Made by a program: the position numbers and the translations under genes
Source: Thiobacillus sp.
GTDB taxonomy: Bacteria; Pseudomonadota; Gammaproteobacteria; Burkholderiales; Thiobacillaceae
Assembly (NCBI GenBank): GCA_036568265.1
Contig: DATCSW010000011.1
Location: 293,349-357,348 of the forward strand
Length of the DNA: 64,000 bases
Direction of reading: 5' to 3'
In this document: positions 1-64,000 of the stretch, in pieces
Numbering within the stretch: the stretch's first letter is position 1
Layout of the letters: each line of letters opens with the position of its first letter
The notes under the pieces: model-generated
What the model saw: only the letters and a program-made list of their open reading frames with translations
Told to the model about the DNA's origin: nothing
Databases searched by the model: none

Positions 1-2494
1 AGTTGTCAAACAGTTTCCACACCGACAACGCACTGAGCGGGTTGGGTTGGCGTTTCGATTTCGTTCCGGAGGGTGTGGCTGGTCCGGGCACGCGCGGAAG
101 CAGCCAGCCGGCAAGTTGCCAGTCACCCCGTATCCAGCGATGCCGGCGGCTGGCTTCGATGGTATAGCTGGCCGGATGTTCTTCTATGAGATCGACATCG
201 GTCACCAGCGCCGAACGGGCATAACCGCTTTCCAGCAAGTCGTGACTGAGAATCAGGTTCTCCGGGAAGCGTCCATCGACGGCCTGCCGAAAAGCATCCA
301 CATCGTAAATGCCTTTGCCGATGAACGATCCTTCTCCAAAAATATCCTGATAGACATCCGACACTTCGCGCGTGTAGGGGTCGATGCCTGATTCGCCCGC
401 GAACAGTTTGGTAAAGCGTGACTGGCCGGCACTGGTGAGGCTGATCGAAGCGCGGGGCTGCAGGATCGCGTAGCCTGTGACAATGCGGCCCTTGTTGGCG
501 TCATACACCGGCCGATTGAGTGGATGCGCGAGGTTGCCTATCAGGGTGCGAGCGGAGTCGCGCGGCAGTTGCGTGTCGGTATCCAGAGTGATGACGTACT
601 GGATCGAGCCAAGGAGAGAGACATCACCAACTATCTCCGAGAATGCATTTTTCGCCCCGCCGCGCAGCAAGGCATTGAACTGCTCCAGCTTGCCGCGTTT
701 GCGCTCATATCCCATCCACACGCGTTCGATTGGGTTCCACACCCGTGGTCGATGAAACAGATAGAAAATGCCCGGACGATCATCGCGATAAGTCTCGTTC
801 AGTGTCTGGATGGCTGCGTGTGCATACGCGATTAAAGCCTCATCGTCTGGCAGGTTTTGCTCAGGCGCGTCATGGAAATCCGTCAGCAGTGCAAAAAACA
901 AATTGGGATCGCGGTTGCCGAGATAGCGGATTTCCAGGGCTTCGAGCAGTTCATCAATATCGTGCGGCTGGCTGAGCAGGGTGGGCACCACCACCATGGT
1001 GCGATGACGATCCGGTATGCCCTTCGAAAAGTCCAGCCGTGGTAACGCGCGTGGTGGCAGCAGGAGTGTCACCAGCTGGTTCACCAGCGAGACCGCCAGT
1101 GCCGAGATGCCGATCAGACCGGCGAACGCAAAAAACCAGATGTGCCCGTCGCGCCACTCGGCCCCATTGAAAATGGAAAGCATCCCTGCGGTCGCAAGCA
1201 CGGTGAACAGCAAGATCGGGCTGAGATAGAAAAACAAGCGAAAACGCCGGCTCGCCCGACTGGCCTGCAATTTTCGTGGCAAACGGAAGCCGATCGCACG
1301 CTCCAGGTCAGGTCGTCCGTGATCGATCAGGTAGTAACCGACATGCGCGCTGCGGTCGCGGGGACTTAATTGTGCTGCAGCAGTCTGCGCGAGCGCTATG
1401 GCTTCGCGAGCCACCGCACACTCGCTGAGCGAACCGCCTCTGGCCAGGTCTTCGATCACATGCCGGTAACGGTCGCGTGTGGCGAAATCCTGGTTGGCGT
1501 GCATCCCTGCAGGGTCTTCACGCAAGGCCTGTTCGACGACACTGAGCGACTCAACGAAATTTCGCCAGTCCATTGCGCCGATAAAGCGCAGGCTCCCGAT
1601 GCTGTTGGCAATGGATATCTGGTTGGTCGCGGCCGTGCGGCCAGCCGCATCCGATAACTGCGTTGCGGTCACGCCCTGGTCGAGCAGTTTTTGCTCAACC
1701 CAGGTTTGAACGAACGCCATGGCGGGGCCATGTGCCTGAAGCCTTGCGTAAAACTCTTCCACAAATGGCGCGGTCAGCGGCACGTCGGCACTCGCAAATT
1801 CGGCGAGTAACTGGATGAGCTGTTTCGGTTCACTTTCAGCCGTCGCGAGCATGCGGTCGGCCCAGGTGATGGCGGCGTCGATATCCTCGCGCCGACGGGC
1901 AATACGCAAGCCAACACGGCGCAGGTTTTCCAGTAGCGCCAACTGCAACATGATGGGGAAAGCCCACAGTTCACCCAGCTTCAAGGGTTCTGCAGTCTGG
2001 TAGGCGGCGATGAATTGGGTGGCGTTATCGCTGTCGACGCGCCCGTCCATGTGCGAAATCAGCTCCAACGCCAGATCATAGATACGGGGGAAGCCCGCTG
2101 AGGGGCCACCATCCAGTCTTGGTAACTGTCGGCTGTAGCCGCGCGGCAGATGGCGGCGCGCCAGGCTGATCTGCTGCTCGATGAGATAAAAGTTGTCGAG
2201 TAACCAGGCCTCTGCAGGCACGATGCGTTGTCCTGGTGTGGCTGCGGCTGTCACCACGCCGTACGCTGCGCGCAGCACGCGCTCATTGTCTGCCAGTCGT
2301 GGCAGCAACTTGTCTGGCCCTGGATTCGGATCAATCCGATGCTGGTCGGCCAGCGTGACTGCATGCCGCTTTAATTGCTCGATACTGAACAGCTCAGCGC
2401 GCAGCAATTCGGTATCCCGCTCATTGCGTAGCGTGTTTCGTGTGCGCGGAGAAAATCCGAACTCTTTGATGGCGATGACACTCTCCTTGTGCAT
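1..2494 (-). CDS. ndvB: Cyclic beta-1,2-glucan synthase (Cgs/NdvB/ChvB family), N-terminal part; runs off window start
   Basis: Not in the ORF track because it has no stop in the window. Manual translation of both ends: MHKESV...LRAELFSIEQL...AEAWLLDNFYLIEQQI...FPRIYDLALELISHMDGR...LKLGELWAFPIMLQLALLENLRR near the start, and NPLSALSVWKLFDN at the window edge in the same frame; these are characteristic Cgs motifs. Confidence 0.85.
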   Translation of the reverse strand, partial: MHKESVIAIKEFGFSPRTRNTLRNERDTELLRAELFSIEQLKRHAVTLADQHRIDPNPGPDKLLPRLADNERVLRAAYGVVTAAATPGQRIVPAEAWLLDNFYLIEQQISLARRHLPRGYSRQLPRLDGGPSAGFPRIYDLALELISHMDGRVDSDNATQFIAAYQTAEPLKLGELWAFPIMLQLALLENLRRVGLRIARRREDIDAAITWADRMLATAESEPKQLIQLLAEFASADVPLTAPFVEEFYARLQAHGPAMAFVQTWVEQKLLDQGVTATQLSDAAGRTAATNQISIANSIGSLRFIGAMDWRNFVESLSVVEQALREDPAGMHANQDFATRDRYRHVIEDLARGGSLSECAVAREAIALAQTAAAQLSPRDRSAHVGYYLIDHGRPDLERAIGFRLPRKLQASRASRRFRLFFYLSPILLFTVLATAGMLSIFNGAEWRDGHIWFFAFAGLIGISALAVSLVNQLVTLLLPPRALPRLDFSKGIPDRHRTMVVVPTLLSQPHDIDELLEALEIRYLGNRDPNLFFALLTDFHDAPEQNLPDDEALIAYAHAAIQTLNETYRDDRPGIFYLFHRPRVWNPIERVWMGYERKRGKLEQFNALLRGGAKNAFSEIVGDVSLLGSIQYVITLDTDTQLPRDSARTLIGNLAHPLNRPVYDANKGRIVTGYAILQPRASISLTSAGQSRFTKLFAGESGIDPYTREVSDVYQDIFGEGSFIGKGIYDVDAFRQAVDGRFPENLILSHDLLESGYARSALVTDVDLIEEHPASYTIEASRRHRWIRGDWQLAGWLLPRVPGPATPSGTKSKRQPNPLSALSVWKLFDN

Positions 2495-3064
2495 ATACGA
2501 CGCCAGCAACGCGGGATGGGTCTCGCGCTGGCCTATGCCTGGTGTTGGACGATCAGGGTGAGTTACAGACGGATCTGGCACAAACATTGTGCCTGTCGAT
2601 AGCCGTCTCTTGAATACTATCTAGTTCTAGCAGGAATTACGCTTCCAAGGCAGGGGAAATGGAACCATGAAGCGGAATCGGGGTGCTGGCCGACATATCC
2701 GATCGATGTTTGCTGACACAACCTGTCTTTGGACAGTGTCGAACGGAAAAGTTTCAATACGTCGCGGTGAGGGTTTTGGGTCTTGAGCGGTTGCGCTGCA
2801 CTTGCAGTGCACCACACTTGAAGTAGGTGTGGACTGTATCTTAACAAAAGCAGTCAGGAAAACATGGTGGGCTCACGTTGCCAGCGCTGTCGGCCAGAAT
2901 GGCCGGTGTGACGAGACATGAGTGGGCCTGTTCAGAAAATCAGCCATGCTGTCGAAAGCCTTTACTGTATGGCCAGCCGATTTTTTGCTTTGTTTGTTGG
3001 CTAGTGTGCGCGTGATTGCTTCAAGTCGTCCTGTCACCCGCGTCTTGTCACACCTGTGTTCGGT

Positions 3065-3103
3065 AAAAGAAAAAGCACCCAGGCCGTAAAGCGCCAGGTG
3101 CTT
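3065..3103 (-). terminator. Probable intrinsic terminator of the Pro-Arg-His tRNA operon
   Basis: Imperfect AAGCACC...GGTGCTT stem followed by TTTCTTTT on the minus strand, just after tRNA-His. Confidence 0.45.
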
Positions 3104-3111
3104 GAAATAGA

Positions 3112-3188
3112 TGGGGTGGACGATGGGGCTCGAACCCACGACAACAGGAATCACAATCCTGGACTCTACCAACTGAGCTACGTCCACC
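3112..3188 (-). tRNA. tRNA-His(GTG)
   Basis: Cloverleaf, anticodon loop TTGTGAT, G-1:C73 extra pair, encoded CCA. Confidence 0.95.
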
Positions 3189-3222
3189 ATTGGTGTTATC
3201 AGCATGCTGATAACGAAAACTT

Positions 3223-3299
3223 TGGTCTGCCCGACAGGAATCGAACCTGTAACCCCCAGCTTAGAAGGCTGGTGCTCTATCCGGTTGAGCTACGGGCAG
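3223..3299 (-). tRNA. tRNA-Arg(TCT)
   Basis: CTGCCCG/CGGGCAG acceptor stem, anticodon loop CTTCTAA, TTCGA T-loop, CCA. Confidence 0.95.
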
Positions 3300-3330
3300 A
3301 GATTCTTTCATCGGGCACTATTATATGGGG

Positions 3331-3407
3331 TGGTCGGGGTGAGGGGATTCGAACTCCTGACATCCTGCTCCCAAAGCAGGCGCGCTACCGGGCTGCGCTA
3401 CACCCCG
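3331..3407 (-). tRNA. tRNA-Pro(TGG)
   Basis: CGGGGTG/CACCCCG acceptor stem, anticodon loop TTTGGGA, CCA. Confidence 0.95.
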
Positions 3408-3450
3408 AATTCCTACTGAATGCATAACCGCTGCATTTCGGAGAAGCGAG

Positions 3451-3480
3451 ACTATACATGCGCAAAGTGGTTGTGGTCAA
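3451..3480 (-). promoter_or_regulatory. Sigma70 promoter of the tRNA-Pro-Arg-His operon
   Basis: TTGACC-18 nt-TATAGT on the minus strand upstream of tRNA-Pro. Confidence 0.6.
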
Positions 3481-3543
3481 TTTTAGCTTGAGTAAAGGGG
3501 GTGGTTTCCGCGAAAATCACTCTTTTGCTTCGGGATTCTTTTG

Positions 3544-4398
3544 ATGAGCGCACGTATTCTCGACGGTAAGGCCATGGCCGACACCATCCTCGCGGTGATC
3601 CACGACAAGGTCGCCGAACGCGGGGCGCAGGGTAAGCGCGCGCCTGGTTTGGCAGTCATTCTGGTGGGGGATGAAGCCGCCTCTGCGGTGTATGTGCGTA
3701 ACAAGAAGCGCGCCTGTGAGCGCGCCGGCGTGACCAGCGTGTCACACGATCTGCCCAGTGCCACGACTCAGGATCAGCTGCTGGCGCTCATCGATACCCT
3801 GAACGCCGATACCGGTATTGACGGCATCCTGGTTCAATTGCCGCTACCGGCGCATATCGATGCGGAAACCGTGATCGAGCGTATTCGTCCCGACAAGGAT
3901 GTCGATGGCTTCCACCCCTACAATATTGGCCGCCTGGCGGTGAAGATGCCCACGCTGAGACCGTCTACGCCGCGCGGCATCATGACGATGTTGCGTGCGA
4001 CCGGTGAGGAATTGCGCGGCAAGAATGCGGTGATGGTAGGCGCCTCGAATATTGTGGGGCGGCCGATGAGCCTGGAGCTGTTGCTGGCAGGCTGCACCAT
4101 TACCGTGTGCCACAGCGCCACCCGAGATCTCGAAAGCTTTGTGCGTTCCGCCGAAGTGCTGGTGGTCGGGGTGGGTCGACCGAAAATGATACCTGGCGAC
4201 TGGATCCGTGAAGGGGCGGTCGTGATCGACGTGGGCATTAACCGTATGCTGGATGGGAAGCTGGTCGGCGATGTCGATTTTGAGGCGGCAAAAGAGCGTG
4301 CCGGCTGGATTACCCCGGTACCCGGCGGTGTCGGGCCCATGACCGTGGCGACGTTGCTGGAAAACACGCTCGAAGCTGCACTGATGCACAACCCCTGA
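3544..4398 (+). CDS. folD: Bifunctional methylenetetrahydrofolate dehydrogenase/cyclohydrolase
   Basis: [41 protein letters not shown] motifs. Confidence 0.97.
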
Positions 4399-4421
4399 GG
4401 TGAGTTGGGGGCTGGTCCGGA

Positions 4422-5180
4422 TTAATCCTGGTGCAAAGCCTTTAAATACGCCACATCCACAAATGGCTGGTTGAGGTCGACACCGGCCAGTCGTTGATTG
4501 GGCTGACTGGGCTCGCCGAGGTCAGACAGCACGACCGTAGCGCCGGTGAAGTCGTGATCCAGCGTGTAATCATTCACCGTCACCAGTGTCTTCAGCCCTG
4601 CGCCCAGGCTGGAGCGCAAACCATTTTCAGAGTCTTCAAAAGCCAGGCATCCAGCCGGGTCCAAATGCATTTTTTCCAGCGCGTAGTGATAAATATCGGG
4701 CGCAGGCTTTTTGGACGGCACGATATCACCGGCAGCAATCACTTCAAACCAGTCCTGGGTGCCTGAACCCAGGCTGTGTTCCAGCAGCACTGTGACGTTT
4801 TCGGGCGTAGTGGTGGTGGCGATGCCAAGCCGCAAGCCTGCGGCGCGCGCCTCGTTCAGCAAACGTTTGACGCCGGGCCGCAGCGGGATGCCGCCCTGTG
4901 CCGCGAGAGCCGTATAGTGGCGCGTTTTGGATTTGTGCAGGTCGGCCACCAGATCGTCGAAATGCTCAGGCTTTTCGTAGTCCGGCCTGAAGTGCTCGAC
5001 ATAGTACTTCATGCGCTCCTTGCCACCGGTGACGGCGAGCAGCTTGCCGTACAGTGCAACATCCCACACCCAGTCTAGCCCGGCGTCCTGGAAGGCCTGG
5101 TTGAAGGCGGGACGGTGTCCGTCACGTTCTGTATCGGCAAGCGTGCCGTCGACATCAAAAAGCAGGGCAAGTAGGGTCAT
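4422..5180 (-). CDS. cbbY: HAD-IA hydrolase, CbbY-like sugar-bisphosphate phosphatase
   Basis: FDVDGTLADTERDGHRPAFN, TGGKERM, KKPAPDIY, FEDSENG motifs typical of CbbY. Confidence 0.8.
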   Translation of the reverse strand: MTLLALLFDVDGTLADTERDGHRPAFNQAFQDAGLDWVWDVALYGKLLAVTGGKERMKYYVEHFRPDYEKPEHFDDLVADLHKSKTRHYTALAAQGGIPLRPGVKRLLNEARAAGLRLGIATTTTPENVTVLLEHSLGSGTQDWFEVIAAGDIVPSKKPAPDIYHYALEKMHLDPAGCLAFEDSENGLRSSLGAGLKTLVTVNDYTLDHDFTGATVVLSDLGEPSQPNQRLAGVDLNQPFVDVAYLKALHQD

Positions 5181-5268
5181 ATGGGTTGCAGTTGGTAAGT
5201 GATTCTGATATTAAGTCGGGTCGGGTTTTCCCCGGGTTTTTGAGATCTGTATTTTCGGAGAGAGCGAG

Positions 5269-5688
5269 ATGGCTGAAACTTTGATGCGCTTCGAGCCCTA
5301 CAAGGCAAAAAAGAGCGAAGAATACATGAACACGAAACAGCTCGAGCATTTTCGCAAAATGCTCGAGGCCTGGAAAGCAGAGCTTTCACAAGATATCGAT
5401 ACTACCCTGCATTCCATGCAGGATGGCCAAACCGTATTTGCCGATCCCAACGACCGCGCCACACAGGAATCCGACATGGCGCTGGAGTTGCGCAATCGCG
5501 ATCGCGAGCGCAGATTGATCAAGAAGATCAACGAGACCCTCGCCAAGATCAATAGTGGTGACTACGGTTATTGTGAAACTTGTGGCGTAGAAATCGGTTT
5601 GGAGCGCTTGCAGGCACGGCCTACTGCGTCAATGTGCATCGATTGCAAAACGCTCGAAGAGATTCGCGAGCGCCAGATCGCCAAATAA
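5269..5688 (+). CDS. dksA: RNA polymerase-binding transcription factor DksA
   Basis: DPNDRATQE coiled-coil tip and CETC...CIDC zinc finger. Confidence 0.95.
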
Positions 5689-5766
5689 TGACCAGATTGC
5701 CGAGTCCAGCCTGCGCTGTTTTATTTTCGGTGTGGCAGTTTTTAACCTTCATTGATTGATCCACCC

Positions 5767-6210
5767 ATGGCTGATACCGACGATTTTGACCGCTACTACA
5801 ATGGGATGCTCTACAGCGTGATGCGTTGGGATCAGCTGACTGCTTTCTGGCAAAAGGTTGATGCTGATGCGGGCTGGTATCTGTATGCAGTGGGGCAGCC
5901 GCTGCCGGAAGCACCCTCCAGCGCGGACAAGGTGCAGCAATTTACCCACCAGCTGGATGAATTATTACACCGTGAGCATCATGAAGATTATTGTGCAATT
6001 GTGTATGCAGACGATCTGGAAGCACCTAATTTCATCAAAATCTATGACCCCAATCATCTTGGCAGCTCGTGCGGTTCCAGTGCAACCCAATCCTCGGTGT
6101 TGCCGGGTTGGCTCATGAGTAAAACGCGGCCGCGTGAGCTCGAAATCAACGGTGTATTAACCGGCCAGCGAAATCGCTGGTGGCAAACCTTCCTGGGCTC
6201 TGCCGCATAA
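5767..6210 (+). CDS. Conserved hypothetical protein
   Basis: Follows dksA in the same orientation, ends at a terminator, and has a protein-like YDP.H.GSSCG motif; no function recognised. Confidence 0.7.
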   Translation: MADTDDFDRYYNGMLYSVMRWDQLTAFWQKVDADAGWYLYAVGQPLPEAPSSADKVQQFTHQLDELLHREHHEDYCAIVYADDLEAPNFIKIYDPNHLGSSCGSSATQSSVLPGWLMSKTRPRELEINGVLTGQRNRWWQTFLGSAA

Positions 6211-6238
6211 AAAACCGCGCCCGAGAGCGCGGTTTTTT
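6209..6238. terminator. Bidirectional intrinsic terminator
   Basis: AAAAAACCGCGC-CCGAGA-GCGCGGTTTTTT between convergent genes. Confidence 0.85.
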
Positions 6239-6251
6239 ATGGCCTAGAGCA

Positions 6252-6488
6252 TTACTTCTTGGCGGGTGTAGCAGGCATGGCCGGAGCAGCAGCGCTAGCG
6301 GCAGCTTCAGCTTTCTTTGCGTCAGCCTTTGCGTGCTTCTTGCTCATCTCGGCAGCAGGTTTTTCAGCGGCTACAGCAGCAGGTGCTGCAGGTGCGGCTG
6401 CAGCTTTGGCTGCATCAGCAGCAACAGCGGACATGCTGAAAGCGCCAACAATCGTTGCGGCGACCAGGGATGACATCAGTTTGCTCAT
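6252..6488 (-). CDS. Small secreted Ala/Lys-rich low-complexity protein (Asr-like), copy 1
   Basis: Signal peptide MSKLMSSLVAATIVGAFSMSAVA, disordered basic tail, RBS GGAG. Confidence 0.8.
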   Translation of the reverse strand: MSKLMSSLVAATIVGAFSMSAVAADAAKAAAAPAAPAAVAAEKPAAEMSKKHAKADAKKAEAAASAAAPAMPATPAKK

Positions 6489-6549
6489 TCATTTCTCCAG
6501 TATTATCAATCAGGTAGGTATGCAACCGCAGGTGGCAGTGCATGGGCGC

Positions 6550-6581
6550 ACTATGCGATTGAAAACTTACATGAACCTTAC
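6550..6581 (-). promoter_or_regulatory. Direct-repeat operator (CTTAC-N6-CTTAC) plus -10 CATAGT, copy 1
   Basis: CTTACATGAACCTTAC at 6566-6581; CATAGT on the minus strand at 6550-6555, 10 nt away. Confidence 0.65.
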
Positions 6582-6588
6582 GGCAATC

Positions 6589-6617
6589 AAAAACCGCGCT
6601 TTCGGACGCGGTTTTTT
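6589..6617 (-). terminator. Intrinsic terminator
   Basis: AAAAACCGCG...CGCGGTTTTTT, a near-copy of the 6209-6238 hairpin. Confidence 0.85.
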
Positions 6618-6630
6618 GTGCCTGCAAGAT

Positions 6631-6882
6631 TTACTGCTTGCTGCCTTCAGCAGGCATAGTCGGGGCAGCCGCTTCATGCGATTTTTTGGCAGTATGCTTT
6701 TGAGCAGCATGATGCTTGTTTGCATGTTTCTTGGGGGCGTTGGCTGGCTTTTCAGACATGTCTGGCGTAGCAGCGACAGCGGGCGCTGCTGGGGTAGCTT
6801 TTGCTGCGTCAGCAGCGATGGCCGATAGGCTGAAAGCGCCAACAATCGTTGCGGCGACCAGGGAAGACATCAGTTTGTTCAT
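6631..6882 (-). CDS. Small secreted Ala/Lys/His-rich protein (Asr-like), copy 2
   Basis: Start reassigned to MNKLMSSLVAATIVGAF (RBS CAGGAG). Signal peptide nearly identical to copy 1; His-rich KKHANKHHAAQKHTAKKSH segment. Confidence 0.8.
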   Translation of the reverse strand: MNKLMSSLVAATIVGAFSLSAIAADAAKATPAAPAVAATPDMSEKPANAPKKHANKHHAAQKHTAKKSHEAAAPTMPAEGSKQ

Positions 6883-6942
6883 CAATTTCTCCTGTGGGGT
6901 AGTGAAGGGTATGCAATCGCGGATAGCAAGTGCATGGTGTTC

Positions 6943-6974
6943 ACTATGTGATGTCATGCTTACATGAATCTTAC
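6943..6974 (-). promoter_or_regulatory. Direct-repeat operator (CTTAC-N6-CTTAC) plus -10 CATAGT, copy 2
   Basis: CTTACATGAATCTTAC at 6959-6974; CATAGT at 6943-6948, the same 10-nt spacing as copy 1. Confidence 0.65.
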
Positions 6975-7049
6975 GTGGCCTACTTTGGAGTACATTATTT
7001 GTGGGCCGTGCATGACATACTGAACTTCACTTTATGACAGATTCTGAAC

Positions 7050-7727
7050 ATGAAAATTTTGCTTGTTGAGGATGATCCGACTTTAGGTGAGGCCGTGGCG
7101 ATGGCCGCGCGACAAGCGGGTTTTGCTGTCGATTGGACACGTGATGGAATTCAGGCAGACAACGCGCTATCAGGGTTTACCTATGATGCGATGCTGCTTG
7201 ATCTTGGGTTGCCTCGACGAGAAGGGCTCGAGGTGCTCCGTAATTTGCGCAAACGTGGCGCCAAGCTTCCCGTCATGATTATGACTGCGCGCGATACGGT
7301 AGAAGACCGGGTGCGGGGTCTGGATGCCGGTGCGGATGATTATGTACTCAAGCCTTTTTCACTTGATGAGTTGCTTGCTCGCTTAAGAGCCTTGTTACGG
7401 CGATCGAACGGCGTGGCCGATCCCCAGGTCTGCATGGGCCGATTGTGTTTTGACAGCGTCAAGCGACAGGCACAAGTGGGTGAGGCGTTGCTGGCCCTGT
7501 CTGCCCGCGAAATGGAAGTGCTGGAAATTTTGCTGTTACATACCGGGCGGGTGACCACCAAGGAGTCTATTGCAGATCGACTGGCGGGGTGGGATGACGG
7601 TGTGGGTGAGAATGCAGTGGAGGTCTACATACATCGACTGCGCCGCAAACTGGAAGGGTCTGGCGTGGGGATTCGAACGTTGCGCGGGCTGGGGTATGTC
7701 CTGGAAGTTGAGCCTCCTGGACGATGA
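7050..7727 (+). CDS. OmpR-family response regulator (TctD/QseB-like)
   Basis: LLVEDD, LLDLGLP, GADDYVLKPF receiver motifs and winged-helix IRTLRGLGY. Confidence 0.92.
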   Translation: MKILLVEDDPTLGEAVAMAARQAGFAVDWTRDGIQADNALSGFTYDAMLLDLGLPRREGLEVLRNLRKRGAKLPVMIMTARDTVEDRVRGLDAGADDYVLKPFSLDELLARLRALLRRSNGVADPQVCMGRLCFDSVKRQAQVGEALLALSAREMEVLEILLLHTGRVTTKESIADRLAGWDDGVGENAVEVYIHRLRRKLEGSGVGIRTLRGLGYVLEVEPPGR

Positions 7728-9103
7728 GCCAGAACAGCCTGCGCAAGCAGTTAATCGTTCGCATGCTATGGGTCATGCTGCCGCTGTTTCTGCTGTTATG
7801 GGTGATCGCCTTTTATTCCAGCCAGTATTTCATCAATGAGGCTTTTGACCGTTCGCTGATACGCCGGACGTATGCACTGGCCGATCGGGTGGAAGTGATT
7901 CGTGGACAAGTGCATGTGGATATTTCGGTTGCGGCTCGGGAAATGCTCGCGTTCGATCAGGAAGACCTGCTTTTTCATCGTGTGATGGATCCTCAATCGC
8001 GGGTCATCGAGGGTGAACGTGACATGCCCGCACCCCCTGGAGGCAAGCGGGTCAAGCCGGGTCAACTTGTTGTTTATGAAGGCTTCAAGGATGGCGAAAA
8101 AGTCAGAGTGGCGGCTTTTGCCTTGTCTTTGAAAGGAACCAGTGCGCGTGGCGACGTACTGGTGCAGGTGGGTGAGACACTGTCGCGGCGCACGGCGCTG
8201 GCCAAACGTGCCACGCTGGCGATCGTGATTCCCATGTTGCTGATGACGCTGGCCGCCGCCGCTGCGATTGCCTATGGCGTCGGGCGTGGCCTGGTGCCAC
8301 TGAGTCGCTTGCGCGACCGGTTGTCGGCCCGGGATGCATTCGATCTGAGTCCGGTGCCACTCGATGGCGCACCCGCAGAGCTACGCCCTTTTCTGGATGA
8401 AATCAACTCATTGCTCGTGCGTTTGTCCGAAGCCGTCGATGCTCAGTCGCGTTTTGTTTCTGATGCCGCGCACCAACTGCGCACGCCGATCGCAGGCATT
8501 CGGGCCCAGGCTGAAGCCGCCCTGATCAACGCGCAACCCAATGACGCGCAACATGCCCTGACCCGTATTGCACAGGCAACCCAGACCATGGGTGAATTGG
8601 TTCAGAAACTGCTCATACTGGCGCGGGTCGATGCGGCTGAAAACACCCTGCGCCTGGTTCCACTGGATGGGGTGGAGCTGGTCAGGGACGTTGCACGGGA
8701 ATGGGCTCTGCAGGCCCTAGCGAAAGAGGGAGACATCAGTTTTGACGCACAGGAGGCTGATGCATCCCTGATGGGCGATGCCCAGCTGTTGCGCGAGATG
8801 CTGTCCAATCTGATCGACAATGCACTGCGTTACGGTGGGACTAAAATTGCATTGTCAGTCGAACGTACTGAGGTGGGCACCCGGTGGCGCGTCGGCGATA
8901 ACGGTCCGGGCATTCCTGAAGCACAGCGTGAGGCTGTTTTTCTCCCTTTCCAGCGGATTTCTGATGGGGTGGGTGGCGCTGGGCTGGGTTTGACAATCGT
9001 GCGACGCATCGCGCATCTTCACGGCGCAAGCGTGCGTCTGGATGCGGGTGAGGGGGGAACTGGACTGGTTGTCAGCGTGGCTTTCCCGGACATGCCGGTT
9101 TGA
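7724..9103 (+). CDS. Sensor histidine kinase (TctE/QseC-like)
   Basis: Two TM segments, H-box FVSDAAHQLRTP, N-box NLIDNALRY, DNGPGI, GAGLGL; ATGA overlap with the regulator. Confidence 0.92.
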   Translation: MSQNSLRKQLIVRMLWVMLPLFLLLWVIAFYSSQYFINEAFDRSLIRRTYALADRVEVIRGQVHVDISVAAREMLAFDQEDLLFHRVMDPQSRVIEGERDMPAPPGGKRVKPGQLVVYEGFKDGEKVRVAAFALSLKGTSARGDVLVQVGETLSRRTALAKRATLAIVIPMLLMTLAAAAAIAYGVGRGLVPLSRLRDRLSARDAFDLSPVPLDGAPAELRPFLDEINSLLVRLSEAVDAQSRFVSDAAHQLRTPIAGIRAQAEAALINAQPNDAQHALTRIAQATQTMGELVQKLLILARVDAAENTLRLVPLDGVELVRDVAREWALQALAKEGDISFDAQEADASLMGDAQLLREMLSNLIDNALRYGGTKIALSVERTEVGTRWRVGDNGPGIPEAQREAVFLPFQRISDGVGGAGLGLTIVRRIAHLHGASVRLDAGEGGTGLVVSVAFPDMPV

Positions 9104-9128
9104 GACTACGCGTTCTGAATGCTGAATC

Positions 9129-9156
9129 AAAAAACGCGCCATCGGGCGCGGTTTTT
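9129..9156. terminator. Bidirectional terminator
   Basis: AAAAAACGCGCC-ATCG-GGCGCGGTTTTT between convergent genes. Confidence 0.8.
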
Positions 9157-9174
9157 GATGGGCGGTAGCTTGCC

Positions 9175-11331
9175 TTAATCAGCGTTTTCAGGCGTTTCGC
9201 TGTCGGTCGCTTCGGTCGCTTCGGTCGCTTCGGGCGCCGGTGCGGGTGGCGCTTCCAGCAGGGCCTTCATCGACAAACGCAGGCGACCTTTTTCATCGGC
9301 TTCCAGAATCTTCACCTTCACGACCTGGCCTTCTTTCAGGTAGTCGCCTATGGTGTTGACGCGCTCGTGGGCGATTTGCGAAATGTGCAGCAGACCATCG
9401 CGGCCCGGCAGCACGTTGACGATCGCGCCAAAGTCCAGCAGCTTGATGACCGGGCCTTCGTAGACCTTGCCCACTTCGACTTCAGCGGTAATTTCCTCGA
9501 TGCGCTTCTTCGCCAGTTCGCCGGCTTCCATGCTGGTGCAGGCGATCTTCACGTTGCCGTCTTCCTGGATGTCGATCTGGGTGCCGGTCTCTTCGGTCAG
9601 TGCGCGGATCACCGCACCGCCCTTGCCAATCACGTCACGGATCTTTTCGGGGTTGATTTTCATCGCGATGATGCGCGGTGCGTAGGCTGACATTTCATGG
9701 GTGGTCGAAACCGAATTTTTCATGATGTCGAGGATATGCAGGCGGCCTTCTTTCGCCTGAACCAGCGCAGCCTGCATGATTTCCTGGGTGATGCCCTTGA
9801 TCTTGATGTCCATCTGCAGGGCGGTCACGCCTTTTTCGGTGCCTGCCACCTTGAAGTCCATGTCGCCGAGGTGATCTTCGTCGCCGAGGATGTCGGTCAG
9901 CACGGCAAAGCGGTTGCCTTCCTTGATCAGGCCCATGGCGATACCGGCCACGTGCGCTTTCAGCGGGGCGCCGGCATCCATCAGCGACAGGCAGCCGCCG
10001 CAAACCGAAGCCATCGACGAGGAGCCGTTGGATTCGGTGATTTCGGACACCACGCGCATGGTGTAGCCAAACTCTTCCTTCGTCGGCAGCACGGCCATCA
10101 GCGCGCGCTTGGCCAGTCGGCCATGACCGACTTCACGGCGCTTCGGCGCGCCTACACGGCCGGTTTCGCCGGTGGCGTAGGGGGGCATGTTGTACTGCAT
10201 CATGAAACGGTCGGAGTAGCTGCCTTCCAGCGCGTCGATGGTCTGTTCGTCGCGACCGGTGCCCAGCGTGGTGACCACCAGCGCCTGGGTTTCACCACGG
10301 GTGAACAGGGCGGAACCGTGAGTACGCGGCAGCACGCCGGTGCGGATGGTGATCGGACGCACGGTGCGTGTGTCGCGGCCGTCGATACGCGGCTGGCCGG
10401 ACAGGATGCGGTTACGCACGACGCCGGCTTCCAGACTGTGGAAAGCGTCCTTGACGGCATTGGCGGCGACGGTATCCAGATCGGCAGTGATCAGTTCGGC
10501 GAATGCCTTGCTGCGCACTTCGTCGATGGCGATCATGCGCGCCTGCTTCTGCTTGATGTTGTAAGCCTGCTGTAGGCCTTCTTCGGCGATGGCCTTGAGG
10601 CGGCCGAGCATGGCGATGTCATCGGCTTGCGGCGCCCAGTCCCATGCATCGGCACCGGCTTCGTCGGTCAATTCGTTGATCGCGTTGATCGCAACCTGAA
10701 ACTGCTGCTGACCGAACACGACGGCGCCCAGCATGATGTCTTCGGGCAGTTCCATGGCCTCGGACTCGACCATCAGCACCGCGGTTTCGGTGCCGGCCAC
10801 GACCAGGTCCAGTGCCGAATCTTTCAATTCGGACGTGGTTGGGTTGAGTACGTATTCACCGTTGATGAAGCCCACGCGGGCGGCACCCACCGGGCCGTCA
10901 AATGGCAGGCCGGACAGCGACAGCGCGGCAGAGGCGCCGATCAACGCGGGAATGTCAGCGCTGACTTCGGGGTTGGACGATATCACCGTGGCGATGATTT
11001 GCACTTCGTTGAAAAAGCCATCCGGGAACAGCGGGCGGATCGGGCGGTCGATCAGGCGGCAAATCAGAATCTCACCGTCGGACGCTCGACTTTCGCGTTT
11101 GAGGAAGCCGCCGGGAATGCGGCCCGCAGCGTAGGTTTTTTCTTGGTAATCAACGGTCAGCGGGAAGAAGTCCTGGCCGGGCTTGACTTCCGTCTTGGCC
11201 ACGACGGTGACCAGCACTACGGTGTCGTCCATGTTGACGATGACGGCACCGCCTGCCTGGCGGGCAATCTCGCCGGTTTCCAGGGTGACCTGATGACGGC
11301 CAAAAGCGAAAGTTTTCTTGATAGCGCTCAC
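9175..11331 (-). CDS. pnp: Polyribonucleotide nucleotidyltransferase
   Basis: [33 protein letters not shown] and S1 domains; GTG start at 11331 after AAAGGA. Confidence 0.98.
9203..9229. repeat. 9-bp tandem repeat (TCGGTCGCT)x3 in the pnp tail
   Basis: Encodes EATEATEAT in the C-terminal extension. Confidence 0.8.
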
Positions 11332-11349
11332 ACGAGTTCCTTTCAAAAC

Positions 11350-11375
11350 AAAAACGCCCCGCGAGTGCGGGGCGT
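11350..11375 (-). terminator. rpsO terminator
   Basis: ACGCCCCGC-ACTC-GCGGGGCGT followed by TTTT. Confidence 0.8.
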
Positions 11376-11452
11376 GGGCAATTCAGGGGACAAGGCCCAT
11401 CCACTGTGCAGGCGCGGCATGAATCCGGATCATCACAGTGGCCTTGACCGAT

Positions 11453-11722
11453 TTACTTACGCAGACCGAGACGCTCGATCAGGGTTTTGTACCCTTCGAG
11501 GTGGGTGCGCTTCAGGTAGTCCAGCAGTTTGCGGCGGCGGCTTACCATTTTCAGCAGGCCGCGACGTGAGTGGTGATCCTTCATGTTGGCCTTGAAGTGG
11601 CCGGTCAGGTCATTGATGCGTGCCGTCAGCAGGGCAACCTGCACTTCGGGGGAGCCGGTATCGGCAGCAGCACGCTGGTAATTTTGGACGATTTCAGCTT
11701 TTTGAGCGACGGTAACAGCCAT
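11453..11722 (-). CDS. rpsO: 30S ribosomal protein S15
   Basis: [25 protein letters not shown]. Confidence 0.98.
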
Positions 11723-11812
11723 GGTGTACTCCTTCTAAATCGCGTGGCCTGCGGCTGTGCGGGACACGTTCTGGGGGAAACCGCGCATTTTACGCGTAAA
11801 GGGCGCGCAGAC

Positions 11813-12709
11813 TCAAGCCTGTTGTGTGGTGATCAGGCGGCGCGGCACCAATAGGCCATCGCCAGCCTGGGCGAGTCCGAGAAACCGGCCGGAGGCGGTA
11901 TAGAGCCGCATCAAGCCTGAATAATCGCCTGCGTAGGCCACGCTGCGGCCCTGGCAGATGGATTCTGCGTCGATTTCGTCGAGTTGCTGTGCCGGCAGAT
12001 GGGCCACCAGACAGTCCGCAGGCTGGAGCCAGGATGGGCGCGCTGTGGCCTCCAATGCCTCCAGCGCGACAAGTGTATGGGCCTGCTCAAGGCTGAACCC
12101 GCCCGCCGCCGTGCGCGTCAACGCAGTGAGGTGCGCGCCGCATCCCAGGGCTGCGCCGATGTCCTGCGCCAGGGTGCGGATATAGGTGCCGGCTGTGCAT
12201 TGCACATCGAATAGCACACGCGGCGGATCGAATTCAACCAGGTCCAGCGCACGAATGGTGACCTTGCGTGGCGGACGCTCGATTTCGATGCCGGCGCGGG
12301 CGTACTCGTACAGCGGGCGGCCCTGATGCTTGAGTGCCGAGTGCATGGGGGGGATTTGTTCAATTTCGCCCCTGAAACCAGGCAACACAGCCAGCAGGTC
12401 GTCGCGACTGACGCTCACCTCATGGGTACTGAGCACCTCGCCTTCCGGATCGCCTGTGGTGGTGGTGACGCCGAGTTGCATCACCGCGCGATAGTGTTTG
12501 TCTGCTTCGAGCAGATAGGCGGAAAACTTGGTGGCTTCGCCGAAACAGAGCGGCAGCAGGCCGTCGGCAAAGGGGTCGAGGGTGCCGGTGTGCCCCGCCT
12601 TCCTGGCGTTGAGCAACCATTTGGCTTTCTGCAGGGCGGCGTTGGAGGTGATGCCAACCGGCTTGTTCAGCAACAGCACGCCATCAATGGGCTGACGGGC
12701 GGGCTTCAA
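11813..12709 (-). CDS. truB: tRNA pseudouridine(55) synthase
   Basis: GVLLLNKP, KAGHTGTLDPFA, GTYIRTLAQDIG. Start placed at TTG 12709 (KPARQPIDG...); the upstream in-frame extension lies inside the inserted element. Confidence 0.93.
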   Translation of the reverse strand: MKPARQPIDGVLLLNKPVGITSNAALQKAKWLLNARKAGHTGTLDPFADGLLPLCFGEATKFSAYLLEADKHYRAVMQLGVTTTTGDPEGEVLSTHEVSVSRDDLLAVLPGFRGEIEQIPPMHSALKHQGRPLYEYARAGIEIERPPRKVTIRALDLVEFDPPRVLFDVQCTAGTYIRTLAQDIGAALGCGAHLTALTRTAAGGFSLEQAHTLVALEALEATARPSWLQPADCLVAHLPAQQLDEIDAESICQGRSVAYAGDYSGLMRLYTASGRFLGLAQAGDGLLVPRRLITTQQA

Positions 12710-13055
12710 CCTGGAAACCGTAGTTGAACGCGCCTGATGGTGCGTCTGGGCGGACGACTGCCGCATACGACTCCACATGGGCTTAAGCGCATAGTGGATC
12801 GGAGTCCTTTAGGGCGTAGCGAGGAAGTAGCAGGCCAGCGCCTGCAACGACGCGCGAGAGCGGGATCGTTGCCGCCTGAGCGGCTTTACGAATCCGGCCT
12901 ACTCCTTGCGGGTACAAAGGCGGGCGCATGACCAGGCATATCAGCGGGGGCGTGGCGGACTTATGCGGCCGTTTAACGTGGTCGAAGGTGAAAGTGGCAA
13001 TGCCCATGCGGAATACGATACGTTGACGAGCGGTCAACTACGGTTTCTAGGTTGA
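12706..13055. mobile_element. 350-bp MITE/REPIN-like non-autonomous element with 26-bp terminal inverted repeats
   Basis: TCAACCTGGAAACCGTAGTTGAACGC (12706-12731) vs reverse complement of 13030-13055 = TCAACCTAGAAACCGTAGTTGACCGC, 24/26 identical. Internal GTAG-footed hairpins; no transposase. Confidence 0.75.
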
Positions 13056-13427
13056 TTCGTCTTTGGGATGTTTGGCGTCTTCGGCGACAGCTGCTTCGAT
13101 CAGTTGGGTGAGGTGGATACCACGTTCGACGGATTGGTCGTACACAAAGGTGAGTTTGGGTACGACGCGTAATTGCATGCGATGCGATAGCTGTGTACGC
13201 AGGAAACCACTGGCCCGGCGCAGGCCTTCGAGGCAGGCATCATGCTCGGCCTTGCCGCCCAGAGTGGTGAAAAACACCTTGGCAAATTCCATGTCGCGAT
13301 TCACCTCGACCTCGGTGATGGTCAGCATGCCGACGCGCGGATCCTTCACTTCCAGCCGGATCAATTCCGGCAGTTCGCGCTGGATCTGGTCGGCGACACG
13401 GCGGGCGCGCGGAAAGTCCTTGGGCAT
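13047..13427 (-). CDS. rbfA: Ribosome-binding factor A
   Basis: RARRVADQIQREL, KDPRVG, LRVVPKLTFVYD. Confidence 0.97.
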   Translation of the reverse strand: MPKDFPRARRVADQIQRELPELIRLEVKDPRVGMLTITEVEVNRDMEFAKVFFTTLGGKAEHDACLEGLRRASGFLRTQLSHRMQLRVVPKLTFVYDQSVERGIHLTQLIEAAVAEDAKHPKDEST

Positions 13428-16213
13428 TACAGGCTACGCGCGACTTCCACGATTTCGAACACCTCGAGCTGGTCGCCTTCCTGGATGTCGTTGTAGTTTT
13501 TCAGGCTCAAACCACATTCAAAGTTGGCTTTGACTTCCTTGACGTCGTCCTTGAAGCGCTTCAGTGAGTCGAGTTCGCCCTGATGGATCACGACGTTGTT
13601 GCGCAGCACGCGAACGCCAGCATGGCGTTTGATCACGCCGTCAAGCACGTAGCAGCCCGCAATGGTGCCGATCTTGGAAATCACGAACACCTGACGGATT
13701 TCCACGGTACCGATGACGGTTTCCTTCTTCTCTGGTGCCAGCATGCCGGACAGCGCGGACTTCACCTCATCCACGGCTTCGTAGATGATGTTGTAGTAGC
13801 GAAGGTCGACGCCATTGGCTTCGGCCAGTTTACGGGCTGAGGCATCGGCGCGCACGTTAAAGCCGATCAGCACAGCCTTGGAGGCCAGCGCCAGATTGAC
13901 GTCGGATTCGGTGATTGCACCGACGCCGCTATGGATGATGTTGACCTTGACCTCGTCTGTGGACAGCTTGCCCAGCGCGTGCGCCAAGCCTTCGTAGGAG
14001 CCCTGCATGTCGGCCTTGAGGATGATGGGCAGATGCTGCACTTCGCCCTCGCCCATTTGATCGAACAGCGACTCCAGCTTGGCTGCCTGCTTCTTGGCCA
14101 GTTGCACATCACGGAACTTGCCCTGGCGGAACAGCGCAATTTCACGTGCCTTGCGTTCGTCGGGCAGGACCATCATGTCTTCGCCAGCACGCGGTACGTC
14201 GGAAAGGCCTTGAATTTCGACCGGGATCGACGGGCCTGCTTCGTCAACTGTTTTGCCAGCCTCATCGAGCATGGCGCGGACACGACCGAAGGCCTGGCCG
14301 GCCAGGACCATGTCGCCACGGCGCAGGGTGCCGGACTGCACCAACAGCGTGGTGACCGGGCCCTTGCCTTTGTCGAGACGCGCTTCGATCACGATGCCCT
14401 TGGCCGGGCCGTCGACAGCCGCCTGCAGTTCAAGCACTTCGGCCTGCAGCAGAATGGCGTCGAGCAAGCCGTCGATATTGGTATTGGCCTTGGCCGACAC
14501 CTCGATGAACTGGGTATCGCCACCCCATTCTTCCGGTGTGACGCCCTGTGCCACCAGTTCCTGACGGATGCGTTCGGGGCTGGCGTCGGGTTTGTCGATT
14601 TTGTTGATGGCCACCACCAGCGGCACATTGGCCGCTTTTGCATGGTGAATGGCTTCAATGGTTTGTGGCATCACGCCGTCGTCGGCTGCCACTACCAGCA
14701 CCACGATGTCGGTCGCCTTGGCGCCGCGTGCCCGCATTGCAGTAAACGCTTCGTGGCCTGGCGTATCGAGGAAGGTGATGACGCCTTTTTCGGTTTCGAC
14801 GTGATACGCGCCAATGTGCTGGGTAATGCCGCCGGCTTCGCCGCTGGCCACCCGGGTGCGGCGAATGGTATCGAGCAGCGAGGTCTTGCCGTGGTCGACG
14901 TGACCCATCACCGTGACTACGGGCGGGCGGGTGAGTGTTTCGTGTTCGGCCCGGTCACCGTTGTCGACAAGGAAAGCTTCTGGTGTGTCCAGGGCAGCAG
15001 GCTTGCCGATATGGCCCATTTCCTCGACCAGAATGATGGCAGTTTCCTGATCCAGCACCTGGTTGATGGTGACCATGCTGCCCAGTTTCATCAGGGCCTT
15101 GATGACCTCGGCGGCCTTGACTGACATCTTGTGGGCCAGTTCGGCGACCGTAATGGTCTCGGGTACCAGCACTTCGCGCACAACCGGCTCGGTTGGCGCC
15201 ACGAAGGTCGTTTCTTCATTGCTCGAACGCGATTTGCCCTTGCGGCCGCGCCAGCCTGTATCAGGTGCAGCGCCGCCACGGGTCTTGAGGCCCCCTTTGC
15301 GGCGAGCTGCATCATCTTTCCAGCTGTCAGCTTTCTTGGCAGGTTTTTTGTCGCCTTTGGCGCCGGCCGGTTTGTCGGGCTTGTGCAGCGTTTTGACCGT
15401 GGGCGCAGCAGGCGCGGCAGGCGCGGCAGCTTTTTCAACCTCAGCCAACTTGGCGGCTTCGCGCGCAGCCTCGGCTTGCTTGCGCAACGCCTCACGCTGG
15501 GAGCGGTCTGCCGCCTGGCGGTCGAGCAAAGCCTGGTGACGGCGTGTTTCGTCAGCGCGTGCCTTGACCTCGGCCTCACCCAAAATAGACGCCTTTTTGA
15601 TACGGGTGGTTTTCTTGGCAGCAGGTTCGGCTGCTGCTTCGGGTTCAGGCTCGGCTTCCGTGGCCTTTGCGGGCGTTTTCTTGGCAGGTTTGACGGGCGC
15701 TTCGGCCTCGACTGCAGCAGGTTCCGGAGTGACCTCGGGTGCAGGCTTGGCAGGTTCAGCAACAGGTTCAGGCGTAGGAGCCTCAACTCGGGCTTCAGTT
15801 ACGGGGGCGGCTATGGCTTCCGGCTGTGTTGCAGGCTCTGGAATCTGCGCATCTGGAGTCTGCGCAGGCGCGGGAGTCGGCTCGGCTGCGGCCTGAGCTT
15901 CGGCGGCAATGACAGAGGCGTCCCGTTTGACGTAGGTGCGCGATTTGCGGACTTCAACCTGGATCGTACGCGACTTACCCGTGCTGTCCGTTTTGCGGAT
16001 TTCACCGGTTTGCTTGCGCGTGATGGTGATCTTGGTTTTTCCGGGCTCGGATCCTCCGCCGTGCACCTTGCGCAGGTAGTCTAGCAAGTGGGCTTTGTCA
16101 GCCTCGGTCACCGAGTCAACAATATCTTTCTTGCTGACACCCGCAGCCTTGAGCTGTTCCAACAGGAGCTCTGGCGGGAGTTTCAGTTCTTGAGCAAATT
16201 GTTCAACGTTCAT
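13427..16213 (-). CDS. infB: Translation initiation factor IF-2
   Basis: [20 protein letters not shown] GTPase motifs; C-terminal [12 protein letters not shown]. Confidence 0.98.
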
Positions 16214-16230
16214 GCAATCCTCTTGGCTTT

Positions 16231-17709
16231 TTAGCCTTGGGCGAACCAGGGCGCGCGTGCGGCCATGATCAATTGTTTGGCGCGTTCATCATCCATCGCG
16301 GCGATTTCAGTCAGTTCGTCGACGGCCAGTTCAGCCAGGTCTTCGGTTGTGTGTACGCCTTTGCTGGCAAGCTGGCGCGCAGTTTCAGCATCCATGCCTT
16401 CCAGTGACAACAGGTCACCGGCAGAGGCCTCAACCTGCTCTTCACCTACGATGGCTGCGGTCAGCAAGGCATTACGTGCGCGGTTACGCAACTCATTGAC
16501 CAGGTCTTCGTCGAAAGCCTCGATTTCCAGCATTTCGTTCAGCGGGACATAAGCCACTTCTTCTAGCGTGGAGAAACCTTCATCGACCAGAATCTGAGCC
16601 ACTTCTTCGTCCACATCGAGTTTGTCGATGAACAGCGCGAGGTTTTGTCCGCTTTCGGTGGACTGCTTTTCTTCAGCAGCCTCACGAGACATGATGTTGA
16701 GCGCCCAGCCGGTTAACTCGGAAGCCAGGCGAACGTTCTGGCCACCACGACCAATCGCCATCGCCAGTTGCTCCTCGTCCACCACCACGTCCATGCTGTG
16801 CTTGTCTTCGTCAACCAGAATGGAACTGACTTCTGCGGGGGCAAGTGCGTTAATCACATACTGCGCGGGGTCAGCTGACCAATGAATGATGTCAACGCGC
16901 TCGCCGGCCATTTCGTTGGTGACGGAGGTGACGCGCGAGCCGCGCAGACCGATGCAGGTGCCGATCGGGTCGATACGCGGATCGTGAGACACCACGGCAA
17001 TCTTGGCGCGCAGGCCCGGATCGCGAGCGGCTGCCTTGATTTCAAGCAGGCCTTCCTCGATTTCCGGTACTTCCAGCTCAAACAGCTTCATGACGAATTC
17101 AGGCGCGGTGCGCGACAACACCACTTGCGGACCGCGCGCGCCGCGATCGATGCGCAGCAGGTAAGCCCGCACGCGATCACCGATGCGCAGGTTTTCGCGC
17201 GGGATCATCTGGTCGCGGTGCAGGAAGCCTTCGACGCGGCCTGATTCGATAATGGCGTTGCCGCGGTCGATGCGTTTGACCACGCCATTGACCAGGTGCT
17301 CCTTGCGAGCCAGGAAATCGCTGATGATCTGCTCGCGCTCGGCGTCACGGATCTTCTGCAGAATCACCTGTTTGGCTGCTTGTGCGCCAATGCGCCCGAA
17401 TTCGATGTTTTCCAGCGGCTCTTCGATGAAATCGCCGATTTCAATATCGGGAATCTTGTCCTGGGCATCGACCAGCAGGATCTGGTAGCCCTCGGATTCC
17501 AGTTCGGCCTCGGAGACAACCTGCCAGCGCCGGAACGACTCGTATTCACAGGTCTCACGATCGAGCGATACGCGTACATCCGCTTCTTCCTTGAAGCGTT
17601 TTTTGGTGGCTGAAGCGAGTGCCTGCTCGAGTGCTTCGAACACGACATCTTTGCCTACGTTTTTCTCGCGTGCCAGCGCATCGGCAAGCATTAACATTTC
17701 ACGGCTCAT
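16231..17709 (-). CDS. nusA: Transcription termination factor NusA
   Basis: [37 protein letters not shown]. Confidence 0.98.
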
Positions 17710-17728
17710 AATCCCTCCAGAGCCTGCC

Positions 17729-18157
17729 TCAAACCATGGGTTTCAAGCGGGCAACATCCACATTTCTCAAGTCGACCGAAATTTCTTTTCCATCGACAAT
17801 TAATTTCACCGCATCGTTTTCCAGGCCGATCAACTCGCCTGCCAGCTTGCGCCGGTTATCCATGGGTACCCGCAGCTTCAGTGTCACCGGATTGCCGGCG
17901 AAACGGACATAGTCCTGCGGTTTGACCAACGGCCGGTCGAGACCGGGCGAAGAGACTTCCAGTCTGTCGTAATCGATATTCTCAACCGTAAACAGGTGGG
18001 TCAGGTGATTGCTCACCGTCACGCAATCATCAACCGTAATACCGTCTGGCTTGTCAATAAACAGCCTGATCAGACCGCGACCCGCGCGTTCCAGCATCAC
18101 CAGCTCGTATCCGAGTTCGGCAAGTACAGGCTCCAGGCGGGCGGGCAAATCCATCAT
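17729..18157 (-). CDS. rimP: Ribosome maturation factor RimP
   Basis: [27 protein letters not shown]; upstream of nusA. Confidence 0.95.
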
Positions 18158-18212
18158 TACTTATCCATCGTCGCACTACCACGCAACGGGAAGCCGCTCG
18201 CTGTAGCACAAT

Positions 18213-18235
18213 AAAAAAATGGGCGAACCGCCCAC
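18213..18235 (-). terminator. Terminator after tRNA-Leu
   Basis: TGGGCG-GTT-CGCCCA followed by a T run. Confidence 0.65.
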
Positions 18236-18289
18236 TGTGTTAACCATAAAACGCCGGAATTGTACCATTCAGACCGTCGAACAGGAAGA

Positions 18290-18376
18290 TGGTGCCCGGA
18301 ACCGGAATCGAACCGGTACGCCATCACTGGCGAGGGATTTTAAGTCCCTTGTGTCTACCAATTTCACCATCCGGGC
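18290..18376 (-). tRNA. tRNA-Leu(TAA)
   Basis: 87-nt class II cloverleaf, loop CTTAAAA, CCA. Confidence 0.95.
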
Positions 18377-18400
18377 GATGCGGACAGCTGGCACTTGATC

Positions 18401-18474
18401 TGGAGGCGCGAGCCGGAGTCGAACCGACCTACACGGATTTGCAATCCGGTGCATAACCGCTTTGCTATCGCGCC
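18401..18474 (-). tRNA. tRNA-Cys(GCA)
   Basis: 74 nt, loop TTGCAAA, U73, CCA. Confidence 0.95.
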
Positions 18475-18561
18475 ATCGCGGTAAGCCACCAATCAGTGGT
18501 CAACCACGTAAACGAAAAGGGGAAAACGTCCGGACTAGTCCTTCTGTTTTCCCCGGAATGC

Positions 18562-18637
18562 TGGAGCGGGAAAGGAGGTTCGAACTCCCGACCTCAACCT
18601 TGGCAAGGTTGCGCTCTACCAGCTGAGCTATTCCCGC
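18562..18637 (-). tRNA. tRNA-Gly(GCC)
   Basis: GCGGGAA/TTCCCGC stem, loop TTGCCAA, CCA. Confidence 0.95.
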
Positions 18638-18651
18638 GTTGAAGGCTGCGC

Positions 18652-18680
18652 ATTATGGGTATTCCGTGTTTTTCTGTCAA
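18652..18680 (-). promoter_or_regulatory. Sigma70 promoter of tRNA-Gly-Cys-Leu
   Basis: TTGACA-17 nt-CATAAT followed by a GC-rich discriminator. Confidence 0.8.
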
Positions 18681-18688
18681 GAATAACG

Positions 18689-19255
18689 TTAAGAATTTTG
18701 CAGGGCTCGGGAGGCCATCACGAGGTAATAGGCCATCGACACCAGTGTGAGGAGGGCTGCAATCCATATGAGCCAGGTGCCAATTGCTGCGATGGGGAGC
18801 CCCGCCACTGGATAAAAATAGAGCAGCAGGACAATCGCGATCATCTGGGCCGTGGTTTTGAGCTTGCCCACGAATGAAACAGCTACGCTGGCCGATTTGC
18901 CGGCTTTGGCCATCCATTCACGCAACGCAGAAATCGTGATTTCGCGGCCGATGATAATGAGCGCAATCAGCGGCGCCACGCGATCCAGGTCTATCAGCAC
19001 GATGAGTGCAGCGGCCACCATCAGCTTGTCGGCCACCGGGTCGAGGAAGGCACCAAACGCCGAGGTTTGCCCCAGTTTTCGCGCGAGCCAGCCGTCAAGC
19101 CAGTCGGTCAGTGCCGCTACACCAAAAAAGGCAGCGGCCAGCAAATTGGCCTCGTATGAGGTGACCCAGCCGTCGGGCAGATAAAATACCCCCGCCATCA
19201 AAGGGATGAAAAGGATGCGCAGCCAGGTGAGCAGGTTGGGGAGATTGAATGGCAT
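18689..19255 (-). CDS. pgsA: CDP-diacylglycerol--glycerol-3-phosphate 3-phosphatidyltransferase
   Basis: TDWLDGWLAR...FGAFLDPVADK motif; uvrC-pgsA-tRNA-Gly synteny. Confidence 0.96.
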   Translation of the reverse strand: MPFNLPNLLTWLRILFIPLMAGVFYLPDGWVTSYEANLLAAAFFGVAALTDWLDGWLARKLGQTSAFGAFLDPVADKLMVAAALIVLIDLDRVAPLIALIIIGREITISALREWMAKAGKSASVAVSFVGKLKTTAQMIAIVLLLYFYPVAGLPIAAIGTWLIWIAALLTLVSMAYYLVMASRALQNS

Positions 19256-21051
19256 TAATGCAAAGCGTTATAAATGGTTTCCGCCAATTCTCGACTGATA
19301 CCGTTGGCTGTGGCAAGCGCGTCGACCCCGGCGTTGCGTACGCCTTGCAGTCCACCGAAGTGCTCAAGCAGCTGTTTCCGCCGTTTGGGGCCGATTCCAG
19401 GAATATCTTCCAGCGTGGATTGCACACGTGCTTTTCCACGTTTTGCGCGGTGACCGGTGATGGCGAAGCGGTGGGCTTCGTCACGCACTTGCTGGATCAG
19501 GTGGAAGCCGGGATGGTCCTTGGCCAGCTTCAGTTCGCGGCCGTCGGCAAAAATCAGCGTTTCCAGGCCGGGTTTGCGCGCCTCGCCTTTGGCAACACCG
19601 AGCAGCAGCACGTCGCCCAGGCCGAGTTCGGTCATGGCATCGACCGCCATCGATATCTGGCCCTTGCCGCCGTCGATCAATAGCAGATCGGGCAACACCC
19701 CATTTTCCTCGATGCTGCGGTGGAAACGCTTGATCAGCGCGGCGTGCATGGCGGCGTAATCGTCGCCCGGCGTGATGCCGCTGATGTTGTAGCGTCGGTA
19801 ATCGGATTTCTTCAGATCGTCACCTTCGTATACCACGCATGAGGCCACGGTTGCTTCGCCCATGGTGTGCGAAATGTCGAAGCATTCGATGCGTTTGAGT
19901 TGTGGCAGATTCAGCGTTTCACGCAGCGCGGTCAGCCGTTGGGACTGGTTGGCGCGCTCGGTGCTGTGGCGCTCGGCGGATAGCCGGGCGTTGGCTTGTG
20001 CCATGCCAATCCAGACTTTGCGTTCGCCGGTGACGCGGTGCAAGAGGTTGATTTTTTTGTGCGCGCGTTCGCTCAGCAGGGTTTCCAACGCGTCGGTCTC
20101 GATGGCTTCGCTCATAAGGATGCGCGCGGGGATCGGGTGATCGAGGTAATGTTGAGCGATAAAGGCTTCGAGTGCTTCGGTCGGGGTGGCGCCTTCGCTG
20201 TGTTGAGGGAAAAAACTACGGTCGCCGAGGTGGCGTCCGCCACGGATCATGGTCAGATTGACGGCGATGATGCCGCCCACTTCTGCCACGGCGACGACAT
20301 CGGCATCAGCTTCGCTGCCTGGGGTGTCAACGAATTGTTTTTCGCGCAGCACCGCCAGCATGTGCAGGCGGTCACGCAACAGCGCGGCGTACTCGAAATC
20401 GAGCGCTGCTGCAGCCTGGTTCATTTGTTGCGTCATGTGGTCGATCAGTTCGGTGGCTTCGCCTCTGAGTAATTGTGCGGATTCACTGACGTCGCGCGCA
20501 TAGGCTTCAGGCGTGATGTGACTGACGCAGGGCGCCGTGCAACGCTTGATCTGGTGTAGCAGGCAAGGCCGAGATCGGTTGGCGAACACGCTGTCCTCGC
20601 AGGTGCGCAGCTGGAATACTTTCTGCAGCAGTTGCATGCTTTCGCGCACGGCATAGGCGTTCGGGTAAGGGCCAAACGCCAGGTCTTTCTTTTTGGGCGT
20701 GCCACGAAAATACGCCAGACGTGGAAAACGGTGCCCGGTCAGCAGCAGATAGGGATAGGTCTTGTCGTCGCGAAACAGGATGTTGAAGCGCGGTTTCAAA
20801 CCCTTGATCAGATTGTTTTCCAGCAACAACGCTTCAGCTTCGGTTCGCGTCACCGTGGTGTCGATATGGTCGACGCTTTTCAGCATCAGGCGGATGCGCG
20901 GGCTCTGGTCGGTTTTCTGGAAATAGCTCGAGACGCGCTTTTTCAGGTCTTTGGCCTTGCCAACATATAACACTGCGCCGGCCACATCGATCATGCGATA
21001 GACGCCGGGCAAAGTAGGTAGCGAGGCGAGAAAGGCTTTGTCGATGCTCAA
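19255..21051 (-). CDS. uvrC: Excinuclease ABC subunit C
   Basis: GIY-YIG (GVY...LYVGKAK), RIECFDISH, DEAHRFAITGHR, HhH tail. Confidence 0.98.
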   Translation of the reverse strand: MSIDKAFLASLPTLPGVYRMIDVAGAVLYVGKAKDLKKRVSSYFQKTDQSPRIRLMLKSVDHIDTTVTRTEAEALLLENNLIKGLKPRFNILFRDDKTYPYLLLTGHRFPRLAYFRGTPKKKDLAFGPYPNAYAVRESMQLLQKVFQLRTCEDSVFANRSRPCLLHQIKRCTAPCVSHITPEAYARDVSESAQLLRGEATELIDHMTQQMNQAAAALDFEYAALLRDRLHMLAVLREKQFVDTPGSEADADVVAVAEVGGIIAVNLTMIRGGRHLGDRSFFPQHSEGATPTEALEAFIAQHYLDHPIPARILMSEAIETDALETLLSERAHKKINLLHRVTGERKVWIGMAQANARLSAERHSTERANQSQRLTALRETLNLPQLKRIECFDISHTMGEATVASCVVYEGDDLKKSDYRRYNISGITPGDDYAAMHAALIKRFHRSIEENGVLPDLLLIDGGKGQISMAVDAMTELGLGDVLLLGVAKGEARKPGLETLIFADGRELKLAKDHPGFHLIQQVRDEAHRFAITGHRAKRGKARVQSTLEDIPGIGPKRRKQLLEHFGGLQGVRNAGVDALATANGISRELAETIYNALH

Positions 21052-21054
21052 GGC

Positions 21055-21240
21055 TCAGTCTTCGTCGAGTAATTGGCCAGCTATAGCCCAGTTTTCCTCG
21101 GGCAGTTCCTCGAACGCAATATAGGTAAATGAGGCTGGCTTGTGGGCATGGCGTTCGAGCGTGGCGGTGACTTCCTGGGCAATCTTTTGCTTTTGGTCGC
21201 GGGTCAGGCTACCCGCAATTTTAATGGTGACTACAGGCAT
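21055..21240 (-). CDS. 4-oxalocrotonate tautomerase family protein
   Basis: 61 aa, N-terminal Pro after Met, ENWAIAG motif. Confidence 0.85.
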   Translation of the reverse strand: MPVVTIKIAGSLTRDQKQKIAQEVTATLERHAHKPASFTYIAFEELPEENWAIAGQLLDED

Positions 21241-21375
21241 GATCAGACCTCCGTACGGATCAGTTCAAACACTGCCGCAAACACCTCGGGAGTGAGGCGG
21301 CGTGTCTGAGTATTGTAGCGGGACTGCTACCCGTGTTTCAGACAAATCATCTGCTCCATCCATTACTTTGATCGT

Positions 21376-22722
21376 TTAAAGGGATGCAGCGGCTGAATTT
21401 AGGCGTGCCAGAATCTCGGTTATCCATTCATGGTGTTCGGGTTTCATCAGGCAGACGCGTAGACAGATAATGCTGTCTTGATCCCAGATGCTTACAGGAT
21501 GACAGGTTAGCAGCATGGCCTGCGGAATGGTGACAAGAGACATATGCAGGTCGTTTTTTCTGGCGGCAGCATGCAGCGCGCGTGCGCGTTGAGATGACAG
21601 GCTTGCAGAACTTGCCGGCATCGCCCAGACAACGATGTCGAGCTGTGGCGGAAAGAGTGGGGCGAAGCGGGTGTCCTTGATCAGGGCTTGATAAAAGATC
21701 AAAGCGGCATTGCGACCCGAAGCCAGATTTTGAGCGAATGTCCCATCTTGAACCAGTGGCAACAGTCGTTGGGTCGTCCAGAGTGCGACCGCTGATGCGC
21801 CGGGACGAGAGCACTCCAGGGAAATTTCCCCAAGGTGAGGGTCATCTGTATCGAAGTACGCATAAGGCGAGTTGTGTTGATAGTGATGCCTGACGGTCGA
21901 GTCGCGGAACAGCAGGCAGCCGCAGCCGTAGGGCTGAAGCCCGTGCTTGTGAGGGTCAATAGCAATCGAATCGGCCTGTGAAATGGCGTTGAGGGCGTTG
22001 CGGGTTACGGCATCAAGGTTGTTGGCAAGCGTGAAGTAGCCGCCATAGGCTGCATCAACATGGATGCGGAATGCGTAACGTGACTGTAAGTCGAGAATTT
22101 GATCCAGTGGATCAACCGCACCTGTTGCGGTTGTGCCGATCGTGACAACAACCGTGCCAATATCGCCATGCTGTAATACCTGCTCCAGTGCATTCACATC
22201 CATGCGGCCGGCCGGGTCTGTTGGAATGGCATGAAAAGGAACGCTCAGTACTCCCGATAAACGTTCGTGTGTGTAATGGGCTTGGCAGGAAGCGGCAATC
22301 CCTTTGTCAGGATGCTGTTCCCGGGCAATCCAGAGCGCTTCGAAATTTGCCAGGGTGCCTCCACTGCACAGATGACCCTGAAAAGAGGCCCAGCCAAACA
22401 TGTGCGCAATTTCACTGATCGCTTCCTGCTCCATGTCTGAACTTGCTCGCCCTCCGTCATAGCCGTGGTTGTTGGGGTTGAGCAGGAGCGTCAGGCTGTA
22501 CGCCAACCGGGCAATGGGGTGGGGCGGCTTTTGCATGTGCCCGATATAGAGCGGGTGATGGTAGGGATCGGAGTCTTGCAGCCGCAGCGCCGCAGCCATC
22601 AAGGGTTCGCGCAGCTGAACCAGATCGATTTGCTGAGTGTGCGGGGGGAGGTCTTTGTAGCGGTTTTCCAGTAAAGCCACAGCTTCATCCAGTAGCAAAT
22701 GGCTATCACGATCAAATGACAT
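21376..22722 (-). CDS. Group II PLP-dependent decarboxylase (possibly MfnA-like)
   Basis: SGGTLANFEAL, HVDAAYGG, DSIAIDPHK (PLP lysine). Confidence 0.85.
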   Translation of the reverse strand: MSFDRDSHLLLDEAVALLENRYKDLPPHTQQIDLVQLREPLMAAALRLQDSDPYHHPLYIGHMQKPPHPIARLAYSLTLLLNPNNHGYDGGRASSDMEQEAISEIAHMFGWASFQGHLCSGGTLANFEALWIAREQHPDKGIAASCQAHYTHERLSGVLSVPFHAIPTDPAGRMDVNALEQVLQHGDIGTVVVTIGTTATGAVDPLDQILDLQSRYAFRIHVDAAYGGYFTLANNLDAVTRNALNAISQADSIAIDPHKHGLQPYGCGCLLFRDSTVRHHYQHNSPYAYFDTDDPHLGEISLECSRPGASAVALWTTQRLLPLVQDGTFAQNLASGRNAALIFYQALIKDTRFAPLFPPQLDIVVWAMPASSASLSSQRARALHAAARKNDLHMSLVTIPQAMLLTCHPVSIWDQDSIICLRVCLMKPEHHEWITEILARLNSAAASL

Positions 22723-22978
22723 GATTCGTTTATATCCTTAAATTGCACATAGCGAGCGTTGGCTGTACCGGGATGATCCAGATGCTCATGATGGTTCAGG
22801 TGTCGCACGCGACAGGGGGAAGAGCGGGCGCGCCCGATGGGAGAGGGAAGCCAGGTAAATAAAAGATTGTTTTGGTCATTTTTATCTTCAGCTTTATCTT
22901 CAGCGGCTATCAGATCGCGATTTGGTCCAGTGAGTATGGTTTTTTCTTAATATATCGATCAGGGAGCGTCAAACTACA

Positions 22979-23560
22979 TCAAGCGGGTTGTTTTATCCAG
23001 GGCGCAGTGGTGGTGGCGGCTTGCATGTCCAGCACATGAATGGCCCCGCCAAATTGCTGGGCAAAAACAGGGAAGGCGCTGTCGACGTAACCAGACAGTG
23101 CCATAGCATCGGGGTCCAGGTTGGTATGGCATTCCTGCTTGATCAAAGTAAGATTGTCTGCAGCCATTTTGATCGCTATCCAGACTGCCAGACTATCAGA
23201 GGTTACGGTCCAGTTTTCGGGGATGTCAGGGGAATTCCGGCACATCCTGGCAGGTAGCCAGACCGGTGTAGCCCCCTCTGACAGGGCCTTCTCGATGCTT
23301 TTCAGGTTGTCGGCCGGAACCAAGCCGGGCTCCAGTGCACACAACATCAGACCGTATTGTTCCATGGCGAGCATTGCCATATGGTGAGCAGCGGCATCGC
23401 TGATGCCTGATGTCTGCTGAACAGTACGTACGGTGTCTGCGAAGGGTCCGCCGCCCGGCACCAGTAGAATGTCTTCATTCGCACGGGATAGTCCTTGAAG
23501 ACAATGTGCAAGTTCGGGCGCTCGAATCAAACTGCCGCCCAACTTTACAACCCTGAGCAT
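22979..23560 (-). CDS. Amino-acid-kinase family protein (MfnE-like)
   Basis: VVKLGGSL, VPGGGPFAD, WTVTSDSLA; start at ATG 23560 after AAGGAG. Confidence 0.8.
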   Translation of the reverse strand: MLRVVKLGGSLIRAPELAHCLQGLSRANEDILLVPGGGPFADTVRTVQQTSGISDAAAHHMAMLAMEQYGLMLCALEPGLVPADNLKSIEKALSEGATPVWLPARMCRNSPDIPENWTVTSDSLAVWIAIKMAADNLTLIKQECHTNLDPDAMALSGYVDSAFPVFAQQFGGAIHVLDMQAATTTAPWIKQPA

Positions 23561-24936
23561 TTCTCTCCTTCCAGGCCGCCACCGCATTCTTGCATCATTC
23601 TCAGCATGGCAGATGCCTTGTCGAGGCATTCCTGGTATTCCTCATTCGCGCGTGAGTCGGCTACGATTCCCCCGCCCGCCCAGAAGCGTATGGAGTTGTG
23701 GGAGCTGACCATGGTGCGGATGGCAATATTGGTGTCCATGTCGCCATTGAAGCCGATCCATCCAACCGCTCCGCAGTATAGTCCGCGACGGTTTGGTTCA
23801 AGTTCATCAATGATTTCCATCGCACGTATTTTTGGTGCGCCCGTAATTGAACCGCCGGGGAAGGCTGAACGGAGCAGTCCTACAGCATCAATATTGTTGT
23901 CTAGCCGGCCGGTGACGGTACTAACCAGGTGATGGACTGTAGCGAAGCTTTCGATGTCAAATAGTCTGGGTACGGTTACCGAACCCGGGACACACACTTT
24001 CCCAAGATCATTGCGCAGCAAGTCGACGATCATGAGGTTTTCCGCACGATCCTTGATGCTGCCGCGCAGTTCGCGAGCGAGTGCTGAATCGGCTTCTGGG
24101 TTTGGGGCGCGGGGCCGGGTGCCTTTGATAGGCTTGGTTTCCACGACCCCTTCTTTTACTTTCAGAAAGCATTCTGGCGAGGAAGAAAGGATGCGGGTAC
24201 CGGCCAGATTGAGATAGGCGGAGTAGTGCGCTGGATTGAGTCGGCGCAGTGTCTGGTATCCCAGCCAGTGATCGCCGTTGACTTTGGCTACGAAGCGCTG
24301 GGCAAGATTGACCTGATAGCAGTCGCCAGCCCGGATATAACGCTGAATTTCAGCGAACGCCTGGTGATAGCGTTCGGGCGTAAAGTTGCAGCTGACCGGA
24401 CCTACTCGAAAAGGGGTACGGGTAACGGCTCGCGGCGATGTGCTGAAGAGCGCGATCAATTCGTTCCAGATCGCGTTTGTTCGTATATCGCGTCCGGCGC
24501 TCACAAGCCAACTGGTGTGTTGTTTGTGATCGACGATGACCGCCCAGTCATAGATGCCGACCGCCATGTCGGGGATGGCTTCAGCATCGCGCGCGAGATC
24601 GGGAAGCTTTTCGACGCGACGGGCAAGGTCGTAACCGAAATAGCCGATGGCGCCTCCTACAAATGGAAGCTCAGTCGGTTGGCCATCTACAGCAAGGTAC
24701 TGGCGCAGTAAATCGAATGGATCAGCCGGGGAAAGCGTAGTTTGATCCCGCTCACGTACTTCTGTCATCCCTGCCCGGGTCACCAGGGTAATAAAGGGAC
24801 GCGCCGACAGGATGTCGAATCGACCCATGGAGGTGCGCGGCTGTCCGCTGTCTAAAAAAACTGACCAAGGTTCGTCGGCGATGGCTTCGAAACGCTTGGC
24901 ACTGTCCGGGAAATAGGGGAGTGAGGTTATCCGCAT
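23545..24936 (-). CDS. pabB: Aminodeoxychorismate synthase component I
   Basis: GDCYQVNLAQRF, SSSPE, KPIKGT, KDRAENLMIVDLLRNDLG, FPGGSITGAPK. Confidence 0.92.
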   Translation of the reverse strand: MRITSLPYFPDSAKRFEAIADEPWSVFLDSGQPRTSMGRFDILSARPFITLVTRAGMTEVRERDQTTLSPADPFDLLRQYLAVDGQPTELPFVGGAIGYFGYDLARRVEKLPDLARDAEAIPDMAVGIYDWAVIVDHKQHTSWLVSAGRDIRTNAIWNELIALFSTSPRAVTRTPFRVGPVSCNFTPERYHQAFAEIQRYIRAGDCYQVNLAQRFVAKVNGDHWLGYQTLRRLNPAHYSAYLNLAGTRILSSSPECFLKVKEGVVETKPIKGTRPRAPNPEADSALARELRGSIKDRAENLMIVDLLRNDLGKVCVPGSVTVPRLFDIESFATVHHLVSTVTGRLDNNIDAVGLLRSAFPGGSITGAPKIRAMEIIDELEPNRRGLYCGAVGWIGFNGDMDTNIAIRTMVSSHNSIRFWAGGGIVADSRANEEYQECLDKASAMLRMMQECGGGLEGEKCSGL

Positions 24937-26015
24937 AATGGGCTCACAGATACCTGGGTACTTGTAAATCGAGTGTGCATTGCAAGCAGTTGTCCAACAG
25001 CGACAGCTGGCGCGCACCAATCAATCATGTGCTGAGAATCTTGGGCATCAATAATATGCGAGAAAGGAATGAGAGGCCGCTCGAATCTGGCTGCGATCCG
25101 TGACCCAAGAAATCCTCCGATGCCGGCAATGATCAGAGGCGCTTTGCTTGTCAGGTTTCCACGTGATAATACTTGCCTCATTGCACGTCCGATCAGTGAC
25201 ACCTGGGCATCGGCAAACCACGCGGCCAATTCGTCCCAGGCATTGTCAGGTAATTCAGCAGCATCCCGCCCAACCATGCGTGCAAGTCGCATACGGCTGG
25301 CTATGGGGGTTTTGGCGCTGCCATCCGCGCTGCTATGCAGATCCGCTTCTTCCGGCAGCAGGCCAAGAATCCGGTACACGTCGGAGCTGGTCGCAAAAAG
25401 CTCTGACATCAGCGGAGTAAAGTGGCCTGCCACAGGTGCTTCGTTTGCCATGGCCATTACTGGCGTCCGTGCGACGCCAGTGTAAACAAGTTCGCCGGCC
25501 GATAAGCGGTCATGGTCATTGTTGCTGGTGGTGGCGATCTGGTTGTTCTGGATAGGGATCAGGTCAGTGGTCGTACTGCCAATATCAATCAGCAACGCAT
25601 CACTGATGCGGGTCGATATTAAATGAGCCGTGGCATGCCAGTTTGCCGACGCAATATATTGTGTTTGACGGCATGCTTGTTCAGCATGGAGCCAACCGAG
25701 CTTGCCCGCGTAAAAATGTACCCTGTCGTTGCCAAATCGCTGAACCAGCAGGGCTGTAAGCGCATGCACGCCAGCTTGTCGAGCTTCAAACAGATCGACC
25801 ATTTCTCCGGTCATGGTGATGGCATGCCGAAGCGGGCGGCCTCCTTCTTTCTTTATGTCCGCTTCAATCTGGTCAATGGCCAGGTTTAATTGATCCAGGC
25901 CACGCCATAGCGGGCAAGCTGCAAGCGAGACGCCCGAAATTCGACCATCGCGTTCAATACGAGCGGCCTTAAGATGTGCTCCGCCAATATCCCATCCGAT
26001 TATGGCTTCATTCAT
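24927..26015 (-). CDS. Hydantoinase-like H4MPT-linked C1 pathway protein (MfnF-like)
   Basis: GWDIGGAHLK, TMTGEMVDLF, ASANW, DIGSTTTD, ELVYTG.RT motifs. Confidence 0.85.
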   Translation of the reverse strand: MNEAIIGWDIGGAHLKAARIERDGRISGVSLAACPLWRGLDQLNLAIDQIEADIKKEGGRPLRHAITMTGEMVDLFEARQAGVHALTALLVQRFGNDRVHFYAGKLGWLHAEQACRQTQYIASANWHATAHLISTRISDALLIDIGSTTTDLIPIQNNQIATTSNNDHDRLSAGELVYTGVARTPVMAMANEAPVAGHFTPLMSELFATSSDVYRILGLLPEEADLHSSADGSAKTPIASRMRLARMVGRDAAELPDNAWDELAAWFADAQVSLIGRAMRQVLSRGNLTSKAPLIIAGIGGFLGSRIAARFERPLIPFSHIIDAQDSQHMIDWCAPAVAVGQLLAMHTRFTSTQVSVSPLCG

Positions 26016-27001
26016 GGCGTGTATCGGGGTACATGGGTATGACTGTCCAGACTGGACAGAGAAAAATCGCGAGCAGGCTCTATATCGGGAAGCAGTAAAA
26101 GCTTTTCGGCAGGGTTAAACCCCAGCACCGCACTCAAGCCAGCATGAGAAACTGTCGCACGTGGATTCACTTCGAGAACGACCGATCCGATTTCCGTGTC
26201 TATCAGATCGATCCCCACATAGCCCCAGAGACCTGGCATGGCAGAGCACACACGCATTGCCAGTGCCGCATAGCGGTGGTCCTGATCGGAGATGGCATTG
26301 ACCGTGACGCCACTGAAGTGTAGTAGACCGTGCTCCATCCGGATGTGCTGCCTGTTAATGGAGAGCAACTCGCAGCCCCGTTGGTGGCACAACAGGGAAA
26401 GGGATAGCGGTTCACCTGTCACGTATGGCTGAAACACAAACCCTTTTCCACCATGCTTCACGCCCCATTCCGCTGCCGCGGTCTGCGTTTGGAAATAGTG
26501 TGTTTCCTGACAACCCGCACCGTCATCGGGCTTGGCGACCACCGGGCCAGTTGTCGCCATGCGTGAAGGTGAGATGAAAGTAGGAATGACCGGGACTGCT
26601 GCCTGGGTTAGTTGTTGCGCAGTTGCAAGCTTGCTGGCTGCAATACTGACAGCCTGAGGTTGGCAACCCAGGAGGCGCTTGCCAGCATTCAGGACCCCAC
26701 GGTTCAGTAATTCGAGTATTTCATTTTCTTCGGGCGCTACCGGCCAAACGGCATCGGACAAGGCGAGGCAGCGCTGGTAATCGTTTTCATAGCTACGAGC
26801 ATTTGTCGTGACGATATGAACCCCTTTGATATTGAGCCGTGGCAGCCGGTCGTCACGCATGGTCGTCACATCGACGCCTTGAATGGCACTTACATCTTTG
26901 ACCAGTGCTTGCCAAATGGTTTCGCCATCAGGTAAAAACGCGGGAAGCTCCTGGCCTGCAAAGCCCCCACCTGTCACATACTCGAAGACAAAAACATTCA
27001 T
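26012..27001 (-). CDS. ATP-grasp protein (MfnD-like)
   Basis: MNVFVFEYVTGGG, AKPDDGAGC, GYVGID, LEVNPRAT. Confidence 0.85.
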   Translation of the reverse strand: MNVFVFEYVTGGGFAGQELPAFLPDGETIWQALVKDVSAIQGVDVTTMRDDRLPRLNIKGVHIVTTNARSYENDYQRCLALSDAVWPVAPEENEILELLNRGVLNAGKRLLGCQPQAVSIAASKLATAQQLTQAAVPVIPTFISPSRMATTGPVVAKPDDGAGCQETHYFQTQTAAAEWGVKHGGKGFVFQPYVTGEPLSLSLLCHQRGCELLSINRQHIRMEHGLLHFSGVTVNAISDQDHRYAALAMRVCSAMPGLWGYVGIDLIDTEIGSVVLEVNPRATVSHAGLSAVLGFNPAEKLLLLPDIEPARDFSLSSLDSHTHVPRYTP

Positions 27002-27737
27002 GACTGAATCCTTAAGCCTTATTCCCGTGATTGATTTGATGGGTAAGCAGGTGGTGCATGCCTTTGCCGGCAAACGCGATACATACCGTCCGCTTGAATC
27101 GAATCTGTGCGGATCGAGTCAGCCTGAAGCGGTCGTGGAAGGCCTGCTTGCACTGTACCCTTTCCGGCACATGTATGTTGCTGATCTGGATGCCATTTTT
27201 GGACGGGGCAATCACAGTGACGTGATGGTGATGTTGCGTCGAACTTTTCCGCAGTTGGAATTCTGGGTAGATGGCGGGTTTTCTGATGGTGTTGCTGTCA
27301 AGGCCTGGCAGGCAGCTGACCTGGGACGACCCGTATGGGGTAGTGAGTCCATGGAGGTCATGCCTGAGTGCAGCGCTTTGCGAACGGAAGGTATTCTTTC
27401 GCTGGATTTTATGGGCAACAACTTTCTGGGGCCGGCTGCTTTGATGCAGCAAGCCGAATGCTGGCCGCTGGAGGTTATTGCCATGACACTTACTCGTATC
27501 GGCGTGAAAGCCGGGCCCGACTTGGAACGTCTGGAGCAATTGAGGAATATGAATCCTGCCTGCCGGCTGTTTGCTGCAGGCGGCGTACGCAATGCTGACG
27601 ATTTGTCCGCACTGGTCAGGATTGGAGTGAGCGGTGTGCCTGCGTCCAGATGGCGGGTATTCACACGCAATTCGCATGAAAGGAATTCGGCTGCTGCATG
27701 GGCTTCGTTGTTTGAGACGAAGGGTAGAAATAAATAA
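27000..27737 (+). pseudogene. HisA/HisF-like protein of the MFR/H4MPT cluster, inverted and 3'-truncated at about 27637
   Basis: IPVIDL...VVHA, YVADLDAI, AGGVRN. Homology-like sequence stops after GVSGV, and the remainder is the antisense of the neighbouring gene. Confidence 0.7.
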
Positions 27738-28246
27738 CCTGCATGCCACTCAGCGGCATGGGCCAGATATGTTGCGTATTTCAGATGTTGCTCCGGCGGA
27801 GGCATCCTGGCAGGAAGCCAGGAGCCGACCAGATTACGTTTTTGAGTGACCAAACGGTTTTTCGCCACGACCCGGTGTGTTCCAGGCGCGTAGTGAAATT
27901 CCTGCCGAAACCGGAAACCGTAGGGTGCGAGTTGAGCCAGATCACAGCACAGCAGATCCAACCAGGCAATTTCCCCCTCCACCAGGCACGTCGTACCAGA
28001 CTCATGCACCTTTCCGGCCAGACGTAGACCGGCAAGAACGGCGCGTGCCGTCTCATCCGGCACAGCGACCGGCATGATGGGGAGATCGTTCTGAACTCGC
28101 TCAGTCTCGATCATGTCAGGGGTCACCAGCAGGTCAAGCGGCAAGGCGTGACGCAAGGCATACTCCTGTAATGTCAGGCCGCAACAGGCAAGCAAATGCT
28201 CATTGTCAAGCCCGCTTACGACGGATCCACATTCCTTGCAATTCAT
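27640..28246 (-). pseudogene. Cys-rich hypothetical protein, apparently 3'-truncated by the junction at about 27637
   Basis: MNCKECG...DNEHLLACC; RBS CAGGAG follows fae; beyond LDAG the frame is the antisense of the HisA-like gene. Confidence 0.6.
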
Positions 28247-28259
28247 GCCTTACTCCTGA

Positions 28260-28598
28260 TCAGTTATGTGCTGCGTAAGGATGGCCTGCGGTGGCTTTTT
28301 TGGACACAACTTCTGCAGCGGTAGGCGTGCCAGCGATAGCGCGCTTGATGGATTCCTTGGTCGCGGTGTAGTTGTAGTCCTGAATCTTGGTGTCATCCTC
28401 AGCCTCCCAGTGGATGAATACACCAACGCAAATAAAGAGATCGTCTGCTTCGTCAGCGGGGATCGTGCCATCTTCCACGCAATCCGCAACAGCCATAGCC
28501 ACGCCGCGCTGTGCGGGCCCAAACATTTGTACGGCCTGTTTGGCACCCTTGATGGTCACTTTGTTGAACATCATGGTGTTGGGCTTGCAAGGGAGGTT
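28260..28598 (-). pseudogene. fae: Formaldehyde-activating enzyme, 5'-truncated
   Basis: [30 protein letters not shown]...VFIHWEA; the N-terminal part is absent and replaced by the antisense of the mfnB fragment. Confidence 0.88.
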
Positions 28599-28925
28599 GT
28601 CATGCTGGACACCATGGATAAATCCGCGGGCGGATTACTCAAGCACCAGCCTATCGAGCACCTTGCAGAATTCATCATTCAAGCCAGACGCGTCAATCTG
28701 ATCACCGGTCTCGCGGGCTCCTTACGTGCGGAAGACATCCCTGTTCTCGCCACACTGAGTCCAGATTATCTGGGTTTTCGTGGAGCGCTATGCCATAACC
28801 ATACCCGAGCCGATACATTGGACCTGGACGCTATTTCTGTTATCGCGCAAACCATGGCAGGGTGTATGGGTCACTCGAAGCATCAACCAGATCACCATTT
28901 TGTCAGTGATCAGAGTCGTCGCTGA
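28599..28925 (+). pseudogene. mfnB: (5-formylfuran-3-yl)methyl phosphate synthase (MfnB/DUF556), C-terminal fragment
   Basis: [25 protein letters not shown]; begins abruptly at the fae junction. Confidence 0.8.
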
Positions 28926-29103
28926 TTCAAGCTTGAATCGTCCGTTTCCTTCGATGCCGCTGACACGTTACTGGACCGTTGGTCTGCAGGTATGCGCTCC
29001 AACTTACTGCGCTACGTTGGATAGTCGACATCAAATGTTTAGCTGGCATTGACCTGGGTCAGCGTGGGCGGGGCAGAGTCTCAATGCTTCGTCAATCAAC
29101 TTG

Positions 29104-29748
29104 TTAAGATTCTTCTACTATCATTTGTTGCATTCCGTTAGCGAATTTAGTCGCGCCACCATTAGCCGGGTGGCGCACAGCTCCCGCAACGCGAATGCCC
29201 ATATCTTGCAAGAGTCCTTCTGCCTTTCGCCCCACGGCTACAAGCTTCGTGTCAGGAAACGCCTCAATCAGAATACGTATGGCCGGGGCTCCCAGTGATA
29301 GTTCGGCAGGAGTAGGCGTTCTGTTCGACCGAATGTTGCCACTTTTATGGGGATGCATTTGTAGCGCATTCCACAAAATAGTGTGCTTGGCGATACCAAG
29401 GCGAATTAACGTCTTCCAGACTATGGTGGCGGATGGTTCTGAAAACGGCAGATTGCGTGATGTTAGCCGGTCGAAAATAGGGTTGATACGGGGTATCACA
29501 CCCTCGAGCAGCTGGCGTTCACTTGTAAAGGCAATGCCGCTATGTCGACAGCCCTGATAGCCCGCTGCTTCACCACAAATAATGAATGCCGGCTGACAGT
29601 CAAGATGTGCGGCCAGACGCTCTAATTTGATGGCAGGCCCATTGGTCTCCATATCTTCCGGGCATTGTTCCGACCATGGATTAAACAGGTCTTTCAGCCC
29701 GGTGGGTAGCGTTTCAACAAGCCGCATCGCCAACTTAAGGTTAGCCAT
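29104..29748 (-). CDS. Uracil-DNA glycosylase family protein
   Basis: GEAAGYQGCRHSGIAFTSE, EPSATIVW, NRTPT, VRHPANGG. Confidence 0.8.
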   Translation of the reverse strand: MANLKLAMRLVETLPTGLKDLFNPWSEQCPEDMETNGPAIKLERLAAHLDCQPAFIICGEAAGYQGCRHSGIAFTSERQLLEGVIPRINPIFDRLTSRNLPFSEPSATIVWKTLIRLGIAKHTILWNALQMHPHKSGNIRSNRTPTPAELSLGAPAIRILIEAFPDTKLVAVGRKAEGLLQDMGIRVAGAVRHPANGGATKFANGMQQMIVEES

Positions 29749-29782
29749 GTTTTTCTGTCCTGTTTTTATTCCGAGTAGTTAA

Positions 29783-29803
29783 ATTTTAACGTGGGTAAGC
29801 GGG
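29783..29803 (-). other. attC-like 3' end / cassette core site upstream of the UDG gene
   Basis: CCCGCTTA-CCCAC-GTTAAAAT; GTTAAAAT matches the reverse complement of ATCTTAAC at the UDG stop (7/8). Confidence 0.45.
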
Positions 29804-29879
29804 TCTGGATGCTTCTTTGCATCCATCGTCCAGCGATTACTTTCCGTGATGGATATGCGGTATTCGCGGTCGGCGTCGA

Positions 29880-32027
29880 TCACAGCTTGCCTTCGAGGCT
29901 CAGGAATACATTGCGTACGCCGCGTGATCGATCCGCCTCGATGCTGCCGCCTGTCCGATCGATGGTGTCGTTGCCCTGTTCGGCACGAGTGACGTTATCA
30001 ATGGTCAGACGCAAGCTGAGTTTGCGATCCAGTTTATGGGTGGCGTACAGATCGAGCTGCTGTCGCGCACGCTGGGTTTGTTGCACGCTGTTATTGATGT
30101 CCCGCGTGATGCGTGAGCTCAGGCTGAGGTTGCCGCCCACGGTGAGTTTCCACGGCGCGTGCTCATAATCGAAGCCGAGGTTGCCGCTATGACGGGGGCT
30201 TTCCTGCCGTGACGACAAGGCTGTGTCTTCCTGCGTGAGCCGACTGGTGGATGCATTGCCGCGCAGGGTCAGTGCGGGGAAAGCGGCGAGCTTGGTTTTA
30301 AAGTCGGCAACCAGGCTGGTTTCGTGTGCTTGCCCAACGTTGACGGGCCGCTCGACATGGCGGCCTGCCTCCAGTTTGGACGTTCGCATCACCCTGTCGT
30401 CTATCTGTCGATAAAACAGATTGAGGCCTGCGCTGCCCCGTTTTTGGGGCAGAAAGTGTTCCACGCCCAATTGCAGTGTGGTCGTGCGCTCGGGGGCGAG
30501 CGATGCGTTACCCGCGCGGTCAGGGTTCGACAAACTGTTTGTGCCCGTCGTGGTGACGATGACGGGCGATAGATCCCGCACGCCCGGCGGTTTGTCGGTG
30601 AGGGCCACACTGGAACGGATATTCCGGCTGGAATTGAATTGCCACAGGTAATGCAGCGAGGGTAGCCAGGCCAGATGGTCGTTCTCGACCGTGGTGTTGA
30701 GTGCATCGGTGACCTGGCTGAGCGTGGTTTGCAAACGCAAGCCCGGTGTGAACAGGTGGCGTTCGGCAAACTGCCATTCGTCTTGCGCCCACAGGGCGAA
30801 TAACTGCTCTTGCGTATCGGCACTGGCCTGTGCACCCAGGACGCTGGCTGCGCCGTTCACGGTTTGCCGCTTGTTGTCTTCCACCCCCTTGTGGCGTGCT
30901 TCCAGGCCCAGTGTGGCCAGATGGGTGGTGGCGAGAGGCAGACTACGCTTGGCTGTCAGGCTGAGCTCGATGCCATCGCTGGTGTTGCGTGTGCGGGTAC
31001 TGTTTTGCAAGATGCCTGAAGTATTAAACGTATCGAGCAGGTGGGTCCGCCGTTCGCTTTCGCTTTGCAAGCTGAGTTTCGCGCTGGCTTCGCCGGCGCC
31101 GGGTTGGCGTCGCTTCCATTCGGCGGAAAATCGGCCGTTGAGACGCTGGGTTTGTTCGTGTTCGCGCTCGCGCCCATCGCCTGTCAGGCCGGTTCCCGCC
31201 AGCGGGTTGGTATAAGTTTGACGTTGGGTGTCTGTCACCCTATCGCGGTCATTAAACATCAGAAAAGGGCTGATGGTGAGACGGGTGCCCGCACCGAGGT
31301 CGCGGGTAAACCGTGGCGCCAGGTGCAGATAGTTTTCCCGGCCATGCTCGCGATCAGTTTCAATATCCCAGTCATTGCGTACGCCTGCTGCGAACCGTTG
31401 GGTTGCCGTGGTGCGCTCGCCTCTGAGAGGACGGCTGTTTGCGAAGCCCATCCACAACACGCCGTTTTCACCTTCGCGCGCGCCGTATACGCCCCCGACG
31501 CGAGCGCCCCAGGCATCCTCAATGTTGATGATCCCCAGGCGAAAGGTGCCCGTTTTGGTGGTGGGCACATCACGCATGATGAGATTGATGGTGCCACCCG
31601 CGCCGGAAGGGAATTCGGCGGTGCTGTTCTTGATGATTTCGATGCGCTCGATCAGTTCGACCGGCAAGCGCATGGCCATACGGTTGCCGCCGGGCAGGGC
31701 GTCACCATCGACCACGATGCGTGGCTCCAACCGATCGGCCGTCCGATCACGTCCGCGCCGGCCACTGCTCTCGGTGGTCAGACTGACACCGGGTAGTTGG
31801 CGCAGGATTTCGCCGATGGTTGCGGCATCAAGTTTTTCCAGGTCTTCACGGCTGACAATGATCTTGGCGCTGGACGATTCCTGGCGTGCTTCCTGCGCAT
31901 CGTAGGTGGGGGCGGTCACCTGAACCGTTCCCAATGTGGTGGGCGTTTCAGCAGACGTTTGTGCAAAGCTGGGGAACGAAATCTGCAGGCAGGCCAGGGC
32001 GACAAGGCGGGATACAGTAGGTTTCAC
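29880..32027 (-). CDS. TonB-dependent outer-membrane receptor
   Basis: Signal peptide, TonB-box-like TVQVTA, plug motif IERIEIIK, barrel NASLAPE, NVTRA. Confidence 0.88.
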   Translation of the reverse strand: MKPTVSRLVALACLQISFPSFAQTSAETPTTLGTVQVTAPTYDAQEARQESSSAKIIVSREDLEKLDAATIGEILRQLPGVSLTTESSGRRGRDRTADRLEPRIVVDGDALPGGNRMAMRLPVELIERIEIIKNSTAEFPSGAGGTINLIMRDVPTTKTGTFRLGIINIEDAWGARVGGVYGAREGENGVLWMGFANSRPLRGERTTATQRFAAGVRNDWDIETDREHGRENYLHLAPRFTRDLGAGTRLTISPFLMFNDRDRVTDTQRQTYTNPLAGTGLTGDGREREHEQTQRLNGRFSAEWKRRQPGAGEASAKLSLQSESERRTHLLDTFNTSGILQNSTRTRNTSDGIELSLTAKRSLPLATTHLATLGLEARHKGVEDNKRQTVNGAASVLGAQASADTQEQLFALWAQDEWQFAERHLFTPGLRLQTTLSQVTDALNTTVENDHLAWLPSLHYLWQFNSSRNIRSSVALTDKPPGVRDLSPVIVTTTGTNSLSNPDRAGNASLAPERTTTLQLGVEHFLPQKRGSAGLNLFYRQIDDRVMRTSKLEAGRHVERPVNVGQAHETSLVADFKTKLAAFPALTLRGNASTSRLTQEDTALSSRQESPRHSGNLGFDYEHAPWKLTVGGNLSLSSRITRDINNSVQQTQRARQQLDLYATHKLDRKLSLRLTIDNVTRAEQGNDTIDRTGGSIEADRSRGVRNVFLSLEGKL

Positions 32028-32041
32028 GAAGCGAGCGCCGT

Positions 32042-32485
32042 TCAGTTTGCAGCGGGTTGAGGATCGGTGGTGGCACGAGGATCGGTCACAAACCCGATGC
32101 GGGTGAGGCCGACGCGTGCCGCGTCTGACATGATGCGAACCACATGCTTGTAAGCAAGCTCACCATCGGCGCGGATATGGATTTCAGGTTGCGGCGTCTG
32201 TTGTGCGGCCGCGCCCATGTGGGCTTGCCAGGCAGCAGCGTTTACCGCCTCGGTGTTCCAGAACACTGAGCCATCAGCTTGAATCGACAGGTTGACGGTG
32301 TCTGGTTTGGGCGGGTTGGCGCTGCTGGTCGCCTGAGGCAGTTCGACCTTGACCGCGTGCGTCAGCAGTGGCGCAGTGATGATGAAAATCACCAGGAGCA
32401 CCAGCATCACATCAATCAGCGGAATCATGTTGATTTCCGCCATGTCCTGCGCGCGTGCGCCCGAATTGAGTCCGCCGAACGCCAT
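32042..32485 (-). CDS. exbD: Biopolymer transport protein ExbD
   Basis: EINMIPLIDVMLVLLVIFII, IRADG. Confidence 0.92.
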   Translation of the reverse strand: MAFGGLNSGARAQDMAEINMIPLIDVMLVLLVIFIITAPLLTHAVKVELPQATSSANPPKPDTVNLSIQADGSVFWNTEAVNAAAWQAHMGAAAQQTPQPEIHIRADGELAYKHVVRIMSDAARVGLTRIGFVTDPRATTDPQPAAN

Positions 32486-33222
32486 TACGTGCTCCTGGCT
32501 TGCGAGCCTGCCTGGGTGCGTTGCGTTTGCCCGTGGATACCCGTCGACATGAACGCAAACAAATCATGTGCAAAGCCGTCGAGTTCGTTCAATACCAGCC
32601 GGTTCGAACGGTTGAAAAAGTTGTACGCCAACACCGCGGGAATCGCCACTGCCAGCCCCAACGCCGTCATGATCAGCGCTTCGCCGACCGGCCCGGCCAC
32701 CTGATCGAGGCTGCCCGAGCCGCTCATGCCGATATTGACCAACGCGTGGTAAATACCCCAGACCGTACCGAACAGGCCGATGAAAGGCGCGCTCGAAGCA
32801 ATGGAGGCGAGCATGGTGTGACCATGTTCGAGTCGTGCCGTGTCCTGATCGATGGCGCGGCGCAGGGCACGAGTGAGAAATTCTTCCGCTGAGCCGGACT
32901 CAATCAGGCGCTGGCCAGTCTTGTTGCGGTATTGCTCGGCGGCATGGAGGCCGCGCTGGGTGAGGTGCGAAAACGGATCGTGCACGCCAGCATTCTGGAT
33001 ATGCTCGGCGACCGATTCCAGGCCCGGGGCGTTCCAGAATTTATCCAGAAAGACTTTTGCACTCTGGCGTATGCGCCGGTTGGTGATCGACTTGCTGACG
33101 ATCAGATACCAGGTGATGACCGACATGGTCAGCATCACGACTAGCAGAAACAGCGCCAGTGCATCGGCCTGGGCCAGAAAATGGGTGAGGCCCAGTTGAA
33201 CGGGCGCGTTGGGGGTGTCCAT
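32485..33222 (-). CDS. exbB: MotA/TolQ/ExbB proton channel protein
   Basis: SAPFIGLFGTVWGI, GEALIMTALGLAVAIPA; start at MDTPN after AAGGAG. Confidence 0.92.
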   Translation of the reverse strand: MDTPNAPVQLGLTHFLAQADALALFLLVVMLTMSVITWYLIVSKSITNRRIRQSAKVFLDKFWNAPGLESVAEHIQNAGVHDPFSHLTQRGLHAAEQYRNKTGQRLIESGSAEEFLTRALRRAIDQDTARLEHGHTMLASIASSAPFIGLFGTVWGIYHALVNIGMSGSGSLDQVAGPVGEALIMTALGLAVAIPAVLAYNFFNRSNRLVLNELDGFAHDLFAFMSTGIHGQTQRTQAGSQARST

Positions 33223-33224
33223 GC

Positions 33225-33971
33225 TTAACTCCTTAAACTGAATTGTATCGGGACAATGACCCAGGCTGTGATCGGTTGCTCCCCTTGACGAGCAGGGATA
33301 AAGCGCCATTGCTTGACGGTGTCCAGCGCAGCCTGGTCCAGACGCGGAAAACCGCTGCTGCGATAGATTTCGATCTGTTGCGTGTTGCCGGCGGGATCCA
33401 CCTGCACACGCAGTCGTACTTCGCCTTCTTCACCCATGCGGCGCGAGGCGCTGGGGTAGGGCGGCTTGGGGTTGTCCAGATAATCGGCATTAAAGCGTGG
33501 TTGAGTGACGGCCAAAGGCGGCGGTGGAACAGGCTTCGCCATGTCGGTCGGGGTCGCGGCCTGGACTGGAATGGGTGTGGGTGCGGTAATCGGCGCGGGC
33601 AGTTCTGCACGAGTCGGTTCCTGGCGCACGGGTTCGGTTTTGTGAACAACGGGTTCTGGTTTGACCGCTTCCACCCGCGCCGGGGTCGGCGCAGGCGGTG
33701 CAACCAGCACAGGCAGGCTAGGTGTCGGGACCGCCGGTTGTGGCGGCGGACGGGTTTCGGTGTGCGGGGCAACTTGCCTGGCGGGTCGCATGTCAGGTTC
33801 GATCAGTTGGACAAACAGGGGCGTGGGGGCAGCAGGCGGCGGGACGCTACGGGTATAAGGCAGGGCGCCGGCCAAAACCACTATGACGAGATGCGCCAGA
33901 ATCACGGCTCCCAGCACGCCTTCTGAAAGGCGCGGGTGGGCAAGGCCTGATTCGGGGGTGATCGTGTGCAT
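33225..33971 (-). CDS. tonB: Energy transducer TonB
   Basis: N-terminal TM with H, Pro-rich linker, YP..SRRMGEEG, SSGFPRLD, WRF.PA. Confidence 0.92.
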   Translation of the reverse strand: MHTITPESGLAHPRLSEGVLGAVILAHLVIVVLAGALPYTRSVPPPAAPTPLFVQLIEPDMRPARQVAPHTETRPPPQPAVPTPSLPVLVAPPAPTPARVEAVKPEPVVHKTEPVRQEPTRAELPAPITAPTPIPVQAATPTDMAKPVPPPPLAVTQPRFNADYLDNPKPPYPSASRRMGEEGEVRLRVQVDPAGNTQQIEIYRSSGFPRLDQAALDTVKQWRFIPARQGEQPITAWVIVPIQFSLRS

Positions 33972-34077
33972 GAATGGCTGGCAAGGTGGTGCGTAGCCCG
34001 TATTTTCTCATGATCCGTTGTGACGTGGCATGATCCAAACGGGTGCTTGGCCCGGTAGGCGGGCAATCGCCAGACAT

Positions 34078-34105
34078 AAAAAAACGTCCCGAGTGGGACG
34101 TTTTT
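34078..34105. terminator. Terminator after bfr
   Basis: AAAACGTCCC-GAGT-GGGACGTTTT. Confidence 0.8.
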
Positions 34106-34122
34106 CAGGGCCAAAGGCGTAA

Positions 34123-34602
34123 TCAGCCTTCGATGGGACCCGCTGCCGTTTGCATGTAATTCTGTTCACCCATGCGCTTCAGCAAATCGATCTGTGTTTC
34201 CAGATAATCGATATGCTCTTCTGTGTCGGATTGAATACCGACCAGGATGTCGCGTGAGACGTAATCCTTGACTGATTCGCAATGTGCAATGGCCTCTACG
34301 TAGAGCGCACGGCCAATATGTTCCAGCTTGAGATCGCATGCCAGACACTCGGCAACGTTTTCGCCGATCATCAACTTGTTCAGATCCTGCAGATTGGGCA
34401 AGCCTTCAAGGAACAGGATGCGTTCGATCAACTTGTCAGCGTGCTGCATTTCTTCGATGGATTCGTCGTACTCGTGTTTACCGAGTGCAATCAGCCCCCA
34501 GTTCTTGTACATGCGTGCGTGCAGAAAATACTGATTGATGGCGGTGAGTTCGACCGTCAGTGATTTATTCAGAAACTGGATGACTTTTTTGTCGCCTTTC
34601 AT
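34123..34602 (-). CDS. bfr: Bacterioferritin
   Basis: [26 protein letters not shown] (heme Met), EEHIDYLE. Confidence 0.96.
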
Positions 34603-34781
34603 GGCTGGACTCCTGATTGTGGATTGGGGCCCGCGAGAAGCTTTTTGGCTAGGCGGAATATTGGCTATTGGCAAACGGGCTGGTTGTCATTGTATGAAAA
34701 AACCCGCGCCGAACAAGTCATGGCGCGGGTTGCAGAGTAGGGATGGGAATGAGAATGAAGCGGATTATTGATCAGGCACGC

Positions 34782-34994
34782 TCAAGCCGCTGCCATCAAG
34801 CCGTTACAGGTCGCCTCACAGCGCGCTTCTGACACCGCTTCGCGCAGTACATCCTTTGCACATTTCGCACATTTTCCACATTGCGTGGCGACGCCAAGTT
34901 GATCGCGTAATTCGCGCATCGAGGTCACCCCTTTGGTTTGCACCAGCTGGTGGATGTGTGCATCGGTGACGCCGTGACAAAGACATACATACAT
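34782..34994 (-). CDS. bfd: Bacterioferritin-associated ferredoxin
   Basis: MYVCLCHGVTD...CGKC. Confidence 0.93.
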   Translation of the reverse strand: MYVCLCHGVTDAHIHQLVQTKGVTSMRELRDQLGVATQCGKCAKCAKDVLREAVSEARCEATCNGLMAAA

Positions 34995-35028
34995 GGTGCG
35001 GCCTCATGGCTGTTGCATGGATGTACGC

Positions 35029-35058
35029 ATCATGGCGCGAATGAGAATAATTGTCAAT
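35029..35058 (-). promoter_or_regulatory. bfd promoter overlapped by a Fur box
   Basis: TTGACA-17-CATGAT; TGAGAAT-A-ATTGTCA is 2 mismatches from the 7-1-7 Fur box. Confidence 0.75.
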
Positions 35059-35159
35059 AACTATTTAAGTGGGCATTTAAGTTTAAGTGGGCGCGCTTGA
35101 CTCATGTCACCCTGTTTTAACACACGGTGCGGGCAGGATTTCCGCCCGCACCGTGCTGA

Positions 35160-36383
35160 TTAGAACTGGTAGCCGACCCCTAGATTGAAGCCATTCTGGT
35201 TCTTGCCATCGTCGTTGTCCTGCTTCTGGTAATCCGCCTTCAGCACAACGTCGGGGTGAGGCTTCCAGCTTACGCCCGTGTCCACTTGCTTCTTCTTGCT
35301 GCCGACATTGTCGCCGGCCTTGTTATCCCACAGGCTGTAACGCGCAAAGACACCCCATTGCTCGGACAGCTTGTAGGAAGGCTCGACGTACCAGCCGTTC
35401 TGCTTGTCCGCGCCGATGGCTGCCGGGCCACTGCCGTCCAGATTCCATTGGGCGTACAAGGCTTTGAGCGCGAATGGGCCCTTGTTATAGATGCCGTGCA
35501 ATTCATACAGATTGGCGCTGCCTGCCGCCGCGTCCAGGCTTTGTGTAATGTCGGATTGATGCTGGATGCTGCCGGCGATTTCCACACCCGGCAGGCCGGT
35601 CCATTTCAGGCGCGCAGTGGTGGCCAGGTTCTTGGCTCTGGATTCGCTGGTTTTCTGACGACCATTGCGCGGTTTGTAGCTGTTGGCGGCCGTGGTGGAG
35701 AGGCCTTCATGCACGGCCAGGTCGTAGCTGAAGCTGTCACCCAACTGGCCGGACAGCGCCGCACCACCCGCCCACCAGGTTGCGGGGATGATGTCTTTTT
35801 CAACCGAATTGCGCTCGACGCCATAGAACGCAGGTGGCTCGTGGGTCTCGTTGATGATGCCGACTGGCAGCAGGAACAGACCCGCCTTGCCGCGATGATT
35901 GGGCGTGAAGTCATGTTCGATGTAGGCTTGCTCAAGCTCGATTTCGCCCTTTTGCCCTTCGCCCGCAATGCTGTGCTCGACTTCCAGTTCGGAGAAGAAA
36001 CGGGTGCGTTCGTTGAAGGTGTGGCCGAAGAACAGTACGAAGCGATGAAAATCGATTTCGTCCTTGTCGGACGCGCCGCCTTTACCTTCCAGGTTGTTGT
36101 AATGGAGTTCACCGTAGCCGCCGATGCGGGTCCGTTCAGCCCACGATGCCAGTCCGCTGGTGGGTTTGCTGGCAACTTTTTCGACTTGCTCATTCGTGGC
36201 GGCCACTTGCTGCTCGGTGGTCTTGATTTGGCCCTTGAGTGACTGGTTTTCTGCTTCCAGCGCATTCATGCGGGTTTCCATGGCTTTGAGGCGTTCTTCC
36301 ACACTCATGTCGGCAGCAGCCTGTGTGGCAAAGGTCGATAGTACGGCGGCCGCAAGCGCGGCACGGATAAATGGGTGCTTCAT
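35160..36383 (-). CDS. Outer-membrane porin with N-terminal coiled coil (OprO/P-like)
   Basis: Signal peptide, coiled coil, IGGYGELHYN, ELEQAYI, terminal aromatic GVGYQF. Confidence 0.8.
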   Translation of the reverse strand: MKHPFIRAALAAAVLSTFATQAAADMSVEERLKAMETRMNALEAENQSLKGQIKTTEQQVAATNEQVEKVASKPTSGLASWAERTRIGGYGELHYNNLEGKGGASDKDEIDFHRFVLFFGHTFNERTRFFSELEVEHSIAGEGQKGEIELEQAYIEHDFTPNHRGKAGLFLLPVGIINETHEPPAFYGVERNSVEKDIIPATWWAGGAALSGQLGDSFSYDLAVHEGLSTTAANSYKPRNGRQKTSESRAKNLATTARLKWTGLPGVEIAGSIQHQSDITQSLDAAAGSANLYELHGIYNKGPFALKALYAQWNLDGSGPAAIGADKQNGWYVEPSYKLSEQWGVFARYSLWDNKAGDNVGSKKKQVDTGVSWKPHPDVVLKADYQKQDNDDGKNQNGFNLGVGYQF

Positions 36384-36455
36384 GGTGGGTCCCTTAAGTT
36401 CAGTTGAGAAAAAGGGCTGGCTGAGGGCGAACGCCCGTGGCTGGCGGGTTAAAAA

Positions 36456-36941
36456 TCAGGCGGCGTTTGATGGACGCTGCATGTTGGGTGTAGTGGGTGC
36501 GCGGCGGCGGCCGAGGCGGATATGCAGCAATCCACCCAGAGGCAGCGCGAGCCCGGCGATCCAATGTGCGAGGGGTAGCCAGGCTTCATTGGATTCGGAT
36601 AAAAAGTAATAGAGCGCGTAGCCGGTGAGCGCGAGCCAGAGCAGATACGCTTTCATCGCCAGACCGGAGCGTCGGTTCTTGTTGAGTTGCCAGGCACGGC
36701 GCGCGTGGATGGGCAGCACCGAGCCAATGGCGACCAATGAGGCGAAGGCCATCAGGCCATGCAGGCGCAACCACCAGGATTCAAGCGGATGCGCCATATC
36801 GCCAAAGTCGCCTGGTACGCGCAAAAAATAATGGAACAGCAGCCAAAGCGCGCCCGACGCCCACAGCGCGAGCATGATCGCGTACAAGCTGCGTTTCTGG
36901 CGTGACCCCATGCGAATGGGTAAGGGAGGCTGACGACTCAT
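36456..36941 (-). CDS. Four-helix inner-membrane protein with conserved histidines
   Basis: Four hydrophobic segments, LRLHG, PIHA, AHW, LHI; translationally coupled to apbE. Confidence 0.75.
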   Translation of the reverse strand: MSRQPPLPIRMGSRQKRSLYAIMLALWASGALWLLFHYFLRVPGDFGDMAHPLESWWLRLHGLMAFASLVAIGSVLPIHARRAWQLNKNRRSGLAMKAYLLWLALTGYALYYFLSESNEAWLPLAHWIAGLALPLGGLLHIRLGRRRAPTTPNMQRPSNAA

Positions 36942-37888
36942 GCAGCGGCCTCAGACAGGGCATCGTGCCAGCCAGTTGAATCGGACAGGCGCACGCGGCA
37001 ATGCGCAGGCAAGTTTGAGTCTGCGTCGATCATGACGGCGTGCGCACCAAACTGATCGAGCACGGCAATGGCCTGATCGGGGTCGGCGAATACCACCTTG
37101 CTGAGCGCGTCGGCCAGCATGCAGTGATTGGCCAGCACACTCACGCTGCGGGTGTCGGTGCAGGGCTGGCGCGTGGTCGGGTTGATCAGTGGCGTGACCA
37201 CGCGGTCTGGGTGTAGGCGCTGGCTGTAATACGGCGCAGAGGTGGCCACGGCGCCGTCGCGCAATTGGCAAAGTGGAAGCAGTTGAGTGGCCGCTCCGGG
37301 GTGGCGTACGTGGATGGTTTCCGCCACTTCGCCAAACAGCCGTAGATCGCCGCCTGCATTGACCCGACCTGCCGGTATGCCGGCATTCTGCAGCGCACGT
37401 ATGGCGCAATCAACCGCATAGCCTTTGGCAATGCCGCCCAGATCAATGTGCAAGGAGTGGCTGAATCGCACGCGATGATCGGGCAGCAGTTCGATGTGCT
37501 GCCAGTTCGCTGCAGGATCAACCGGGGCGAGATCAGCGTGGTGCGGTAGATAGCCCTCGCGCACCAGTTCTGGCGCAATGCTGATGTCGAACAGCCCGTT
37601 GCTGGCCTCGGCGATGGCACGCGCGGTATCCAGCACGAACCAGGTATGGGGGTCGACCGTGATACCTGTTGTACCGCTGCGGTTCACGCGCGACACGTCG
37701 GATTTCGGATCGTGATAACTCATCAGGGCCTGAATGCATTGCACTGCTGCAAAGGCCTGTTCAATCGCAGTATTCAGTGCGGGTGTCGATGCACCGCGCA
37801 CACTGATTTCCACCAGCGTGCCCAGCAAAGGTCGCGCGCGCGTCAGCGTGTCGCCATGTTGCGGAGAGGCGGCGGTGATCGGGTTCAC
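36938..37888 (-). CDS. apbE: FAD:protein FMN transferase
   Basis: LLGTLVEI, DLGGIAKGYAVD, VNAGGD, AVATS, ADALS; GTG start overlaps the upstream TGA. Confidence 0.9.
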   Translation of the reverse strand: MNPITAASPQHGDTLTRARPLLGTLVEISVRGASTPALNTAIEQAFAAVQCIQALMSYHDPKSDVSRVNRSGTTGITVDPHTWFVLDTARAIAEASNGLFDISIAPELVREGYLPHHADLAPVDPAANWQHIELLPDHRVRFSHSLHIDLGGIAKGYAVDCAIRALQNAGIPAGRVNAGGDLRLFGEVAETIHVRHPGAATQLLPLCQLRDGAVATSAPYYSQRLHPDRVVTPLINPTTRQPCTDTRSVSVLANHCMLADALSKVVFADPDQAIAVLDQFGAHAVMIDADSNLPAHCRVRLSDSTGWHDALSEAAA

Positions 37889-38424
37889 TTCAATGCGGTC
37901 TCGTGCAGCGCGAGGATGCGGCGCACCCCTTCGCTGATGTGTTTGCACGAGAGCGTGGCGCCGCTGATGTTCTGGATATCGTTATCCAGTTGTAGCGGCG
38001 CGCCGTGCTGCTTGCCATGGAACTGCGCACGCCAGTTGGCGTTGCGCACTTCGCGGCCATGGGTTTCACGGTATTCAAGTATCTCCACACCCATTACGGT
38101 GCCGGCCATGTCGAGGGCGACGGCATAGGTGATGAACTCGTGCTTGCCGAACACCTCGTCCTGCACCACCCAGCCAACCTGCTTGCCGTTGGCGAGGGCT
38201 TTCCAGATGGGCTGCCTGGTGTAGCGCATGCGCACGCCTGCTACTTTCTCGACAAAGGCTTTTTGTTCGCTTGTGAGAGCCAATGGGGACAAGGCAAAGC
38301 TTTCCGCTTGCGGGAAAAACTGTTTTTGTGCCTGCTCGATGTTGAGGTACTGCACGGCATAGGCCGGTGCAGCGACAAAGGCGGCAAGTGCAGGGGCGAT
38401 CAGCCACACGGGTGGATGCTGCAT
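37885..38424 (-). CDS. Periplasmic FMN-binding (flavinylated) protein
   Basis: Signal peptide; DIQNISGATLS contains the DxxSGAT flavinylation motif. Confidence 0.85.
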   Translation of the reverse strand: MQHPPVWLIAPALAAFVAAPAYAVQYLNIEQAQKQFFPQAESFALSPLALTSEQKAFVEKVAGVRMRYTRQPIWKALANGKQVGWVVQDEVFGKHEFITYAVALDMAGTVMGVEILEYRETHGREVRNANWRAQFHGKQHGAPLQLDNDIQNISGATLSCKHISEGVRRILALHETALK

Positions 38425-38434
38425 GGTCGTGTCC

Positions 38435-39379
38435 TCAAAAGTTGTAGCCGAGCTTGAAGCGCAACTCGTGCCGGGTTTTTTCGATCAGGTGCAGATTGTC
38501 AGCAGCCTGGTTGATGTATTGCTCTTTGCCACCGGCAAGCTGCTCGAACCAGGTCAGCGTGGCCCACCATTGTTTGCTGCCGTAGTGGATCGAGGGGCCC
38601 GCGAATACGCTCCAGCGCTCCTGCCCCACTTCGGTTTCGAATTCGGTTTCGTACAGTGTTTCCAGGCCGACCGACCAGTTGCGTGCAAAACGATACGAGG
38701 CACCCGCCCCCAACTTGAATTCGATTTCCATTTCGGGCTCGGTGGCCCATTCGAAGCTGCTCGATGGGTCATTGTTCAAGGCCTGGATCGCCGAGTCGGC
38801 ACGGGCCTGGGTGGCCGCACTGAGTGGTGCGCGCTTGGCGTAGGTGGCTTCGATGCCGGTGTTGGCCATCAGCGTGAGCTGGTCGTCCAGCAGCAGCTTT
38901 TGTAACTGCAGACCGAATTCGGCCTTGGTGGTGTCCTTGTCCAGGCCTGAGTGGGGGTCACGCCAAAGCTGGACCAGGGCGAAAGTGCCGGATAGTCCGA
39001 CCGGGTCTTTGGCCGCACTGAGAAAGTTGTATTTGAGCTTGCCCTCCACACCCGATGGCTTGAGCCCGTAGCGGTTCGCGCCCGGCAGATAACCGTCAAT
39101 GACCAGCCCGCTGGTGTCGATGGATTGACCCTTGAGTTCGAATGAAGCGGTCAGTCGATGGGTCAGGCCATATTCGTATTCGACACTGACATCGTTAGCC
39201 TGGTATCGACCTTGTCCTTTATCCCAGCGATGGGTCATGAACAGATAGGCTTCACTTGCACCTTGGGGCAGGGTTTCGGCACCCGACACATAGCCCAGCA
39301 GATTTTCATCCGCAGATGCGTGGAATGAGACGAGCGAAGTGAAGAGTGCCACCATGCGAAGTTTGAATTTGGAGTCCAT
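38435..39379 (-). CDS. Putative outer-membrane beta-barrel protein
   Basis: Signal peptide, ENLLGYVSGAETLP, alternating strands, terminal KLGYNF. Confidence 0.7.
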   Translation of the reverse strand: MDSKFKLRMVALFTSLVSFHASADENLLGYVSGAETLPQGASEAYLFMTHRWDKGQGRYQANDVSVEYEYGLTHRLTASFELKGQSIDTSGLVIDGYLPGANRYGLKPSGVEGKLKYNFLSAAKDPVGLSGTFALVQLWRDPHSGLDKDTTKAEFGLQLQKLLLDDQLTLMANTGIEATYAKRAPLSAATQARADSAIQALNNDPSSSFEWATEPEMEIEFKLGAGASYRFARNWSVGLETLYETEFETEVGQERWSVFAGPSIHYGSKQWWATLTWFEQLAGGKEQYINQAADNLHLIEKTRHELRFKLGYNF

Positions 39380-39521
39380 TTGGCTTTCCTGCAGGTTGAG
39401 GGATGCTTCGATCAATCTGGCTGGCGGAAAGCGGGCTGGTATTGAGTTCAATAGTTAAAAGGGCGATCGGGTGGTGGATGTAGAGACCCGTGCAAATGGG
39501 GGAGTCATATCGGCCGTGCGT

Positions 39522-39770
39522 TCATTGTCGGGTGACCCACACATGGCGGGCTACGCTGTTTTCAAGCGCGAGCTCGACTTCATCCACCATGAGCAAGGTC
39601 ATGGGGTGTTGCTGGAGCACAGTTAACATGCGCCCCGGCGACAGGCCATAGGCGATGATTTGTTCGCGCTGGGTGGCGTCGATTGCTTCGCCGAGTGTAT
39701 CGACTTGCGCGCGTGCTCCGGCCAGCAGGAAGGCCAGCGGAATGCGTGCATTGAGATCATGCGTACTCAT
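39522..39770 (-). CDS. feoA: FeoA-family protein
   Basis: 82 aa, YGLSPG..L.V..., ELALE..VA..V.V pattern; ATGA overlap with feoB. Confidence 0.7.
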   Translation of the reverse strand: MSTHDLNARIPLAFLLAGARAQVDTLGEAIDATQREQIIAYGLSPGRMLTVLQQHPMTLLMVDEVELALENSVARHVWVTRQ

Positions 39771-41695
39771 ATCCACACCGCCCGCAGCAGATGGTTCAGC
39801 AAGCCGCCGATCAGAAAGGCGAAGGGGACAATGAAGGCAATCATGGCGGCCGCGATTTTCCAGCCCTGTTCTTTCACGATCATCATCACGCTGGCGATGC
39901 ATGGCACGAACAGGGTGATGGTGACCATGCCGACCACGGCCTGAATCGCGGACAACTGATGGCTGAGTGCAAACAGGCCGGTGGCGCCAAAATCGCGTCG
40001 CAGAAATCCCATGACGAAGGCCGCGCTGGCTTCCGGGGGTAGCCCCAGCCATCCCGACACCAGCGGTTCGCCGGCACGAATGATGGCGGGCAGCGCACCA
40101 AACTGATTGAGCAGAAACATGATCAGGGTGCCCAGCAGAAACAATGGAATCACTTCAATCAAATACCATTTGATTCGGCCTACGGTTTTTTTGGCGACGT
40201 TGGCGAATAACGGCAACCGGATCGGCGGCATTTCGGTCACCAGCGGAATACGTCGGCCCGGGATGAGTTTGGCAGCCAGAAAGCCCGCCAGCATCAACAC
40301 GCCGACCATCGACACCACCCAGATCAGCGTGGCGGTAAATGAAATGCCACCCAGCAGACCGAGCACGACGCCCAGTTGGGCCGAGCAGGGGATCGCCAGC
40401 GCCATCAGGAAAATGGTGATCAAGCGCTCGCGCGGGCTGTGCAGAATGCGTGTGGTGAGTGTGGCCATCGTGACGCAGCCGAGCCCCAGCACCATCGGCA
40501 ATACGGCGCGGCCATTCAGGCCGATCAGCTTGAACAGACGATTGGCCAGCACCGACAATCGTGCGAAATACCCAGAGTCTTCGAGCAAGCCAAAGATGAT
40601 GAAGAAGGTGGTGACGATGGGCAGGATGAGCGCCAGCGCATAGGTCATGCCCATGGTCCACAGACCGTATTCTCCGACCAGCAGGTCGACGATCCAGGGG
40701 ATGCTGATGTGCTCTTGCACAAACTGCGTCACGGCGGGGTTGAGGATGCCGCCGAACAGATCCTCTTCCATCAGCCCGACCAGCGTGCCGGCGCCAAACA
40801 CACCGACAAACTCATACAGGGCAAACAGTACGCCCAGCAAAATCGGCCAGGCCCAGAAGCGGTGAATAATCAATTGCCCGATGCGATGCGCAAGCAGTGG
40901 ACTGGCCCGGGCCGTACGCATGGTGACGCGATTGGTGAGCGTGTTGGCCGCTTCGCCGCGTTCGTGTGCGAGCGCAGCCGGGGTGATGCCTTGGGCGTGA
41001 GCGGCGACGCGGAGGGATTCAAATGCCGGATAGGCATCGCCCGCGGTTTCCTGGAGCCAGGTTTCCACTTCACTGTCCTGCCCCAGATAAAGGATGGCCA
41101 GGCCGCGTGCAGCCAGCCGCGGGTGAGGGGCGTGGGCGGTCATTTCCGCTACGAGGTCAGCAAGCGTCGTTTCGGTTGCGGTGTCGTAACGTAGTAGCGC
41201 TTGCGGCGTGCGCGCATCGTCAAGATTGCGCGTGAGCTGGGCAATGCCTTCGCCTCCGGTCGCCACGGTTGGGACAACCGGGATGCCCAGCGCATCAGAC
41301 AGCGCGTGTGCATCGACGGTGACGCCGCGTGCACTGGCTTCATCGTGCATATTGAGCGCCAGTACCGCAGGCAAACCGAGTTCGGCCAGCAGCGCGGTCA
41401 GCGTCAAGGTGCGGCGCAGGTTTTTGGCGTCACCGACCTGGATCACCGTGCGCAGCGGCTCGTGCAGCAGCGCGCGCATGGTGGCGCGTTCGTCATCGCT
41501 GCGAGCCGGGAGCGTGAGCACACCGGGGGTGTCGATCAGGTCGATTTCAGTGTCAAAACGCGCCACAGCGCGTGCTACCTCCACGGTGGTGCCGGGGTAG
41601 TTTGAAACGTTGACATATGCACCGGTCAAGCGGTGAAACAATACAGATTTGCCCACGTTGGGGTTGCCGACAAGAGCGATGGCAGTAGCGGTCAT
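39767..41695 (-). CDS. feoB: Ferrous iron transporter B
   Basis: GNPNVGKS, NYPGTT, DTPG, LEDSGYFAR, LGLGC, IPCSAQ. Confidence 0.95.
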   Translation of the reverse strand: MTATAIALVGNPNVGKSVLFHRLTGAYVNVSNYPGTTVEVARAVARFDTEIDLIDTPGVLTLPARSDDERATMRALLHEPLRTVIQVGDAKNLRRTLTLTALLAELGLPAVLALNMHDEASARGVTVDAHALSDALGIPVVPTVATGGEGIAQLTRNLDDARTPQALLRYDTATETTLADLVAEMTAHAPHPRLAARGLAILYLGQDSEVETWLQETAGDAYPAFESLRVAAHAQGITPAALAHERGEAANTLTNRVTMRTARASPLLAHRIGQLIIHRFWAWPILLGVLFALYEFVGVFGAGTLVGLMEEDLFGGILNPAVTQFVQEHISIPWIVDLLVGEYGLWTMGMTYALALILPIVTTFFIIFGLLEDSGYFARLSVLANRLFKLIGLNGRAVLPMVLGLGCVTMATLTTRILHSPRERLITIFLMALAIPCSAQLGVVLGLLGGISFTATLIWVVSMVGVLMLAGFLAAKLIPGRRIPLVTEMPPIRLPLFANVAKKTVGRIKWYLIEVIPLFLLGTLIMFLLNQFGALPAIIRAGEPLVSGWLGLPPEASAAFVMGFLRRDFGATGLFALSHQLSAIQAVVGMVTITLFVPCIASVMMIVKEQGWKIAAAMIAFIVPFAFLIGGLLNHLLRAVWI

Positions 41696-41770
41696 GGGTG
41701 GGAGTGGGCGGGCAAGAGGTTGGTTAAAAAGCCAGGCAGACCCCATCGGGGCCAGATAATATTTACGCAA

Positions 41771-41799
41771 ACGATAATGATTGGCAATAACATTGTCAA
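41771..41799 (-). promoter_or_regulatory. feoB promoter with Fur box
   Basis: TTGACA-17-TATCGT; GATAATGATTGGCAATAAC matches 14/19 of the Fur consensus. Confidence 0.7.
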
Positions 41800-41856
41800 T
41801 ACAGTTATCATCACGAACCGAAATGAATGTGTCTCATGACTCAATCTGGCACGGTC

Positions 41857-42180
41857 TCAGGCCGCTTGCCCGCCTGTCTGCTCCAGACTGAGGGGGTGCT
41901 TGACGTCTGTCTGGATTGGCGCAGTCAGGGCGTCGGGTGACAGGCCCATTCCGTTCACCAGCCAGACGCCAAACCAGGTGCGGGTAAAGAGATCGAAACA
42001 TGCGCGGCTATGCCAGATCAGTCGCAGCGTGAAAGCGTCATGGCGGCCCTGCGGGGGCGAGAATCGATGGGATGCCAGGCCAGCAATCTGCTGCAGGGTG
42101 AAATGCGTGGTCTGGTAAGCGTGACGGAAATGCGTGTGATGTCTTGGCAGCACGTAAAAGTGATAGGCAATTTCAAGCAT
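41857..42180 (-). CDS. Hypothetical protein, possibly ABM/dimeric alpha-beta barrel
   Basis: 107 aa, 8-bp overlap with the upstream ORF; F..AY...GL.SH.F.....F.L...W.S...F pattern recalls ABM monooxygenases. Confidence 0.5.
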   Translation of the reverse strand: MLEIAYHFYVLPRHHTHFRHAYQTTHFTLQQIAGLASHRFSPPQGRHDAFTLRLIWHSRACFDLFTRTWFGVWLVNGMGLSPDALTAPIQTDVKHPLSLEQTGGQAA

Positions 42181-42502
42181 CGGTCACGACCTCGGTTTGG
42201 GCATGGCATCTGGCAACGGGGCTGATGGCCAGGTGGTTGGGTGTCTGCGTGGTCTCGTGCTGGGCTGCTCTGATCGGGTGAAAGGGTGCGTGACCGCGTG
42301 TCTTGGATAGCGTGACTTCGGGACGTTCCATCTCCAGTTCGTCAGCCAGGCTGAGACAGGCTTCACGTTCGGAGGCCGTCAGCCCCGGATATTCGGCTGC
42401 CCGGAGGAGTAATAGCTGGGCGGTGGCCTGGTTACGGGCGCAGGGTCGACGCAGCATGACCAGTGCGGCAACCAGAAGCGAAGCGGGTTGTGAGGTTGGC
42501 AT
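42173..42502 (-). CDS. Hypothetical protein
   Basis: RBS AAAGGA, co-oriented within the hemP unit. Confidence 0.55.
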   Translation of the reverse strand: MPTSQPASLLVAALVMLRRPCARNQATAQLLLLRAAEYPGLTASEREACLSLADELEMERPEVTLSKTRGHAPFHPIRAAQHETTQTPNHLAISPVARCHAQTEVVTDA

Positions 42503-42515
42503 AGAGGTCCTTTCT

Positions 42516-42737
42516 TCAATGAATGGCCATCACGCTGCAGCAGCGAGGGGCGATAAGAGATGCAATTGGGCACGGCTGCAGCAAACGCTCTACCCGTGGT
42601 GGGAAGGGTGTGCGAGTTTGAGTCCACCATTGACGTCCTGTGGCCCTACTTTTGCCGTTGGCTGGGTGAGTCGGATAGCGTGGTATCCGCACGAAGCGGA
42701 CGGTGGTGGCGGCGCGGTAAAGGGGTGAGGGAATCAT
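42516..42737 (-). CDS. Small hypothetical protein
   Basis: Strong RBS AAGGAG 6 nt before ATG; stop is followed directly by the next RBS. Confidence 0.5.
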   Translation of the reverse strand: MIPSPLYRAATTVRFVRIPRYPTHPANGKSRATGRQWWTQTRTPFPPRVERLLQPCPIASLIAPRCCSVMAIH

Positions 42738-42800
42738 GCCAGTCTCCTTGGTTGGGGTGGCTGGCTGGCGCGAGTGCGCGGGCGGGCTGGGGGGTGGGTA

Positions 42801-42983
42801 TTACTTGGTCAGAATCAGCTTTCCGTTTTTGGTGATGCGCAGACGATAGTGCTCGCCGTTATGACTGATCAGGATTTCCTGATTGCCGTTAAACAAGGCA
42901 TCGGTTGCAATCACGCCGGTTGGGCGTGGGGTGCTTGCTGGTTTGTCAGTTGGTTGGGCAGCGTGAGTAGGCGGTGTTTGCAT
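42801..42983 (-). CDS. hemP: Hemin uptake protein HemP
   Basis: EILISHNGEHYRLRITKNGKLILTK. Confidence 0.92.
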   Translation of the reverse strand: MQTPPTHAAQPTDKPASTPRPTGVIATDALFNGNQEILISHNGEHYRLRITKNGKLILTK

Positions 42984-43045
42984 GGTTTCGATATCGGAAT
43001 AAAACCGTTTGGGTTTCAGTCCCCAGGGTAATTAACATTTATAAG

Positions 43046-43074
43046 AATAATAACGATTCTCATTTGCATGTCAA
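43046..43074 (-). promoter_or_regulatory. hemP promoter with Fur box
   Basis: TTGACA-16-TATTAT; AATGAGAATCGTTATTATT Fur-like box over the -10. Confidence 0.75.
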
Positions 43075-43164
43075 GATCGAAATAAGGGATCTTGCAAAAA
43101 AAATACCAAAAGTTTCAGATGCAAGGTTGTGGACGGCGGATGGGAGGCTTGGTCTGTTGCGGCA

Positions 43165-43203
43165 TCTGTTTTTCATGCAGCGATGCGCTGCATGAAAAAC
43201 AGA
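43165..43203. repeat. Perfect 18-bp inverted repeat with 3-nt loop
   Basis: TCTGTTTTTCATGCAGCG-ATG-CGCTGCATGAAAAACAGA. Confidence 0.9.
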
Positions 43204-43225
43204 ACGGTCGCCCCACAGGGCGACT
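43195..43225 (-). terminator. Terminator of the acpS-nagZ-CDF unit
   Basis: GTCGCCC-TGTG-GGGCGAC followed by CGTTCTGTTTTT. Confidence 0.55.
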
Positions 43226-43323
43226 CGGGTGTGCGCTGGTCGCCACTACGCAGTCGTTGAGTAAAAGCGCATTGTCACGTTGTCAGGTATCGCGAGGCGC
43301 CTGACCAGCCGAACAACGTCTGC

Positions 43324-44286
43324 CTAATGATCCTTGACTGGAAAGGGTTGGCGTACAAGTGGTTCTGCGACCAATGGTTCCGGTTGCAACGTGACATGAC
43401 GAATACCGTGTTGTGTATCCATCGTTTGGCGCGCTGTGGCGAGAATGTCCGGCCAGTCGGACAAGTTGCGTATTTCCAGATGGGCTGAGAGCGCAATGGT
43501 GCCGGAAGACAGTGTCCATACATGCAAATCGTGTACGCGGATGACGCCATTGATGGCCGCCAGATCCTGACCGACCTGATACAGGTGGACATTGGCGGGT
43601 ACGCCTTCCATCAGCACGTGCACGACCTCGCGCAATAAACGTAGCGCCGAAACCAGAATCAGGGCGGCAACCAGCAACGAAAGCAGGGGATCGATCGGGG
43701 TCCAGCCGGTGGTGACGATGACGATGCCGGCGGTGATTGCTGCCACCGAACCCAGTGCATCGCCCAGCACATGCAGCAAGGCGGCTCGCGTGTTGAGCGT
43801 ATGTTCGCCTCGGCTCAACACCCAGGCTACAACCAGGTTGATCGCCAATCCGATGACCGCGACGACGATGACGGTGTTGCCCTGGATTTCACGTGGTGCG
43901 CCCAGGCGGTCGATGGCTTCATGCACGATGTAGCCGATTAGTACCAGCATCAACAAACTGTTGAAGAGCGCTGCCAGCACTTCGGCGCGTACCAGCCCGT
44001 AGGAATGCCGGGCACTGGGCGGGCGTCGGGCCAGCCAGGCGGCGCCTGCAGCAAGGCCAAGCGCGGAACTGTCGGTCAGCATGTGGGCGGCGTCAGATAG
44101 CAGCGCCAGCGAACCCGACCACCATCCTGCCAGCGCTTCGACGCCCGAAAATGACAGCGTCAACAACAAGGCGATGATCAGGGTGCCACTCTTGCTGTCG
44201 TGTCCGACATGATGGTGCGTATGGCTTTCGCCCCGCTCGATCGAGAGTCGCGAATCGTGGGTGGGTGTGTGTTTATGAGCGTGCAC
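43324..44286 (-). CDS. Cation diffusion facilitator transporter (ZitB/CzcD-like)
   Basis: His-rich N-terminus, SLALLSDAAHM, LLHVLGDALGS, VHDLHVW; GTG start assumed. Confidence 0.9.
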   Translation of the reverse strand: MHAHKHTPTHDSRLSIERGESHTHHHVGHDSKSGTLIIALLLTLSFSGVEALAGWWSGSLALLSDAAHMLTDSSALGLAAGAAWLARRPPSARHSYGLVRAEVLAALFNSLLMLVLIGYIVHEAIDRLGAPREIQGNTVIVVAVIGLAINLVVAWVLSRGEHTLNTRAALLHVLGDALGSVAAITAGIVIVTTGWTPIDPLLSLLVAALILVSALRLLREVVHVLMEGVPANVHLYQVGQDLAAINGVIRVHDLHVWTLSSGTIALSAHLEIRNLSDWPDILATARQTMDTQHGIRHVTLQPEPLVAEPLVRQPFPVKDH

Positions 44287-45352
44287 AGTAATCAGTTGGG
44301 TCAGGTTGCAGATTGAGATTGGCCGAGTCCATGCCCAGCCCGGCAATGTGATGCAAAGCGTTGGCATAACGCGCTGATTCGCGTAATGCCGTCATCGATA
44401 GCGGTTGGGGGTGGCCGTGCATGCGAGCAAGGCGCGCGCGCGCCGTAGCGGGCCAATCCACTTTCAGGTTGGCCAGCACTTCATCCGCGAGGTCGGGCCG
44501 GTTGCACACCAGAGCCATGTCGCAGCCTGCTTCAAGTGCGGCAAGCACACGCTCGACGACACCACCCGCCACGCCTGCGGCTTCCATGCAGAGATCGTCG
44601 CTGAACACGGTGCCATCAAACTGCAGTTCATGGCGCAGGATCTGCTGCAGCCAGACAGCCGAGAAGCCGGCGGGCTGGGCGTCGATGTGAGGATAGATCA
44701 CATGCGCCGGCATGATGGCGGCGAGCCCGGCTTCGATCATCAAACGGAAAGGCACCAGATCGGTTGGTTTGATGCTGTCGAGCGGGCGGTCATCGACAGG
44801 GATGGCGACATGCGAATCCGCCACGACATAACCGTGACCGGGAAAATGTTTGCCACACGCGGCCATGCCGGCGTCCTTCATCCCCAGCATCACGGCTTGC
44901 CCCAGTTCGAAAACGGCATGCGGGTCAGCATGGAATGCGCGGTCGCCGATGACGGATGAAGCGCCGTAATCCAGGTCGAGCACGGGGGAGAAGCTGAAAT
45001 CGACGCCATGCGCGCGCAACTCGCTGGCCAGCACATAACCCGTTTCGCGTGCCAGTTCGCGCGCACGTTGTGGATGTTCGTTCCAGATGGTGCCGAAGGT
45101 GCGCATCGAAGGCAGGCGCGTAAAGCCGTCTCGAAACCGCTGTACCCGTCCGCCTTCTTGGTCGACACCGATCAACAGGGGCGCAGGCTTGAGCGCATGG
45201 ATGTCGGCGGTCAGCGCGGCCAGCTGAGCGGGGTCACGATAGTTGCGGGTAAACAGGATGACCCCGCCAACCAGCGGATGCGAGAGCCGCTGACGGTCCT
45301 CGTCAGTCAGTTCGGTACCCGCTACATCGAACATCATGGGGCCAAGTGTCAT
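44273..45352 (-). CDS. nagZ: Beta-N-acetylhexosaminidase
   Basis: GGVILF, DQEGGRVQR, KHFPGHG, DSH, SDDLCM. Confidence 0.95.
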   Translation of the reverse strand: MTLGPMMFDVAGTELTDEDRQRLSHPLVGGVILFTRNYRDPAQLAALTADIHALKPAPLLIGVDQEGGRVQRFRDGFTRLPSMRTFGTIWNEHPQRARELARETGYVLASELRAHGVDFSFSPVLDLDYGASSVIGDRAFHADPHAVFELGQAVMLGMKDAGMAACGKHFPGHGYVVADSHVAIPVDDRPLDSIKPTDLVPFRLMIEAGLAAIMPAHVIYPHIDAQPAGFSAVWLQQILRHELQFDGTVFSDDLCMEAAGVAGGVVERVLAALEAGCDMALVCNRPDLADEVLANLKVDWPATARARLARMHGHPQPLSMTALRESARYANALHHIAGLGMDSANLNLQPDPTDYCARS

Positions 45353-45364
45353 GTGCACTCCTTG

Positions 45365-45790
45365 TTAAAGTCGGGTTTCAGAAGGCGGCGCCTCCGGGTG
45401 AGCAGATGCATCCGATTGTTCCAGTACCACAAACGCCAGCACAAGATCGCCCTCGTCAGATAGCGAGACATGATGTGCGGTAATGCCGCGCGTGGCCAGC
45501 CAGTGTGCCAGCTCGGGTGCACATTCGATATGCGGTTTGCCCTGCGCATCGCGCAGCACGGCCATGTTGCGCAGCGAGACCGGGGCGCGCAGTCCGGTTC
45601 CGGCCGCTTTTGAAAATGCTTCCTTGGCTGCGAAGCACTTGGCCAGAAAGCGGGCCGGATCGCGGCTGGCAAAATAGCCTGCGTGTTCGGCCGGTGCAAG
45701 AATGCGGTCTGCGTAGTGCTCGCCAAAACGCGCCAGCCCATTACGGATGCGGTCGGCATCCAGAAGGTCCGTGCCGATTCCATGAATCAT
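45365..45790 (-). CDS. acpS: Holo-[acyl-carrier-protein] synthase
   Basis: MIHGIGTDL, FAAKEAFSKA.GTG, HVSLSDE. Confidence 0.95.
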   Translation of the reverse strand: MIHGIGTDLLDADRIRNGLARFGEHYADRILAPAEHAGYFASRDPARFLAKCFAAKEAFSKAAGTGLRAPVSLRNMAVLRDAQGKPHIECAPELAHWLATRGITAHHVSLSDEGDLVLAFVVLEQSDASAHPEAPPSETRL

Positions 45791-46644
45791 AACGTCACCT
45801 TGACGGGCAAACCGGCGGCTCGAATCTGGTCGGCAAAATGGTCCAGCCACTCGATCGGCAGACTGGACAAATGGCTGGCCTGCGGCTGCATCGACGGACG
45901 CGCCAGGCCATACAGCAGCACGCCTTTGATCGGGATGCGCTGATCCACGATGCGCTTGACGACGTCGAGATAAGCCGTTTGTTCAGATTCGGCGGGGGGT
46001 GCGCCATCTACTGCCAGTACACAGGTTTGCAGCCAGGTGGGACACAGCTGTGCGGCCATGTTCAGGCGCTCGAATTGCTTCTCGGGGGTGATGCGGGTCT
46101 GGTTGATCGAGCGCATGCCGCTGGCCGTCGCGCTGTCGAACTTGAACCAGACTTCGCCATTCAATGCGGCCATTAACCGCAGACCCTCCTGCACGCGCGG
46201 CCGATCGACCTGGCTGCCGTTGGTGATCAGCACCAGCTTGATTGTGCCGGTCAGATCAAAGTCAGCCATGACCTGGCCAATCAATCTGATCACGTGCGGA
46301 AAAGCCTTGGCAGTCGTGGGTTCGCCGTTACCAGATAGCGCAATATCGTTCAGTCGCCTGACCGCTTCCGGCACGCGCGTCTGCATGAAATCGCCATGGA
46401 GAATATCGGTGAGCATCGCGCGCAGCTCGCGCTCCAGTAATGTCAGGTCGATATCCGGCGCCGTACCACGGATCAGGTCCGGTACCTGGCAATAGACACA
46501 CGCCCAGTTGCAGGCATTGTTGGGATTGAGATTGACGCCCACCGAAACCCCACCCGCTCGTCGTGAGACCACGGGATACACATAAATCATCCCCGCTGTG
46601 TCGCGGTTATGGTCTTCGGGGGTGAGGGGAGCAGTCAGTGCCAT
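45787..46644 (-). CDS. Radical SAM protein
   Basis: CNWACVYC (CxxxCxxC), SGNGEPT, ITNGS. Confidence 0.88.
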   Translation of the reverse strand: MALTAPLTPEDHNRDTAGMIYVYPVVSRRAGGVSVGVNLNPNNACNWACVYCQVPDLIRGTAPDIDLTLLERELRAMLTDILHGDFMQTRVPEAVRRLNDIALSGNGEPTTAKAFPHVIRLIGQVMADFDLTGTIKLVLITNGSQVDRPRVQEGLRLMAALNGEVWFKFDSATASGMRSINQTRITPEKQFERLNMAAQLCPTWLQTCVLAVDGAPPAESEQTAYLDVVKRIVDQRIPIKGVLLYGLARPSMQPQASHLSSLPIEWLDHFADQIRAAGLPVKVTL

Positions 46645-46678
46645 GGCTCAATTTTCGCATCAAGTGCACCGGCACGAC

Positions 46679-46702
46679 AAAAAAACGCCCTGGCGGGCGT
46701 TT
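46679..46702 (-). terminator. Host tRNA-Ser terminator
   Basis: AAACGCCC-GCCA-GGGCGTTTTTTT downstream of the tRNA 3' half. Confidence 0.8.
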
Positions 46703-46715
46703 GGCGGGATGAATC

Positions 46716-46773
46716 TGGCGGAAGCGGTGAGATTCGAACTCACGGAGGACTCACATCCTCGCCGGTTTTCAAG
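46716..46773 (-). pseudogene. 3' half of host tRNA-Ser(TGA) (left att junction)
   Basis: CTTGAAA-ACCGG-CGAGGATGTGAGTCCTC-C-GTGAG-TTCGAAT-CTCAC-CGCTTCC-GCCA. Confidence 0.92.
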
Positions 46774-46894
46774 TAACTGGTAGGCTGATTTTACGCTACT
46801 GTGTGCTTCTTGCGTAAGCTTTACGAGTTCCATGGAAACAAGCATTTGCGCCGGATTTACATTTTGTGTAGCTTGTCATAACTTTACCGGAGCT

Positions 46895-46911
46895 GCTTAC
46901 GCGGTACTTAC
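46895..46911. repeat. Candidate integrase arm-type sites (left)
   Basis: GCTTACGCGGTACTTAC (11-bp period); the same motif recurs at the right end. Confidence 0.5.
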
Positions 46912-46932
46912 CGCACCTTCCGGAGAACAAAA

Positions 46933-48195
46933 ATGGCAAAGCTCACAAAGACCTACATCGACAAAATTACGCCACCGGCAAGCGGGTATGACCTGCATTG
47001 GGACGAGCAAGACCGAGGGTTCGGCTTGCGAGTCACCAAGGACGGGAAGCGCACCTACATCGCACAGGGGCGCGTCAATGGCAAGGAAGCCCGCATCAGC
47101 ATCGGGCCGCATGGTGTATTCACCGCCGACCAAGCCCGCGATGCTGCACGCGAACACCTGCGGAGCATGAGGCAGGGCATTGACCCGCGAACCGTTGCCA
47201 AGGAGCGTGCAGCCGAGACAGTGAGCCTCCGCGACGTGGCAGACGCATACAAGCGCGACCGCCCGCTAAAGGACAGCAGCAAGGCCGAGATTGAGCGCCA
47301 TGTGACCACAACCTTTGAGGCATGGCTCAAGAAGCCTATGGCGAGCATTAACCGCGAGGCGGTCACAAAGCGGTTCAACGAGATTAAGAATCACGGTCTG
47401 CGAGGCGACGGCCCCGCACCAGCGCAAGCCAATCAAGGTTTCAGCGTGCTTCGCGCCCTGTTCAATTACGCGATTCGGGAATACCGCAGGCCTGACGGCA
47501 CAGCGATTATCAAGGACAACCCTGTCGAGGTACTGCATAAGAAATGGGCACCGATCAAGGCCAAGACGACCCGCATACCTGACAGCAAGGTCGGTGCAGT
47601 GTGGTCAGCACTTCAGCAGTGGCGCGAGGTCGCCTACAACCGCGACACCCTAGCCAGCATTGACCTAGTCATGTTCCTAATGCTGACCGGCGCACGCATT
47701 GGCGAGGCGTCCGCGCTGACATGGGACAGGGTCAATCTGGACGAGGCATGGTGGCATCTGCCCGACCCCAAGAACCGCAACCCCGTCTGGCTTCCGCTGT
47801 CGTCGCAAGCGCTGGAACTGCTCAAGAGCCGCCCGCGTGTCAAGGGTAGCGACTTTGTTTTCACCAGTTGGGGCAAGTGCGGCCATATCCGCGACCCCCG
47901 CGACACCATGAACAATCTTAGCGAGGTTGCAGGGCTGCACCTGTCGCCCCACGACCTGCGCCGTACCTTCACGACGATAGGCATTGCCAACTGCGGCATT
48001 GACTTGTTCAAGGTGGAACTGCTGACGAACCATGTGCCCAAGACCGTAACCGAACGCCACTACCTTGAAACGCAGCAGCTTCAATACCTGCTGCCGCAGG
48101 TGCAACAGATAGCCGATTGGATCGAGGCGCAAGCTGTGGTCGCCAAGGTTCAAGCGGGGACAGCGCAGCAGCCCGAGGCGGAGCTGGTCGAATAA
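46933..48195 (+). CDS. int: Tyrosine integrase, P4-like with arm-binding domain
   Basis: GFGLRVTKDGKRTY N-domain; catalytic TGAR, HDLRR, TNH, RHY. Confidence 0.95.
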   Translation: MAKLTKTYIDKITPPASGYDLHWDEQDRGFGLRVTKDGKRTYIAQGRVNGKEARISIGPHGVFTADQARDAAREHLRSMRQGIDPRTVAKERAAETVSLRDVADAYKRDRPLKDSSKAEIERHVTTTFEAWLKKPMASINREAVTKRFNEIKNHGLRGDGPAPAQANQGFSVLRALFNYAIREYRRPDGTAIIKDNPVEVLHKKWAPIKAKTTRIPDSKVGAVWSALQQWREVAYNRDTLASIDLVMFLMLTGARIGEASALTWDRVNLDEAWWHLPDPKNRNPVWLPLSSQALELLKSRPRVKGSDFVFTSWGKCGHIRDPRDTMNNLSEVAGLHLSPHDLRRTFTTIGIANCGIDLFKVELLTNHVPKTVTERHYLETQQLQYLLPQVQQIADWIEAQAVVAKVQAGTAQQPEAELVE

Positions 48196-48482
48196 CCATA
48201 CTGGCGAGATAGCTATTTCATTCCGCGCCCGATTTGCGCCCACACAGACAGAGGCATAAAGTTCGCCTCACACGCGGCCCGGATGGTTTGATGAAAGTAA
48301 CGTGCGTCAAATTGCATCATCAAACTTAGGCCAGTAAAGTTGCCGCAAGTGCAGTGCAGTTACTCACAAGTTCCCGCATTGCACTGAAAGACTCAAGGGC
48401 ATCCCGCCCTTGGGCCGGTTGAAAAAACCGGCACGCCGACGTCATTGGCAGCGCTACCAGACGAGTTCTGGAGCCATACCAA

Positions 48483-48731
48483 ATGACCACAGCATCCAAG
48501 CTGCTTACGACTGCCGAAGCCGCCGCACATATCGGCGTGAAGCCCAACACCCTCGAACGCTGGCGCACTTACGGCACCGGCCCCGAGTTCATCAAGATCA
48601 ATCCGCATTCCTTGCGCTCGCCCATTCGCTACCGCGAATCCGTCCTTGAGGCGTGGCTGGCAGAGCGCACCTGCACCAACACCAGCCAGTATCCGCTGCC
48701 AAGCCGCAGCCCGGTACATGCGACCGTTTAG
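48483..48731 (+). CDS. AlpA/excisionase-like HTH protein
   Basis: LLTTAEAAAHIGVKPNTLERWR..GTGPEF, IRY....LEAWL. Confidence 0.85.
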   Translation: MTTASKLLTTAEAAAHIGVKPNTLERWRTYGTGPEFIKINPHSLRSPIRYRESVLEAWLAERTCTNTSQYPLPSRSPVHATV

Positions 48732-48845
48732 CGACCAGCGTACATCCAAAACGATGGCCTTGAACGATCAAACCCAATGCAGCCGCAGGACTTGCGTGAG
48801 TCAGTACGGCACGCAAAAGCCCAGCGTAAGGAATCAGGAAAAACC

Positions 48846-50606
48846 ATGAACCGTAATCAAGAAAACAGCGGCGAGGGTCGCAACACCCTGCCGCTGAAAG
48901 AGAACCGCCCCCTGAAAGAGCTGAACGCTAGTTTAGGAAACCTTGCCTCGGTGGGCTTTGACAACTTGCAGGCGACACAGCAGGCCGCGCAGTGTGGTCA
49001 GTACCCTACTGGCGGCGCAGTGCAGATCGTCGCCCCAGCCGACGCTGTGCAGCCCGCAGTCGGTGAAAAGCACAAGCGCAAAGACCCATTCTCCGGATTG
49101 TTTGGCGGTAACGAGCAACCAGCCGAACCCGCATGGGAAAAGCCGGTGGCGCTGCGTGCTGAGATTAGGGCGCTACCGTACCCGCTGGAAGTGTTGCCGC
49201 CTCTCATCCGCGATGCCATCAAAGAAGTTGAGCAATTCACCCAGGCACCAACCGCACTGATTGCGGCATCCGCACTGTCCGCAGTTTCGGCAACGGTGCA
49301 AGGGCTAGCCAGCGTTGAGCGCGGGACAGGTCTGCGCGGCCCTGCCTCCCTGTTCTTTCTCACGCTTGCGGTCAGCGGCGAACGCAAGAGCAGCGCCGAC
49401 AAGTATTTCACGCAAGCCATCCGCGAATGGGAAGCGCAGCAGGCTGAAGCGGCAAAACCGGCGCAAGCGGCATATCGTGCAGCAGTTACCGAATGGCAAT
49501 GCACCGAGGAAGGTTACAAGCAGGCTATCAAGCAGAGCGCGAAAGGTGGTATGCCTGACAAGTACGTTGCGGAGCAGCTAAAGCAGCTTGAATTCAACAG
49601 GCCGCTTGAACCACGCACCCCGACGATCCTTCGCATGGACGACACACCCGAAGCGCTTGGTGTTGCGCTAACCCGCTGGCCTGTGGCTGCTGTGTTGAGC
49701 AACGAGGCGGGGATTATCTTCGGTGCCCACGGCATGAATCCTGAATCGGTCATGCGGAATATGGCGGGCTTGAATGTGTGTTGGGATGGTGGGCACCTCC
49801 GACGCGACCGCACCTCTACACAGAGCATCAACGTTGAGGGGATGCGCCTGACGATGGGTTTGATGGTTCAGCCCGATACGCTGCAATCGTTCTTGAGCAA
49901 GCAAGGTGCATTGGCGCGGGGCATCGGCTTCTTTGCTCGGTTCTTGGTCGCACATCCAGAATCGACACAGGGGACGCGCTACTACCGCGAGCAAGCGCCG
50001 GGGGAGCCAGCGCTGACAGCGTTCAATGCGAGAGCCACGCAACTGCTCAACATCGGCGCTCAGGTAGATGTAGAAGGCAGGCTGGAAACAACCTATTTCG
50101 CACTATCACCCGAAGCGAAGAAAATCTGGGTCAGCTTCCATGACGAGGTGGAGGAAGAACTAGGCCGGGGGCGCGATTACTACGACGTTCAAGACGTAGC
50201 AAGCAAAGCGGCTGACAACGCCGCACGCCTCGCGGCCTGCCTGCACGCCTTCTGTGACCACACGCACACCATTTCATCTATCGGCGTGGAAAGCATGGAA
50301 GCCGGTACGGAGTTGATGCGCTGGTACTTGCATGAGGCGCTTCGGTTCTGCCGTCAGGTGGCGATTCCCGAAAGCCTGCGGAAAGCTGAACGGCTTGAGG
50401 AATGGCTGATTGGCAAGCTCTACAGCGGAATGGCGCTGGTGCCGACCCGCGAGGTTAAGCAGTTCGCACCGAGCGAACTACGCGGCGCGGCAGGCTCCGA
50501 AGCCTTCGCGGTGTTGGAAGACCATAACCGCGCCAAGCTCATTACCCAAGGCCCGAAGAAGTTCTATCGCTTGAACCCCGAGGTGGCGAATGAGTACCGG
50601 CGATAG
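48846..50606 (+). CDS. DUF3987/YfjI-family replication-associated NTPase
   Basis: YPLEVLP, P-loop-like AVSGERKSS, DDTPEAL, EAG, RGIGFFARFL; typical of satellite-like islands. Confidence 0.75.
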   Translation: MNRNQENSGEGRNTLPLKENRPLKELNASLGNLASVGFDNLQATQQAAQCGQYPTGGAVQIVAPADAVQPAVGEKHKRKDPFSGLFGGNEQPAEPAWEKPVALRAEIRALPYPLEVLPPLIRDAIKEVEQFTQAPTALIAASALSAVSATVQGLASVERGTGLRGPASLFFLTLAVSGERKSSADKYFTQAIREWEAQQAEAAKPAQAAYRAAVTEWQCTEEGYKQAIKQSAKGGMPDKYVAEQLKQLEFNRPLEPRTPTILRMDDTPEALGVALTRWPVAAVLSNEAGIIFGAHGMNPESVMRNMAGLNVCWDGGHLRRDRTSTQSINVEGMRLTMGLMVQPDTLQSFLSKQGALARGIGFFARFLVAHPESTQGTRYYREQAPGEPALTAFNARATQLLNIGAQVDVEGRLETTYFALSPEAKKIWVSFHDEVEEELGRGRDYYDVQDVASKAADNAARLAACLHAFCDHTHTISSIGVESMEAGTELMRWYLHEALRFCRQVAIPESLRKAERLEEWLIGKLYSGMALVPTREVKQFAPSELRGAAGSEAFAVLEDHNRAKLITQGPKKFYRLNPEVANEYRR

Positions 50607-50607
50607 G

Positions 50608-50742
50608 TGTAGCCGGTGTAGCGACTGTAGCTGTAGCAGGTGTAGCGAAAACGGTACGGGGGATTCTGAAAGTCCTAAATCTTCTTTATTTTGTACCTGC
50701 ATTGGGCAACCTGCTACGGCTACACCTGCTACAGCCGCTACA
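50608..50742. repeat. Inverted iteron arrays, candidate replication origin
   Basis: TGTAGC x5 (50608, 50617, 50626, 50632, 50641) facing GCTAC(A) x4 (50713, 50719, 50728, 50737) around an AT-rich spacer. Confidence 0.75.
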
Positions 50743-50879
50743 CCCTGCAAGGGGCAACGGCCAGCGCTGCAAACCATAGTGACGCAACAGACAAGTGCGC
50801 ATGACGTTTGTTAAGATGTGCGATGAAAATCAAAGCTGAAAGTTAAGAACATTCAATTTCTTAGAAAAAAGGAAGGTTC

Positions 50880-51836
50880 ATGCAAGAAAATACAACAAAA
50901 GAAATTGTGGCAGAAATTGTCAAGAAATATGCAGCTCGTGAAGGAAAGATAACTTCTATTTCTATAACCAAAAAATCCCTACCCGGTAAGCCATGGGTTA
51001 ATCCGCTGCTCAGAAAATTGAATAAACTCTCCAGCTTATTCAAAGTTCGTTTTACTTTTAGCCGATATGAGTCGACTGTTTATGCCTACTCGTCAAATCA
51101 AGACGACGACCTCTATAGTGAATACGGCAAAAATGAACTAATGATAAATTTTGGTTCTGGTGCATTTATGCACCCAAGATGGATTAATTACGATTTTCCG
51201 GGGCAGAGTTCTTATTACAAGAAACTACAAGGATTGCCAGGCAAAGACTTTATCCCGATAGATCTAACAAAAGACCTTCCACTTCAACTTGAAAGCGGCT
51301 CTGTTTCATTAATCTATTGCTCCCATACCATTGAGCATTTGCCGGAATCCACTGCATCAATATTCTTGTCTGAGTGCTTTAGGTTACTAAAGAAGGGCGG
51401 GTGCTTACGACTTGTTTTTCCAAACGTAGTATCTGACTATCAATTTGCTGAAATATGTTCAAGTCAGTCAAGCATTGACCAGAATATGAAAATTGAATCA
51501 ATAGTTGCTGCTGCCTATAATTCGTTCTCGCCGAGTGCAGAATATGAGATTCCAGAATTGCTTGATTTATTTGAGCGAGAAAACTACTCATATGAAAAAA
51601 TCCCAGAAGCCTTGAGACTCAAGGACTCGCTCCATGGCTCATTTAGGCCAGGAAACCCAGATTTTCATTTATCTTTTTGGTCTCACTCAAAATTATCAAA
51701 TCTATCTCGCGCCTGTGGTTTTGAAACTTATTTGCCCGGGCAACGAGGTAGGTCTTCTTACAAGCCATTCAACAACACTTGTGTCTTTGATACAACCGAG
51801 CCTCAATACTCTCTATATGGAGAATTGATCAAGTAA
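50880..51836 (+). CDS. Class I SAM-dependent methyltransferase (cargo)
   Basis: NFGSG motif I, YCSHTIEHL, ECFRLLKKGG.LRL..P; visibly AT-rich versus its flanks. Confidence 0.75.
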   Translation: MQENTTKEIVAEIVKKYAAREGKITSISITKKSLPGKPWVNPLLRKLNKLSSLFKVRFTFSRYESTVYAYSSNQDDDLYSEYGKNELMINFGSGAFMHPRWINYDFPGQSSYYKKLQGLPGKDFIPIDLTKDLPLQLESGSVSLIYCSHTIEHLPESTASIFLSECFRLLKKGGCLRLVFPNVVSDYQFAEICSSQSSIDQNMKIESIVAAAYNSFSPSAEYEIPELLDLFERENYSYEKIPEALRLKDSLHGSFRPGNPDFHLSFWSHSKLSNLSRACGFETYLPGQRGRSSYKPFNNTCVFDTTEPQYSLYGELIK

Positions 51837-51852
51837 ATATAAGTACTTTCAG

Positions 51853-51877
51853 AAGCGCTCGTGTTGAGCGCTTTTTT
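51853..51877. terminator. Terminator between convergent cargo genes
   Basis: AAGCGCTC-GTGTT-GAGCGCTTTTTT. Confidence 0.75.
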
Positions 51878-51887
51878 GTACCTAGGC

Positions 51888-52277
51888 TTATTTTATGCTG
51901 CGAGCCACCCCTAAGAACTTCCGGCGAGCGTAAAACTCGCAGCTCACATTGTTGGGGTTCCAGCCGTGGGCAGGTGCAGCCGCCTTCGCTTCCTTGAGCG
52001 TAGCGGCAGGGTTCGCATCGAGCCACGCCCACACAGCAGCGCACGCCCCGCCAGCCTTCGGACGCTTCACCCCGTTGCATTCTTCCTGCTCGACCTTCGG
52101 CCTTTTGCTTGCTGTGGTCACTTTCTTGACGGGTGCCACGCTCTCCTTCCAGCCGAACCGCACTTCGTCGCCGTTCTTATGCACCGTCAGGGCGACCCGT
52201 TCGCTCGGGATGCCAGCGGCGACACCAGCGCGACGGGCATTCACTCGCTTGGTGTAGGTCGTTGTCGATTGCTTCAT
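51888..52277 (-). CDS. Small basic hypothetical protein
   Basis: RBS CAGGAG; C-terminal helical RPKAGGACAAVWAWLD...GWNPNN...FY..RKF segment. Confidence 0.7.
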   Translation of the reverse strand: MKQSTTTYTKRVNARRAGVAAGIPSERVALTVHKNGDEVRFGWKESVAPVKKVTTASKRPKVEQEECNGVKRPKAGGACAAVWAWLDANPAATLKEAKAAAPAHGWNPNNVSCEFYARRKFLGVARSIK

Positions 52278-52589
52278 GACGTTCTCCTGTGTGTTGTTGA
52301 TGACAACGCAATTACAGGATGCATCTCCGAGAAGCGGCAAGCGATTAGTCCAGCAACCAAGGAACAGCAAATACCTTATTTGACGGACTGCGCCCGTAAG
52401 CGATTGGAACTGTTCCTGATATTCAGCGAGGGACGGCAGCGCGTAAGCCTATTGCACGCAAGCCGCAGGAATCGCCAGCAGCGCCAGCACACCGGCAAAG
52501 GACGACGCGACACACTACCTGTAGTGACTTTGACGGAATCAAACACTAGATGTAGTGCTTACCGGGTAAGACCGTCCTACCATGCGCTC

Positions 52590-52988
52590 ATGGCTACCAA
52601 CGCTCAACACCAAGCAAGCTACCGCGCCCGGCAAGCATCAGCGGGCAGCGTTCGGCTTGATACCCATATCTCGGCAGATGCCCATGCCGCCCTTGCCACG
52701 ATGGCAGAGCGCAAGGGTTTGAGCATTCGGGCAGCAGTCGAGACAGCGATTTTCACTTCCTCCACCACGTCACGAAAGGACGCAAGCATGAACCCCTCCC
52801 GACCAACCCAAATGACCGCAGGCGAAGCCGCTGAACTTGAATCGTTCAAGGCTGGACTGCCCAACGCAATCATCAGCGCCGAGCTTGACCAACGCGCCCA
52901 AGCAATGAACGGCGGCGCGGCTGGTGTAGCCCAAAAGGAACGCGTCACCGCCATGCTGCAAGCCAACAACCAGCATTTCAAGAAGTAA
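52590..52988 (+). CDS. Ribbon-helix-helix-like regulator with an in-frame internal start at 52788
   Basis: RLDTHISADAHAALATMAERKGLSIRAAVETAI resembles CopG/Arc RHH; GAAAGGA precedes ATG 52788. Confidence 0.55.
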   Translation: MATNAQHQASYRARQASAGSVRLDTHISADAHAALATMAERKGLSIRAAVETAIFTSSTTSRKDASMNPSRPTQMTAGEAAELESFKAGLPNAIISAELDQRAQAMNGGAAGVAQKERVTAMLQANNQHFKK

Positions 52989-53016
52989 CCCGAATCACCA
53001 ACCAAAAGGAACCGAT

Positions 53017-53553
53017 ATGAACACCCCTGAACTCCGCGAAACCCTTGCAGACGTAATCGCCAAGCACAACGAAGCCAATGGCGAATACACCCTGCTTCAC
53101 GCTGACTGGCACAGTGCAGCCGCCAAGGGTGAGGACGCGAAAGCCGACAAGCTCGAAATTGAAATTGAACGCACCCGCCGAATGATGCAACGCCTTGAAC
53201 TGCGCCGCGCTGCACTTGAGAAAGACATTGGCAGCGCCGAAGCAGTCGAACAAGCCGCCCGCGCTGCGAAGCTGAAACAGACTGCGGACAGCGTGCTTGC
53301 CCGTGCTGGAAAGCGCATCAGTGACATGCAAACGCTGGCAGCTACGCTCGCCAAGCTGACCGATGAACTGGAAAGCGATCTGCATCTTTGGAAGGAAGCG
53401 CGGCACTACTCCACGGCAGCAGGTGCAACCCCGGAAAGCTTCGCCACGCAGGCGAACGAACGCCAAGTGAGCCAGATTATTGAATCGCTCGGCATGTCAA
53501 AGATACGCACCGCGAACATTGCTAAAGAAATGAGCCGCATCAGCGTCCAGTAA
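53017..53553 (+). CDS. Coiled-coil hypothetical protein
   Basis: RBS AAAGGA; helical heptad-rich sequence. Confidence 0.75.
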   Translation: MNTPELRETLADVIAKHNEANGEYTLLHADWHSAAAKGEDAKADKLEIEIERTRRMMQRLELRRAALEKDIGSAEAVEQAARAAKLKQTADSVLARAGKRISDMQTLAATLAKLTDELESDLHLWKEARHYSTAAGATPESFATQANERQVSQIIESLGMSKIRTANIAKEMSRISVQ

Positions 53554-53621
53554 CGAACCGAACGGCGAAACCTGCGGCAGCTCAACGCTCCGCATAAGTG
53601 CCTGTCTCGTTGGAGCAACCA

Positions 53622-54392
53622 ATGACACGAACAGGCAAAGATTCCAGAAACATCACATCAGCACGCGCCGTCCGCGATGCACAGCGACGGGCTGAAATGC
53701 TCTCCCTCCGCCTTGAGGGTTTGACGCTGGAACAAATCGGCGAACGCATGGGCGTAGGCAAGCCTACCGTGTCGCGTGTCATCAGTAACGCACTGACTGC
53801 CCAAACCCGCGAACCAGCCGAAGAACTGCTAACCCTTGAGCTTGGGCGCTGTGACGTTCTGCTGACGGAGGCGATGCAGACCGTTAAGGCGTTTCACCCG
53901 CTGGTGTCCGCTGGTCGTGTGGTCAGCGCACCCATGCTGGACAACACGGGCCAGCCTGTACGCAACCCCGAGAGCGGCGACGTATTGACGCGGGTACTTG
54001 AGGACAAAGCGCCGAAGCTGGCAGCGATTGCCACAGCAGTTCGCGTCATGGAACGACGCGCCAAGCTGCTCGGCCTTGATGCTGCAACCAAGCTCCAGCA
54101 GGAAGTGCATGTCAGCACCGACGAGAAACCAGCGCACGACCTCCAGAAGCTGGACATGGACGAAATGCACCTCTACGGCTACCTGCTGGAGAAGATGCAC
54201 AACCCCGACAGCCCCGACCGCGTAGAGCGTCCCACGCTCCGCGACGAAGTGCGGGCCAAGCTGACCCCTGCCGAGATTGGCACTCTGCAAGTGATATTCG
54301 AGAAGCTGGATGTGCAGTACATCGCAGCCGACACCGTTAGCGGCCTGTATTCCCAACGGCCAGCACTACCCGCCCCAGAAGAAAAGGAATGA
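53622..54392 (+). CDS. HTH protein, terminase-small-subunit-like
   Basis: HTH LTLEQIGERMGVGKPTVSR, then ELGRCD.L and VMERRAKLLGLDA motifs resembling phage TerS-type proteins. Confidence 0.6.
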   Translation: MTRTGKDSRNITSARAVRDAQRRAEMLSLRLEGLTLEQIGERMGVGKPTVSRVISNALTAQTREPAEELLTLELGRCDVLLTEAMQTVKAFHPLVSAGRVVSAPMLDNTGQPVRNPESGDVLTRVLEDKAPKLAAIATAVRVMERRAKLLGLDAATKLQQEVHVSTDEKPAHDLQKLDMDEMHLYGYLLEKMHNPDSPDRVERPTLRDEVRAKLTPAEIGTLQVIFEKLDVQYIAADTVSGLYSQRPALPAPEEKE

Positions 54393-54394
54393 CC

Positions 54395-54853
54395 ATGTCC
54401 ATCACTACACACACCGACCAAGACAAGCGCCTGTATGTTGTCTTTGACGACGAGCGCACCGCGCCGGTAGAGCGTTACACCATCTGGCTAGTCAATGGGA
54501 GCAGAGATGTTCTTGCACAGCCCTGGGAGTCGCCCGGCGCAGTATGGAAGCGCGTGCTTGATACCGTTGCCGCAATGCGTGTGGCTATCACATTGAGCAG
54601 CGGCCATCTGTACTTCGCCACCGTCTTTGCGGACGTACAGGCCACCGAGCAGCACATGCAGACCATCATCAAGGATCGAGTTTCCGTCAAGCTCTATGAG
54701 ATGGCAGATCCGGCCAACAACAAGAACGCCCACGCTCGGGTGAAGGCGCTTGCCGCGCTTGCAGAACTGCACGGCCTGTACCAGCCCGAGCGTTACACCA
54801 TGCCCACGCTGGAACAGCTCAACGCCGCTATCGCCGACCACAAGGGGCAGTAA
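54395..54853 (+). CDS. Hypothetical protein
   Basis: RBS AAGGA; coupled to both neighbours; ARVKALAALAELHGL tail. Confidence 0.7.
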   Translation: MSITTHTDQDKRLYVVFDDERTAPVERYTIWLVNGSRDVLAQPWESPGAVWKRVLDTVAAMRVAITLSSGHLYFATVFADVQATEQHMQTIIKDRVSVKLYEMADPANNKNAHARVKALAALAELHGLYQPERYTMPTLEQLNAAIADHKGQ

Positions 54854-55071
54854 TGAGCGAGGGGCGCGACATTATCGAACCGGCCCAATGGCCGCAGCGC
54901 GACGACAGGCGGGTGCCGGTACTCGATACGAACACCAGCCCGCCTCGTGTGGTTCGTTACGTTGGCTGGCGTCCCTGCATACGGTGTGGCCGTAAGTTCT
55001 TCTCGCGTGACGTGGCAGGCGTGCGAATGTGCCTGCCCTGCAAGGACGGCCGACGCGTCGAAGAATGGTAA
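54853..55071 (+). CDS. Small zinc-finger protein
   Basis: CIRC...CLPC; TAATG overlap with the upstream gene. Confidence 0.7.
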   Translation: MSEGRDIIEPAQWPQRDDRRVPVLDTNTSPPRVVRYVGWRPCIRCGRKFFSRDVAGVRMCLPCKDGRRVEEW

Positions 55072-55179
55072 TCCCTCAACAACCACAAACACCACTCAGG
55101 CCGAGGCATAGCAAACCGTTCCTCGATAATCCAACGGGCGCAGCCGCAGGGCATCTCCTCCTTGCTTGATGCGACACTC

Positions 55180-55218
55180 AGTCCCGCCCAGCCTCACCGG
55201 CTCAGGCGGGATTGTTTT
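55180..55218 (+). terminator. Terminator of the element late-like operon
   Basis: AGTCCCGCC...GGCGGGATT-GTTTT hairpin. Confidence 0.6.
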
Positions 55219-55237
55219 GCGCTACCAGTTGCCGGGA

Positions 55238-55627
55238 TTACTCGAAGAATTCGATTTCCTTACGGTCGATCAAGCCACCGCTAGAAATGCAGATTTCAAA
55301 CCGTTTGAACAGCCCGAAGAACTCGTTAAGGTGCATGTCGAAGCGAACCCGGCGCACCTGCAACGGATTGCCTGAATCGACCGCCGCCTTGACGTTCTCG
55401 TAACCCTCGGCCTTCGTTAAGATGGCGGTGACATAGACCGTTTCGTCCTGCGTCCGCTCATGCACTTCCCCTGACCACATGGAGATGCCGACAAGCATCT
55501 CGTCAGCCTGAATCAGTCCCTTTTCCTCAAGGTACTTTTCCATCGTGTAGTTGTCGTGGCGGTCGGCAGAAGCTGTGCCTTTCATGTCGCCATATTGAAC
55601 GCTTGCGTAGAACTTTTCTTGTGCCAT
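55238..55627 (-). CDS. Hypothetical cargo protein (129 aa)
   Basis: RBS GGAGGA; FYASVQYGDMKGTASAD N-terminus; acidic. Confidence 0.7.
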   Translation of the reverse strand: MAQEKFYASVQYGDMKGTASADRHDNYTMEKYLEEKGLIQADEMLVGISMWSGEVHERTQDETVYVTAILTKAEGYENVKAAVDSGNPLQVRRVRFDMHLNEFFGLFKRFEICISSGGLIDRKEIEFFE

Positions 55628-55952
55628 GTGTCCTCCCGGTTTTTCGTGTTGATGAAGCTGGCATGGTACATCGCGCAATATCATTCTGAAAATCATCCGG
55701 CAGCAATCGGGCTAAATGGCCGCGTAAGCCGCTTTGAACATCATCAAGGCAAGTGTATTGAGGATTAGTCGAACGTCGCTTATACGAACTGTCGATTGCT
55801 GGCGGCATAGCGGGCGGCACAGCCAACGATCACCGCAAGGGTGCCGCACTGGTATTGGCTCGGGTGCTGCGCGGCCTGTAGCGGCGCTGTGTGCCGGGTA
55901 GTCGTGGGGCTGCAACGCTGGCCGCTGCTGGTGTTGCGGGAAGGTGCGCCAT

Positions 55953-56001
55953 GCTTACCGAGGCGCTTACCGCTTCGCTGCGGTGCTTACTATCTGCTTA
56001 C
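55953..56001. repeat. Candidate integrase arm-type sites (right)
   Basis: GCTTAC at 55953, 55965, 55985, 55996 (two pairs, 12 and 11 bp apart). Confidence 0.55.
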
Positions 56002-56120
56002 CGCTCGGTTTTGTTCTCGGCACTGAATGGCGCTGAAATTGCCCTTGCATGTGGTCAGTTGCGGGGCTTTTCTCTAGCTGCTTTGCTCTGCGCCGAACTG
56101 CGCTAAGTTGTTGTATTTAT

Positions 56121-56208
56121 TGGCGGAAGCTCAGGGATTCGAACCCTGGATACCTTGCGGTATGCTGGTTTTCAAGACCAGTGCAATCGACCACTCTGCC
56201 AAGCTTCC
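56121..56208 (-). tRNA. Element-borne complete tRNA-Ser(TGA)
   Basis: 88 nt: GGAAGCT/AGCTTCC, GCA/TGC, CTGGT-CTTGAAA-ACCAG, ATACC-GCAA-GGTAT variable arm, CAGGG-TTCGAAT-CCCTG, G73, CCA. Confidence 0.95.
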
Positions 56209-56228
56209 TACGTGCTACCTACAACAAA

Positions 56229-56267
56229 TTTCAAGACCGGTGCCTTAAACCACTCGGCCACGCTTCC
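56229..56267 (-). pseudogene. 5' half of host tRNA-Ser(TGA) (right att junction)
   Basis: GGAAGCG-TG-GCCGAGTGGTTTAAGGC-A-CCGGT-CTTGAAA; pairs perfectly with the 3' half at 46716-46773. Confidence 0.92.
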
Positions 56268-56269
56268 AA

Positions 56270-56306
56270 GGCGCGCATTGTAACGGTTTCATCCCTATTT
56301 GTGCGA
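56270..56306 (-). promoter_or_regulatory. Host tRNA-Ser promoter
   Basis: -10 TACAAT (56277-56282), GCGCGCC discriminator, weak -35 TCGCAC at 18-nt spacing. Confidence 0.6.
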
Positions 56307-56518
56307 GCGGAGCATTGTTTTGCATGATGGTTTTCGCTGCTGCAATTTCGTCAAAGAGTGTCGGTTTTTCATTGTTATGCATGAGGCATCTTTGCCGTGG
56401 CGGACGGAATGCAACATAAATTGGTGTAAAACCAATGTCTTGAAAATCAGACAGCGCCCTGCATAACTGGCATAAATGCTGCTGGACAGACGGTACGATA
56501 AAAATCTGGCACCTGACA

Positions 56519-58027
56519 ATGACTGAGTTGTTTGAAATGCTGAGTTCGATCACCCGTCGCAGAAAAAGTGTGGGCGGCTCTCCTTTTGCGTCGGTAAAGG
56601 CCACCGAAAAATGGTTGAAAAATTTGCCATCCGATTCGGATTACGATGCGCATCATGGCCTGGTCGAAGGGCTCGAGCGTTTTAACGCCGATCACGGAGA
56701 CGCTTCACTGGTCCGGATGAAGTGCCTGATGAAAATTGAAGCGGCCGGCTTGCCTCTGCAGCATGGAATCATCGAACAGTATTTGAAAAACCAGGCTGCA
56801 TTTCGACTGGCTCGCCAAGCCTTGTGGCGCGAGTCGTGGGTGTTTTGGTCGCTGTTGTCAGAAGCCTGGTTGTTCATGTTGAAACAAGCCTATCGCGGTA
56901 CGGCAAGTGCCGAACTCAGGCCGCATGCAGCCGAAATGGCGGCGCGCGCCATCCACTACGCGCGACTGGTGATGCGCTGGGATTATCATCAGGCGCGCAC
57001 CCCCCCCGGCTCGGCCTGGCGACGGATACACAAGGTTTATCGTTTGGTTGAACGCGATGGCTTTGCCACCCAGGAAGTTCTGATAGGTGGCGTCAAGACG
57101 CATTGTGCACGCGAGTATTCCCTTGCAGTCCTCATGGGCCTGGTCCATCCCGTGGGCTATCGCGCGCAGGAAATCGAATCCATTGCGGACATTGTTCAGT
57201 CATACCAACCCTTGCCACTGCCGAATCTGGTGCCGGAGCGGGACGTTCATACTCATTTGGTCGACTTGTCGTTAAGCGAAGGCGCTTGTGTGATGGAAGA
57301 CGACTGGGTGCAGGGTCGGCGCTTGCGTTATTTTGATTTGAGCACGCTGGTTTCCTACCTCAAAGACTTTACCCACGATACCGAACCGGATGGGGATAGC
57401 CTCCTGATGCGCCAGGTCGCCAGCCTGATCGAGCGCGGCGGGATTCGCCGCAATCGCGAGCGTACCCATCGGTTTGGTCGTGTATGGGTGGCAGCCGGCA
57501 TGAACAATATCCTGACCGCCCTTGCGAGCCCAGATCCGGAAAAAACACGCCCCGCACTTGAACCCTGGATGTTGCGCGATGAAAGCACCGAGGGCATGGG
57601 CTTTGCGTTGCCGGAAGAGCCGAATATGCCGCATGGACGGCTGATCGCCGTAAGTTGGGACCCGGCCGAAAGTGTCTGGCAATTGATGGCGATTCGCTGG
57701 AACCGCCAGGAAGATGGCCAGCACATGATCGGCACGCAGCGCCTGTCACGGCATCCCAAACGGGTGGAAATTTCACATGAATCGCAGGTGCCGCAGGCGG
57801 CCAGCGAAAAAATCTGGGCTGTTTTCCTGCCTATGACCCACACCGAGCAGGGCGTCAGCAACTTGCTGATACCGCAGAGCCATTATTTATTGGGTGCACC
57901 GATGGCGCTGCGTGATGGCGATGTGGTGTATCGCTTGCGCTTGGGCGAAATTCAGGAAAGCCATGAAGGCTGGCTGCGCGTGGGGATGGATATCATCGGG
58001 CGTGAGCAATTTGCAGAGGCGGCCTGA
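56519..58027 (+). CDS. Hypothetical protein, possibly a FimW/PilZ-like c-di-GMP receptor
   Basis: Helical N-region, then RNRER and W.LRDESTEGMG PilZ-like segments. Confidence 0.5.
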   Translation: MTELFEMLSSITRRRKSVGGSPFASVKATEKWLKNLPSDSDYDAHHGLVEGLERFNADHGDASLVRMKCLMKIEAAGLPLQHGIIEQYLKNQAAFRLARQALWRESWVFWSLLSEAWLFMLKQAYRGTASAELRPHAAEMAARAIHYARLVMRWDYHQARTPPGSAWRRIHKVYRLVERDGFATQEVLIGGVKTHCAREYSLAVLMGLVHPVGYRAQEIESIADIVQSYQPLPLPNLVPERDVHTHLVDLSLSEGACVMEDDWVQGRRLRYFDLSTLVSYLKDFTHDTEPDGDSLLMRQVASLIERGGIRRNRERTHRFGRVWVAAGMNNILTALASPDPEKTRPALEPWMLRDESTEGMGFALPEEPNMPHGRLIAVSWDPAESVWQLMAIRWNRQEDGQHMIGTQRLSRHPKRVEISHESQVPQAASEKIWAVFLPMTHTEQGVSNLLIPQSHYLLGAPMALRDGDVVYRLRLGEIQESHEGWLRVGMDIIGREQFAEAA

Positions 58028-58039
58028 CCTGTTCCGTCG

Positions 58040-58573
58040 TCAACGGGTACGAATATCGCCGAAATGAAAGTCAAATGAACCGCTTCGGCGGTCATTGAAA
58101 TATTGCTCCAGCGTGGCCCGAACCGTGCGGAACGCAATGTCGTCCCAAGGAATTTCAGCTTCGGTAAACAAGCGGGTTTCGAGCGACTCGACGCCGGGCT
58201 GAAAGTCCAGATCGAGCAATTGTGCCCGAAACATCAGATAGACCTGATTGATGTGGGGCAGGTTATACAAGGTATACAGCCCGCCCATTTCAATATGGGC
58301 GCCGGCCTCTTCCCAGGTTTCGCGTGCCGCGCCTTCCAGCGTGGTTTCACCGTTTTCCATAAAGCCGGCCGGCAAGGTCCAGAGGCCGTATTTCGGTTCG
58401 ATGGCCCGACGGCACAGCAGGACCTTGTCTTCCCATTCCGGAATGCAGCCCACGACCATTTTCGGATTCTGGTAATGGACGACGCCGCAATCCGGGCACA
58501 CATGGCGTGGCAACTGATCACCTTCAGGCACGCGCAAGACCACGGTGCTGCCACACTCACTGCAAAATTTCAT
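58040..58573 (-). CDS. NUDIX hydrolase with N-terminal zinc ribbon
   Basis: FCSECG...CPDCG, Nudix box GFMENGETTLEGAARETWEEAG. Confidence 0.92.
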   Translation of the reverse strand: MKFCSECGSTVVLRVPEGDQLPRHVCPDCGVVHYQNPKMVVGCIPEWEDKVLLCRRAIEPKYGLWTLPAGFMENGETTLEGAARETWEEAGAHIEMGGLYTLYNLPHINQVYLMFRAQLLDLDFQPGVESLETRLFTEAEIPWDDIAFRTVRATLEQYFNDRRSGSFDFHFGDIRTR

Positions 58574-58699
58574 GCTGCTTCCAATCGGTAAGTTTCAAGG
58601 CACGGTAGCAAAATCTCCCCACCTTGATCAAGGACGAAACTTGGACCCCAGTGCGCGAGCGTTTATTATCGGGGATCACCTATCGATGTTTTGATTGTC

Positions 58700-59743
58700 A
58701 TGCGTCCTTTCCATATTGAAACCATCCTCGACCGCGAGTTTGAAAGCGCTGCCGACGGCCACCATACGCCTGTCATGCTGTGGGGCCCGCCGGGGGTTGG
58801 CAAATCCCAGATTGTGGCCAAGATCGCCCGGCAGCATGGCGTACCGCTGATTGATATTCGGCTGTCGCAAATGGAGCCTACTGATTTGCGCGGTATTCCC
58901 TTCCGTAACGGCCAGCTGGTTGAATGGTCGATTCCCTCCGTGCTGCCTGATGCCGAACGTCACGGGCCAGCGGGCATTCTGTTCCTTGATGAGATTACCT
59001 CGGCCCCGCCTACGGTGTCGGCCGCGGCTTATCAGCTGATTCTGGATCGTCGCCTGGGCGAATATCAGGTGCCCGAAGGCTGGGTGATCTTTGCCGCAGG
59101 CAACCGCCAGGGCGACAGGGGCGTGACCTATGCCATGCCCGCACCGCTGGCCAACCGTTTCACCCACTATGAAGTCGAAGTCAACCTCGATGACTGGATC
59201 GTCTGGGCAAACAGCGAAAACATTGATACGCGCGTGATCGCTTTCCTGCGCTTCCGTCCCGACCTGCTGTTCAGCTTTGACCCGGCACACACGCCGATTG
59301 CCTTTCCCAGCCCGCGTTCCTGGGGATACGCTCATCGCGCGTTGCAAAAATTCGACAAGACCGATTTGCTGGCCGATTCGCTGATGGCCTGTGTGGGCCA
59401 ATCAGCCGGCCTGGAACTGAAAACCTTTGTCGACAACATGGCGCAGATGCCGGATATCGATGCCATCATCGCGGGTGCCGACGCCGAAGTCCCCGAAGGC
59501 ATCGACCTGCAATATGGCGTGGCCGCGGCGCTGGTGCGCAAGGCCATGCAGGCTACCGATAACGGCAATGCAACGGCGGTGTACGGCAACATCCTCAAAT
59601 ACGCGCAGCGTTTCCCGCAGCGTGAGATGGGCGTGATGCTGGTGTCCGACCTGCATCGCGCCGTAGGCCGTCCGCTGTTTGCCGTGCCCGCGTTTGCCGA
59701 TTGGGCCAACAGCATTACTGATCTGGTTTTGTACGAGCACTAA
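58700..59743 (+). CDS. MoxR-like AAA+ ATPase
   Basis: Walker A GPPGVGKS, Walker B LFLDE, AAGN, LANRF, PSPRSW. Confidence 0.88.
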   Translation: MRPFHIETILDREFESAADGHHTPVMLWGPPGVGKSQIVAKIARQHGVPLIDIRLSQMEPTDLRGIPFRNGQLVEWSIPSVLPDAERHGPAGILFLDEITSAPPTVSAAAYQLILDRRLGEYQVPEGWVIFAAGNRQGDRGVTYAMPAPLANRFTHYEVEVNLDDWIVWANSENIDTRVIAFLRFRPDLLFSFDPAHTPIAFPSPRSWGYAHRALQKFDKTDLLADSLMACVGQSAGLELKTFVDNMAQMPDIDAIIAGADAEVPEGIDLQYGVAAALVRKAMQATDNGNATAVYGNILKYAQRFPQREMGVMLVSDLHRAVGRPLFAVPAFADWANSITDLVLYEH

Positions 59744-59747
59744 ATCC

Positions 59748-61007
59748 ATGCCGGAACAGGAACAGGACGCAGCCCTTCAACCCATTCTGATCAAACTCGC
59801 GGCTGCGCGTACCCGCCTCATCATGGAGCGGCCGTTCCTCGGCTCGCTGGTCATGCATTTGCCACTCAAGGTCGGCGGTGAGTGGTGCACGACCACCGGC
59901 ACCGATGCGAAGGCGTTTTATTTCAACCCCAAGTTTGTCGACAACCTGTCGCTGGCGCAGACGCAATTCATTCTGGCTCACGAGGCCATGCACTGTGCGA
60001 TGGGTCACCCGCATCGCCGTAACCATCGCATCAAGCGGCGTTGGGATGTGGCGTGCGATCACGCGGTGAATCTGATGCTGATCGAAGAAGGCCTGAAGCC
60101 GCCGCTGCACGGCATTCTGGCGGACCAGAATTTCATGACGCTATCGGCGGAAGAAATCTATCCGTTGATCCCGGAAGACACGCCGGAAGAATCATTCGAC
60201 CAGCACCTGTTCGATAGCGACAACGAGCAAGGCGGCAGTCCCGACGAAAACGAACGTCAGGATGATTCCGAGGGCAGTGAAGCGGGGGGGCAGGGCAAGG
60301 AAGGCCAGAGCGAGGCCGAGCAGCAGCAGGGCAGCGGCAGCCAGGCGTCGCAAAAACCCAACGAGATGTCGCCCAGCGAGCGCGAAGAACTATCCGAACA
60401 ATGGAAGAACCGTCTTGCCGCTGCAGCCCAGGCCGCGCGCCAGGCCGGCAAATTGTCGCAGTCGATGATGCGCTGGGTCGATGGCTTGCTGGCCCCCAGC
60501 TTGCCGTGGCGTGCGCTGCTGGCGCGGTTCTTTGCGGTCAATCAGCGCGACGATTATTCGTGGCGCCGGCCCTCGCGGCGCGAAGGCGATGCCTTGTTGC
60601 CACGCTTGTCGAGCGAAGGCCTGGAAGTCATTGCCGTCATCGATACCAGCGGCTCGATCGGTGACGAAGAACTCCGTCAATTCGTGTCTGAACTCGACGC
60701 CCTTAAAGGCCAGGTGCGCGCCAAGGTTACGCTGCTGGCCTGCGACAATCAGGTGGCTGAAAAAGCGCCGTGGGAATATGAGCCGTGGGACACCATGGAG
60801 TTGCCCACCGATATCGAAGGCGGCGGCGGCACCGATTTCCGCCCGGTGTTCGACTGGGTCGAGCACGAAAACCGCAGCCCCAACATGCTGGTGTACTTTA
60901 CCGATGCTGCCGGTGAATTTCCAAAACTGCCGCCCAATTATCCGGTGATCTGGCTGGTCAAAGGCAAGGGCGTCGTGCCCTGGGGTGAGCGAGTACAACT
61001 GAACTGA
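59748..61007 (+). CDS. DUF2201-type metallopeptidase plus vWA domain protein
   Basis: HEAMH zinc motif, acidic/Gln linker, MIDAS DTSGS, GGGGTDFRPVF, YFTD. Confidence 0.85.
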   Translation: MPEQEQDAALQPILIKLAAARTRLIMERPFLGSLVMHLPLKVGGEWCTTTGTDAKAFYFNPKFVDNLSLAQTQFILAHEAMHCAMGHPHRRNHRIKRRWDVACDHAVNLMLIEEGLKPPLHGILADQNFMTLSAEEIYPLIPEDTPEESFDQHLFDSDNEQGGSPDENERQDDSEGSEAGGQGKEGQSEAEQQQGSGSQASQKPNEMSPSEREELSEQWKNRLAAAAQAARQAGKLSQSMMRWVDGLLAPSLPWRALLARFFAVNQRDDYSWRRPSRREGDALLPRLSSEGLEVIAVIDTSGSIGDEELRQFVSELDALKGQVRAKVTLLACDNQVAEKAPWEYEPWDTMELPTDIEGGGGTDFRPVFDWVEHENRSPNMLVYFTDAAGEFPKLPPNYPVIWLVKGKGVVPWGERVQLN

Positions 61008-61031
61008 GCACCGAGAATTGAGCGCAGCGCA

Positions 61032-61901
61032 TTGAATACAGCAGAGCCCTTTCCCCCAACCGATCTTCAACCCAATCGGGTGCGCAGCTTTTTATTTGAG
61101 CAGCTCGATATTCGCGGGGCCTGGGTGCAGCTCGGCCCGGCCTGGCGCGAGATGGCGGCGGGCCGTGATTATGCCGAGCCGGCGCATGCCTTGCTGGGTC
61201 AACTGGCGGCGGTGACCACCCTGATTGCAGCCAACCTCAAGCAGGCCGGTCGGCTGACTTTTCAGCTGCGGGGGAATGGGGCGTTATCGCTGATGATGAT
61301 GGATTGTGACGAGCAGTTGCGCTTGCGCGGCATGGCGCGCGCCGAACCGGAGTTGGCAGAGTCAAATTTGCCTGGCTTGCTGGGCGAGGGCTCGCTGACC
61401 CTGACGCTGGACCAGGCCGGCATGAGCCAGCCCTACCAAAGTCATGTGCCCTTGCAGGGTGACACGCTCGCAGCCGTGTTCGAACATTACCTGGCGCAGT
61501 CCGAACAGGCCCCCACCCGGTTCTGGCTGGCGGCCGATGGCGAAACCGCTGCCGGACTGTTTCTGCAAGCCTTGCCGGGCGCCGCCCTGCGCGATGCCGA
61601 TGGCTGGAATCGGGTTCAGGTGTTGGCCAATACCGTTCGTAACGATGAGTTGCTCAGTCTGAATTCGATTCAGCTGATCGAGCGTTTGTTCTCCGAGGAA
61701 GACGTGCGCGTCTACGATCCACGGCCAGTCACCTATCATTGTCCCTATGACCCGGACAAAATCCATTCCATGTTGCGAAGTGTGGGACAGGCCGAATGCG
61801 ATGCCATCATCGCCGAGCTGGGTGAAATCCGGGTGCACGACGACATCTGCAATCATGAATACGTACTGGACGCGGTAGCAGTGGCTGGGCTGTTCAGCTA
61901 G
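61032..61901 (+). CDS. hslO: Hsp33 chaperone
   Basis: FLFEQLDIRGAWV, LTFQLRGNG, YQSHVPL, HYLAQSEQ.PT, AGLFLQ.LP; atypical C-terminal Cys pattern. Confidence 0.88.
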   Translation: MNTAEPFPPTDLQPNRVRSFLFEQLDIRGAWVQLGPAWREMAAGRDYAEPAHALLGQLAAVTTLIAANLKQAGRLTFQLRGNGALSLMMMDCDEQLRLRGMARAEPELAESNLPGLLGEGSLTLTLDQAGMSQPYQSHVPLQGDTLAAVFEHYLAQSEQAPTRFWLAADGETAAGLFLQALPGAALRDADGWNRVQVLANTVRNDELLSLNSIQLIERLFSEEDVRVYDPRPVTYHCPYDPDKIHSMLRSVGQAECDAIIAELGEIRVHDDICNHEYVLDAVAVAGLFS

Positions 61902-61913
61902 GGTTATTGAGCA

Positions 61914-62411
61914 ATGGTTAAATTAAGAGATTACATAATAAGTGACGCGGATCGGTTTGCCGATCTTGCTAACAATGAAAACGTATCGAGATATTTGATC
62001 TATACGTTCCCCTACCCATACAAAAAACAAGACGCAGCATGGTGGATAAAAAGCGGATCAAAGACAAATAACTCAGTGGCTAAGGCTATCGAATACCGAG
62101 GGGAGCTTGTCGGCACCGTCGGTATTACGCCTCAAACAGGCTGGAAGGGGCACACAGCAGAAATTGGTTACTGGGTTGGTGAAGAATATTGGGGGAAAGG
62201 TATCGCCACTGAAGCGCTAAATATAATGAGTGATCTCGTATTTTCGACCATGAAATACAAAAAGCTATTCGCCCCCGTTCTTGACCCAAACAAAGCCTCA
62301 ATGAGGGTGCTTGAAAAATGTGGTTACAGTTTGGAAGGTGTCTTCAAGCATGAAGTTTATAAGGGCGGCAATTTTTTCGATGGACATTACTATGCCAAGT
62401 TTTGCTCATAA
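61914..62411 (+). CDS. GNAT acetyltransferase (RimJ/RimL-like)
   Basis: AEIGYWVGEEYWGKGIAT, NKASMRVLEKCGY; AT-rich. Confidence 0.88.
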   Translation: MVKLRDYIISDADRFADLANNENVSRYLIYTFPYPYKKQDAAWWIKSGSKTNNSVAKAIEYRGELVGTVGITPQTGWKGHTAEIGYWVGEEYWGKGIATEALNIMSDLVFSTMKYKKLFAPVLDPNKASMRVLEKCGYSLEGVFKHEVYKGGNFFDGHYYAKFCS

Positions 62412-62457
62412 CCTTGCGAAGCGGGACTGCGCAAAAGCGTGCAGACCCTTACTTTTA
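62403..62457 (+). other. Degenerate integron attC-like site
   Basis: TCATAAC core at the stop codon, AAGCGGG...CCCTTA inner boxes, central CTGCGC-AAAA-GCGTGCAG hairpin. Confidence 0.55.
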
Positions 62458-62492
62458 CAACTTGCTCACCAACCAGACTGAAAGGAAGCCAG

Positions 62493-62777
62493 ATGCGAAC
62501 CAGATGGATGCTGTTGGGAGGGTTGTTGTTATCGGCCAGTGTGCTGGCCGAAGACGGGCGATACCAGGCATTGCCATTGGCCGGCGCGGACGGAGGCAAG
62601 GGCGGAGGCCGCGCATTTGTGCTGGATACGCGAGAGGGTCATGTCTGGATCTGGAGTGAAAATGAACTGATCACGGCTTCGGATGGCCGCCGCCGCTACG
62701 GCTCGGGCTTCATTTATCAGGGCAAGCTGCGTCCGGGTAGCCAGCCGGGCGAAATGATCGAGCAACAAGGCAAATAA
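62493..62777 (+). CDS. Small secreted hypothetical protein
   Basis: RBS AAAGGA; signal peptide MRTRWMLLGGLLLSASVLA. Confidence 0.7.
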   Translation: MRTRWMLLGGLLLSASVLAEDGRYQALPLAGADGGKGGGRAFVLDTREGHVWIWSENELITASDGRRRYGSGFIYQGKLRPGSQPGEMIEQQGK

Positions 62778-62903
62778 ACAGCCGATTTCGGTCCCGCTGA
62801 GCAGATTGTTTGGCCGGGATCGACGCTCAAGGCTTAAGACCGGGCCGGACATTGCCGCTATGTGCAGTTACGTTAAGCCATCTGATACCTGATTCCACCT
62901 AGC

Positions 62904-64000
62904 ATGCCGACAGAATCGTCCCCCCCCGTAACCGCGCGTCCCATTCCCCAGAAAATCCGGCTGGGCGATCTGCTGGTTGAGCAGAAGGTGATTTCCAGTG
63001 CCGATCTTGAAATTGCACTGGCGACCCAGAAAAAAAGCGGTCGGCGGCTGGGGCGTGTCATCGTCGAAAGCGGCATGGCCGGCGAAAACGATATTGCCCA
63101 GGCTCTGGCGCGGCAACTCGCCATCCCCTTTGTGGACCTGCGCAAATTCAGCCCGGATGCCACCATTCTGCAAATGTTGCCCGAAACCCAGGCGCGGCGA
63201 TTCCGTGCCATTCCACTGGCGCGGAAAAATGGCGAAATCTTCGTCGGGATGGCCGACCCCACCGACCTGACCGCTTACGATGAAGTGTCACGGCTGTTCC
63301 AGGGGAGCATCCAGCTTGCCGTGGTATCAGAAGGCGACCTGCTGTCAGCCATTGACCGGGTCTACCGCCGCACCGACGACATTCATGGTTTATCACAAGA
63401 GCTTGCGCGCGACATGGGCGAGGCCGAGGCCAGCATCATTGGCCTGGAGGCGCTGGGCGAGGGGCAGGCCGATGCCCCGGTGGTGCGCCTGCTGCAAACG
63501 CTGTTTGAAGATGCCTTGCAGGTTGGCGCGTCCGACATGCATATCGAGCCACAGGAAAAACAGCTGGCGATCCGTTTCCGCATCGACGGCATGCTGCACC
63601 CGCAAACCCAGGCCGATCTCAAAATTGCGCCCGCCCTCGCGCTACGCCTGAAAATCGTTTCCGGGCTGGATATTTCCGAGAAACGCTTGCCGCAAGACGG
63701 CCGCTTTGCGGTCAAGGTGCGCGGAAAAGCGGTTGATGTGCGTTTGTCCACCATGCCCACGCAGTATGGCGAATCCGTGGTGATGCGTTTGCTGAGCCAG
63801 GGCGATGATCCCATTACCCTCGATGGCCTGGGCATGCCGCCCGACATGCTGGAACGCTTTCGCGCCATTTTGCATCGCCCCAATGGCCTGGTGCTGGTCA
63901 CCGGCCCGACGGGTAGCGGTAAAACCACCACGCTGTATGCGGCATTGGGCGAGCTCAACGACCCGGCGACCAAGATCATCACCGTCGAAGACCCGGTGGA
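62904..64000 (+). CDS. mshE: MshE/PilB/GspE-type ATPase with MshEN domain (partial, runs off window end)
   Basis: Manual translation: MPTESSPPVTARPIPQKIRLGDLLVEQKVISSADLEIALATQ; SDMHIEP, LDISEKRLPQDGR, Walker A GPTGSGKTT. Confidence 0.88.
   Translation, partial: MPTESSPPVTARPIPQKIRLGDLLVEQKVISSADLEIALATQKKSGRRLGRVIVESGMAGENDIAQALARQLAIPFVDLRKFSPDATILQMLPETQARRFRAIPLARKNGEIFVGMADPTDLTAYDEVSRLFQGSIQLAVVSEGDLLSAIDRVYRRTDDIHGLSQELARDMGEAEASIIGLEALGEGQADAPVVRLLQTLFEDALQVGASDMHIEPQEKQLAIRFRIDGMLHPQTQADLKIAPALALRLKIVSGLDISEKRLPQDGRFAVKVRGKAVDVRLSTMPTQYGESVVMRLLSQGDDPITLDGLGMPPDMLERFRAILHRPNGLVLVTGPTGSGKTTTLYAALGELNDPATKIITVEDPV

Follow-up and report, generated by a model that had tools for sequence, protein, structure and literature searches.

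A small Thiobacillus island splits the host tRNA-Ser(UGA) gene at a 7-bp core and carries a cognate tRNA in its place

Within a 64,000-nt stretch of Thiobacillus sp. DNA (hereafter the window), a 9.5-kb island (positions 46767–56235) interrupts the tRNA-Ser(UGA) gene of its host. Taking all of the evidence together, the best explanation, which we consider very probable, is that the island splits this gene through a 7-bp core and substitutes its own cognate tRNA. The swap is real and recurrent, and the features on which it rests are listed in Table 1.

The host 5′ piece GGAAGCGTGGCCGAGTGGTTTAAGGCACCGGTCTTGAAA occupies 56229–56267(−), with the attL core CTTGAAA at 56229–56235, and the host 3′ piece CTTGAAAACCGG...CGCTTCCGCCA occupies 46716–46773(−), with the attR core CTTGAAA at 46767–46773. 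This heptamer is the sole sequence common to the two halves; attL, attR and the rebuilt attB coincide in the loop alone, and the crossover falls in this 7-nt anticodon loop of the tRNA. Joined in silico, the halves yielded a 90-nt tRNA-Ser(tga) with every stem paired, and neither junction gave a tRNA besides the separate element gene (ARAGORN). The direct repeat at the island ends measures 7 bp, and the host gene stays split, with no long-repeat regeneration of the target. The original prediction had described these halves, their overlap of CTTGAAA only and their 90-nt rejoining, as well as a host terminator, now found at 46683–46702(−), and each of these points was borne out. Upstream of the 5′ half, a candidate −10 element, TACAAT (56277–56282, −), is followed by GCGCGCC, and both are kept in congeners; the host tRNA promoter did not pass our consensus scan.

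Four congeners (G011, G006, G017 and G023) have an uninterrupted host-type gene at this locus (94–99% identity including the flanks), and a contig from a metagenome (X2) joins position 46766 to 56229 with 7 shared letters, as expected of an empty site. The junctions themselves are backed by a read-derived 12.6-kb Logan contig that spans 46716–56700 with zero mismatches and comes from the probable source sample, which is not independent of the window's assembly. Its depth was 55.9 against 56.9 for the flank, and this one contig holds both junctions together with 430 nt of unique host flank.

Table 1 Features of the island and of the split host gene (window coordinates).
Feature	Position	Strand	Basis
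Intrinsic terminator of host tRNA-Ser, now behind the displaced 3′ half	46683..46702	−	8-bp stem and T run
Displaced host 3′ half, anticodon loop to CCA	46716..46773	−	Rejoins with 5′ half; same type as congeners' intact genes
P arm of attP, core to int, core-proximal CCTACCAGTTA (putative role)	46774..46932	−	Conserved in L020–L024, L026, L029
Candidate P-arm arm-type repeats SGTAAGY (putative function)	46895–46901, 46906–46912	−	Conserved motif positions
Tyrosine integrase, 420 aa, N-terminal arm-binding domain (P4/DUF4102 type)	46933..48195	+	Pfam, PHROGs
AlpA/excisionase-like HTH protein, 82 aa	48483..48731	+	Pfam HTH_17 5e-9
DUF3987 replicative helicase/primase-like protein, 609 aa	48777..50606	+	Pfam DUF3987 1e-88; phrog_2373 DNA helicase 1e-61
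SAM methyltransferase-like cargo gene, low GC	50880..51836	+	Pfam Methyltransf_11 4e-6; GC 0.38–0.41
Four ORFs: 51966–52988, 53017–53553, HTH protein 53598–54392, 54389–54853	51966..54853	+	Partly conserved blocks with L020–L029
Candidate P′-arm repeat cluster, GGTAAGC and variants (putative function)	55953..56002	−	Motifs at 55953, 55965, 55996
Complete element tRNA-Ser(UGA), 88 nt	56121..56208	−	ARAGORN; Rfam tRNA 58.7 bits, E 8e-11
20-nt spacer TTTGTTGTAGGTAGCACGTA, core to element tRNA, core-proximal P′ side	56209..56228	−	Kept in L020, L021, L022, L024, L029
Host 5′ half of tRNA-Ser(UGA)	56229..56267	−	In-silico join, congener comparison
Candidate host promoter, −10-like TACAAT	56277..56282	−	TACAATGCGCGCC conserved upstream of congener tRNA-Ser

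A full, divergent 88-nt tRNA-Ser(UGA) had been predicted 20 nt inside the left junction, and both ARAGORN and Rfam recovered it. Relative to the host tRNA, acceptor pair 7:66 changes from G-C to T-A, the D stem from GCC/GGC to GCA/TGC and the anticodon stem from CCGGT/ACCGG to CTGGT/ACCAG, so that every compensatory difference listed beforehand was found. The two tRNAs have the same 7-nt anticodon loop, and the suggestion that the swap alters susceptibility to anticodon nucleases found no evidence here. Across the element tRNAs of the family, 100% of cells were paired and 13 of 25 pairs were compensatory, a result reached by none of 500 shuffles; judged from this covariation, the element tRNAs keep a functional fold. 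The anticodon of the element tRNA is that of the disrupted gene, likewise in the nine other swap-type members examined, and three of these (L025, L027 and L031) have a 9-nt version of the spacer, ACAGTTGTA.

The window's assembly (G000; 37 contigs, 99.98% complete) contains 41 tRNA genes, among which the element copy is the one tRNA-Ser(tga); the genome-wide count thus gave no other Ser(UGA) gene. Among eight other host genomes, seven likewise yielded no Ser(UGA) gene besides the element tRNA, although most of the compared genomes, G000 included, appear metagenome-derived, and 'only copy' could reflect missing contigs. To our knowledge, UCA codons are read only by a tRNA with the UGA anticodon. 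Survival of an integrant would thus be expected to depend on the element tRNA, and the gene counts fit the dependency that had been proposed.

Evidence for expression of the element tRNA came from a 143-nt unitig spanning 56116–56258, which takes in the tRNA, the spacer and 30 nt of host 5′-half sequence and has a single mismatch. It was obtained from two metatranscriptome runs of one wastewater sample and does not come from this strain (142/143 identity). Unitig depth was 570 and 988, compared with 0–84 for adjacent element DNA, the RNA contigs being strandless and the mean unitig depth possibly dominated by mature tRNA. Because these contigs extend from host 5′-half sequence across the spacer and into the element tRNA, they support expression from the host promoter, from which the element tRNA appears to be read. 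The predicted capture of a host promoter is supported by these RNA contigs. No element promoter passed the consensus scan, which also rejected TTACGC-N18-TAAAAT, a P-arm candidate upstream of attR considered as a promoter for the circular form. The conserved parts of this candidate coincide with GCTTAC/GTAAA repeats and are more likely arm sites; a P-arm promoter usable in the circular form is possible.

The integrase matched Pfam Arm-DNA-bind_3 (5e-15) and Phage_integrase (1e-15) as well as phrog_1 (9e-50), and the AlpA-like protein matched phrog_66, 'excisionase and transcriptional regulator' (1e-10). Candidate arm-type repeats flank both sides of the core, with the tRNA between the core and the P′ sites; the P′-arm repeats are found 120–170 nt past the element tRNA's 3′ terminus, at the same offsets in L020–L031. 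The methyltransferase-like cargo gene had no match among the relatives' elements and is unique to this copy. HTH_23/Sigma70_r4 and phrog_645 matches fall within the four-ORF block, for which PADLOC and NCBIfam returned no match, nor any defence function for the cargo. PHROGs recognised the integrase, excisionase, helicase, methyltransferase and HTH protein only, with no phage structural genes, and no capsid-redirection or packaging genes were recognised by PHROGs, PADLOC or NCBIfam, with four ORFs giving no match. The best integrase from a known phage shared at most 31% identity, and matches to known plasmids were restricted to the tRNA halves. P4-like and PICI-like satellites are small and carry int, an alpA-like gene and a replication helicase, followed by variable cargo. 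The island has the same order (int, HTH_17 alpA-like gene, DUF3987, variable cargo), and we know of no helper phage for it.

At least ten related elements, with integrases 70–95% identical, share this layout in hosts from the Rhodocyclales, Comamonadaceae, Sphaerotilaceae and Methylophilaceae (L020, L021, L022, L024, L025, L027, L029, L031 and L033+L040 among them). In all eight cases in which both ends were available, the host halves covary in the acceptor and anticodon stems and rejoin. An independent metagenome (X7) supplied an 11.9-kb contig with the same ends and different cargo. Wherever both ends of a close integrase relative were available, substitution without repair at a 7-bp core was seen again, and it is not a one-off capture. 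The absence of repair holds for this element and its swap-type relatives but not for the whole integrase family, since a sister element with 79% integrase identity (G043) shows ordinary 3′ repair and a 56-nt direct repeat; the integrase tree was poorly resolved as to whether this canonical form is ancestral or derived. Five different anticodon stems (CCGGT, CTGGT, GCAGT, ACAGT and CTAGT) occur at the target in the various hosts, which agrees with the proposal of a wide host range with minimal homology. Target recognition would thus involve the anticodon loop plus a loosely conserved stem. An integrase search of 400 genomes of the order returned no close homologue; the family is rare among species representatives. 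One attL pattern match (G157) proved false, CTTGAAAACTGTCGTAGG there being the stem and variable arm of an ordinary tRNA.

In the mechanism that we propose, the island would have entered the single tRNA-Ser(UGA) gene at the anticodon loop by recombination across a 7-bp overlap, CTTGAAA, presumably by means of its integrase. Its attP would lack the usual 3′ tRNA segment and carry a complete cognate tRNA 20 nt from the core, before the candidate P′ sites. Integration would leave the host gene as two dead halves and place the element tRNA behind the host 5′ half and promoter, from which a 5′ half–spacer–tRNA precursor would be transcribed and presumably matured by RNase P. The element tRNA would then be the only UCA reader of the cell and probably essential. 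Precise excision, if the island is still mobile, would rebuild the host gene, whereas the element could be lost, and the foreign tRNA fixed, if the displaced 3′ half recombined with the element tRNA.

The same arrangement might be a fixed fossil, integrated in the same way, in which excision has been lost and the locus is kept by the need for the element tRNA; we regard this as unlikely, though a serious contender. In its favour, neither an attP circle nor a restored attB was seen for this strain in the source-sample contigs (Logan contigs drop rare variants), and element depth equals that of the chromosome. In the P. soli copy (L029), the integrase match covers residues 11–250 only and there is a 1-nt deletion beside the attR core, so decay does occur in the family, and two genomes described below show the tRNA outliving the element. 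Against this, int, xis and the helicase gene have all kept intact reading frames, the two 7-bp cores and the two arms are undamaged and conserved, and a Brachymonas element (L024), from a different family, combines 94–95% integrase identity with an identical tRNA, which implies recent transfer.

That the complete tRNA is ordinary cargo near attP (for codon supply or counter-defence), with non-repair reflecting an accidentally degenerate attP in this copy, is very improbable. tRNA genes are frequent on mobile elements and the sister element does repair its target, but the nine other swap-type copies all match the target anticodon, keep the same orientation, place the tRNA 9–20 nt from the core and split the host gene, and most hosts have no further Ser(UGA) gene. 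We give practically no weight to the idea that the 88-nt tRNA is native and the halves stem from an older pseudogene or another event, or that the junctions are assembly chimeras. tRNA repeats do break metagenome assemblers, and the element unitig begins at 46716, inside the tRNA 3′ half; however, the 7 nt shared at the junctions are too few for a k-mer chimera, and this overlap and the single Logan contig at flank depth rule a chimera out. The layout is, moreover, repeated in independent assemblies, and the congeners hold an intact host-type tRNA between the same flanks, empty sites that rule out the element tRNA as the native gene. Substitution by the island's own tRNA thus remains our preferred reading.

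The strategy of splitting a tRNA gene and supplying a replacement is itself already published, and the novelty implied by the original prediction was too high. Guerrero-Bustamante and Hatfull (mBio 2024; PMC10865867) described tRNA-dependent lysogeny in mycobacterial phages and actinobacteriophages, with Fionnbharth/K4, cluster L, Cain, BrutonGaster, OneUp, Mollymur and Gaia as carriers, and demonstrated it experimentally in actinobacteriophages, including the tRNA requirement. As in those phages, an arm-binding tyrosine integrase acts at an attB that overlaps a tRNA gene present in single copy. The shared core, 8–17 bp in the phages and 7 bp in the island, does not suffice to restore the tRNA, and the element's cognate tRNA replaces the disrupted gene. 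Classical 3′ repair is found among close integrase relatives in both settings, in Boilgate/Ximenita for the phages (PMC10865867) and in G043 for the islands. The carriers differ: temperate phages of Actinobacteria there, a 9.5-kb Betaproteobacteria island without structural genes here. The Fionnbharth tRNA is located at another place in the phage genome, where it overlaps gene 37, and is served by a promoter of its own that has been demonstrated (PMC10865867), whereas attP itself contains the tRNA here, at a distance of 20 nt from the core, and the host promoter apparently drives it; the tRNA requirement is experimental in the phages, and we infer it for the island.

In Sinorhizobium meliloti, Lo5R7ANS-like prophages knock out tRNA-Leu(UAG) and bring a substitute for it (PMC11476347), and the Lactobacillus johnsonii prophage Lj965 is cited as a related case in PMC10865867. 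These are full prophages, with a different tRNA and in a different bacterial class, and the passages on them give no description of tRNA position relative to attP, expression or scars. Classical anticodon-loop islands and prophages (Williams 2002; Islander, PMC4383910) likewise use the 7-nt loop as overlap region, have an integrase gene adjoining attP and are bounded by tRNA-derived sequence, and the sister element G043 is exactly of this type. Their attP carries a 3′ tRNA segment that regenerates a hybrid target and leaves a long direct repeat, in contrast to the 7 bp and split target here. Island finders keyed to a long tRNA-derived direct repeat will probably miss such elements.

Four points appear to go beyond the papers on tRNA substitution: a carrier that is a small island lacking phage structural genes; a tRNA inside attP, 9–20 nt from the crossover, with spanning metatranscriptome contigs; a sister element (79% integrase identity) with the classical 3′-repair layout; and two element-less genomes that retain the element tRNA. 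'Split the tRNA, bring a spare' is thus not limited to actinobacteriophages and extends to small satellite-like islands in several Betaproteobacteria families, with a core, short spacer and tRNA design through which the host promoter would be borrowed. An int–attP–tRNA cassette could be used in Betaproteobacteria as a self-selecting vector for integration, an application already suggested for mycobacteria.

The two element-less genomes (G008 and G398) retain the 5′ half, core, spacer and element tRNA without element or integrase. A foreign tRNA can therefore outlast its element and become permanent, and the claim that anything but precise excision would be lethal is contradicted, both genomes having lost the element and kept its tRNA. 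Such scars provide direct evidence from genomes that a mobile element can bring about the lasting replacement of a presumably essential host tRNA gene by a foreign copy, a rarely considered way for tRNA genes to turn over. Loci of G002, G009, G015 and G031 with a 5′ half plus a full tRNA were rejected as scars of this family and represent a different phenomenon, a dispersed structured repeat. Because a whole cognate tRNA lies in attP by the crossover, each integration would set a foreign tRNA-Ser(UGA) under the host promoter, and the islands might, as a tentative and somewhat doubtful proposal, be vectors of horizontal tRNA-gene replacement. Recombination of that tRNA with the displaced 3′ half would then eliminate the island and fix the foreign gene, the outcome displayed by the scars in G008 and G398. 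Among the element tRNAs there are Brachymonas-, Propionivibrio- and Pelomonas-like ones, resembling tRNAs of different hosts as though repeated exchange had taken place. The classical and substitution layouts may also interconvert: the anticodon loop of the element tRNA is a second copy of the integrase target, 59 bp from the attP core (core to core), and deletion between the two copies would produce a canonical attP as in G043.

The original prediction, drawn from the DNA alone, held that a mobile element splits the host tRNA-Ser(UGA) gene at its anticodon loop and carries a complete tRNA-Ser(UGA) 20 nt inside the junction, and both features were confirmed. The two host halves share only CTTGAAA and, fused through it, form a 90-nt tRNA-Ser(tga) with all stems paired. 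Because the bases flanking these seven differ between attL (the junction at the host 5′ half) and attR (the junction at the host 3′ half), the common core is limited to these 7 bp; 20 nt separate the attL core from the element tRNA, one of seven tRNA genes called in the window by ARAGORN. The assembly as a whole (37 contigs, 3.3 Mb; 99.98% complete) contains 41 tRNA genes, among which the element's own is the sole Ser(UGA) gene. A 228-nt model of the uninterrupted site matched four congeners (G011, G023, G006 and G017; 94–99% identity), each with the host-type tRNA intact between the same flanks; the element has inserted into a working host tRNA gene. The junctions were also supported: in the probable source metagenome (X1), a single 12.6-kb contig spans 46716–56700 without mismatches at a depth of 55.9 (other flank, 56.9), placing both junctions on one molecule at chromosomal copy number, in the same data as the assembly and thus not independently of it. 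A different metagenome (X7) yielded an 11.9-kb contig with the same ends as the window element and different cargo, and one contig of a further sample (X2) carries the uninterrupted site.

Features of the tRNA-Ser island in the window, and examples of a separate structured repeat in relatives
Feature	Position	Strand	Remarks
Element tRNA-Ser(tga)	56121-56208	minus	ARAGORN; Rfam tRNA model, 58.7 bits
Host tRNA-Ser 5′ half	56267-56229	minus	GGAAGCGTGGCCGAGTGGTTTAAGGCACCGGTCTTGAAA; anticodon loop at its end
Host tRNA-Ser 3′ half	46773-46716	minus	CTTGAAAACCGGCGAGGATGTGAGTCCTCCGTGAGTTCGAATCTCACCGCTTCCGCCA; opens with the same loop
Terminator	46683-46702		Downstream of host 3′ half
Tyrosine integrase	46933-48195		Arm-DNA-bind_3 domain
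HTH_17/excisionase-like protein	48483-48731
DUF3987 helicase	48777-50606
Methyltransferase-like cargo gene	50880-51836		Low GC; found in this copy only
Four ORFs	51966-54853		No informative matches
Structured repeat	L087 300-860	minus
Structured repeat	L091 180-860	minus
Structured repeat	L093 200-700	plus
Structured repeat	L013 19240-19480	minus
Structured repeat	L014 347-577	plus

Next, transcription from the captured host promoter, as originally proposed, was supported. Two metatranscriptome runs from a single wastewater sample, which is not that of the window, contain a 143-nt unitig that matches 56116–56258 with one mismatch at mean depths of 570 and 988 (strandless, and mixing precursor with mature tRNA), and adjacent element sequence has depths of 84 and 0. 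The unitig takes in 30 nt of the host-type 5′ half along with the spacer and the element tRNA; transcripts therefore cross from the host half over the spacer and reach the element tRNA, as promoter capture predicts. However, no sigma-70 consensus was called upstream of the host 5′ half; a TACAAT-GCGCGCC block 9 nt upstream of it is kept in congeners. The predicted fold of the precursor retains the element cloverleaf.

A search of species-representative genomes for integrase relatives gave 14 loci. The combination of a split tRNA with an intact divergent one, for which recurrence among integrase homologues had been the proposed check, was found in L020, L021, L022 and L029 (Rhodocyclales, Dechloromonas, Propionivibrio), L024 (Brachymonas), L025 (Accumulibacter), L027 (Methylophilaceae), L031, and L033 with L040 (Pelomonas). 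In this swap layout, the host promoter, host 5′ half and CTTGAAA are followed by a short spacer, a complete tRNA-Ser(tga) and CCA-ATAAAWACAA, and then by the element interior, the integrase gene (int), the P arm (the attP side between core and int), CTTGAAA and the host 3′ half. Spacer length differs by subgroup: 20 nt (TTTGTTGTAGGTAG...), 9 nt (ACAGTTGTA) or, in Pelomonas, 17 nt (TTTGTCGTAAGTTCATT). Host halves vary among genomes, with anticodon stems CCGGT, CTGGT, GCAGT, ACAGT and CTAGT and several acceptor stems; they are mutually complementary and rejoin in all eight cases having both ends, and the constant part of the target is RGT-CTTGAAA-ACY only. The element tRNA is the only full-length Ser(UGA) gene found in seven of eight further host genomes. 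The sole host with a spare copy is a Methylophilaceae carrier (G046), in which two nearly identical small contigs (C125 and C22; L058 and L063) hold a further intact tRNA-Ser(UGA) that differs in type; contamination, or a second organism within the assembly, may account for these contigs.

At attL of L022, L024 and L029, the tRNA that was split looks like the element type (D arm GGCAGAGTGGTCGATTGCAC); it is either native to these hosts or an earlier replacement that was targeted again. In a Desulfobacteraceae MAG (L032 7690–7900, minus strand), an integrase 47% identical to the window's adjoins a bare tRNA-Leu(UAA) 3′ half starting at the anticodon loop CTTAAAA, on a contig that stops short of the other junction, leaving swap and repair indistinguishable.

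The seven distinct element tRNAs form cloverleaves with 100% pairing, and compensatory changes affect 13 of 25 pairs, a level reached by none of 500 shuffles. They resemble tRNAs of different hosts. The window element and the Brachymonas element (integrases 94–95% identical) carry the same tRNA sequence, which has its acceptor, D and T arms in common with the Brachymonas host tRNA; the Pelomonas element tRNA differs from its host's mainly by a compensated acceptor-stem change.

Although the core of the original prediction was correct, its claim that anything but precise excision is lethal was wrong, as it is contradicted by two loci. In the congener G008 (L015 19342–19480, minus strand), a 5′ half, CTTGAAA and ACAGTTGTA precede an element-type tRNA-Ser(UGA) identical to the L027/L031 element tRNA at 87 of 88 positions, the sole difference being a host-type base in the 3′ acceptor strand. 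Host flank directly follows CCA, and no integrase homologue is present in G008. In G398, a 1.3-Mb genome from another family (L096 1404–1545, minus strand), a truncated 5′ half, CTTGAAA and TTTGTTGTAGGTAGTAAAAAG lead into a tRNA 98% identical to the window element tRNA, with host DNA next; this genome has no integrase, and the element-tRNA query gave no second match in it. Both loci are best read as scars left when recombination of the element tRNA with the displaced 3′ half removed the island but retained the foreign tRNA.

A Propionivibrio element (G043; L035 1430–1600, plus strand, L042 and L023) with a 79% identical integrase has the classical layout of 3′ repair with a long direct repeat. 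At the loop, its host 5′ half is fused with a 3′ half from the element; the element, ~12.6 kb long, lies between copies of a 56-nt direct repeat and has neither a spacer nor a 5′ half of its own. Therefore, both layouts exist within one integrase family, for which the integrase tree is too weak to polarise them. We infer that a deletion between the attP core and the anticodon loop of the element tRNA itself would turn one layout into the other; the spacer may derive from a 3′ tRNA segment once carried by a classical attP. An ordinary tRNA-Ser(UGA) in G157 (L097 1461–1550, minus strand) reads CTTGAAAACTGTCGTAGG from the loop through the stem into the first part of the variable arm, nearly matching the 9-nt-spacer junction CTTGAAAACAGTTGTAGG.

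No phage structural genes were recognised in the island, no phage integrase exceeded 31% identity to its integrase and no plasmid relative was found; it looks like a small integrative element, possibly satellite-like. The methyltransferase-like ORF lies in a low-GC segment (50800–51900, GC 0.38–0.41) that is absent from the related elements examined (L020–L033), indicating recently acquired cargo. SGTAAGY repeats occur in the P arm (46895, 46906) and on the other side (55953–56002, 120–170 nt past the tRNA), and relatives have them at matching offsets; should they be arm-type sites, attP would enclose the tRNA gene.

In "tRNA-dependent lysogeny", described by Guerrero-Bustamante and Hatfull (mBio 2024; PMC10865867), a tyrosine integrase uses an 8–17 bp core in a single-copy tRNA gene, reconstruction is absent and viable lysogens require a phage-borne cognate tRNA; closely related integrases use classical repair, and the authors suggested wider use, citing Lj965. 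A second account describes Sinorhizobium prophages that inactivate tRNA-Leu(UAG) and bring a foreign-looking replacement (PMC11476347). The swap principle is therefore already published. Fionnbharth, however, carries its tRNA elsewhere in the genome with its own promoter (PMC10865867), whereas the window element has it in attP and apparently uses the host promoter. Relative to these papers, what appears new is that the carrier is not a phage and occurs in Betaproteobacteria, that its tRNA is placed within attP, 9–20 nt from the crossover, and transcribed from the promoter of the host gene, and that integrase-less scars document permanent replacement.

Finally, a separate structured repeat of ~62–85 nt occurs in many same-family genomes and is absent from the window's genome. 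It is located within the anticodon loop of a tRNA-Ser(UGA) or tRNA-Phe(GAA) 5′ half lying upstream (CTTG^AAAA, ACTG^AAAA), and its core, AGTGCAGGCTAAC-hairpin-GTTAAGCC-hairpin-GGCCGGAACT, is followed by the anticodon-stem 3′ strand, a ~25-nt linker and then an intact tRNA or more identical units. Arrays, seen at some loci, reach at least four units with a period of ~145 nt, and the 5′ flank recurs after the repeat. Copies of the core are scattered through 80 of 201 family genomes; the repeat also lies in hairpins just past ORF stop codons, where the ORF end recurs after it. It had no Rfam match, and RNAalifold detected covariation in 7 of 19 pairs. The repeat could be a small element that inserts into hairpin loops and whose own 5′ half restores a tRNA; alternatively, it could be a new structured RNA.
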